DNA of 64,000 bases from Macrostomum lignano. Its lineage: Eukaryota. The position numbers and the translations under genes were made by a program. How positions within the stretch are numbered: position 1 is the first letter of the stretch; each line of letters starts with the position of its first letter. The notes beneath the pieces are model-generated. The model saw nothing but the letters and a program-made list of their open reading frames with translations. It did no database searches and had not been told where the DNA came from. This document shows, piece after piece, positions 1 through 64,000 of the stretch. Location: assembly GCA_002269645.1 (NCBI GenBank), contig NIVC01000512.1, positions 203,967 through 267,966 on the forward strand, in the 5' to 3' direction.

Positions 1-180
1 TTTCGACCTTATGAAGTTTCGAGCTTATGAAGTTTCGAGATTATGAAGTTTCGAGCTTGTGAAGTTTCGAGATTATGAAGTTTCGAGTTTATGAAGTTTC
101 GAGATTATGAAGTTTCGAGTTTATAAAGTTTCGGGCTTGTGAAATTTCTAGTTTATGAAATTTTGAGATTATGAGTTGTT
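1..180. repeat. Minisatellite, ~19-bp unit (TTATGAAGTTTCGAGC-like), degenerating rightwards
   Basis: About 9 visible tandem copies; truncated by the window start. Confidence 0.9.
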
Positions 181-372
181 TTTTTGCTAGATTTATCGAA
201 TTAGTGAAATTTTAGAATTGCGTCAACACTCGAACATACCCCATATAAAAAGGTCACAACGCATGCCCCCCCCCCTGGGTGTTCGGGTGTAAAGGTGTAA
301 AGAAACACCGGATGAGTTAGGGGACATACATACTCAACGCGGAGATACCACTCTGGACAGTCATGCCCTGTC

Positions 373-1591
373 GTTGGTTGCGGGACAGTGTTGGTTGCGG
401 GACAGTGTTGGTTGCGGGACAGTGTTGGTTGTGGGACAGTGTTGGTTGCGGGACAGTGTTGGTTGCGGGACAGTGTTGGTTGTGGGACAGTGTTGGTTGC
501 GGGACAGTGTTGGTTGCGGGACAGTGTTGGTTGTGGGACAGTGTTGGTTGCGGGACAGTGTTGGTTGCGGGACAGTGTTGGTTGCGGGACAGTGTTGGTT
601 GTGGGACAGTGTTGGTTGCGGGACAGTGTTGGTTGTGGGACAGTGTTGGTTGTGGGACAGTGTTGGTTGTGGGACAGTGTTGGTTGCGGGACAGTGTTGG
701 TTGTGGGACAGTGTTGGTTGTGGGACAGTGTTGGTTGTGGGACAGTGTTGGTTGCGGGACAGTGTTGGTTGCGGGACAGTGTTGGTTGTGGGACAGTGTT
801 GGTTGTGGGACAGTGTTGGTTGCGGGACAGTGTTGGTTGTGGGACAGTGTTGGTTGCGGGACAGTGTTGGTTGTGGGACAGTGTTGGTTGTGGGACAGTG
901 TTGGTTGCGGGACAGTGTTGGTTGTGGGACAGTGTTGGTTGCGGGACAGTGTTGGTTGTGGGACAGTGTTGGTTGTGGGACAGTGTTGGTTGCGGGACAG
1001 TGTTGGTTGTGGGACAGTGTTGGTTGTGGGACAGTGTTGGTTGTGGGACAGTGTTGGTTGCGGGACAGTGTTGGTTGTGGGACAGTGTTGGTTGTGGGAC
1101 AGTGTTGGTTGTGGGACAGTGTTGGTTGCGGGACAGTGTTGGTTGTGGGACAGTGTTGGTTGTGGGACAGTGTTGGTTGCGGGACAGTGTTGGTTGTGGG
1201 ACAGTGTTGGTTGCGGGACAGTGTTGGTTGTGGGACAGTGTTGGTTGTGGGACAGTGTTGGTTGCGGGACAGTGTTGGTTGTGGGACAGTGTTGGTTGTG
1301 GGACAGTGTTGGTTGTGGGACAGTGTTGGTTGCGGGACAGTGTTGGTTGTGGGACAGTGTTGGTTGTGGGACAGTGTTGGTTGTGGGACAGTGTTGGTTG
1401 CGGGACAGTGTTGGTTGCGGGACAGTGTTGGTTGTGGGACAGTGTTGGTTGTGGGACAGTGTTGGTTGCGGGACAGTGTTGGTTGTGGGACAGTGTTGGT
1501 TGTGGGACAGTGTTGGTTGCGGGACAGTGTTGGTTGCGGGACAGTGTTGGTTGCGGGACAGTGTTGGTTGCGGGACAGTGTTGGTTGTGGG
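373..1591. repeat. 17-bp minisatellite (GGGACAGTGTTGGTTG[C/T]), ~72 copies
   Basis: Near-perfect tandem array with one C/T variable site; explains five spurious 400-aa ORFs. Confidence 0.98.
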
Positions 1592-2440
1592 TATTCTGAC
1601 TTCAAGCGTTAGAATGCCCACAGCCCTCCTGCAGATTTAACTTAGATTCGCATCAGATGCAGGAGTTTTTAAGAAAGAATTGATGGAATTCCCCAAATTA
1701 GCTGTCACTGTGCCCTATTCCAGTTAGAGTTCGCTCTGCACAAGGAGAGTCTCCAGTATCGTTTAATTTGCACACACCTGGAAAGTAGAAATTCGAATAA
1801 AAAAGGAGCGGTAAAAAAGAGATAATTATAAACCTATAAAAACTTTTTCAGCGTGAAGGAATCGCGCGAATCGTTACAATAGAGCCAATTATAATCCTTA
1901 ATGCCCTCCTTACTGGCTCTTGCGCACGTTAGACCGAATCATTTTACAAGTACGAAGCCTTATAGCACAAAGCAAAGGCGGTGGTTTGTTTAGTTTTATT
2001 TATTGTTAACAAGATCATTACTGAAATGATGGACGGTTGGTTATTTAACGGTTGATTTGCGTGTATTTACTCTCAGTGTTTATCGCTGCAGAAGTTTCTA
2101 GAATGTTGTTCGCGATTATAGAAAATCGATTTTTATTTCCCATTATTCGAAAATAGCGTAAATTAGGTATTATTATTATTGCTTGAGTAAAATGTATTGC
2201 TGCGCAATAATTTGGAAAAATTAAGGTAAAAATATAAGTTAATAGAATGTTCTTGAAAATGGCAAAAATTATTAGAGAATTTTCTGGATTATTGCAAGCA
2301 CGCTACAGCCTCTGTACTTGCCATCAATATTTGGCAGAAAGAAGTAACTTGTTGAAGTTCTCTGAGGACTATATTGACAGATTGACCTGTAAGTGTGATG
2401 ATAAATGTTACAAATGGACCGTATAGTTTTCGCACAGCGT

Positions 2441-3226
2441 CTAGACATTCAGCGCGCAGTACAAGTACAGCGCCAACTCGTAGTCATCCTTGGGCAGCAT
2501 GCTGGTCAGCATATCCTTCTTCATCTTTAACCAGATCTTCTGATTAACGATGTGCGGATTCACTTCCGAGGGATTACGCAGCGGTTTATCGATGCTACGG
2601 CTGAAAAAGCGGTAGCGGTAGAGGTTGCCAGACCACTGCACGGTTCCGTTGTTTAGCTTGATCTTTCTGCCGTACATTAGGTTGGGCTCCCGAACTTCAA
2701 GTGCGATCAGACGCAGCACTTCCATGACGCCATTGTTGTCGATGTCCGTGGCGCACCGGCAGACATCCTTTGATGGCGGCGCTGACACCAGCTTGGCGTA
2801 CTCGACCGAAGCACCATGCCAAACCTCGTGCATGTGCAGGGCGTGGACGACCCGATCCAGCGTGTTGTACTCGCGGATGTCATAGTTGGGATTGTCCATG
2901 TGACTGAGGACGCGATCGAGAGCGCGCATGCCGGGAGTGGCAAACATGGGATCAATGGGAATGTCTGGGGCGTTGAAGAGAATCGCTTGGCCATCCTGCA
3001 GATTAGCGTTCACGGTCGGTATGGTGTTCGCTGAAGTCACGTCGGCCTTGAAGTAGAACTTCAGATCACCGACCGTCAGTGAGTGAATGCCGTGAGCCAC
3101 TAGACCAGGAAATCTCTCTGAAGCTCCGCCCTTCTGGAGAATCGCGGGGCAGTCGTTGGGTGGCGCCGCAACACACATGGTGACGGCAAGTGCCATCAGC
3201 AGGTGAAATACTATGACCTGGTGCAT
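2441..3226 (-). CDS. Intronless secreted protein (261 aa), uncharacterised, with two HxxH motifs and four Cys in the mature region
   Basis: Non-repetitive ORF; hydrophobic signal peptide (VIVFHLLMALAVTMCVA-A); motifs AHGIHS, VHALHMHE, CRC and C-terminal LYLYCALN; GC-rich codons against AT-rich flanks. Confidence 0.85.
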   Translation of the reverse strand: MHQVIVFHLLMALAVTMCVAAPPNDCPAILQKGGASERFPGLVAHGIHSLTVGDLKFYFKADVTSANTIPTVNANLQDGQAILFNAPDIPIDPMFATPGMRALDRVLSHMDNPNYDIREYNTLDRVVHALHMHEVWHGASVEYAKLVSAPPSKDVCRCATDIDNNGVMEVLRLIALEVREPNLMYGRKIKLNNGTVQWSGNLYRYRFFSRSIDKPLRNPSEVNPHIVNQKIWLKMKKDMLTSMLPKDDYELALYLYCALNV

Positions 3227-3586
3227 TGTGCTTCAGAAACAATGTTTGTAGACAGAAGTCAAATCTGTTCTGTCTCTTTGCAAAGTTGCCGCGCTGTATT
3301 TATAAGATTTCAATGACCTCGGACGCCCCACTCACCTCACAGTTGCATCAGGATTTGGCCTGCTGTTTTCAAAGCTGGTATCAGATAAATCAGTTAAAAA
3401 CAAGATAATGTAAGGTGTGTCAGGTGTTTTCGAAGTCCGTGTTTTCGATAGCTGCTTTCTCAGCCAGACTTTTATGAGCCTGACGCAAGCCTGTGTCAGG
3501 TGATAACAGCTATATGTTGTGAAATTTGTACTTTGTATAAAGATAAAGCTTCGCGAAGTCTGTTTTGCTGTTTTTGTTTACGATTA

Positions 3587-3660
3587 ACTGGGCAAGGTGT
3601 GAGGCCAGCAGCCCACTAACTGGGCAAGGTGTGAGGCCAGCAGCCCACTAACTGGGCTAG
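3587..3660. repeat. 32-bp tandem duplication (AACTGGGCAAGGTGTGAGGCCAGCAGCCCACT x2.4)
   Basis: Seen directly. Confidence 0.85.
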
Positions 3661-4009
3661 TGTTAAAGATACATTTAAATGAGAACACTAAACTGGTAGA
3701 CGTTAAGACAGTTCCTAACCCTAACTATCATCGCAAATTTGTGTGAGAGCAACATATCCACTATATGCAAATTACGCGTACGTTAACTTAAAACTAGAAA
3801 AATCGAGGACACGAAAGCCGAAAATAATACATAACTTGTAACTGTAGTACTAGCTTCAAGATTAATTTTTGCACAATCGAAGGACTGTCACGGTTGCACG
3901 ATAAGTCAAAATTCGTCAAAATTATCACATTAACAGTAGAACTACCAAGGGGAGGGGAAATTTCCCCCTCCCCTGACAATTTTATTACTGTGGCCGAACG
4001 GAGCACAAC

Positions 4010-4505
4010 GGAGCTGCTGACGGTCTTGATGCCGTCAGGACGATGACGAAAGGGCGGCCGGAGCCAAAAGATAGCACTTGGTTCTATACTATGCCCATGA
4101 ACGAGGGTTGACAAGGAAAACCGGTCATTATAGCATCTGGAGCGTCAACGTCACCCGGCGACATCCGCTGACGAACCCAACGGCGTCAGGATGGTTATGG
4201 AAGGGTTAGTGAGGTCAGAAGGAAGTCGATGGTGCTTTACTATGCCCATAAATGAGGGTTGACAAAGAAAATCGTTCATTGTAGCATCTAGGCCGCCAGC
4301 GTCACCCGGTGGCACCCGCTGACGGTCCAGACGGCGTCAGGGTGGTGACGGAAAGGTGGGTGACGTCAGAAGGTAGTCTGTGGTGCTATATTATGCCCAT
4401 GAGGGAGGGTTGACAAAGAAAATGGGCCATTCTAGCATCTGGGACTTCAGCGTCATCTGGTGGCATCCGCTGACGTTCCAGACGGCGTCAGGATGATGCC
4501 GGCAG
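4010..4505. repeat. Diverged ~150-bp tandem repeat (~3.3 units), each with a CTGACG...CGTCAG hairpin
   Basis: Recurring TATGCCCAT..GAGGGTTGACAA.GAAAA..TAGCATCT and CTGACG-N9/10-CGTCAGG blocks near 4085, 4240 and 4390. Confidence 0.8.
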
Positions 4506-5165
4506 GACATATACATTACTTGGTGCAGAAATGTCTATTGCTGTGCTCGCTTGTGAGGCTTGATCGATAAATTTTTGTATTTTTGCATCTGGTGCTTCAG
4601 GACCGCCTGGTGGCATCTGTTGAAAGTCCTGACGGTCCGTCCAGATGGTGGCTGATGGTCACTGGAGGTTGGCTGGAGGCAGGCACATGTGGCTGAGGTG
4701 TTGAGACTGCGGAAATACTTGCCAAGGCGATGGCTTGGTCGGTGTCGGGGTGTTCAAAATAGAAGTCAATGGGAAAATGGCGACCTTCTGGCAGAAACGT
4801 TGAATATCTCGACGGTCCGGGTAGTTGGCGACTCGGTCGATGCTCTATCTGATGCGCAACAAAATTTTAGCCCGTGCCCATGACTTTCGTGTGCCTGCGT
4901 TGCTTCGTTCGGCCACAGTAAAAAAATTATCTGGGGGGGGGAATTGGTACGAGTACGGGGAGGTGCGTTGGCACGATTGAAGGCCAACCCCCCCCCCCCC
5001 GACTTAGCATATTGACTGCATCTGCCCGAGTACACCCACCCCTCAGCTTGGCGGGCAGAGGCCAGAGGGTTTCAGTGCAGGTGTACTTGCAATCGCTGGC
5101 TGCGTGCTGATTGGGCCGCCACACTGCGGAGATCTGAAAAAAAAAATTATTACAAATATTTGCGT

Positions 5166-7036
5166 TGATGTGGACGCACTTTTTTTCCAAATCGCACACT
5201 CGCACATGGGTTCCAAACTTGCTAAGCCTACTTAACAGCAGGCATGGGCATTTTTCCCTTTTATGTAATTTTCCTAGAATTCATACTTGTAGTAATAATA
5301 ACATAGGCGCGGTTTTCAATACTTTTGGGACCAAAAATCATTGCTTGTGACCTGGTCTGACAGCCACCTGCGCCTCACTCAGTGTTGAGGCTGGCGCCAG
5401 ATGGTCTGAGAGGATGCGGGTGGTAGCTTTTTTCTCATCATTTTTGATGAGATTTCTCTTCAACATCTTTACTTTCAACTTGATAAGATCTTTCTAGCGT
5501 ATATTTTTTAAATTAATTTTTGTAATTCCTACGCGAAAGGTCATAAATCAAAATGTAGCGATTTTGAGTGATTTATGACCGCACCTGGCGTATTTTTATG
5601 GCCCCGAGGGAACTGACAGGATCTTTTGGTCACGTGAGCTTGGGTGGCAACAAGTTCAGCCAATCAGAAAATTCGACGTCGCGTCAGTTATAACAAATCG
5701 GCTCAGCCAATCAGAATCGAGGTGTTTCATTATAACAAATTGCGGTCCAGTTGGCGGCTATATAAACCGGTGTTTTTGGCCCGCTTGGACTCACTCCTTT
5801 TGGCGTCTCGGAATCTACTGTGGACTCCCAGGACTCGACCTATTCCGGAGTCACGACCGTCGTCTTTTGATCCCCGGATTGCGACAACACCCCTCATCAT
5901 CAAGGACGAGTCCCCCCGGTCGACGGCATCGATCATTGATGTTAAGATCATCACCTGCTAGCTATCTTCGAAGATTGTGTGACATCGTCATCCCGGGCGC
6001 CTACAGCTGCGAAGCACTAAGCCGAATTGGTCACTGTGGATTACCTGGTCTTCGGTTGTTGAGTTTCTGATTGGTTGGGTGAGAGGCTATCTAGACTTGC
6101 TTGAATGGGTGATTCCTTATCAGTCCCCTATTTCAGTAGCTGGATTAGGCGCACACTTTTGCTCATTTTGTTCGGTAGTGCTGTTATTGAGGCAGAAATC
6201 ATTCAATAATACTGCTAGTAGTCTGATTGCTCCAATTCAGTCTGAAGTGAGAAGTGATTCAGTGAGAAGGTTAAATCTGAAAGTTGTTTTTATCGGTTTG
6301 TTTTTTTTTGTTCGCCGATGGCTCAGATGAGTAGCTAAGCTAGTTGGTGCCGGTCACAGTGAACCAATGGCAAGGCGGTTCTCAGTCGATCAATCTATCC
6401 AATCAGTGAGCAAAATTGCCAATAGTGCAAAATCGGTGCTAGAGATGTTCTTCTGTGCACTCTCTAGAATCGCCAAGCGGCTCGGGTGGTGAATCATGCG
6501 GTCTCTGAAGTTCGAGTTAGTCTATTAATTATCAGAGCTACGAGAGGCTGGTTGGCGCGTTGAAGGCCGAAAGTACAATTCCTCGTATTTCCTCCCATAT
6601 TCATCCCATAGGCTCGCCTTTGCAAGAATCCCCTTCAAAAGTCCCCTCTGTACCTCCATAGCCAATGCGATCAAGTCCGAGCAGTGTCCCTTATCATCGG
6701 CTATGACTTCGAGATTGACAGCAAAAAGACACTAGTTGGCAGGTAAGTGCTGAAGCCCCCTCTAGTCGGAAGCCCGATTTCGAGAGTTCCGGTTTGGTGA
6801 ACCAGAACGCACAGGCTGGTGGCAGCGGGTTAGTTAATCTGCGGATTAGCTGATCTCTACCTTCAAAATTCTCCCTGCTTGTCTCTCGCTGTCCCTCTCT
6901 TAGCTATAGGACCTAGACTGCTCGCCACAGATCAAGCTACCTCGGGGCTGACCATCTGACAGGAGTGGGGGGCCAGGACTCTAATTGATTCATTTCTGGC
7001 TTCTCTCCAAGAAGCCGAAAAGGCCGAAACCCGTCA
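5166..7036 (+). mobile_element. Solo LTR, copy A (~1.87 kb)
   Basis: Colinear homolog of 11305-13223; TGATG...CGTCA termini; CCAAT, CCAAT, TATATAAA promoter module; flanks GCGT/CGTG give only an imperfect TSD. Confidence 0.7.
5655..5770 (+). promoter_or_regulatory. Pol II promoter-like module in LTR A (CCAAT x2 then CTATATAAA)
   Basis: AGCCAATCAG near 5657 and 5705, TATATAAA near 5760; conserved in copy B (11943-12048) with one CCAAT mutated. Confidence 0.55.
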
Positions 7037-8949
7037 CGTGATTAGAATATAATTAAACAGAAAATAGATTAGCAAGTAGAAGGGAGTATCTGTTCTTTTT
7101 AAGTTACGAGCGTATTGACTTAATACGCTTGGGGGGTATCATGAAAGAAAGAATTAAAATCTACAAAGGTTATAAAACTAAAAATAAAAATAAATTGTCA
7201 ACCTAGAGTGCAGACACACTGCTGCATGCCATATCGTGCATCATCCTCACTGATTCGCACCAAAGTTTTCATACGCAACCGAATCAAGTTGCTTGATCGA
7301 TTCGAATTTCATCCGCTCCGAGTCAGGTCTTGACTAAACTCGCACGCCATGTGCAGGGCGTTTTAGGTAGCAAAGGCGTTAAGGATCCGTTAAGGAAGAT
7401 ATTAGTCAAGAAAAATCGCGAATTTTTATGAAGAACCTCTCGCGTTTCTTTCCTCCTCATCCGTCCTCATTTATCTCGTTTTGCCCCGCAGTTCTCTCGA
7501 CTTAGCAGCTGGCTAAATTGCGAAGCAACCTGCAGCTTTTCGCTTAAGCCTATAGCGAAATACAAAGGGAAATCTTAATACTGACGATGGAAAATTCTCG
7601 GAGGCCCGCGGGCGTCATCGCCTCGTCGCGTGACTTCCGGGATCTCCACGGAGGAGCGTTTTCGCCTGCGGGCATCTCTCGAAGAGATAAATCTTCACAT
7701 ATCTTCCATTTCATTAGCTAATTAATTAAAGGTATTTTCCATAGAATTTCACATTTTAGAATTACTTTGATTATGGGGATGGAAGCATTCGATGAGTTAA
7801 TTAAGTTAAGGGAGTTCTCGCTTTCAGTGAAAGAGGGTGATACAGGCTCAGGACAAATTGAGGTTGCAGAGCAGCAATCTCTGTTATTATATTGGTGTGA
7901 AGTCCTGCCTGTACTTCCCCCGCCTTCTGCAGGGCCCTGCTTGGACTCAACTTGGCTCAACTTGGCCAGCTGTCACTCCAGGGAAAGATCCTTTACTCAG
8001 GGCATGCAGGCTCACAATTACCTCGGCCCAAGCCCGGGCCTTTTCGATGTTTTCAGGCCCAAGAATCTCTGCCAGCTCGTCCGCTACCGAAGGGCTACCT
8101 GGCGAGCGACAATCCACCTCCTGGACTCTCCGGAGGCGGCCGGGCTACGTATACTTGTATTAAACTTTACGGCTTCTTGGCTTTAGGGTCTCCTTATAGG
8201 GACCGAAAGTGCTTTGCGATCTCCGACCCGGGCGATCGCAACTCAGCTTGGGGTCTCCGAATGTGATAAAAAACTATAAGGTTTGTTTTATGATATCCGG
8301 TCCCTCTGTGGAGATCGGATCTCCCTGCGCAACACCGCAGCACCAGCTGCCCGTGGTCTCCAGGGGTTTTCGGAATTGGCGTCGACGCCTCTCCGCTGTA
8401 TCCGGATGCCCGGAGCCCCCTGCAGCTGAGTCAAAGTAAGTCAAGCCGTTCTTGCAGGCGAGTTTGAGTGCAGACAAGCCCTCTACTTGCCGCTGGCAAA
8501 CTGTCTTTGTGGTAAAATAAATGAATCTACATGTAAGAATATTTTGTTCAGTTTATTAACACGTCGGATTGAGGTTTGACCTGCAATGCAATTTCAACAA
8601 CGTCTAATTAGTAGATGGTTAGCAGTTGATGTAAATTTATTTAAGATAATTTCATCAAACTACAGCAAGCATATTGATTGTTTTTGATGCTGTACATGTA
8701 CAGCGAGCAAAGTCTGTCAAAGCTCGCTCTATGGCTACTTAGGATACGAAACCGTTACAATGGTTGAACAATTTAATTGTTTGTCGTTGTAGGGGCAGTG
8801 TCAGAGTTTGGGTGAGAGAACAGTCAACTTGAAGAGGAAACCTGTTTGCAAGCGCAAATACGACTCAAATCGAATGGTTGCATGACCTGCTCAACTTCTA
8901 TCACCGACAGAGAAATGAAAGGGGGTAAAACGACATGCACAGTGAGAAA

Positions 8950-10074
8950 TCACGGATGAAAACTCCCCTCCGAGTTCACTGGCGCCTGGCATCGCTGAGA
9001 ACCCTCGCCGATTGCATTCGTGTCCGAACTTGCCTTTTTATTTAGACACCTTAATCCGGTGCCGGTGGTACCTGGACGAGCGGCTGCAGTGGCTGCGGCA
9101 GCTGCTGCTGTTGCAGCGGCAGCGCCCGCACCCTCCTGACTGCCACAGCAGCAGACGTTGGCTCGGAAAGTTCGGCTGCACAGCAGCAGCACGCAGAAGT
9201 TCAGACAGGAGTTGACCGGGACAAAGGCGAAGCTCCAGGCGACGGGCAACACCAGGCGGTCCAAAGTAGCCAGCAGCATCTGTGGACCTTGGTCGACTAC
9301 TTCGGCTGCGAGTACGCGGCCGACGGTCAGCAACTGCAGGCCAACGAAGGGGAACTCGAGGACCGCGAAGCCGAGAGACAGCAGCAGAACCATGCGGCAG
9401 CTGCGCTGCAGATTCTGATGGTGGAAGGCCTGCCGGTGGAGGGCCAGGGCCGTGCGAGTCCCCAGAGCAACGATGCAGAATCCGGGAGCCAGGGTGCCCG
9501 CGGCCGCCATCAGGGCGAAGCGAACCATCCCCGGCTGCAGCAACTCTCGAACCGTGGCGTTGCTTCCGTCGTCGCCGCCGCTGGTCAAGAAGCTGGAATT
9601 GACGATTGTTTCGCTGACGCACACGAAGCCGACGCCGGCGGCCACAATGACAACAACGGCGACGATTTGCCATCGGCAGCCGAGTCGGCAGAGTCCGCCG
9701 GATCTGCCAGCGGCGCTGCCGCTGCTGAATGGCTTCAGCACGGCGGCTGTGCGGCAGGCTGTGAGCGCCAGCAGCCACCAGTTTCTGATTACGTGCATCG
9801 AGTGGAAGGCCAATTCGAGGCTGGCTGGGCCGCCCAGCTGAGTGAGCAGAAGGTGCAGCGCCAGAGTCACGTTGAGGGCGATCTCCGCACACGCCAGAAC
9901 CAGCAGGCCGTTGTTAGTGCGGCCGCCGTTGGCGCCTCGGCGCCTGCAACGTTGCCCGACAGTGGCGAGGAGCAAGAAGGCGTTGAGGCCACAGCCGAGC
10001 ACAGAGGCTGACAGGGTGGTGCACCAGGCGGCCAAATCGAGAATACTTGGTTCAAAATCCGATTCCGCCTCCAT
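8950..10074 (-). CDS. Intronless class A (rhodopsin-like) orphan GPCR, 374 aa
   Basis: About seven hydrophobic segments; TM1 GxxxN (GCGLN); TM3 end ACRT in place of DRY; TM6 LEFP; TM7 NSCLNF followed by SRTFR helix 8 and a Cys cluster. Confidence 0.85.
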   Translation of the reverse strand: MEAESDFEPSILDLAAWCTTLSASVLGCGLNAFLLLATVGQRCRRRGANGGRTNNGLLVLACAEIALNVTLALHLLLTQLGGPASLELAFHSMHVIRNWWLLALTACRTAAVLKPFSSGSAAGRSGGLCRLGCRWQIVAVVVIVAAGVGFVCVSETIVNSSFLTSGGDDGSNATVRELLQPGMVRFALMAAAGTLAPGFCIVALGTRTALALHRQAFHHQNLQRSCRMVLLLSLGFAVLEFPFVGLQLLTVGRVLAAEVVDQGPQMLLATLDRLVLPVAWSFAFVPVNSCLNFCVLLLCSRTFRANVCCCGSQEGAGAAAATAAAAAATAAARPGTTGTGLRCLNKKASSDTNAIGEGSQRCQAPVNSEGSFHP

Positions 10075-10459
10075 GGTTGAACGTCGTCTTGCTGATTAAG
10101 ATACACATTGAGGCGTCCTTTATGCTCCCTTTGCTGTCGGGCGGGGGGGGGGGCTACGCTCTCAGGCCTGACTGGCTCGCATTGGACGGCCGCGCTGGAG
10201 AAGAAACTCTCAATCTTCGCCGTCCATTTCAGTCTCGACGTTTCCGGTCTGCCAGCATTTAGCCAAGGCGATCTGGCGCTGGAATCTGGTTCGAGGTAGC
10301 CCTCATTTTGATAGGCGAATTTCTGCCTCATCCATTTATAGTCTGTGTCTTTATTCTCAGGGCTCCAAGTGGTGGCTCACAGTTTTGTCTAGTCGTGGAA
10401 GTAAAAACAGTATACAAAGTAAAAACAGTATGTTTCGTGCTCATGAAAATCATGTAAAT

Positions 10460-10869
10460 CAGGGGTTGGCAACTTTTCATCTCAGGGCCAGATATAGAGA
10501 ACCTAGGGCATAGCTGCGGACCAGAGGGAAGTAAGGAGAGGAAATAGAGAAGATATGAGAATGGAGGGCGGAATAAAGGAGACGAGAGGAGAGGAGAGGA
10601 AATATTAAATCGAAGAGGGGAGAGGAGAGAGAAAAGATTAGAAAGGAACGGAGAGAAGAGAGGAGAGATGAGAATAGATGAGAGAGAAGCGGGGAGGAGA
10701 AATGATAGAGGAGAGAGTGGAGAGAAGAGAGAGGAAAGAAGGGAGAGGGAGAGGAGATTAGAAGAGAAGTGAGTTGAGAAGATCAGACACCAACATTGAG
10801 CGGGCCGGATTGCTATTGTGAAGTTTCGAAGGACCCGAGGGCCGGATAGAGAGGCTTTGCCGACCCCTA
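10460..10869. mobile_element. hAT (Charlie-like) MITE with AG-rich core
   Basis: TIRs CAGGGGTTGGCAA / TTTGCCGACCCCTA; 8-bp TSD ATGTAAAT / ATGTAGAT; same family as 36502-36726. Confidence 0.85.
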
Positions 10870-11304
10870 ATGTAGATGGACACTAAACTTATGCCGCATT
10901 AAAAATTATCATTCAAATTAACATCTCACCTTCTGAACTTCGATCCTTTCATAAGTTCATCCAAATGCATGCAGCATATACGCTCGTATTAGATTTGAAA
11001 AATAATGTTGAAGACCGTACATGCAGTTGTGTGCTCTCTTAGCACGGTTGAAGCCGCGCTGAGAATGTCTATGACCAAAAGCCCCCCCCCCTGATTCAGT
11101 CCAGATCCATGCAGCGAGGCGATTGGCCTCGGAGAAAGGCCTCTGTTACAAACCCAGGACGTTACATCTGCCACCGCTACCAGCTGACATGTACGGATTC
11201 TTTGCATAAAACTTCCAATTCAAAGACAAAAAAAGCTTTGCAATTTTCTCTTTGTTTTTGTTATGTGGCACTATGGAGTCGGAGTCATATTGATTTGGTA
11301 AATG

Positions 11305-13223
11305 TGATGAGGACGCAATTTTTTCCAAATTTCACGCTCGCACATGGGGTTCCAAACTTGCTAGCCTACTAACAGCAAGCTATGGGCGTTTTTCTCCCTC
11401 TTTTGCAATTTTTCTAGAATTCATACTAGAGTAGGACTTCTGTAGCTATATTAATCTGCCATACTTGTAGTAATAATAAACATAGGCGCAGTTTTTTGCT
11501 GCTTTTGGGTCATAAATCATTGCGTCTGAGCTGGTCTGACAGCCACCTGCGCCTCACTCAATGCTGAGGCTGGCGCCAGATGGTCTGAGAGGATGCGGGT
11601 GGTGGCTTTTTTCTCATCATTTTGACAGGCCATCAAGATTTGAGGTTAGGGCCTATTGTTCGTGTTCACTCAAGCGTGTGACAGCTTTGACAGCTATGCG
11701 TTTTACCCCTAAAAGTACTTTGGGATTAGCGATTAACGATTTCTCTTCATCATCTTCACTTTCTACTTAATAAGAGCTTTCTAATGTATATTTTTTCATT
11801 AATTTTTGTCATTCCTACGCGAAAGGTCATAAATCATTATGTAGCGATTATGAGTGATTTATGACTACACCTGTCGTATTTTTATGGCCCCGAGGGAACT
11901 GATAGGATCTCTTGGTCACGTGAGTTAGGGTGGCAACAAGATCAGCCAATCAGAAAATTCGACGTGCGTTATAACAAATCGGCTCAGACAATCAGAATCG
12001 AGGTGTTCCATTATAACAAATTGCGGTCCAGTTGGCGGCTATATAAACCGGGGTTTTTGGCCCGCTCGGACCCGACCCCCTCGTGCCCTCTCTGGAACTC
12101 CCTGCTCCGTTTCCAGGGACTTTGGCCTAACTTAGACCTCCCAGAGCTCGACCGTCGTCTCTTGATCCCCGGATCGCGACTCCCCCCCCCCCATCATCAT
12201 CAAGGACGAATCCCCCCGGTCGTCAGCAGCGAACATCAAGATTAAGAACAACACCTGCTAGCTATCTGCGAAGATTGTGACATCAGCATCATCCCGGGCC
12301 TACAGCTGCGAAGCACTAAGCCGATTCGGTCACTGTGGATTACCTGGTCTTCGGCTGTTGAGTTTCTGATTGGTTGGGTGAGAGACTACCTAGACTTGCT
12401 TGAATGGGTGATTCCTTATCAGTCCCCTATTTCAGTAGCTGGATTAGGCGCACATTTTTGCTCATTTTGTTCGGTAGTGCTGTTATTGAGGCAGAAATCA
12501 TTCAATAATACTGCTAGTAGTCTGATTGCTCCAATTCAGTCTGAAGTGAGAAGTTATTCAGTGAGAAGGTTAAATCTGAAAGTTATTTTTATCGGTTTGT
12601 TTTTTTTTTGTTCGCCGATGGCTCAAATGAGTAGCTAAGCTAGTAGGCGCCGGTCACAGTGAACCAATGGCAAGGCGGTTCTCAGTCGATCAATCTATCA
12701 AATCAGTTAGCGAAATTTTCAATAGTGCAAAATCGGTGCTAGAGATGTTCTTCTGTGCACTCTAGATTCGCCCAGCGGCTCGGGTGGGGAATCACGCGGT
12801 CTCTGAAGTTCGAGTTAGTCTATCATCAGAGCTACGAGAGGCTGGTTGGCGCGTTGAAGGCCGAAAATACAAATAATTCGTATTTAGCTATGTACAAATT
12901 TGTAATAGTATACATGTAGCTACCGCCATAGGCTCGCCACTGCAAGAATCCCCTGAACAAGTCCCCTCTGTACCTGCACGCACAGGCTGGTGGCAGCGGG
13001 TTAGTTAATCTGCGGATAGCTGATCTCTACCTTCAAAATTCTCCCTGCTTGTCTCTCGCTGTCCCTCTCTTAGCTATAGGACCTAGACTGCTCGCCACAA
13101 GATCAAGCTACCATGGGGCTGACCATCTGACAGGAGTGGGGGGCCAGGACTCTAATTTATTTATTTCTGAGACCTGAGGCCCAAAGGCTTCCCGAAAGGG
13201 GCCGAAAAGGCTGAAACCCATCA
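11305..13223 (+). mobile_element. Solo LTR, copy B (~1.92 kb)
   Basis: TGATG...CATCA inverted termini; exact 4-bp TSD AATG (11301-11304 / 13224-13227); homologous to 5166-7036. Confidence 0.8.
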
Positions 13224-14255
13224 AATGAGTGTTAATTTGTACTCGTATACTTGTATTACAGAACGTTCTATAGCCGAGCGTCTTACTACACGAGCTATAT
13301 AAGAGAGTTGGCTTTCTTATTTTGTTCCGCAGAGCTACTTTATAAACTTACTGCGGTGGCTCACGTGCATAAGGCACTGAGCCCACACACATCAGTTTTC
13401 ACGCACATCATTTTGAATGTCTGTAGAAAGCGTTTATACGATTATATTGCTGAGCAGATTAATACAGCACGAGTATTATTGCATTTCAAATAAAATAAGC
13501 TATAGGTATGCATCATTAATAAAACATATAATACTGTAGTATCTAAGACGAAATCATCCAAGTTCGAATCCAGACGAGACGTACAACAGTAGTCGACCAT
13601 GCTATGCAGGTACGTGTACACGTTACATTTAAGGCCGATGTAAGTTTCTGCTCAACTTTAGTAATGTTATTTTTTTTAATTTACAAAGATACTTACTTCT
13701 CGCGTTATCTTAACAAAATCACCTAACTTAGTTAATTTGGCAGCTCATTGACGGGTTGAGCAGACGATCCTTACGAACGTTCAATAGGACGAATTTACAA
13801 ACTATATAGGCAATTAACGTCCCTCTAATACTCTAATTTACTGCTATATTGTGCATGATCCTTGTATCCAACTTGTCATTTTTGTAATATCAATGATTGC
13901 TAGTCAGTTCTGCCTCAGTAAGCTAAATTAAATTATTATCAAGACTATTATTCCGTCCATAGTTTACAATAGACAAAAGTCTGCTCGGACGAAAATTAAC
14001 GAATATCAAGGGTTTTGAGAGTAGCAAATTTTCGTGTCTTGAAAATTTTTATAAGACGCATAAGCAATGGAAAACTTTACAATAATTTTACAACACTTGT
14101 TCAATTTTACTACTTGCTATTTTGCTTTACCCGTCACCGAAATAAAGAAGTAAAATTTAAAATTTATGCCTTTAGTACCTTATTACTACGGACCATAAAT
14201 TTAATTCACAATACTCAAAAGTTCGCAAATTTACAATAAGGAACCTTGAAATAAA

Positions 14256-17200
14256 ATGCGAGAAAACAACTCTCCTTTTTGTCTAGAGATCAGAACCCCA
14301 AAAGGAAGATTTGAGTTTGATGCAGCTCCAGACAGTACAATAAGCGAGGTAATGCAAGTTTAAAAAGTGAAGCAAAAATTTCGTGATTTTGAGCTGTTAT
14401 TGTATTTAGTTTAATTACTAAATTTCAACTAGTGCCACTTTTTCTACTGCAATTGAAAGCACCAATATTTAATCCTTTCCTGGGTATCTTGTATTTCAAG
14501 GGGCTCGTGCATTTTAACTTTTTAATTTTTTTTCAGAAATATATGTGCCCACTATGTTAAGTTGAGTGGTCTTTTTTGTTAAATTTTTGTTAAAGAAATA
14601 TTATTGCAGCTTAATAATAGAAATTCATTTTACTCATTCTACAAACCATTTTTCTTTGTTTTTTTCTACAACAATGCTATTTTAACTTTACTTGGACATC
14701 AGACAACCTCTATATAACTTTTTTTTCTAGACAAAAAGTCACTACTTGAAAAGTTTGAAAACAAAAACATCAAGAGAATGTAAGATGTAAGGAAATCAAT
14801 TTTTAGTTATTGCTGATGTGTTGATTCTTATTATTCTAGCCATATTTATTGCATTATTATCTATTACTGTAATTTCTTTTATAATTTCTAATATTAACTG
14901 TTTCTATAGTCTATGGTAATTACGAGTGTAAATGGTCTTTTAAAGCATTAAAAATTTTTTTAGGATCAATAACCGTTTTTAGTGTTACTTTTTAACCTGG
15001 ATTTTACCACACAAGCACACATTTTTTTGGTCAAAATGTGATCAAACGCAGAAAACATAGAGTCTCATACACTTCATTTGCATCGAAAAGTACATATTAA
15101 TTGTCCTTAAGAATACTAAAGTACTCCAATTTGTTCTAAACTCGGCCAGCTGAGGGCTCGCATTGCCGAGAAGATGGAGACCGATCCCGGCCGCGTCCAG
15201 CTCCTCGCCGGCGGCAAGACCGCTCCCGCGGACGGCTCCCTGGCTGAGTTCCTGACGCCGTCGCCTGCGCTGTCAGCCTCTGCGCAGCCGGGCATGGGCC
15301 TCAACAACTATCGCATCTACGCCATCTGCGACAGGCCGCCGCCCAAGCAGCCCGAGACGCCGGAGGCTGCGGAAAAGTCGGCCAAAGCTCGTGAAGAAGT
15401 TCTGGACCTGATGCCCAGCCACATTCGCGAGGACCTGGACTCCGGCAGCACCAGATTCGTCGACATGGTCGCCTCCTGGCAACACCGGATGCTGGAAAAC
15501 CCCGAGAACACCCGACTGCAGCTGCAGTCGCGAGAGACGCGCGACCTGCTGGCCTGCATGCGGTCGCCCAAGCCGCCGACACCCGCGCCGCATGGCCAGG
15601 CGCCGCCAATTGGCCTGATAGGCTCCGACGCACTCATTGGCGAGCCGCAGGTTTGCCGATTATCGAATGCGTATTTAGCTTTAGCTTATTCTCTTTGTAA
15701 TTGTTTGGGGACAGAGCAGCTCAGCGGTAACCGTGTCTGACTCTCGCGCCCAGGACCCCTGGTTCGATTCTGTGCCAAGGACTACTAGACTTCGGCTTTT
15801 AACTATTTTTACACAAATCGAGAGTGTAACGTCCTTCTATAACGAAGTGTTCCTAGTGGTCCTTGTTTCGTTCACGGCCACATTCATTTGGAGCTTTTGC
15901 ATGAAAATTTGCCGAGGGTTGTCGTACGATTCACACCTATGAGGTCCGCGAACTCTCAAGGCACGGAGAGTGTACATGCCTGACTATTAGAAAGTCAGGA
16001 CCGCTGTACAACCCTGTGAGAGCGCGGTGTATGAGTGCGTGCCAGTCTACAGTGTTGGGACGCTTGTATACGCCTGTGTACAGTACGTTTACACAGTACA
16101 GTACCTGTGTATGCTTGCGTACGTTCCTGTGTACAGTATTAGCCCTTATGGGTGTGAATCAAACGAGGGATCGTAACGTTTGAATCGGACACGTTTACCG
16201 CAGAGCTACTGTGCCCCTGTAGTCTAGGAGTACCTTTAAATCATGGCTTTTAAATTAAGACTTTTGCATTGGCCAACTTGTGAATGATTTACTCATTGGT
16301 AAGTACATTTTTACCTTATCTTACCTTAATTTCTTCCCAGAGCAACAAACAACTGCAGGAGCTCCTGAGCAAGCAGCAGCAACAGCTGAATAGCTCAAAC
16401 CAGGTGGCTAACATCCATCAGGACATCAAATTCTACCAGCGGATGATGCAGGAATCAATGCGTATGCCGCCGCCGCCACCGCCGCCGCCCCCGCAGCCTA
16501 CAAGAGGCCCGTCTGTGCAGTCAAAGCCCACAACGCATGGGACGCCAGTAGGGGAGCAGCAGCGGCCAGGAGGCGTATCGGACCGCAGCGACTCGCAGCT
16601 GTCGAATGTTAAAAACCAGCGCGCCGTGGAAGCTTACAAGCAGGCCAAAGAAAACTTACAACTGCTGCAGCAGGAGGCGCCGGAGCTGCTGCCTGCCTTG
16701 ATGCAAGAGTCTGGCCTCGGCAACAACTTGGCTCTGGCAACGACAAGTCAGCAGCCCAATCCGGAACCGCGTCAACAGGAGCAGGTTTGAGGCTTTTGTG
16801 GTTATCACAACTTTTAGCGACATCGAGGAGACATTAAGAATGTCCATAGTTACACGCTGACCCTATGGGCACACATGGATAACAAGGACTACTTGAAGGA
16901 CATGACACTCACGAATCGTGGAAAATAGTTGAATGTCGATAATTTAAATGCCTGTATCTTCAGATCGGTTGCATCAGTACAGAAGTTTACTTTTTTATCA
17001 GATTGTTCAACATTTTGTCTTCTTTTAAGTGAAGCAGAAATTTAGTTTCCCACTAATATGGAGGTGCAAGAAAAATGCTTGTACAATGAAGGCACCCTAT
17101 ATATTTTGGTGCGTTTCACGATTAAAATACTCAAAGTAGAACTTGTCCGCCGCAATATACGTTCGCTGCCATCTGTCTGTAGCACAAACTAAGGCGCTGA

Positions 17201-18093
17201 CTCTTACCATTCTATCCCATGCAATCTGTGATAAGAGTGTCTCCAGTGCATTATTTGAAGAAGGCACCCAGACAAGTTTCGAATGAAGAAGTGCATCGGG
17301 GCAGGAGAAACAATTGCTTGAGGTCAGCATGAATCGCGTGACTGCATCGAATGCATTCGTGTCTTCAGCTTCAGAATTTTGTTAGTTTTGTTTAACTCTT
17401 TCATTCTTGTGAATTTTCCCTTCAACTCATGCGGTTGATGTTGATAAGTGCCTCTGCAAGGTGGCAAAATGATGAAGAAATGAATAATTGAGAATCTTGA
17501 GTTTTACCTCCTACTCGTATATCTAGTGGTCCTTGATGGATATATACATGTACTCAGGAACACACTCATGCAGGGTATAACATCTGCTCTAAATTGCGCA
17601 TGGCTTCAAGGATCGGTTCGCATGAGCGTAAATAATCTCAAAAGCTCCAAGCCAGAGTTCATGCTGATTGCTGAACCTTATAGTAAATTTGCGAGGTTCG
17701 GACGCATTGCCGCTCCGTCGGGGAGAGCTCTTGCCCCCGAAGTACGGTATCAAGAATAACTATTATATCCTCATTTTCGCGCCATCCTTCAAGTCTCTGA
17801 TGACGTGCCACCCGCAACCTATCCTACATTCTCAGGCGGCAATTCGGCGGCAGAATCAGTCGGGAGGCAACCCGCTGGACCAAATGCCTGAACTTTTCGA
17901 GCAGTTTATGAAAAGTCTCGGCGGAGGTCTCGGCGGAGGTCTTGGCGATGAAGGTTCAGATTACTCCCATTTGGTTCCCCAGCTCAGGGACATGGGCTTC
18001 ACGGATGACACGGCCAGCCTGCTGGCCCTGCAAGTCACCAACGGAGATTTGAACGCCGCTGTGGAAATCCTGAGCCAGCAAGGGGAGAGCTGA
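14256..18093 (+). CDS. UBL-UBA ubiquitin shuttle protein (ubiquilin/UBL7-like), ~431 aa, 4 exons
   Basis: Exons 14256-14348, 15150-15650, 16341-16784 and 17836-18093, all phase 0 with GT-AG. N-terminal UBL (EIRTPKGRFEF..STISE/LRARIAEK..VQLLAGGK); C-terminal UBA (QLRDMGFTDD..LALQVTNGDLNAAVEIL). Confidence 0.85.
15707..16200 (+). mobile_element. tRNA-derived SINE-like element, copy 1 (intron 2 of the UBL-UBA gene)
   Basis: A-box-like AGCTCAGCGG and B-box GGTTCGATTC in the head; body shared with 21127-21660; internal inverted repeat near 15927 and 16142; 3' boundary approximate. Confidence 0.65.
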
Positions 18094-20029
18094 CCCTAAC
18101 TGTGTGTGTGCACTGTACAGCTTTGTCTCGAAAATTCATTAAGAGTCCGACAAGTGTTTATTCACGATTTGTCCTGATTACTGTAAACTACATGGAACGA
18201 AAATCAATTGTTATTTCAAGAATTTAAAAATATTTTTACGATTTTTATTTAAAAAATTTAAAGTAAATTCACAACAAAAATCTTTTTAAACAGTTTAAAA
18301 GCATATGTCTTTGTTCTTATATCATGACTATATAATTCACAAAATAAGAAGTTTATGCTAGTCTACCACAATGTGATGTATGTAGAACAAGGGAAATGGC
18401 TGCGTACTGTGCTTATATTTATCTACGTACGAGGTTTAGCCATATTTTCTGTTGGCCTATATAAGTGAGATCGAGAATAATTCGGTTCATTTGTGGGCTT
18501 TTTCTGCCAATTAATTGTGTAGCACACAGCCATGATAGGCAGAAAATGAGTAAAGTAAACTAGCAATCTTCGCCCCCCGATGGGGGACATCTGGATAGAA
18601 TCGTCTTGCGATAGGCTGCTAAAAGCGTGTATAAATTTCTATATACCTAAATGTATAGTCTTACATCTTCATTACACATGTACATGTACGTGTCTGTAAA
18701 ATTGCCAAAATTAACTTTCGATCATGTAGGCTATTATTGAAGCGGCTTACGCTTCAAATATGTTTATCTTTTCAGTTGCATAGCGCTAAATGGGGTTTTA
18801 CCATAGAAAAATTCGGTTAAGATAGCAGTAAAATGGTCTAAAAATACGACTTTAGATAAGAGCTATACTGGAATTTCGCCGTAACTTTGTTTGCTTGCCG
18901 GTCTGCCGCGGTAGCATATTGATGAAAAATAAAATTGTGGGTGCATCTCAAATAGAAGAAATACATACATGCAGAGTTATTACGCAATAGCGCGCAATAC
19001 ATGTAGCTGCGGCTGAGTGGTCGGTTGCACATTACCCATCAAGGGCAGGTGTAATCAGTTTATTATTATCCTAAATTTAAATCCTAAGTTACATGTACCT
19101 TAACTGAAGCCATAGCTTCCTTTAAACTTCAATATAGCTATGCTTACATTCTCAGTCCTCTGCAGAGTCCCCTTCGTGTGACCACGTTGACTAAACAAAA
19201 TTAACCCGTACAGACAACGCTTTAAAGCACGAATTAGAATGCAAGAAATTCTAAGAAACTGTCATTTTGGAAATGGAATGTAATTTTAGACGAGTCACAT
19301 TTCTAAGACGAGTCACATAAATCAAACTCTACTCTAGCAAACCATTTCAGCCGTGGTTCTTGGTTTCTTTATCTTGGTTTATTGTATCTTTTATTTATGT
19401 GTGCAGTCAGGTAAAGATTAAGAATCTTCCATAGACCATGTTTCGCCGTTTCGGTATTATATTTATTTTTCTTTAAATGTGCGTCTAAGTAGTTAAAAAT
19501 ATATACATAGGATAAGGTGTATTTTTATTGAAAAGCCTAGTTGAAAACTGCCCTAGGCCCTATGAATGATTTTGTTTATAAGCAAAGCTTCAAGCCTTAA
19601 TTGCAACCATGTTTTTGACTTTGACTTTTTGACTGGATCTCTAAGAAGGAAGATTCTAATATTTTACGCTTTTTAGAAGTAGCTTATTATTGAATATCAT
19701 TCTTTTTATTTTTAAGTATGCATTATTTCTTTTGTTAAACAATTTATACTTTTGCTCTTGCTAGATATCAAGTATAAATTTGTAGTCTTATGCTATATTA
19801 AATTATTATAAGAATTTAGTCTGTTAAGAGGCTATTAGCATATATATAAAATATAAATATTTGTCAAAAATTAATGCTATTGCAATCATAAGTACAATAA
19901 GGGCATCAGTGCATTATTTGTGAGTTCTTTATACTATTCTAATAAGGTTCTATAGACCTAGTTTTAGCTCCTAGACATGCTTGTGGTTTTTGCTATTAGT
20001 TATAGTCTACCTCTATTTTTCTTTTTCTT

Positions 20030-20177
20030 TCTTTTCCTTTTTCTTTCTTTCTTGTTCTTTCTCTCTCTGTCTCTCTCTCTCTCTCTTTCTCTCTCTTTTT
20101 CTCTCTCTCCCCGACTCCTAGTCTCTCTCTTTCTCTCTCTCTCTTTCTCTCTCTCTCTCTTTCTCTCTCTCTCTTTC

Positions 20178-20240
<63 letters not shown>
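20030..20240. repeat. (CT)n microsatellite
   Basis: Seen directly. Confidence 0.97.
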
Positions 20241-20245
<5 letters not shown>

Positions 20246-20965
20246 TCTGCACTATATCTTTAGACTGCTTAAGGTTTTGCATATCAGAGCTGAAATCGTT
20301 TCTAAGAAAATTAAATAAAATAAACAATTTTAAAACTAGACTCTCAAAATTTTGACTTGAAATTTTTTCAAAATCAAAATTTGATTTGAAAATTTAAAAA
20401 TTTGGGAAATCAAAATCCTAATTAAAATTTCAGAACATCTCTACTAGAATAGTAGTGCCACTATATGCCATATGTGAGCATGTGGAGTGACTGCATGCAG
20501 TATCTAAAAACTTGTGTGCCCAAGAGTTAGTACAATGGGTGGAATTGTCTCACCATTGGAATGACATTGCTGAAGGCATTGAGCCAAGGTGCCCACAGCC
20601 CTCCTATAAATATTTATTATATAAAGTACTTAATGTAGGGATATTAGGTGTTTAATAAAAGACTCCATATTATAAATTAATTAATTATCTATTAATTAAT
20701 TAATTAATTAATTAATTAATTTCAATATAACTAAATGCACTTCATTGGGAATGATGAAATTCTATTTTGGGTTTTTATCTTTTCTGGATGGTTATCTTGG
20801 AAGTATAAAATAAATGCTTTGTTTATACCTTCAGGTGCATGAGCCAGTGCAGTAGGGTAACTAAATTGCAGTTACATTTCCAAGTATAGATTTGTTCTTT
20901 AAGTAACAATTGAGTCATTATGCAACTATTTTTAAGCTTTGACAGTCATTCGCTTTGAGTCAGCA

Positions 20966-23900
20966 ATGGCCAGCAATATCGAAGCAATTCCTCTGGATGA
21001 CATCGGTAGCCTGATTGTGCAGCCATCTGGCGGAATGCAGGTGGTCAGAAACCTGCCATCAAGCAAGATGCGTAAGTATGCTCGCGTATTAATATTGTTG
21101 CCACAATTAATCAATTGTGGTTTCAAGGGGAGGGGGAAGTGCAGCCTGGCGGTGAATGTGCCTGACTCTCAATCTGTGACCCCTGGTTCGATTCCATGTT
21201 CGGCCACATTTATTTGGGGCTTGTGTGTGAGGTTGTGTAAATTGTAATTTACACCCATGAGGGCCAACGCCCAATGCACAGAGTGTGTACATGCCTGAGA
21301 GTGTACATGCCTGAGAGTGTACATGCCTGAGAGTGTACATGCCTGAGAGTGTACATGCCTGAGAGTGTACATGCCTGAGAGTGTACATGCCTGAGAGTGT
21401 ACATACCTGAGAGTGTACATGCCTGAGAGTGTACATGCCTGAGAGTGTAAATACCTGAGAGTGTACATGCCTGAGAGTGTACATACCTGAGAGTGTACAT
21501 GCCTGAGAGTGTACATGCTTGAGAGTGTACATGCCTGAGAGTGTACATGCCTGACGATTAGAAAGTCAGGGCCGCTGTACACCCTGTGTGAGCGTGTGTA
21601 TGATTGCGCGCCTGAGTACAGTATTGGCGCGCTTGTATGTGCTCAGGAGTCAGCGTAATGGGCAGAATTGCCTCAGCGCTTGCAAATATCTGTTTCAACG
21701 CACTTAACTGAACAAAAAAATTCCACGCTTACAGACTGGCTCAGTGTGGAGTCTCTGTCTGACAGAGTTCGGAATCTTCGAACCGAGTCGGCTTCGCAGA
21801 GCAGCTTGAACGCTGCTGCTGCTTCGCCTACTGCCGGCGCCGCTGAGAGTAGCAATGATGAAGGCCTTGGAGATGCTTTAACAGGTGCCACAGAGCAGCA
21901 AACCTACATGACTGCATAGTGAGTGAACGGATTAAATAAATGAATATCGTAGGAATCCGGCTTGTTTGATAAGTCTGTGGCATCGCTTAGGGTTGTGATT
22001 GGCTGAGAAGTCTGTAGCCAACTGTAGGGGTTGTGATTGGCTGAGAAGTCTGTAGCCAACTTCAGGGGTTGTGATTGGCTGAGAAGTCTGTAGCCAACTT
22101 CAGGGGTTGTGATTGTCTGAGAAGTCTGTAGCCAACTTCAGGGGTTGTGATTGTCTGAGAAGTCTGTAGCCAACTTCAGGGGTTGTGATTGGCTGAGAAG
22201 TCTGTAGCCAACTTCAGGGGTTGTGATTGGCTGAGAAGTCTGTAGCCAACTGCAGGGGTTGTGATTGGCTGAGAAGTCTGTAGCCAACTTCAGGGGTTGT
22301 GATTGGCTGAGAAGTCTGTAGCCAACTTCAGGGGTTGTGATTGGCTGAGAAGTCTGTAGCCAACTTCAGGGGTTGTGATTGTCTGAGAAGTCTGTAGCCA
22401 ACTTCAGGGGTTGTGATTGGCTGAGAAGTCTGTAGCCAACTTCAGGGGTTGTGATTGGCTGAGAAGTCTGTAGCCAACTTCAGGGGTTGTGATTGTCTGA
22501 GAAGTCTGTAGCCAACTTCAGGGGTTGTGATTGTCTGAGAAGTCTGTAGCCAACTTCAGGGGTTGTGATTGGCTGAGAAGTCTGTAGCCAACTTCAGGGG
22601 TTGTGATTGGCTGAGAAGTCTGTAGCCAACTGCAGGGGTTGTGATTGGCTGAGAAGTCTGTAGCCAACTTCAGGGGTTGTGATTGGCTGAGAAGTCTGTA
22701 GCCAACTTCAGGGGTTGTGATTGGCTGAGAAGTCTGTAGCCAACTTCAGGGGTTGTGATTGTCTGAGAAGTCTGTAGCCAACTTCAGGGGTTGTGATTGG
22801 CTGAGAAGTCTGTAGCCAACTGCAGGGGTTGTGATTGGCTGAGAAGTCTGTAGCCAACTTCAGGGGTTGTGATTGGCTGAGAAGTCTGTAGCCAACTGCA
22901 GGGGTTGTGATTGGCTGAGAAGTCTGTAGCCAACTGCAGGGGTTGTGATTGGCTGAGAAGCCTGTAGCCAACTGCAGGGGTTGTGATTGGCTGAGAAGTC
23001 TGTAGCCAACTGCAGGGGTTATGATTTGCTGAGAAGTAAGGTGTGTAGCAAGTTGGGCACATGCCAACTGAGGATTTAAAATGTCTTCTTCCCCTTGCGC
23101 AGTCGCGGCTCAGCGCTCAAAGCCAGTCGCAAGAGGCAGGCAGTTAGAGCTCAGCGACTGCAGGCCCAGGAGGATGAGACGGGCCAGCAGAAGCCACTAA
23201 CTCAGCGCACTAACTGCGCTTTCAAACTGGTCCGCTCAATCTATCACGGCCTCGTGCGCGCGTACGACCTGGTGACCGGGTTCGGCTCGGCCATAGACGA
23301 TAGCGTAGCCGCCGACTATGGCACAGGTGAGACAAAGCTTTAAGATTGACGGTTCAGTGCACTAGGTGTGCGCCGATGATAAGCACAGCTCCGTCTTATT
23401 CTGTGTTGCCTTACAGGTGTGGGCGCATTCTTTACGATCTACCGCCAGCTGGCCATGGCAACGGTGCTGTCAGCCATGTCAATCTTTTTCTTTCTGGTGT
23501 TTCCCCAGCTCAGGCCCAAAGGCTTTGGTCGGTCAGCTTACGCTGTTAATAATGCCACTGTAGCTGACGCTGTGCTGGGCAGGGTGAGTCGATTTCAATG
23601 TTGGATGGAGGAGGTTGGAAGCGAGGAGTGTGACGGAAGGAATATAGATAAGTGGGGAGTGTGACGGAGGGAATATAGATAAGTGGGGAGTGTGACGGAG
23701 GGAATATAGATAAGTGGGGTGGGTGACGGAGGGAATATAGATAAGTGGGGTGGGTGACGGAAGGAATATAGATAAGTGGGGAGTGTGACGGAGGGAATAT
23801 AGATAAGTGGGGAGTGTGACGGAGGGAATATAGATAAGTGGGGTGGGTGACGGAGGGAATATAGATAAGTGGGGTTGGTGACAGAAGGAATATAGATAAG

Positions 23901-26900
23901 TGGGGAGTGTGACGGAGGGAATATAGATAAGTGGGGTGGGTGACGGAGGGAATATAGATAAGTGGGGAGTGTGACGGAGGGAATATAGATAAGTGGGGTG
24001 GGTGACGGAGGGAATATAGATAAGTGGGGAGTGTGACGGAGGGAATATAGATAAGTGGGGTGGGTGACGGAGGGAATATAGATAAGTGGGGTGGGTGACG
24101 GAGGGAATATAGATAAGTGGGGAGTGTGACGGAGGGAATATAGATAAGTGGGGAGGGTGACGGAGGGAATATAGATAAGTGGGGAGGGTGACGGAGGGAA
24201 TATAGATAAGTGGGGTGGGTGACGGAGGGAATATAGATAAGTGGGGTGGGTGACGGAGGGAATATAGATAAGTGGGGTGGGTGACGGAGGGAATATAGAT
24301 AAGTGGGGTGGGTGACGGAAGGAATATAGATAAGTGGGGTGGGTGACGGAGGGAATATAGATAAGTGGGGTGGGTGACGGAAGGAATATAGATAAGTGGG
24401 GTGGGTGACGGAGGGAATATAGATAAGTGGGTGACGGAAGGAATATAGATAAGTGGGGTGGGTGACGGAAGGAATATAGATAAGTGGGGTGGGTGACAGA
24501 AGGAATATAGATAAGTGGGGTGGGTGACGGAAGGAATATAGATAAGTGGGGTGGGTGACGGAGGGAATATAGATAAGTGGGGTGGGTGACGGAAGGAATA
24601 TAGATAAGTGGGGTGGGTGACGGAGGGAATATAGATAAGTGGGTGACGGAAGGAATATAGATAAGTGGGGTGGGTGACGGAAGGAATATAGATAAGTGGG
24701 GTGGGTGACGGAGGGAATATAGATAAGTGGGTGACGGGGGGAGCATGAGCATTGTCCGCAGACGAAATGCCCGCCGAAAATAGCTTGTCGAGATTTGCCT
24801 GTCGAGCCTTTTCCGCCGAGATTTTCCCGCAGTAGGATTTGGCCGCGAGTTAATTGCCCTCGAGCGAAAAAAGCTTTGCGGGCAAACTTCGGCTGAAAAA
24901 AAAAACGGCGGGCAAATCGCGCGCGGGCAAAATGCACTTTGGGAAATCTCGGCGAGCGAATCTTGGCGGGCGATTCGTCTGCGGGCAATTCTCATGGACC
25001 TACCTGGGTGACGGAGCGGGGCTAAGTGATCTGGAGCTGTAGTCTACTGCAGTACAGCACAATTATGGCAAAAACCCGCAGGACATCAGGCCGCAATCGC
25101 TGCTGTACTATGGCGCCTATTCAAACAAAACTCTAGACGGCAGCGGATACGATTTGAAAAATGCCTACTTCTTCACCGGACTCGGTTTTCTTATCTTTAA
25201 CTTGATCTGTGTGGCGAAAATGTGAGCTGAGTGCGAAAATCTCATAATTCTTTTCTTATATGTAACAAAGTGTTAAGCCAAAGAGCCGGTTCAGTTTTCT
25301 ATATAGCTCTCGTATTCATTTGATCTAATTTGAAAGGCTCACAACAGCGGTGCAGGATCACTATGTGGAGAGCAGTGGCGAGCTGCGCGGCAGCAGCCTA
25401 ATTGCTACCGTGTTTTCTGCCTGGGATTTCTCCATGCGACGGCCGCGCGCTGTGGTTCAGCGAAGATCAGCCATTGCTACCACTTTTAAGGTGAGAATTG
25501 TTAGGGATGATTGTGTGTATCAGTGATTGGGAATGTAGTACGAGCTTGTATGCTTGTTAGGAAGTGAGGTGGGTTTACGAGCCAGGGAGTGAGGTGGGTG
25601 TACGGGCCAGGGAGTGAGGTGGGTTTACGAGCCAGGGAGTGAGGTGGGTGTACGGGCCAGGGAGTGAGGTGGGTGTACGGGCCAGGGAGTGAGGTGGGTG
25701 TAAGGGCCAGGGAGTGAGGTGGGTTTACGGGCCAGGGAGTGAGGTGGGTGTAAGGGCCAGGGAGTGAGGTGGGTTTACGGGCCAGGGAGTGAGGTGGGTT
25801 TACGAGCCAGGGAGTGAGGTGGGTGTACGGGCCAGGGAGTGAGGTGGGTGTACGGGCCAGGGAGTGAGGTGGGTGTAAGGGCCAGGGAGTGAGGTGGGTG
25901 TACGGGCCGGGGAGTGAGGTGGGTGTAAAGCCAGGGAGTGAGGTGGGTGTACGGGCCAGGGAGTGAGGTGGGTGTACGGGCCAGGGAGTGAGGTGGGTGT
26001 AAGGGCCAGGGAGTGAGGTGGGTGTACGGGCCGGGGAGTGAGGTGGGTGTAAAGCCAGGGAGTGAGGTGGGTGTAAGGGCCAGGGAGTGAGGTTGGTGTA
26101 GAGCCGGGAGTGAGGTGGGTGTAAAGCCAGGGAGTGAGGTGGGTGTAGAACCAGGGAGTGAGGTGTTACCCTTCCCAGCGCCATCCGCCAACCGACGCCG
26201 CATCCTCAGGAGACTGCGGTGCAGATCGGCAAGCATCAGCGGCAGACGGGTTTCTCAGACCGGGCCAGCAGCCTGCTGCAGCTGCTGGTAATCAATGTCG
26301 TCTCCCTTCTGCTCATCGTAGTGGCCTGTCTGCTGCTTATCATAATGTTTCGCGAATATATCTACTTGGAGATGAGAATTAAACTCGTATGTCTATCAGA
26401 TTATTATTTTACTACCTTCATTAAGGAAATAATTTCTCTTTGACAAACGCAGGCCCAGGAACACCTGAGCGCATCGAATCTGTTGCCAAGCTCTGGCACC
26501 TTTTTTGCCAGCATAATTATCGGCTATCATGGCTTCCTGTGTTGCCTCCGGGTGCTTTCCATGATGGAGCGGCACACAGATCTGCACTATAATGTCACCT
26601 ATCCGCTAGTCAGGTGAGAATCAGGAATGGGAAAGCAGCTTTTTGTTATTTGACGATTAGAGCCACGTATTTCTTGTCGCTAAATTTACAGAAGTGGCCT
26701 CTTCACCCTGGCGACTGTGGCTTCTTTAGCATTTGTGCTGCACGCTTTCATATTTTGCCACTCATCGGAGGCGGAATCCGACTCAAACTACTTCACCTGT
26801 AGAGTGTTGGTAAGTTTTTAAACTACAATTAGTTTGAATTGTACTGTAGCTATGATTTTGTGGTCAGAGAGTGAGGTGGGTGTCTGTGGTCAGGGAGTGA

Positions 26901-29900
26901 GGTGGGTGTCCGTGGTCAGGGAGTGAGGTGGCTGTCCGTGGTCAGGGAGTGAGGTGGGTGTCCGTGGTCAGGGAGTGAGGTGGGTGTCTGTGGTCAGGGA
27001 CTGAGGTGGGTGTCTGTGGTCAGGGAGTAAGGTGGGTGGCTGAGGGCAAGCAGTGAGGTGGGTGGCTGAGGGCAGGAAGTGAGGTGGGTGGCTGTGGTCA
27101 GGGAGTGAGGTGGGTAGCTGAGGGCAAGCAGTGAGGTGGGTCACTGAGGGCAGGGAGTGAGGTGGGTGGCTGAGGGCAAGCAGTGAGGTGGGTCACTGAG
27201 GGCAGGCAGTGAGTTGGGTGTCTGTGGTCAGGGAGTGAGGTGGGTGGTTGTAGTCAGGAAGTGAGGTGGGTGGCTGAGGGCAAGGAGTGAGGTGGGTGGC
27301 TGAGGGCAGGGAGTGGGGTGGGTGCTGAGAGCAAGGAGTGAGGTGGGTGGCTGAGGGCAGGGAGTGAGGTGGGTGTCTGTGGTAAAAATTCGGAATCCAG
27401 ACAAAATCCATTCCCCTCTTCAGGGTCATTCGCAATTACATGACGGCTGGTCTGTGACTAGCGAGGCGAATGAATTCTGTTGGGAGTCCTGGATGGCTGC
27501 CCAGCTCTACCGGCTTAACTTTTACGACTTCTTTGCTGCTCTGGTATCGTCTTTTCTTCTCGAGGTTCTGCCAAAGTAAGTTAAGCGGCAACAACCAATG
27601 CCTTATGGAATAACAAATGAGTCTCATTTGTTCCGAATTCTCTTCCTCAATACCACAGAAGATTCTAATCTCTCATCTCAGCCTTGGTCGCGTCTCCAAT
27701 CTCAGCCTTGGTCTCGTCTCCATTCTCACCCCTTTGTCTCAACTCTAATCTCTCTTCTTCGTTTCATCTCTAATCTCACCCCTTTGTCTTATTTCTAATC
27801 TCACGCACACGCCTCGTCTCATCAACCAATCTCACCCCCTTTTCTCATCTCTTATCGCATCCTTTGTCTCATCTCCAATCTCACCCTTTTGTCTCATCTC
27901 TAATCTCTCGACTTTGTCTCATCTCCAATCTCACCCCTTTGTCTTATCTCCAATCTCATCCCTTAGTCTCATCTCCAATCCCAACCCTTTTGTCTCATCT
28001 CTAATCTCACCACTTTGTCTCATCTCCAATCTCACCCCTTTGTCTCATCTCCAATCCCAACCCTTTTGTCTCATCTCATGCACACGCATAATTGTCTCAT
28101 CTCCAATCTCATCCCTTAGTCTCATCTCCAATGTCACGCCTTGGTCTCGTCTTCAATCTCATCCCTGTCTCATCCTCTATCTCACACCATAAGTTTCCTA
28201 TACAGTGTCACCCTCAAATCTCATTCTGTTTATCATCAATAATTGTATATGTTCTGGCTACTATATTTTTATGTATACTTTCCCAACTCGCCCAACCCAT
28301 CGCAGGCTGCTTAGCTTGCTGCCCCTCCCAGCTCTGCAGAGATCCATCAAGCTGAACATTGACATCAGCTACAATGCCGCCTGTCTCACATTCTCCGCTG
28401 CTTTGCTGTGGTAAGTTGGACTTGCTTGTTCTATCTTGACTATATGTATAACAAAGTTTTTAGTCTGATTGTTACTATGGCTATCATCATTGGTTCTCTT
28501 CAGGCTCGGCGCGTTCTTCAGTCCACCTCTGGCTGTGTTTGGAGCGCTGAAAATTCTCACATTGTTCTTTTACAAATGGGTAAGTGCTTTGATCCACATT
28601 ATGTTGCTTGTTTATTGCTTGAAGGTGAGATCAAGGCCTCGTCCCCATGTTTCTGATCCCCATCTCTCTGATCCTCATCTCTCTGATTCCCATCTCTCTG
28701 ATCCCTATCTCTCTGATCATCATATCTCTGATTCTGATTCCCATCTCTCTGATCATCATATCTCTGATTCTGATTCCCATCTCTCTGATCCCTATCTCTC
28801 TGATCCCTATTTATCTAATCCTAATCTCTCTAATCCCCATCTCTTTAATCCCCTTTTCTCTGATCCCTATCTCTCTGATCCCCATCTCTCTGATCCCCAT
28901 CTCTCTGATCCCCTTTTCTCTGATCCCCTTTTCTCTGATCCCCATCTCTCTGATCCCCTTTTCTCTGATCCCCTTTTCTCTGATCCCCATCTCTCTGATC
29001 CCCATCTCTCTGATCCCCTTTTCTCTGATCCCCTTTTCTCTGATCCCCTTTTCTCTGATCCCCATCTCTCTGATCCCCTTTTCTCTGATCCCCGTCTCTC
29101 TGGTCCCCATCTCTCTGATCCCCATCTCTCTGATCCCCATCTCTCTGATCTCCATCTCTCTGATCCTAATTTCTCTGATCTTCATCTCTCTGATCCCCAT
29201 CTCTCTGATCCCCTTTTCTCTGATCCCCTTTTCTCTGATCCCCGTCTCTCTGGTCCCCATCTCTCTGATCCCCTTTTCTCTGATCCCCTTTTCTCTGATC
29301 CCCATCTCTCTGATCCCCTTTTCTCTGATCCCCGTCTCTCTGGTCCCCATCTCTCTGATCCCCATCTCTCTGATCTCCATCTCTCTGATCCTAATTTCTC
29401 TGATCTTCATCTCTCTGATCCCCATCTCTCTGATCCCCATCTCTCTGATCCCCTTTTCTTTGATCCCCTTTTCTCTGATCCCCATCTCTCTGATCCCCAT
29501 CTCTCTGATCCCCATCTCTCTGATCCCCTTTTCTCTGATCCCCTTTTCTCTGATCCCCGTCTCTCTGGTCCCCATCTCTCTGATCTCCATCTCTCTTATC
29601 CCCATCTCTCTGATCCCCATCTCTCTGATCCCCATCTCTCTGATCTCCATCTCTCTGATCCCCATCTCTCTGATCCCCATCTCTCTTATCCCCATCTCTC
29701 TGATCCCCATCTCTGATCCCCTTTTCTCTGCCCCCACTGATGCTCATCCCAAATATCACAACCTAGAGCCAGCACCGCCCAACCCTAACTGCGCACCCGC
29801 ATTCCCGCAGCTGATCCTGCAGCTGTGCTTTCGGCCCAGTCTGGCGGGCATGGGCAAGCTGCTGACAGCCAGGACGATCACCACCTTCCTGTTCCTGACC

Positions 29901-32900
29901 TCGCTGGTGCCTGGCCTGTTCCTGTCCTTTCTGATCTACTCCCTGCCCTTGTCGCCCGCCTGCGGCCCGTTCCGCAACGACGGCCTGCTCAAGGACGCCT
30001 ATTTCGACCAGTCCAACCTTGTCGGCTTCGTTCGCTACGTGACTACTGGGACGCCTCAGGTGCTGCTGCTGTGCCTGTTCCTCACCATGCTGGTGCGGGT
30101 ACGCAGCGTTGCCATGGGCAAGGAGGACGCTATTAGAGCTTTGAAGCGCTACATTGTGCTGGTGAGATGCCTATCACTGTGTGTCTGCCTGAATAAGCTT
30201 TGCCTTTTATCTGAATCATATGAAGTTTTATCTGAATCATCTGAATCTTCTATCTGAATCATCTGAATCTTCTATCTGAATCATCTGAATCTTCTATCTA
30301 AATCATCTGAATGTTCTACCTGAATCATCTGAATCATCTGAATCTTCTACCTGAATCATCTGAATCTTCTACCTGAATCATCTGAATCTTCTATCTGAAT
30401 CATCTGAATCTTCTATCTGAATCATCTGAATCTTCTACCTGAATCATCTGAATCTTCTATCTGAATCATCTGAATCTTCTACCTGAATCATCTGAATCTT
30501 ATATCTGAATCATCTGAATGTTCTACCTGAATCATCTGAATCTTCTATCTGAATCATCTGAATGTTCTACCTGAATCATCTGAATCTTCTATCTGAATCA
30601 TCTGAATCTTCTATCTGAATCATCTGAATCTTCTATCTGAATCATCTGAATCTTCTATCTGAATCATCTGAATCTTCTATCTGAATCATCTGAATCTTCT
30701 ACCTGAATCATCTGAATCTTCTATCTGAATCATCTGAATCTTCTACCTGAATCATCTGAATGTTCTACCTGAATCATCTGAATCTTCTACCTGAATCATC
30801 TGAATGTTCTACCTGAATCATCTGAATTCCCGCCTGAATCATCTGAATGTTCTACCTGAATCATCTGAATCTTCTACCTGAATCATCTGAATGTTCTACC
30901 TGAATCATCTGAATGTTCTATCTGAATCATCTGAATCTTCTATCTGAATCATCTGAATGTTCTACCTGAATCATCTGAATGTTCTACCTGAATCATCTGA
31001 ATCTTCTATCTGAATCATCTGAATGTTCTACCTGAATCATCTGAATCTTCTACCTGAATCATCTGAATGTTCTACCTGAATCATCTGAATGTTCTATCTG
31101 AATCATCTGAATCTTCTATCTGAATCATCTGAATGTTCTACCTGAATCATCTGAATGTTCTATCTGAATCATCTGAATGTTCTACCTGAATCATCTGAAT
31201 CTTCTACCTGAATCATCTGAATGTTCTACCTGAATCATCTGAATTCCCGCCTTAATCATCTGAATGTTCTACCTGAATCATCTGAATCTTCTACCTGAAT
31301 CATCTGAATGTTCTACCTGAATCATCTGAATGTTCTATCTGAATCATCTGAATCTTCTATCTGAATCATCTGAATCTTCTATCTGAATCATCTGAATCTT
31401 CTATCTAAATCATCTGAATGTTCTACCTGAATCATCTGAATCATCTGAATCTTCTACCTGAATCATCTGAATCTTCTATCTGAATCATCTGAATCTTCTA
31501 TCTGAATCATCTGAATCTTCTACCTGAATCATCTGAATCTTCTATCTGAATCATCTGAATCTTCTACCTGAATCATCTGAATCTTATATCTGAATCATCT
31601 GAATGTTCTACCTGAATCATCTGAATCTTCTATCTGAATCATCTGAATGTTCTACCTGAATCATCTGAATCTTCTATCTGAATCATCTGAATCTTCTATC
31701 TGAATCATCTGAATCTTATATCTGAATCATCTGAATCTTCTATCTGAATCATCTGAATCTTCTATCTGAATCATCTGAATCTTCTACCTGAATCATCTGA
31801 ATCTTCTATCTGAATCATCTGAATCTTCTACCTGAATCATCTGAATGTTCTACCTGAATCATCTGAATCTTCTACCTGAATCATCTGAATGTTCTACCTG
31901 AATCATCTGAATTCCCGCCTGAATCATCTGAATGTTCTACCTGAATCATCTGAATCTTCTACCTGAATCATCTGAATGTTCTACCTGAATCATCTGAATG
32001 TTCTATCTGAATCATCTGAATCTTCTATCTGAATCATCTGAATGTTCTACCTGAATCATCTGAATGTTCTACCTGAATCATCTGAATCTTCTATCTGAAT
32101 CATCTGAATGTTCTACCTGAATCATCTGAATCTTCTACCTGAATCATCTGAATGTTCTACCTGAATCATCTGAATGTTCTATCTGAATCATCTGAATCTT
32201 CTATCTGAATCATCTGAATGTTCTACCTGAATCATCTGAATCTTCTATCTGAATCATCTGAATGTTCTACCTGAATCATCTGAATGTTCTACCTGAATCA
32301 TCTGAATCTTCTATCTGAATCATCTGAATCTTCTACCTGAATCATCTGAATCTTCTATCTGAATCATCTGAATCTTCTACCTGAATCATCTGAATCTTCT
32401 ACCTGAATCATCTGAATGTTCTACCTGAATCATCTGAATCTTCTACCTGAATCATCTGAATGTTCTACCTGAATCATCTGAATTCCCGCCTGAATCATCT
32501 GAATGTTCTACCTGAATCATCTGAATCTTCTACCTGAATCATCTGAATGTTCTACCTGAATCATCTGAATGTTCTATCTGAATCATCTGAATCTTCTATC
32601 TGAATCATCTGAATGTTCTACCTGAATCATCTGAATGTTCTACCTGAATCATCTGAATCTTCTATCTGAATCATCTGAATGTTCTACCTGAATCATCTGA
32701 ATCTTCTACCTGAATCATCTGAATGTTCTACCTGAATCATCTGAATGTTCTATCTGAATCATCTGAATCTTCTATCTGAATCATCTGAATGTTCTACCTG
32801 AATCATCTGAATGTTCTATCTGAATCATCTGAATCTTCTATCTGAATCATCTGAATCTTCTATCTGAATCATCTGAATCTTCTATCTGAATCATCTGAAT

Positions 32901-33506
32901 CTTCCATCTGAATCATCTGAATTCCCGCCTGAATCGTGTGCAGTACCGTCGAATATGAATAATTAAAAACACTTTTTAGGAAGTGTTTCTTAATCATCAA
33001 AATTCTGTATTCGCCTGATTGAAGCATTTCTAAAAAAAGCTGACATTAAATTTGACTTCTCTTGTAAGCACTGTGCAGTGGCATGACTCACCGTCTCCTG
33101 GGTGCAGCCGGTTTCTTATCTTTGATCGCGCGAGAATTCCGACTAAATTCTCAACTGTGTCCGCAGTGACAAGAAATATATTTTCATTCGTCTTAGTAAC
33201 AGTTATTTTCGCCTGAAAAGTACATGCTACTACTAATTAGTAGAGCTATCTAATTTTACAAACTAAAACTAAATCATAGCTCGTAATTTAATACAACATT
33301 AATCGCATAATTAGTAAATAAGTAGGCTATAATAAATGTAATTTTTTATACCAAAATATTTTAAGTATAGATGTATTGTCATAAATCATAAATCATCAAC
33401 CTTGCAGGAGAACAGCGAATGCGTCCGGCTAAACAAGCAGATCAACGCCAGATTGCGCCGTCACGCCGAACGTATGACTAGAAATCAACGCCGACAGTAC
33501 TACTGA
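20966..33506 (+). CDS. Transmembrane channel-like (TMC family) protein, ~737 aa, 14 exons
   Basis: Phase-consistent GT-AG exons: 20966-21071, 21735-21918, 23103-23326, 23417-23583, 25082-25221, 25337-25490, 26210-26386, 26453-26613, 26692-26809, 27424-27575, 28306-28410, 28504-28579, 29811-30161, 33408-33506. TMC motifs SLLYYGAY, VFSAWDF, CWESWMAAQLYRL, WLGAFFSP and SPACGPFR. Confidence 0.9.
21127..21660 (+). mobile_element. tRNA-derived SINE-like element, copy 2, with an internal minisatellite expansion
   Basis: B-box GGTTCGATTCC; shares CTGACTCTC, ACACC[C/T]ATGAGG and GAGAGTGTACATGCCTGAC.ATTAGAAAGTCAGG with copy 1. Confidence 0.65.
21284..21552. repeat. 16-bp minisatellite (GAGAGTGTACATGCCT), ~17 copies
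   Basis: Seen directly, inside SINE copy 2. Confidence 0.95.
21989..23035. repeat. 38-bp minisatellite (GGGGTTGTGATTGGCTGAGAAGTCTGTAGCCAACTTCA), TMC intron 2
   Basis: About 27 tandem copies. Confidence 0.97.
23622..24738. repeat. 31-bp G-rich minisatellite, TMC intron 4
   Basis: GGAGGGAATATAGATAAGTGGGGTGGGTGAC, about 36 copies. Confidence 0.97.
24744..24996. mobile_element. MITE with ~30-bp TIRs inserted at the end of the 31-bp array
   Basis: CATGAGCATTGTCCGCAGACGAAATGCCCGCC versus GGCGGGCGATTCGTCTGCGGGCAATTCTCATG; no clear TSD. Confidence 0.7.
25558..26165. repeat. 25-bp minisatellite (CCAGGGAGTGAGGTGGGTGTACGGG), TMC intron 6
   Basis: About 24 copies. Confidence 0.95.
26863..27382. repeat. 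~26-bp minisatellite with CAGGGAGTGAGGTGGG core, TMC intron 9
   Basis: About 20 copies, with two tail variants (GTGTCTGTGGT and TGGCTGAGGG). Confidence 0.93.
27665..28215. repeat. Degenerate ~25-bp pyrimidine-rich repeat (CTCATCTCCAATCTCACCCCTTTGT), TMC intron 10
   Basis: Seen directly. Confidence 0.85.
28652..29729. repeat. 15-bp minisatellite (CTCTGATCCCCATCT), TMC intron 12
   Basis: About 70 copies; a unit length divisible by 3 explains the long repetitive ORFs. Confidence 0.96.
30208..32935. repeat. 22-bp minisatellite (TCTGAATCATCTGAATCTTCTA), ~120 copies, TMC intron 13
   Basis: Seen directly; variants -ATGTTCTAC- and a rare GAATTCCCGCC unit. Confidence 0.98.
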
Positions 33507-33746
33507 TTGACTGATTGGCAGTAGTATCAGTATTATATGCCGATTGTGTTATAGCTAATGAATATACGCGTATAGTGTGTGTTCTTGTTAATTCTATGTC
33601 AGTTTTTTCAGAGATTTTAATTCTGCACGGATTTAAACACTACTGCTCGTATAAAAGTAGTATTTAAAGCGTATATTGATTAAATGATTTTTCTACTACT
33701 TTTTGGTTAAAATTCTTAGACAGTAGTCTTTGTAATAAATAAAAAT

Positions 33747-34250
33747 AAAACTGGACCGCATCATTGTGTCCAGTTTAATTAAGTTCGAAGAAAACTGGAC
33801 CGCATCATTGTGTCCAGTTTAATTAAGTTCGAAGAAAACTGGACCGCATCATTGTGTCCAGTTTAATTAAGTTCGAAGAAAACTGGACCGCATCATTGTG
33901 TCCAGTTTAATTAAGTTCGAATAAAACTGGACCGCATCATTGTGTCCAGTTTAATTAAGTTCGAATAAAACTGGACCGCATCATTGTGTCCAGTTTAATT
34001 AAGTTAGAAGCAAACTGGACCGCATCATTGTGTCCAGTTTAATTAAGTTCGAAGAAAACTGGATCGCATCATTGTGTCCAGTTTAATTAAGTTCGAAGAA
34101 AACTGGATCGCATCATTGTGTCCAGTTTAATTAAGTTAGAAGAAAACTGGATCGCATCATTGTGTCCAGTTTAATTAAGTTAGAAGAAAACTGGACCGCA
34201 TCATTGTGTCCAGTTTAATTAAGTTAAAAGAAACTGGACCGCATCATTGT
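33747..34250. repeat. 44-bp tandem repeat with an internal hairpin, ~11 copies
   Basis: AAAACTGGAC-CGCATCATTGT-GTCCAGTTT-AATTAAGTTCGAAG; begins just after AATAAA at 33734. Confidence 0.95.
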
Positions 34251-34572
34251 GTTGCGCATTGTTTTTACAGTTTATTTCAGGAATGCTAGTAGGCATAGCT
34301 GCTAAATTCATAGCATCATCAAACCCAGTATGTTTTCCAGACTAATAACTGTTACCTACTCGTACGTCGTACCTGCCTTAACATTTCTTTGCTTAGCTCC
34401 AGTTTTTTGCTTTTTAAATTTTGTATCTATCAACTTTAATTAAAAGTGCAATTTATTCGCCGATAAGATTATGAATTACAGACTGTGCTTATTAATTTTT
34501 TCGCTTATACAGTCGAAGAAAGTAAATTTGGGCCTTCAAGTTTTTCCTGTATTTTTTAGTTTAATAAGTTTT

Positions 34573-34758
34573 CTAGTTTTCGTTCAAATCAGGGATGGAG
34601 TCGAATAGGCGGTTCAGCTCCTCGTTGTCGTCCACACTAGTTGCTTGGAGACGTAACTGCTCGTCCACAAGCTTCTCAACGTCGGCCCACTCCAAATGGT
34701 GGGAGATCTCACCGGCCGTCATGCCGCTTCTCATGCCGTTAGGAAATAATGAATCCAT
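34573..34758 (-). CDS. Candidate acidic microprotein (61 aa), or the last exon of an unrecognised gene
   Basis: Non-repetitive ORF with host-like GC3-rich codons in AT-rich DNA; upstream polypyrimidine-CAG acceptor near 34848; helical-looking EKLVDEQLRL..EELNRLFD. Confidence 0.35.
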   Translation of the reverse strand: MDSLFPNGMRSGMTAGEISHHLEWADVEKLVDEQLRLQATSVDDNEELNRLFDSIPDLNEN

Positions 34759-35737
34759 ATGGGGCCAAACTCACGATCAGAAGCTTGTGCATAGCAAGAA
34801 ATTGTCTATGGTCACTAAGAAAATGTCTATGGTAGGAACTCCTAGCTGCAGGAACAAAAAGCGTGCAGATAATAAAGTACAGTGCTGTGACGAAGAATTT
34901 TTTCAACGCACGCTCAGTCATGGGACAATATGCCTACTACTAGGCTTACTCGTGCGATAATAGTCTATGGCACTCGTGAGCGAATCTTACATTAGCATCG
35001 TCTGCTTTACGTGCATCAAAACTGAAACTGCACGATGTACTTCTTTTCCACTGCCCAAGAGATTGCTAGTACACACGGACAACTATTTCTTGCCTTGAGC
35101 TAGGAAATCAGAGTTTGCATAGCTAGCAGTTATCTAAAAAGTAAGCACAAAACTTCTTTTTCCTAAGCGCAGTGGACGCTTAGTGCTGGCACCCCCGCAG
35201 GCTGCCTAACAATATTAGATGCCCAGACGCTGGCACTGTACATCCCTGCTACTGCCCCAGGCTGTACACTGCTGAGCCATGGATAGAACTGGAGGACTCC
35301 CTCCCCCCCCCCTACACCCTCATGACTGAGGCGAATCGATTTGGGATCGCCGCCCCACCACCCCATTCTCCCTCCATCCCAGTGGTTTCTCCCCTTCTAA
35401 TCCGTCGCCCCCTTCCTCGCCCTCCAGCCAGTCAGCGCAGCGATGCAGAGAATCTCGCCAAGTCACCCCTCATCCACCTCACCTAGCTGAATCGCCCATC
35501 CGATCCCACATTTGTTCGGTAGATAAATCACTGGGTTACTCCTACAGCTTAAAAATAGGATATCCTTGCTAAGGATTTCGTGAGCGCTACAGATCCTTTA
35601 ATTAGAAGAGACGACTCAAACACTTTCAAGACTTTCGTAAACAGAAGTTCAGGTAAGCCTCCGCATGCGCTTTGGATAGCTTACAAGGGCTCATTGGAAC
35701 TGTTTATTTTAACTTTACCACTTATATAGAATCTTAT

Positions 35738-36370
35738 ATCTCATGTGTGAGACTAAGTGTCCTTAATCTCATGTGTGAGACTAAGTATCCTTAATCTCAT
35801 GTGTGAGACTAAGTATCCTTCATCTCATGTGTGAGACTAAGTGTCCTTCATCTCATGTGTGAGACTAAGTGTCCTTCATCTCATGTGTGAGACTAAGTGT
35901 CCTTCATTTCATGTGTGAGACTAAGTGTCCTTCATCTCATGTGTGAGACTAAGTGTCCTTCATCTAATCTGTGAGACTAAGTGTCCACACATGTGTGAGA
36001 CTAAGTGTTCTTCATGTGTGAGACTAAGTGTCCTTCATCTAATTGTGAGACTAAGTGTCCTTCATCTCGGGTGAGACTAAGTGTCCTTCATCTCATGTGT
36101 GAGACTAAGTGTCCTTCATCTAATTGTGAGACTAAGTGTCCTTCATCTCGGGTGAGACTAAGTGTCCTTCATCTCATGTGTGAGACTAAGTGTCCTTCAT
36201 CTAATCTGTGAGACAAAGTGTCCTTCATCTAATATGTGAGACTAAGTGTCCATCACATGTGTGAGACTAAGTGTTCTTCATGTGTGAGACTAAGTGTTCT
36301 TCATGTGTGAGACTAAGCATCCTTCATCTCATGTATGAGACTAAGCATCCTTCATCTCATGTGTGAGACC
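35738..36370. repeat. 28-bp minisatellite (CTCATGTGTGAGACTAAGTGTCCTTCAT)
   Basis: About 22 copies. Confidence 0.93.
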
Positions 36371-36501
36371 ATGTGTCTGTCAAACAGAATGTTAGTTTTC
36401 ATAAAGCTTTGTACTGGCTCAAAAGAGATGAAAGCGGTTTTCAAAGAGCCGCAGTGCTCAGAGACTGAAGTGAAAATCAATCTGAATGAATGCATTTAAA
36501 C

Positions 36502-49212: not shown

Positions 49213-49872
49213 GCAAATGTGTTTTATTTAAACAGTAAAACGGCTAACTCAATACGCGTAATTTCAATAAGCGTCGAAGTTCTCAAACTTGAAAACGAGA
49301 TCTGTGTTTAAAACGAGATTTATAGAATGCTCAACACCAGATTGAGCAACTTCCGCTTTGAAACAGTGCACTCAAACCTTGTCAAGTAGATATGCAATAA
49401 ACTTAAAAAAAGAGCGCTTCAAGTGATACTCATAATTTACATAATTGTAAATCGTTCTGGAACAGTTAAATTCAATAAACTTGTTTTACCAGACCTGTTG
49501 TTTTTAGATAGCTAGCTACGCAAAATACTGTAACATTTCAAAGGACTTCAGTAGTATGGGATAACAGAACTCTGCCGCAGGAATTTCCGTGGAAAAACCA
49601 TGGGCCCTAGTGAGTGAACATACGGCCCTATGTAAATGCATAGGTGGACTCTGCCGCAGGGAAAGCCATGGAAATTCCATGGGGGGCACATCGGGTGGGC
49701 ATGGGGGCCCGGTGAGATAACAAAGCGCATGCTGGTATATGTACTGAAGGAAACTCATTGTTGCACCCACCCCACTCCGCCTAGAAAGTATATATAAGAT
49801 GGGCGATTTTTTGAGGTTGGCTTCATGACGAAAGGAATTTTTGTGCATCTTTCTTAAAGAAACATCTCATTA

Positions 49873-50607
49873 ATGGATCTCTGTGACGGCTTCAAAGTTC
49901 AAGTGCAAGAGTACGAAGGTCATCGCTTTATTGCAATCCGACGTTTCTTCTCCTCTGAAAGCGGGCTCAGAGCGGGCATCCCTGGCTTTAACCACAATGC
50001 ATACCAATGGGAGAAGTTGAAGCAGCTGAAACGCCAGCTTGTGCACTCGGCAGTCAATCGGCACAGCGTCACAGTCAAGCTTGGCTTTGATAAACTCGTT
50101 GTGGTCAGCAGGGGTATCATCTGGCTGAAGCGTCTGCCGGAAGACTGTACAGAGGATTATCTGCGGCGGAACTCAGTGGCGCTGACTCCCCGTCTATGGG
50201 GACAACTCTGGAAGAAGGCCGAGTGGATCGACAACGAGCTGCGAGAGAAGTCGGCGGAGAGTGAGTATCAGCTGGAGACCGAGGACATCAAGCATGAGGG
50301 CCAAGAAACTCTGCCGGTCAGCGAAGAAGAAGAAGAAGAAGAAGAGGAGAAGAGGCTGCGCATCGTCGAGTCGGACAATGCAACCAGCTCGCCTGTTCTG
50401 CCAGAGACTTCAGTCGGGCGCATACCCCAGCAAGACAGCGACCTGTCGCACGACCCACTGTGGTACCGGTTCCGTGCTGCTTCAGGGCTCGGCAACAGCG
50501 GCTGTCACAAACGAAAGCTTCCGTGGCCCCTGCGCAGGCAAAATGCAATCAAGTTGCCCAAAGTGATCAATGGTGGAGAGGATGGTGACGCAGACAAAAG
50601 TGCTTGA
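49873..50607 (+). CDS. Tandem PC4-like (ssDNA-binding/coactivator) protein with acidic tail, 244 aa
   Basis: Repeat 1 VQVQEYEGHRFIAIRRFF..GFNHNAYQWEKL; repeat 2 ..NSVALTPRLWGQL; both match the PC4 pattern (V..F.G...IDIR.Y..GI.L...QW..L). TATATATAAG at 49789. Confidence 0.75.
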   Translation: MDLCDGFKVQVQEYEGHRFIAIRRFFSSESGLRAGIPGFNHNAYQWEKLKQLKRQLVHSAVNRHSVTVKLGFDKLVVVSRGIIWLKRLPEDCTEDYLRRNSVALTPRLWGQLWKKAEWIDNELREKSAESEYQLETEDIKHEGQETLPVSEEEEEEEEEKRLRIVESDNATSSPVLPETSVGRIPQQDSDLSHDPLWYRFRAASGLGNSGCHKRKLPWPLRRQNAIKLPKVINGGEDGDADKSA

Positions 50608-50827
50608 TAACTTTTTAAGTGACTATGCGTGGACATTGCTATGCCATCTGTATTGATGTCTAACAGTTCTATTTATCCAGCTTTTTCAGCTTATTCATTA
50701 ATGTCCTATTAAATGAGCTCGTTTAAAATTAAAAATAAAATAAAATAAGCATCTCTCTCTATAATTATGCTAGTTCACTGGTGAACTTAAGAATGCGAAA
50801 TGAGTTTAATTTTTTCTCTAATTAAAA

Positions 50828-51889
50828 ATGGAAAAAATTTACTTTAACCCTGAGCAGCCAGCAAGCTTTTCTGGCTGCAATAAATTTATTAATGAAGTTC
50901 GCACGCAGGGTATCCGAGTGAGTGAAAAAGCTGCGAAAAACTGGCTTAACGATCAGACAGTCTACACATTACATAAGCCAGCAAGGAGGAATTATCCGAG
51001 GGCCCCAATCATAGTTCGAAGCATTGATGACCAATGGGAGCTGGTGGAGATGATTCCTTTTTCCAAGTATAATAACGGCTACAGGTATATTCTAACATGC
51101 ATTGATGTGCTGTCCAAGTACGGATGGGAGAGGGCATTAAAAAACAAGTCTTCTATTGAAGTGAAGTCGGCATTCGAGAGCATATTCAGAAGTTCAAAGC
51201 GGCAACCGCGCACTGTTCGCACTGATCAAGGGAAAGAGTTTATCAACTCTACTTTTCGCCAATGCTGTATGGAAAGGGGAATCCTGGCATTCCCAACCAA
51301 CAGTGAGCAGAAGGCGGCTGTCATTGAACGATGGAACCGAACTTTAAAGAGCAAAATGTGGCGCTACTTCACCCACAACAGCACTCTGCATTGGCTTGAT
51401 GTGCTGCCTAAGCTAGTGAAGTCCTACAACAAAACTTACCACAGAAGCATACGAATGGCACCAACGAATGTCAGCCAGGAGAACGAGTCCGAGGTCTGGA
51501 TGAGCTTATATGACGGGAAAGCGATTGAAACTGTGGAAAAGCTGGGAAAGCCAAAGTTCAGCGAAAACCAGTCTGTGCGGATTTCCAATGCACCCAGGCT
51601 TTTTAGAAAAGGGTACAAGGCCAACTGGAGCAAAGAAGTGTACACGGTGGTGTCCAGAGCTCCAAAGCATTATCCCTACATGTACAAGATAAAAGACATG
51701 AAAGGAGAAGAGATTCGTGGGCTTTTTCACGAGCATGAACTGCAGGCCGTTCCGAAGTCGCAGCGGCTGTATGTGATTGAGAAGATTTTGAAGACTGAGA
51801 AGCGGCAGGGAAAGATCCGATATCTGGTCAAGTGGGCCGGCTACGACTCCACTGACTGGGTGGATGAGAAGGACTTAAGAAAAGTGTAA
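50828..51889 (+). CDS. Maverick retroviral-like (rve) integrase with C-terminal chromodomain, 353 aa
   Basis: YYNP..SFSG-type N-terminus, IDVLSKY, RTDQGKEF and ERWNRTLK; chromodomain YVIEKILK..RYLVKWAGY..WV. The first catalytic Asp appears deleted (DQWE-LVEM). Confidence 0.95.
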   Translation: MEKIYFNPEQPASFSGCNKFINEVRTQGIRVSEKAAKNWLNDQTVYTLHKPARRNYPRAPIIVRSIDDQWELVEMIPFSKYNNGYRYILTCIDVLSKYGWERALKNKSSIEVKSAFESIFRSSKRQPRTVRTDQGKEFINSTFRQCCMERGILAFPTNSEQKAAVIERWNRTLKSKMWRYFTHNSTLHWLDVLPKLVKSYNKTYHRSIRMAPTNVSQENESEVWMSLYDGKAIETVEKLGKPKFSENQSVRISNAPRLFRKGYKANWSKEVYTVVSRAPKHYPYMYKIKDMKGEEIRGLFHEHELQAVPKSQRLYVIEKILKTEKRQGKIRYLVKWAGYDSTDWVDEKDLRKV

Positions 51890-51901
51890 GATGCCGACAT
51901 T

Positions 51902-52729
51902 GTGCAGCCATTCCCAATTATGAGAAGCATCATCATTAACAGCGAAAATGCTGAAGGTACTCCTACTGACTTTCATTTTCACCTGCCTTCACCTATTTAC
52001 TTGGATCGAAATGTGGACTATGAGGCAGGTCTGGCTGAAATCCATCTGCCTGCTGCATGGTTCAATGTTGACGAGCCTTACTGCTTCACTGTCTCAGATG
52101 GAAGAGAGCATGAGGCCTTGGTTCTTCAACCCAGACGCTTTGCTAGAGTGGAGGAGTTGGTGGAGCGCATGAATGAGCTGCTGGCCAACTCTGAGTCACT
52201 GTTCTTCGATGCAATGAGCGAGAGGGAGTCTGAAATGGAGGCTGATGAGTCTGGTTTAATGGGGCGGAGCAGCGCTAGAGATATTGGCATAAAGTTTGAG
52301 ATCCAAGAATTGAGAACGGTAGTGCTCAACAACACGGCTCGAGCAGAATTATTCCTTCCATCAAGTAAAATTTTGCAGTGGCTGGGATTCGGAAATCAGT
52401 CCGTGAAAATTCCACCTGGGCGCCAAGTTTCCATGTACCACATTGGCTGCCCGCCCACCAATCTGATCAACGTGCATTGTAGCATTGTGGAGTCAACTAA
52501 TTGCAACTGGAATTCCCTGCTGCGAACTGTGAACATGAATCCTGAAGCCGGATGGGGAAGCTACTGGAGCAAAGTGTTTAAGAAAACAGTTTTCTTCCCC
52601 ATTCAGAAAACAAATTTTCTACACAGCATTCGAGTTCAACTGCGAGACATCTTTGGCTTCTCACTGACTGCTCATAGCGGCAGCCCTGTTCTGCTCACAA
52701 TTCTGATACGTGAGACACCAATTCAATGA
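51902..52729 (+). CDS. Minor capsid (penton-like) protein, 275 aa
   Basis: N-terminal FHFHLPSPIYL..YEAGLAEIHLPAAWFN and C-terminal FFPI..SIRVQLRD..G..LTILIR fit Polinton pentons; position follows the integrase. Confidence 0.8.
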   Translation: MQPFPIMRSIIINSENAEGTPTDFHFHLPSPIYLDRNVDYEAGLAEIHLPAAWFNVDEPYCFTVSDGREHEALVLQPRRFARVEELVERMNELLANSESLFFDAMSERESEMEADESGLMGRSSARDIGIKFEIQELRTVVLNNTARAELFLPSSKILQWLGFGNQSVKIPPGRQVSMYHIGCPPTNLINVHCSIVESTNCNWNSLLRTVNMNPEAGWGSYWSKVFKKTVFFPIQKTNFLHSIRVQLRDIFGFSLTAHSGSPVLLTILIRETPIQ

Positions 52730-53036
52730 ACTATCAGCAGCTGATTCGGCAGTATTCAGGGACTCGGACGGGAAATGAAAAGTCCGTGCTCTATGGCTGC
52801 GGGAGTTTTCCTGGAATAATGACTTACCAGCCTCCTCCAGCACCTTCCATAACATCATCATCATCATTAGCATCAAAGCCTGTACAAACCAGCAGTAGCA
52901 GCAGAAGCAATAGTACGAGTAATAGAAACATAGGAAATCAAGGACAGGCTAAAAAGGTGAATAAGAAGCAGGTGCGCATGAAAAAGAAGAAAAAAAGTGG
53001 CGAAGCACGCAAAACAAGCAAGGTCAGAACAAGCAA

Positions 53037-56000
53037 CACAGGTAGGAGGAATTCAAGTTAAATGCAAAAAAATTGCCCATAATCGGTTTTTTGCTCATGG
53101 GATAGAATTTGTACTCCTGATTCTAAAATGACCTCCCATGAAATCCTAACTGATTGGGTTCGCGAGAAATGCTCATAATTAAGTTTTTACCATAGATATG
53201 AGGCAGTCCAACAAGCAAAGCTCGCCATTCAAGGATAAGTTGAATGTATTTTGTCCAAAACAGTTCTCACCACTGTGAATTCAATTTGTAGTGTGCAATA
53301 GTTCAGGCACTATTTCAAAATATATATATTAATTTAAACAGTGAATCAGCAAATTAATAATTATTATCATTATTTACCTATAGAATTTTTAAGATAATGG
53401 CTAATCTTTCTAAGTCTAAACCAAAACAGAAAACTGTAATGCAATAGATATTGAGCTGTAAATTCAAATAGATTGTCATTGAGCATTTTTAGTTTTACAA
53501 GCAATTACAAATGACAGCTATTATATTGTACCGTAGCCTGTAGAAGCTGTTGTCCCATCGCTGGGTCACCACTCCGGCGCTTAAAGTTTTGCCATACTTT
53601 ACTGAAATCATGGTGAGCACTTTCACCAGCCTGCTCAGAAAATGTGCCCAGGCCTTTGCCATGCAGTCTGCAAAACTCGACCACATGGACGAACACGCAG
53701 TGAACTTTTGGTGTCACTCTAATAGGTAGCTTGCAGTAGGACTCTCGAAACTGCTGAATCAGCTGTTCATATTCAGGCTGTAGCTTCTCCCCAAAGCAAG
53801 CGTGTACCACTTCACGGAAGCATCGAAGGGCTTCACCAAACTGCTTCAGCTGCTCAGGCAGGATGCTCGTCAGTTCATCAGCTAGTTGCAGGATTGCGTG
53901 GCACTGGTTGCCCTCGAATGATCCTCCGCGATAGTCAGCGCGCCCGATGTTATGGCTTGCAGCCCAGCTGAGTACATGACCTCCGTCAGCTTCAAGCGAG
54001 TCGACGATCTTGTTAACAACTCCAATGAGAAGATGCAGTTCAGGTGGGGGCAGCTTGTTGAGTATCGGCTCATCTTCTCCACCAGACAAAAGGGGTTTGT
54101 TAACACAGCTTTTAAAAAGCTTGGCCGATCGCAACTCATTGCCTGCTTCGGAAAAGGCAGCTGCATTCTTTGTTACACTGCCAAATGTGCGCGTCAGACC
54201 ATCCGCAGCGAATGGAGCCTTTGCCTCGCACCATGTACATGGGTACATTGCCGCGTGATTCTGCAAGCCAATCACTATGTTGGCAAGCTTGAGATCACAA
54301 GCAACAGTAAACGAAATCGCCTGTAGATTCAGAGAGTCCAGTAGTAGTTTTACGTTGAGATAAGTCTCACTAACATCAGGAGCAATAGCGATGATCATTA
54401 ATTTTTTAACACCAGAGTTGAGAAACTGGCGGCTGCAGGCTAACTTCTTTACTGGCGATGCTGCAGGCTCAGACTCACCGGTCACAGTCAGCACAACTTT
54501 CAGAGAGCCTCCTCCACCATCAATTCCAATCTTGACAAAGCTGTTCTCGATGCCACGCTCGGTGCAAATATGATTTAGCAAACCTTGAAGATCGGAGCAG
54601 ATCACGGCTGGCCTTGGTCCCGAAACCTCCTGAGTCTGTCCAGATGAACGTATGAATGGCAGCTGAACAAACGTGAAGAAGCTTGTTAGGCAGCGGCCTC
54701 TCTTCTGCAGCTCTTCACGAAGGTTAGGCTCGATCACATGCCGGCCTGCACCTAACTTAAGAATTCTGGCCAGCTTTAGAGTCTGCTTGCTGCTTAAACT
54801 AAGGCCGACTTTCAAAGCCGAAATTGTTTCGTGGCTTATATATCCTTTCCTAGAAACACTTGTTATAGGTTCAGCGGCTGAGCTAGAAGCTACCTTGACT
54901 CGAAGAGGTTTACCAGCAGTTTGACTTAGTACAATACCACCTGCTGCAGTCTCATTACACTCCTTGATGACTGAGCTAGCCAGCTGGTGCTTGGTAAGAG
55001 GAGATATTTTGTCTCGCAAATTCTTTAATTTGGTTGTTTTATTGCAGCGATGCTCCAGGCCGGGTCCGATCCGTGACATGCAATGCGAGCAGAGTTTTTG
55101 AATCGCAGTAGCCTCTGCCACAGCAGGACGACCTCGGCCTGCTGGTGGACCTGTGGCCAAGTATTTGGTGTCTGGCACTGCACTGCTGCTCCTGTGTGAG
55201 CTGGCCAAGCTACACAGCTCACAGTTGCAGTCAGGGTTGCCACGAGTTGAAGGCGGCAGAGACTGAAGGTCGGTAACTATCTGGTCATACGCCAGTAGGA
55301 CTGGAATAGGTCGCGAATCTGGGCAGGACAAAGACGAAAGCTTCCTTCTGCAGCCGTCACATATGCCAGATGGAAGATATTGTCTTTCTACCTTGAAGCC
55401 TTCGTACACTGTAGATTGAATTAGTTCAATCTGATGCTCCGTCAAAGGGCGATGCGCTCTTCGAAGACACATGGCACACAGTGCCTGGAGATTTTCTTCG
55501 TGGTTTCTTTTCTTTGGCATTGTAGATGATGATGAGTAAAAACAAGAAAATTGTTTGGACAGTTGATCAATTGAAACAAAATATTCTAAAATGCTCTAAA
55601 TACTCATTTACATCACCATAAATTGAGCAACTGCTCATGATTTAGGTATAAAGGGATCGATAAAAAATAATGTGCAAATCGTGTGAGTGTGATCACAAGC
55701 AAAATTTTGCCTTTTGCCGTTTAATGGTGGCGGGTTGAATGTACATATTTTTATCGATTATACGTCAGGTGATTTTTTTGCATATTTCATGATCGTGGTG
55801 GTAAATAGACTTAGAAAACTGTACAATACTTGTTATCTTCTCTAATTTAGAGAATCAAACTTATTTATATAGAAGAGGCCAATTCTTTACGCTAAGAATG
55901 TACAGCATAGCATCAGTTGTAACATCGCACACTTAACAAAGTTGCCTTGAGTTTTTTGTTTTGTTTTACCCTACAAAAAGGATGATTAAACATACATGCA

Positions 56001-56259
56001 CTCAATACAAATTGAATTCACAGTGGTGAGAACTGTTTTGGACAAAATACATTCAACTTATCGTTGAATGGCAAGTTTTGCTTGTTGGACTGCCTCTTAT
56101 CTATGGTAAAAACTTAATTATGAGCATATCTTGCGAACCCAATCAGTTAGGATTTCATGGGAGGTCATTTTAGAATCAGGGGTACAAATTCTATCCCATG
56201 AGCAAAAAACCGATTATGGGCAATTTTTTTGCATTTAACTTGAATTCCTCCTACCTGTG
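53037..56259 (-). mobile_element. Chapaev-type (RAG1/Transib-related) DNA transposon, 3.2 kb
   Basis: 254-bp TIRs (53037-53290 / 56006-56259) with ~7 mismatches; CACAGGT...ACCTGTG ends; 4-bp TSD GCAA (53033-53036 / 56260-56263). Confidence 0.9.
53505..55520 (-). CDS. Chapaev/RAG1-like DDE transposase, 671 aa, intact
   Basis: N-terminal H-x7-CxxC..P..ICxxC Chapa finger; IDGG; ACDLKL..GLQ..YPCTWC; PELHLLIG; TPKVH..H; SEQAGESAH. These parallel RAG1 GYDEKL..GLE..YICTLC, DALHCDIG, TNYFH and SEGNES. Confidence 0.88.
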   Translation of the reverse strand: MPKKRNHEENLQALCAMCLRRAHRPLTEHQIELIQSTVYEGFKVERQYLPSGICDGCRRKLSSLSCPDSRPIPVLLAYDQIVTDLQSLPPSTRGNPDCNCELCSLASSHRSSSAVPDTKYLATGPPAGRGRPAVAEATAIQKLCSHCMSRIGPGLEHRCNKTTKLKNLRDKISPLTKHQLASSVIKECNETAAGGIVLSQTAGKPLRVKVASSSAAEPITSVSRKGYISHETISALKVGLSLSSKQTLKLARILKLGAGRHVIEPNLREELQKRGRCLTSFFTFVQLPFIRSSGQTQEVSGPRPAVICSDLQGLLNHICTERGIENSFVKIGIDGGGGSLKVVLTVTGESEPAASPVKKLACSRQFLNSGVKKLMIIAIAPDVSETYLNVKLLLDSLNLQAISFTVACDLKLANIVIGLQNHAAMYPCTWCEAKAPFAADGLTRTFGSVTKNAAAFSEAGNELRSAKLFKSCVNKPLLSGGEDEPILNKLPPPELHLLIGVVNKIVDSLEADGGHVLSWAASHNIGRADYRGGSFEGNQCHAILQLADELTSILPEQLKQFGEALRCFREVVHACFGEKLQPEYEQLIQQFRESYCKLPIRVTPKVHCVFVHVVEFCRLHGKGLGTFSEQAGESAHHDFSKVWQNFKRRSGDPAMGQQLLQATVQYNSCHL

Positions 56260-56371
56260 GCAAGCAACCTAAGAAAAGAACGACTAAAACACAGACCAAG
56301 AAAACAGGCAAAAGAAACCAAAAAGTGGGCAAAGAAACTGTGAAGCGTGTTCTGGACTCGCTCTCATAGCA

Positions 56372-57655
56372 ATGGCTTACGGATTCAACCCGAGACTCGA
56401 TTTGTTCAAGTCCCCCGTGCTGCAGACTGCTATTGAAAAATCCACGTATGTTGATATTCACCCCGTGAACTCTATTACTACTAACTCACCTATTTAATTC
56501 GACTGCCATCCATCGGCTGATGAGTACACTGATCTGCTGAGCTCATTCCTGTATATTCGCTGTCGCCTAGTCCGGCTTGGCGGGGCTTTGATGAGGGAGG
56601 AGGTTCGGAATGCCGATGGAGTTGTCACTGAGCGCAGAGACAGTGGGGTGCACCCAGAAAACTTTGTCCTATCTACGGCATTCTCAGATGTAATCGTGAG
56701 CATCAACCAGCGCATTGTATCAGGTGGAGACCAGCTCTACCCCTACCATGCCTACCTAAAAGCTCTCATGGGCTCATCCGATGCTCAGCAGTTAAATTTC
56801 TACCCCGCCGGATTCCTGGAACCCGAAACTGCTGCTGAGGGGCATGCCGAGAGACACAGGGAGTCCCGCTGGGTGGAGTATGCGGGACCGCTGCTCAGCG
56901 ACATCTTCCAGTGTCCTGTTCTGCTGCTGAACAATTTACACCTGCACATCAAGCTGATGCCCAGTGAAGCTGCATTTGCCATCCGAACCCCAGATGAGAA
57001 CAACACAGCCTACCGAATGGAAATCTCCCATTGTATTCTGAACCTGCGCCGAGTCAAAGTGGCGCCTCACATCAGCCTAGCGCATGAGCAGGGACTTACC
57101 AATCAGAACGCACTTTACCCCATCGAGCGAACCGAAATGCAAAACTTCATTCTACCCCAGGGAATTCAGTCAAAAAACATTGAAGGATTCACCCATGGCA
57201 AACTGCCGAAGTTCGTTATGCTGGTCTTCGTGAACCACCGAGCCTTCAATGGCCATCACCATTCCAGCCCCTTCGAGTTCCAGAGCTTCAACCTCAGCCA
57301 GCTAGCACTAAAGAAAGGTGGTGAAGCCATGTGCCACGCTGCATTTGCACCTGAGAATAATTCATTCGTGAGAGAGTACTTGCACTACCTGAAAAGCTGT
57401 CAGTCAGCCAGCCCTACCAACTCGGTTCCGTGGGTCCCCTACCAGTTGTTCTCCAACGGCAACACAGCTTTCGCATTCGATCTCACGCCCTAGGGAGCGG
57501 CCCTGTGGTACGGACAGAAGGAGGGAAATTTGCGGCTGGAGATTCGCTTCCGACAGGCCCTGGAGGAGCCTGTATCTCTGATTGTTATGTGCCTGTATGA
57601 CTCACTGATTGAGGTCACGAAGCACAGGGAGATTCTGCTAGATTTTCCATCCTAG
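56372..57655 (+). pseudogene. Double jelly-roll major capsid protein with two in-frame nonsense codons
   Basis: Single frame from LDLFKSPVLQTAIEK to FAFDLTP*..GNLRLEIRF..LIEV..REILLDF; premature TAA at 56495-56497 and TAG at 57491-57493. Confidence 0.88.
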
Positions 57656-57678
57656 GAATACGCTGGCGCAACGCTAAT

Positions 57679-58197
57679 ATGGATGCTTTTCAACTGCTTA
57701 AACTGGCTAAAAGCTTTTTGCCACAAAATAACTGTTTAATTATTGTCTTGAATTCAATAAATAAAACATCTTATGCTTTAAACTTTATTCAGCGAGCAAC
57801 TCTCAAAAGAAATTTATCTCGATGTAAGTTTATTTTCTTTCTGCTTCAGTACGGCTCGTCCTTTGGTCACTGGGTGGTTTGTTATGCTGATAAGGAGAAT
57901 TCCATAGAACTCTTTAACTCTCTGGGCTGGGACTCAAGCACTTTAGAGATCATTCACAGAGCACTGAAATCCTTTTGGTATTCTCCATTCTACTTACGTA
58001 GCAATGTGAATCGAATTCAGAGCTGCAACTCTGCTAAATGCGGTTTGTTCTGTCTCTTGTTTGCCTATCAAAAGTTTCGTTTCAAGCGCTCGTTTGAGTG
58101 GGTTCTGCGGCACCTCCATGCAAATCAGCAGAGCCACTTGAATGAAAGAATTCTGCAAAGGTTTGAGAGTTGCTTAAGAAAAAAGAAATTTAATTAG
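57679..58197 (+). CDS. Adenain-like cysteine protease, 172 aa
   Basis: GHWV (His), ELFNSLG (usually FDS), IQS..S.KCGLFC (Gln and Cys). Confidence 0.9.
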   Translation: MDAFQLLKLAKSFLPQNNCLIIVLNSINKTSYALNFIQRATLKRNLSRCKFIFFLLQYGSSFGHWVVCYADKENSIELFNSLGWDSSTLEIIHRALKSFWYSPFYLRSNVNRIQSCNSAKCGLFCLLFAYQKFRFKRSFEWVLRHLHANQQSHLNERILQRFESCLRKKKFN

Positions 58198-58230
58198 ACT
58201 TTTAAAATCAAGGATTTAGCTCAACAGGCG

Positions 58231-58884
58231 ATGGAAACACGTGAGCGGATAAACTGTTATGATGTGCGCCTGCGACAAGGAAGCTGCATGATTGTCAGCG
58301 GGCCTACAAATGCAGGAAAGACAACCTTCGTGAAACATCTGATACAATACAAGGATGTCCTGTTTGATGTGAAGCCTGGGAGAGTTCTGTGGTACTACGG
58401 GATTTCACAAGCAGCACACTCTGAGCTGAGCAGTCTCGGCGTGCACCTGCAGCAGGGATTTCCCAGCAGTATCGAGACCGCACTGAGACCCAATGACCTG
58501 GTTGTATTTGATGACCTGATTGAAGAAACTTCCAATTCTGCTGCAATGCGAAATGTTTTCACTGGAATTGTCCATCATTTGCCCTGCTTTCTGGTTATGC
58601 TGACCCAAAATGTATTTTTTAAAGGGAAGGAGTTGCGAACAATGAGTCTGAATGCGATGTACTTTGTGATCATGAAGAACCCCAGAGACCAGCTGCAGAT
58701 TGCGGCGCTGGGCAGGCAGTGTTTTGCTGAGAAGGCCGGCTTTCTGCTGTCAGTGTTCAAGCACGTGACATCGCACGGCAGGGGAGCCTACCTGCTCCTG
58801 GATTTTCACCCTTCCACCCCTGATGAGCTGCGGGTCCGGGCTCGAATCCTGCCCAATCAGCGACCCCACCTGGTTTACACTTAA
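58231..58884 (+). CDS. A32/FtsK-like DNA packaging ATPase, 217 aa
   Basis: Walker A GPTNAGKT, Walker B LVVFDD, ..HH..LTQN and KNPRD motifs, YLLLDF. Confidence 0.95.
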   Translation: METRERINCYDVRLRQGSCMIVSGPTNAGKTTFVKHLIQYKDVLFDVKPGRVLWYYGISQAAHSELSSLGVHLQQGFPSSIETALRPNDLVVFDDLIEETSNSAAMRNVFTGIVHHLPCFLVMLTQNVFFKGKELRTMSLNAMYFVIMKNPRDQLQIAALGRQCFAEKAGFLLSVFKHVTSHGRGAYLLLDFHPSTPDELRVRARILPNQRPHLVYT

Positions 58885-58901
58885 GAATAACAGCCGAGAT
58901 T

Positions 58902-59249
58902 TTGCCATTTGCTCTATATTCTGCAACACAAATGATAATGGAAACATTCGACTCACATGAAAGTTTGTTTGATGTTCTCGCGTCACCGAAATATTCCATC
59001 AGCTTTAAACGTCTGTTGATCAGAGCGGGTCCAAAAGCCGTACATGAATTTCTCATTGAGGCCTGCTATAACCTATTGCAAAACACTCTGTCGTTCTCAC
59101 TCACTGAAAATGCAGCGCTAGTGAAGCAAAAGCAAATAATCCGCAAAATTTCTACACATAGAAGAGCAGCGGATCTGCTAAATACGGGTTTTATTAAAAT
59201 TCTCTACATTCTAATAAAGCTAGTGAAGAAAAAGAAGCAAAATGAATAA
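58902..59249 (+). CDS. Small conserved Maverick accessory protein (~105-115 aa)
   Basis: LIEACYNLLQNTL..L.KQKQIIRKI pattern typical of the helical ORF next to Maverick ATPases; the true start may be the Met near 58932. Confidence 0.6.
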   Translation: MPFALYSATQMIMETFDSHESLFDVLASPKYSISFKRLLIRAGPKAVHEFLIEACYNLLQNTLSFSLTENAALVKQKQIIRKISTHRRAADLLNTGFIKILYILIKLVKKKKQNE

Positions 59250-59935
59250 GTTCTCAGAAATGGTTCTGATCCCCAAGTCAGAATACGATATGCTCACACA
59301 GAATTTGAAGCCAGTCGAGTCTGAAATGGACACTGCTGTGAGATATGCGCAGAGGAAATGCAATGATATTTTGCTTGCCGAGGATTGCCCAGACGATGTG
59401 AAAGCTGCCAGCTGCTCTTGATGCGATGAAGAGTTTGCTGGCCAAGCGCAAGCGGACTGGAAAGGATGGTGCGGTACCTGCGAGTGATGCAAAGATGCTG
59501 AAAACTGATATTGCACCAAGCAGCTGGGGGGAAAAGATCACCCAATCCGTGCCGCAGAAGTTTAAAGCGAGAGCCCGCAGTCTATGGGCCATCCTATCTG
59601 GCAATCCCTCTCTGATTCGGGTGTCCGAAAATGGCGAGGCGCAAATTTCTGGGAAGACAATACCCTCCTCAAACATCCTGGATTTGTTTCACAGTGCCGT
59701 GAGGGATTCGAAATGTGCCAGCGAGCCGGTGGGCTGGAGTGAGTTTGTCTCATTGCTCCAAGACAAAAAGCTTAACATCCCAGCTTCGGCCATAGGAAAG
59801 TTAGTTAGGCAGCTAATTTCTAAACCTGCTGTTTCTCCACAGGCCGCCCCTGCTCATCATACAGTTAAGGGATTCGGGAGTGGGAGAGCTTGGCTACAGC
59901 TGAGCAGGAAAAAACTATTTAAGAAGGGGAACTGA
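59242..59935 (+). pseudogene. Conserved Maverick protein, frameshifted near 59400-59410
   Basis: Upstream part MNKFSEMVLIPK..DILL..PDDVK in one frame; downstream SVPQKFKARA..L..GE..I.G..I..SNILDL..PVGWSEF..LNIP..IG in the next frame. Confidence 0.65.
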
Positions 59936-59959
59936 GTCGGCTTCCCGATATCAGGCATC

Positions 59960-60480
59960 TTGACACCATCCGATCATGAACTAGCTAGCTCGTATATTGA
60001 CTTCCAAGGCTTCCCACGCGAGAGATCGAGCAGAGATTTCGTTGTGAAGGAGCTGGCCATTGCCCAAGTCCGGGCAGGCAGTTACCATATCACTCATCAC
60101 GTGTACGCCTCTCCGTTCTCATGGGACAGAATCTCACCTGAGATGCAAGTACATTACAGAAAGCTCTCAAAGAATTTGCATCATTTCAAGTGGACAGATG
60201 GATCCCGATCGTACGAGCTACATGCATTTGGCAAATGACATTCTAAACATTGCTTACGGCCCCACCTGGACAAGCGGGGTGAAAAAGTCCATCTTTCTGA
60301 CGGAGCTGCTTGGCAGACAGGTGTACAACCTAGAGGATCTGGGATCACCTTTGATTCAAGCATCTGATACTGGTTGTGCAGTGAAAAATGTACTGCTCTA
60401 CTACAACTGGCTGAAGCCAAAGTTCTGTATCAACTTAAGAAGCGAGTTGTGCCCGCATCACTCAAAGGCTCTCAAAGACA
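59960..60480 (+). pseudogene. DEDD/DnaQ-like exonuclease, frameshifted near 60210-60235
   Basis: IDFQGF..FVVKELA..H..ASP..HHFKWTDG, then NLEDLG..CAVKNVLLYYNWL in the adjacent frame; 3' end approximate. Confidence 0.7.
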
Positions 60481-60507
60481 GCACCACTGACAGAAAGGAC
60501 TCTCTAA

Positions 60508-61074
60508 ATGAGTACACCTGCGACAGCCCTGCGAGTGACCAATCTGGTTGGCGGCGTGGATCTGAGACTGGCTGGAGGCAGGGGTGCCCAGTTGCCTCTG
60601 CGGGAACTGGCTCTCAGCATGACTCATGTCATCTATCGTCCCGTCTGGCCCCGAGTGCTCATCAAGAGGATGCGGAGTCCCAGAGTGACTCTATTGCTCT
60701 ATCCGACTGGACAACTGAGTATCTGTGGCGCCCGGAGCTACTCGGCCTCAGTCAGGGCTGCCCGTCGCTTCGTGGCTATGCTGCATCGCAGAGTTCCGCC
60801 TCAACTGCTGCCTCGTCAATCCGTTTGTGTTCGAATTAAGACTATTACTGCTTATGGAAAAATAGACTTGCCCAAGGCACTATCACTAAGAAACCTCTGT
60901 GAAGTGCTACCGAATGCGAAATATGAACCTGAAAGTTTTACTGCTTTAGTTTGTCAGCTTCAATACTGCAAGTGTACGCTTTTTCACAATGGCTCATTTG
61001 TGCTCAGCGGAGCAAACTCTAAGCATATGCTACAATCAGACCGTTCCCTATTAGCTTGCTTGCTTTCAAACTGA
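60508..61074 (+). CDS. Virus-encoded TATA-binding-protein (TBP) homologue, 188 aa, intact and intronless
   Basis: Two TBP repeats: LRVTNLVG..L.LRELA..YRP..RVL..RSPRVTLLLYPTGQLSICGA and IKTITA..IDL..L.L..YEPESFTAL..CTLFHNGSFVLSGA. These parallel TBP IQNIV/YNPKRF/LIFSSGK..TGA and YEPELFPGL/LIFVSGKVVLTGA. AATAAA follows at 61076. Confidence 0.88.
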   Translation: MSTPATALRVTNLVGGVDLRLAGGRGAQLPLRELALSMTHVIYRPVWPRVLIKRMRSPRVTLLLYPTGQLSICGARSYSASVRAARRFVAMLHRRVPPQLLPRQSVCVRIKTITAYGKIDLPKALSLRNLCEVLPNAKYEPESFTALVCQLQYCKCTLFHNGSFVLSGANSKHMLQSDRSLLACLLSN

Positions 61075-61780
61075 AATAAATAAAAAGAAAGAATAAATCG
61101 CGGCTTGTTTAATTAAAATATTCAAATTATTTCTCTCTCATACACTAGCTTTTTTGTCTTCATTTTTTATTGCATTGAAAAACCAGTGGTGAACATCTTG
61201 TAGAGATAAACAAATAGCAAGCTAAAAGCAAATACGAGCAAGCAGATAAACCACTACAAAAATAGGAAAAAATAGTCCAAAAGCAGATGGAATATATTAA
61301 AACTTATAAAGCAATATCAGGATTCAAAAAACCAACCACAAAGTACAGGTAAAATTAGAAAAAAATAAAACTCTCACATGCCATCACCGCAAACACCACC
61401 ACCACCACTAACGAAGCATTGGTTTCATTATCATCATCGCGCAATTGTAAGTAAATATTGTGAAGCAAAAAATTTTTGCTAGCCTCAGCAGATGATCAAA
61501 CTTTTTATTGCATTTGGAAAAAATCCTATTTAGATTAGCGGTTAACCTTTATTCAATGTCAAAGAAAGAAACTTTGAAATCGCAAAGAATGGACTGGTTT
61601 GTGCGGCGAAAGTGCACAAACCGGCTTTAGTGCCCAGCGCGTTGATTGTACATCGCCGCCTGCCCCCCCCCCTTGGGTGGCAGGGGTGTTTTTAAACCCC
61701 CGTCGCGCTCTACTGGCGGCTCACTTTGCCTTCTCGCAGTGAATTTTTTTTTACTTAGAAATAGAAACTTTTGCTGAGTC

Positions 61781-62841
61781 ATGAACCGCACCCGTAGCCA
61801 GTCAGCCGATTCCGTCCCCACAACTGTGCCAGCACTAAAGGAAACTAAAGGAGCTTGGTTTGCCGACCTCTGGCAACAAAGCAAAACTGGTCCAAAGGCT
61901 TCGCGCCCATATTCAAGACGTGGAGACCTCTGTCGAGAGTGACGAGCTGACGAACGTTCAGGCCAATCTGCGAGCTACAGGGCAGAACTCGGCGGTAGCG
62001 AGCAGCGGGGGCAGCCCCCCAAATCGGCGACAGGTCGAGAACGGTGGGTCTGGCGCGGCTGGCGGCCTGGACGAACAGCTGCTGGAGGCGGAGAAGCGAA
62101 TCCGTCTGCTGAGGCTGCGCAAAGAAGAAGCGCAGCTGGAATCCGAGTTCGCGCAGCTACGGGTCGGCCGTTCTGAGGCACGTGATGTACCGGGTGAGTT
62201 GCTAAATTGCCTAACTGGATGTGTGCAGCATGAAGTTGGGCAGCAGCATGAGAACATGGGAGCCTCAGGGAGAAGTTCCAGTAGCGTCTACCGAATCGTT
62301 GACTTCGTCAGCAAGCGCAAGCAGTGTCTTCTAGGCCAGAGTAAGTCTAAAGAAGTGGCGGTCGAGGCGCTGTCGTTAGGCGATTGGGTGACGGGCAATG
62401 CGCAGGCGATGCTTCAGATGCTGACTGACGGGCGTCTAGTCAGACTGGATCAGCATGGTCGATTGGATGTGGCAGAGCTCAGAGACTATCTCAGGTACAC
62501 CGCACGCATTGGCGAGTTGTTGGACCTGGGCTTCAACAAGAGCCGTGTCATGAGATTTGATGACGAGTGCCGGCTCAGCCAAGCGACTGATGGCAAGTGG
62601 GAGTCGCACAGCTCGGACCTGAGTCTGGTTGCGGCGTACCTCATGGCTCCCCAGAAGCAGCAATGGGGGGGGTGGTGCCCAGAAGCGCAATCAACTGGTT
62701 TGCTTCGACTACAACAGGATACGCGGGTGCGAACGCAAGAGCTGTCGGTTCCTGCATCGCTGCCGAAGATGCGGCCTGGCGCACTCTGAGGCAGCCTTCC
62801 ACCGCGACGAATCGAGCGGTGAGGAGAAACCGCAACACTGA
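61781..62841 (+). pseudogene. gag-like ORF1 with N-terminal SAP domain and C-terminal CCCH zinc finger; two frameshifts
   Basis: TVPALKE/LKELGLPTSGNKAKLVQRL split near 61840; CFDYNRIRGCERKSCRFLHRCRRCGLAH reached after a shift at the G run near 62666-62672. Confidence 0.75.
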
Positions 62842-64000
62842 CTCGATCATAGCGCGAATTTTATTCCTCCTGTTTTATCCTCTGATCTCAATCTGGCCCA
62901 GTGGCAGGCGGAGTTGTCCAAGCTGGATCTTCCGCCCGGTCGGATGGCTTTTATCCTTGATGGTGTTGCTAGTGGCTTTCGCATCACCAATCGTCAGATG
63001 CATGGCAACGAGCTGGTTGAAGTGGCAAACTACTCATCGGTTTTTAAGCACCATGACAGAGTTGCGCGTCAGATTGCTAATGAGCTTCGTCTCGGTCGTT
63101 ATCGTCTCTGTGCTGCTGGTGACAAACCTCGCATAGTCAGCGCCCTTGGTGCGCTGCCGAAGTCCAACGGTGGCGTTCGCTTAATCCATGACTGCAGCCG
63201 GCCGCAAGGGAAGTCTGTCAACTCCGCTTACGAGAGCGAGCAGAGACTGCGTTTCACCTGTGTCCAGAACTTTGCTAAGAGGCTTAAGAAGAATTACTTT
63301 ATGTGCAAGGTCGATCTAAGCGAAGCCTATCGTTCATGTGGGATCCATCCTGACGACCAAAAGTTTACCGGTTTGAAGTTTCGGCTAGGTAGCGATGCTT
63401 GCGACACCTACATAGTGGACACGCGCCTGCCATTTGGTGCTGCTGCTTCCGTCACGGCTTTCTATCATCTCAGCGAGGCGGTCAAGTTGATGATGGTGCA
63501 CCGCGGCTTTGTCAATACTGAGGCCTATCTGGACGATTTTGCCTTTTGCGGTTTGCAAAACGAGTGCGAGGCCTTCTTTAATGTGTTGACGTCGCTGATG
63601 ACCAGACTGGGCTTCACCGTGAATTGGACGAAGTGTCAGCGGCCTTCGCAAAGGATGACGTTTCTCGGTGTGGAGCTCGACACCGTCAAGGGCCTGAAGC
63701 GGCTTTCAGACGAGAAAGTGGAGAAACTTTTAGAGCAACTGGACGATGCTGCTGCCAAGGATCGCATCAGCAAGCAAAGTTTACAGCAGATCATCGGCAG
63801 GCTGGTGTGGGCTTCGCAGGTGATCGAATGCGGTCGCCCCTTTCTTCAGGACCTGATTTCGCGCTCTAACAATTTGGCCGTCGGTCAGCAAGATGAGGTG
63901 GATGCGGCCCTGCGTAGTCAGCTGCGCTGGTGGAAGTGTGCTCTGCTAGCTCAAAGGTGGAAGACTCTCTGGTTCAATGGCGACTTCGATGCCGCGATCG
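62842..64000 (+). CDS. Reverse transcriptase (DIRS/Ngaro type), open to the window end
   Basis: LNLAQW..ILDGVASGFRI, ALPKSNGGVRLIHDCS, KVDLSEAYR, LPFG, AYLDDF, FLGVELDT, IGRLVWA; absent from the ORF track because no stop lies in the window. Confidence 0.93.

Follow-up and report, generated by a model that had tools for sequence, protein, structure and literature searches.

The closest described parallel to a TATA-binding protein (TBP) carried by a Maverick element is the TBP mimic of beta- and gammaherpesviruses, the KSHV ORF24 type, in which a nuclear DNA virus likewise lacks its own RNA polymerase and uses a TBP-fold factor, here on the late box TATTWAA (PMC12529657, in the sections covered). 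In the herpesviruses and the Maverick alike, a variant TATA word is common to the late genes and normal promoters stand before early genes; according to the same sections, ORF24 is large, joins a Pol II-binding N-terminal domain to a DNA-binding C-terminal domain and so contacts Pol II directly, acts as part of a six-protein complex, retains all four intercalating phenylalanines and lacks the acidic residues for TFIIB. In contrast, the Maverick TBP is a bare 188-aa core in which the acidic loop is kept and two of the phenylalanines are changed. Giant DNA viruses also encode two-lobed TBP homologues, usually together with their own TFIIB and polymerase and with diverged adapter residues (PMC7221094, in part). 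Giant-virus TBPs are the best named viral structure matches to the element protein in BFVD (TM about 0.65-0.75, 8-18% identity); unlike that TBP-TFIIB system, the Maverick has no TFIIB that was found and keeps a host-type loop. Cellular TBP and TRF2/TBPL1 share with the element protein the fold, Asn69, the C-lobe Phe pair and a Glu-Pro-Glu loop, whereas the element protein is only 29% identical to host TBP and about 29% to TRF2/TBPL1 (host copies L039 and L040), has Pro and Tyr-Pro in the N-lobe and Thr for Asn159, lacks Pro191 in families A and B, and has no N-terminal extension. Residue numbers for such columns (Asn69, Phe99, Phe116, Asn159, Pro191 and so on) follow what we take to be yeast TBP numbering.

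The element itself shares with Mavericks/Polintons and adintoviruses (PMC8502044, in the text covered) its terminal inverted repeats (TIRs), 6-bp target-site duplication, protein-primed polymerase (pPolB), rve integrase, adenovirus-type protease, putative packaging ATPase and capsid-like genes. An earlier note on this DNA had put the TBP system forward as a candidate for an undescribed one, which is nearly right: the Figure 5 legend of PMC8502044 and of its preprint lists TBP among the genes of related elements, but the covered text gives that label no named carrier element, analysis, promoter word or mechanism, and one supplement of the paper (Starrett) has no match to TBP. No paper on a Maverick TBP-promoter pair was found in a search that took in parts of PMC9089689, PMC12220804 and 10.1101/2025.04.19.649669, with subscription papers and bioRxiv supplements lying outside it. 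What appears to be new here is the lineage-matched promoter words of a Maverick TBP; the TBP label on a related virus was already in print, the figure legend being the only instance found in the sources as covered.

The window is the whole 64-kb stretch of Macrostomum lignano DNA that was analysed. The element begins in it at 49550 and ends beyond it, at base 9261 of the piece L021, and measures 23.7 kb, or about 16.3 kb without two nested insertions. The TBP gene lies inside the TIRs of the element, which the 6-bp duplication flanks, and not outside them as the earlier note had allowed it might. The features are as follows.

49544..49549, + strand: left copy of the 6-bp target-site duplication; its counterpart comes after the right TIR, past base 9261 of L021
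49550..49681, + strand: left TIR, beginning AGTAGTA; 93% identical over 134 nt to its partner at L021 9130-9261
49789..49798, + strand: canonical TATA box TATATATAAG before the PC4-like gene, a probable early promoter for host TBP
49873..50607, + strand: PC4-like ORF, matched weakly by Pfam (E 0.012; the family B version reaches E 5.6e-5)
50786..50793, + strand: TAAGAA box before the integrase
50828..51889, + strand: rve integrase with chromodomain (rve E 2.3e-10); small in-frame core deletion in this copy
51874..51881, + strand: TAAGAA box before the putative minor capsid gene, within the integrase 3' end
51920..52729, + strand: putative minor capsid protein, labelled from position and size; no Pfam match
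52577..52584, + strand: TAAGAA box, 147 nt ahead of the basic ORF
52726..56371, + strand: small ORF for a basic, putative core protein, interrupted here by a nested DNA transposon
53037..56259, no strand assigned: nested DNA transposon, bounded by 257-bp inverted repeats and foreign to the Maverick, since other copies lack it
56268..56275, + strand: TAAGAA box, 102 nt ahead of the major capsid gene
56372..57655, + strand: putative major capsid gene, interrupted by stop codons here; no Pfam match
57679..58197, + strand: adenovirus-type protease (Peptidase_C5, E 3.5e-5, over the cut-off); no box upstream
58173..58180, + strand: TAAGAA box before the ATPase
58231..58884, + strand: P-loop ATPase and putative packaging motor, recognised by its P-loop and weak AAA matches
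58880..58887, + strand: TAAGAA box before ORF105, including the ATPase stop codon
58932..59935, + strand: ORF105 and ORF230; ORF230 is frameshifted here, with no box before it
59918..59925, + strand: TAAGAA box before the exonuclease-like gene
59976..60839, + strand: exonuclease-like gene (putative label), 5' end broken here; its frame overlaps the first 110 TBP codons
60434..60441, + strand: TAAGAA box within the exonuclease-like frame, 72 nt ahead of the TBP start
60508..61074, + strand: element-encoded TBP, 188 aa, two lobes (Pfam, PDB, model, profile alignment)
60508-60839: exonuclease-like/TBP overlap (also L042 6328-6659 and L051 5713-6101)
61075..61080, + strand: AATAAA, probably the late block's poly(A) signal
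61588..64000, + strand: nested retroelement (RT, 164-bp direct repeats), ending at L021 1780

The gene order is PC4-like, integrase, minor capsid, basic protein, major capsid, protease, ATPase, two small ORFs, exonuclease-like and TBP, with pPolB following TBP head-on (convergent). The pPolB gene, broken in this copy, and the right TIR lie past the nested retroelement in L021, outside the window; in the copy L024 pPolB matches PF03175 at E 7e-14. The jelly-roll capsid labels, for which there is no Pfam match, are putative and based on size, order and cross-family similarity. This copy is dead, with several broken genes and two nested insertions, so that its intact TBP ORF has weight only through its family; other copies retain whole frames, e.g. 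a 1200-aa pPolB.

The ORF at 60508-61074 is intact and intronless, as the earlier note had read it; it is 188 aa long, and AATAAA begins at the base following its stop. Pfam PF00352 matches both repeats (E 1.7e-21), and a PDB sequence search returns 35 matches at E<=0.001, all TBPs or TBP fusions, the best being an archaeal TBP (E 1e-15). An AlphaFold model, with a 16-sequence alignment as input, has a pLDDT of 86.5; its top five matches in VIA-align are TBPs (Z 15.6-18.9), the first non-TBP fold following at Z 7.7, and on human TBP it gives Z 18.9 and an rmsd of 2.1 A over 171 residues. The predicted structure is the two-repeat saddle of the TBP family, in the core-only form that had been claimed for it.

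A search of the worm's own genome for TBP gave 151 matches, 150 of them listed. Among those listed, family A accounts for 94 whole, stop-free ORFs at 69-100% identity, a count that is inflated, since even host TBP appears three times. The family B TBP is 37% identical to that of family A and has 17 whole matches, and family B elements have TIRs and the same order from ATPase to TBP; the exonuclease-like gene is directly upstream of TBP in 72 of 73 fetched A/B loci, some of which are the same place. The presence of TBP beside one constant neighbour in other copies and families excludes a one-off retrocopy, which the earlier note had kept in view. Between three A subfamilies dN/dS of the N-lobe (82-93% amino acid identity) is 0.09-0.15, and the C-lobe is 50-73% identical with synonymous sites near-saturated, a contrast between the lobes that is partly due to recombination with a breakpoint inside TBP. 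From these comparisons the element TBP is judged to be under purifying selection and a fixed family gene. Two recombinants (L104, L045) have a left block about identical to the subfamily of this copy and another pPolB, with the switch inside the TBP C-lobe.

A third lineage, clade D, surfaced in the search for TBP-less control families. Its TBP-like frame, with 72 matches in the genome, is recognised by Pfam as TBP in seven of eight members once aligned, and the D alignment finds TBPs in the PDB at E 6e-10 and the A/B profile with 96% probability; a single D protein is recognised by neither Pfam nor the PDB search and reaches a profile probability of 10%, so that the alignment is needed for the assignment. 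Family C (five copies fetched, not all whole) has no TBP-profile match. In all lineages that have it, the TBP gene adjoins replication genes. The fixed partnership with the PC4-like protein that the earlier note had suggested is weakened by these families: the fetched D blocks have TBP and no PC4 match, and the PC4-bearing L131 and L133 have no TBP-profile match. The D frames (L139 1110-1718; L165 5421-5975) begin at a conserved splice-acceptor-like site in eight of eight copies, and a first exon was looked for and none found; in one D subfamily (L173, L167) the TBP frame reads without a stop into a deoxynucleoside-kinase gene, about 470 aa being open. Clade D copies (L140 5246-10000; L142 1-4822) abut other Maverick-like blocks, with a second integrase and capsid gene head-on, which suggests nested or tandem insertions. 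ORFs of family D (L143 3757-4200) and family C (L123 6125-7111) match Adeno_PX, adenovirus core protein X, at E 1.7e-5 and 1.4e-4.

The exonuclease-like gene, a label without a Pfam match, is indeed the co-oriented upstream neighbour of TBP, but it does not merely precede it: its frame runs 110 codons over the TBP N-lobe. This frame is open over 107-111 codons in family A and 129 in family B, in the same relative frame; by synonymous resampling an open frame arises by chance with 0.6-3% probability per family, and synonymous divergence is halved in the overlap. Dual coding of the overlap is possible on these figures. Single-base indels in it give natural exonuclease-like/TBP fusions, e.g. P0023.

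Only two of the four intercalating phenylalanines are retained, and DNA bending by the protein may therefore be weak: the C-lobe pair is kept and the N-lobe columns hold Pro and Tyr. The Tyr and the C-lobe pair had been noted correctly, but the Trp previously assigned to the first column is Trp47, which sits one column earlier, in an Arg column, whether the protein is aligned with host TBP by MAFFT or to a cellular-TBP profile, the Phe column itself holding Pro48; in family B, His precedes the same Pro. Because this Pro falls in the Phe99 column, its reading as a mimic of yeast A100P was dropped. The profile alignment bears out that the first central Asn is kept and the second lost, Asn159 being Thr in 14 of 14 A/B-type proteins. 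Conservation is strongest on the N-lobe DNA-binding face, and there too cluster the substitutions common to A, B and D, i.e. Tyr-Pro for Phe116-Ser117 and Ser or Thr for Val122. The N-lobe of TBP contacts the 3' half of the TATA box, and Val122 has a role in TATA recognition. Pro191 is absent from all 14 A/B-type proteins and present in six of six D proteins. The acidic C-lobe loop, judged from sequence, is Glu-Pro-Glu in 14 of 14 A/B-type proteins and has Asp-Ala/Lys-Glu as its D counterpart; two acidic residues of TBP bind TFIIB (PMC7221094, in part).

The nearest named proteins are Macrostomum lignano gene models (75-95% identity). A profile search of 1.84 billion representatives gave nine proteins at E<=1e-30, eight of element type (four M. 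lignano models and four from ENA, JGI or Logan) and one tandem plant TBP; the relatives P0002-4, P0006-8, P0028 and P0170, from public assemblies, are known from the protein alone. No relative appeared among viral contigs searched with the element alignment and with host TBP, and a metagenome scan yielded five loci, all ordinary TBPs at 23-40% and none of element type. The phylogeny that the earlier note had proposed places A and B on one side (support 91-94), and A, B and D on one side (89), apart from host TBP and TRF2 on long branches (the first tree took in 71 of 72 screened cellular TBPs, the second 20 of these); neither host TBP (p-AU 0.24) nor TRF2 (p-AU 0.55) is rejected as the source of the gene, however, and an ancient host origin is compatible with these trees. 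A recent host retrocopy was rejected on the 29% identity and the fixation in families. Non-rejection of host descent and the dead copy in the window would suit a captured TBP relic with no current function, but the same 29% identity, the purifying selection, the retention in three lineages at 37% identity and below and the relatives in public assemblies count against it; dN/dS well below 1 and fixed synteny largely refute this reading, which we regard as highly improbable.

The earlier note had called for a search for motifs upstream of viral ORFs; by unbiased count TAAGAA is the top 6-mer upstream of the late genes. Late genes of families A and B stand behind (C/T)(T/A)TAAGAA and those of clade D behind TATAAGC. 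TAAGAA precedes eight of ten late genes in each of three A subfamilies and six of ten in B (one at 153 nt), its sense/antisense counts are 5/0, 10/0 and 6/0 (1.2-2.5 expected), and it lies 30-110 nt before ATGs in 4/5, 6/10, 4/4 and 4/6 occurrences, with P of 1e-4 to 2e-3, values that are optimistic since the box and the 30-110 nt range were chosen after viewing family A and the A subfamilies recombine. In the host DNA of the window TAAGAA is not enriched, and TTAAGAA over the whole window (17 against 11.7) is not above chance, the enrichment being confined to the element. In clade D, TATAAGC precedes the minor capsid gene and the next ORF in six of six subfamilies (P 3e-4 and 0.012, position test), and several D late genes have no TATAAGC within 150 nt upstream; the family A protease and ORF230 likewise have no box upstream. 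TIR-proximal genes carry canonical TATA boxes and not TAAGAA. One of these is the family A right-end ORF (L027 132-1280; L043 2729-4063), which has a Cys-rich N-terminus, acidic repeats and a canonical TATA box upstream, and which is a candidate early activator.

With the box set in TATA register, its position 6 is invariably G. A/B boxes start with C in 21 of 31 sites and all 12 conserved D sites start with T, which parallels the absence and presence of Pro191, although this is one contrast between two lineages and not many; Pro191 favours T at box position 1 (PMC12529657, in the sections covered). An altered TBP of their own and a matching TATA word in three lineages make it likely that these elements bring their own promoter switch for host Pol II.

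The box might instead be a weak TATA for host TBP, or signal the 3' end of the gene before it, with the viral TBP acting as a decoy that titrates TFIIB or other initiation factors and damps host transcription or defence. A kept TFIIB loop and a DNA-bending Phe set of which half is changed would suit a decoy, as would the basic residues that family A keeps on the helix used by TFIIA and Mot1 (PMC7221094, in part), and several boxes extend over the stop codon or the end of the coding region of the gene upstream. Against this, conservation is strongest on the very face that binds DNA, the box differs between TBP lineages and tracks Pro191, and family C, the sole TBP-less control, has none of its five TAAG words in promoter position; as for a 3'-end signal, in family A a box stands ahead of the block's first gene, downstream of the preceding AATAAA, and none follows its last gene. 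We consider this explanation unlikely. Of the two uses of host initiation machinery suggested in the earlier note, retargeting by an altered-specificity TBP gains support from the lineage-matched word, but competition gains none specific to it.

In baculovirus late promoters a TAAG core is the start-site element, and TAAG is common to all three lineages here, so the core could be read at the start site, and not at -30, by a helper-virus polymerase or by the viral TBP. The boxes of the B minor capsid gene and the D3 basic gene, only about 10 nt before the ATG, are too close for a -30 element and agree with such a role; however, 30 of the 31 listed A/B sites are 33 nt or more upstream of the ATG, the spacing that a -30 element needs, at the B integrase an out-of-place ATG comes 8 nt past the box and the in-frame one 33 nt past it, and no helper virus is known here. 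A start-site role seems to us quite improbable. The protein could also serve outside Pol II transcription, recruiting Pol III via Brf or bending DNA at the termini in replication, integration or packaging; the acidic loop also serves Brf-type adapters (PMC7221094, in part), and the neighbouring replication genes would fit. Yet the word precedes protein-coding genes ending in AATAAA and not the TIRs, no TAAGAA occurring in the right-end pieces of two copies, and we hold this role to be very unlikely.

Our preferred reading, to which we give a probability of roughly 0.6, is that the conserved Maverick TBP is a late-gene factor that reads the TAAG-core box and recruits host TFIIB and Pol II. Since the TFIIB-binding acidic residues are kept and no TFIIB match lies in the element, the viral TBP would work with host TFIIB and Pol II; the TFIIB family has 15 genome matches on seven contigs, none at the place of an element TBP, in a search that a very divergent TFIIB could escape. 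The host TFIIB gene is split by introns. Host TBP would transcribe the TIR-proximal genes first, via their canonical TATA boxes. The viral TBP would then read the variant box, its altered N-lobe (Pro and Tyr-Pro for Phe and Phe-Ser, Ser/Thr for Val122) dealing with the 3' half, where the G is fixed, and loss of the C-lobe proline in A/B would permit C at position 1, where D, which keeps the proline, has T. The kept acidic loop would bind host TFIIB, making a viral TFIIB or polymerase unnecessary, and capsid, packaging and integrase genes would be timed after replication and stay quiet in integrated copies. Family A TBP itself stands behind the late box, which leaves the source of the first TBP unexplained and counts against a late switch; the family B gene stands behind the canonical TATAAAAG.

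By analogy, such a system most likely works like a stripped-down herpesvirus late switch, yet is not a member of that family. A bolder version, for which we would offer slightly less than even odds, is a self-contained Maverick early/late switch made of a bare TBP core and a private box that co-evolve by lineage and run on host TFIIB; it would be the smallest orthogonal Pol II promoter system known, and would keep thousands of integrated copies silent until particles form. The question bears on how capsid genes are controlled in animal Mavericks, and on whether these have a viral cycle, and it has a direct handle: both the protein and the 8-bp site are defined, and a single laboratory-type flatworm genome offers three natural pairs of protein and box. 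If the preferred reading is true, a second, independent polymerase-less nuclear virus would use a TBP fold for its late genes, more simply than the herpesvirus case, and the lineages would form a natural set of altered-specificity TBPs with which structural rules of TATA recognition can be tested.

None of the sequencing runs listed is recorded as RNA, but two of four show the neighbouring host gene spliced, which means that those runs contain RNA; in these data the element is covered at a low, even level and TBP shows no splice joint, and transcription is not separable from carry-over of multi-copy DNA. The host gene is a small one (47520-49116) that ends about 400 nt before the left TIR, and its introns at 47601-47798 and 47989-48702 are those removed in the two runs. 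The 5' region of the family B integrase (L050 9680-10000) has a GT-AG intron-like interruption, unspliced in one spanning RNA contig. As to the two insertions, the repeats of the DNA transposon at 53037-56259 start with CAC, a 4-bp duplication accompanies it, and its 671-aa transposase-like ORF is whole and has no Pfam match; it is presumably Chapaev/Transib-like. The retroelement between TBP and pPolB (61588-64000 and L021 1-1780) we take to be DIRS/Ngaro-like.
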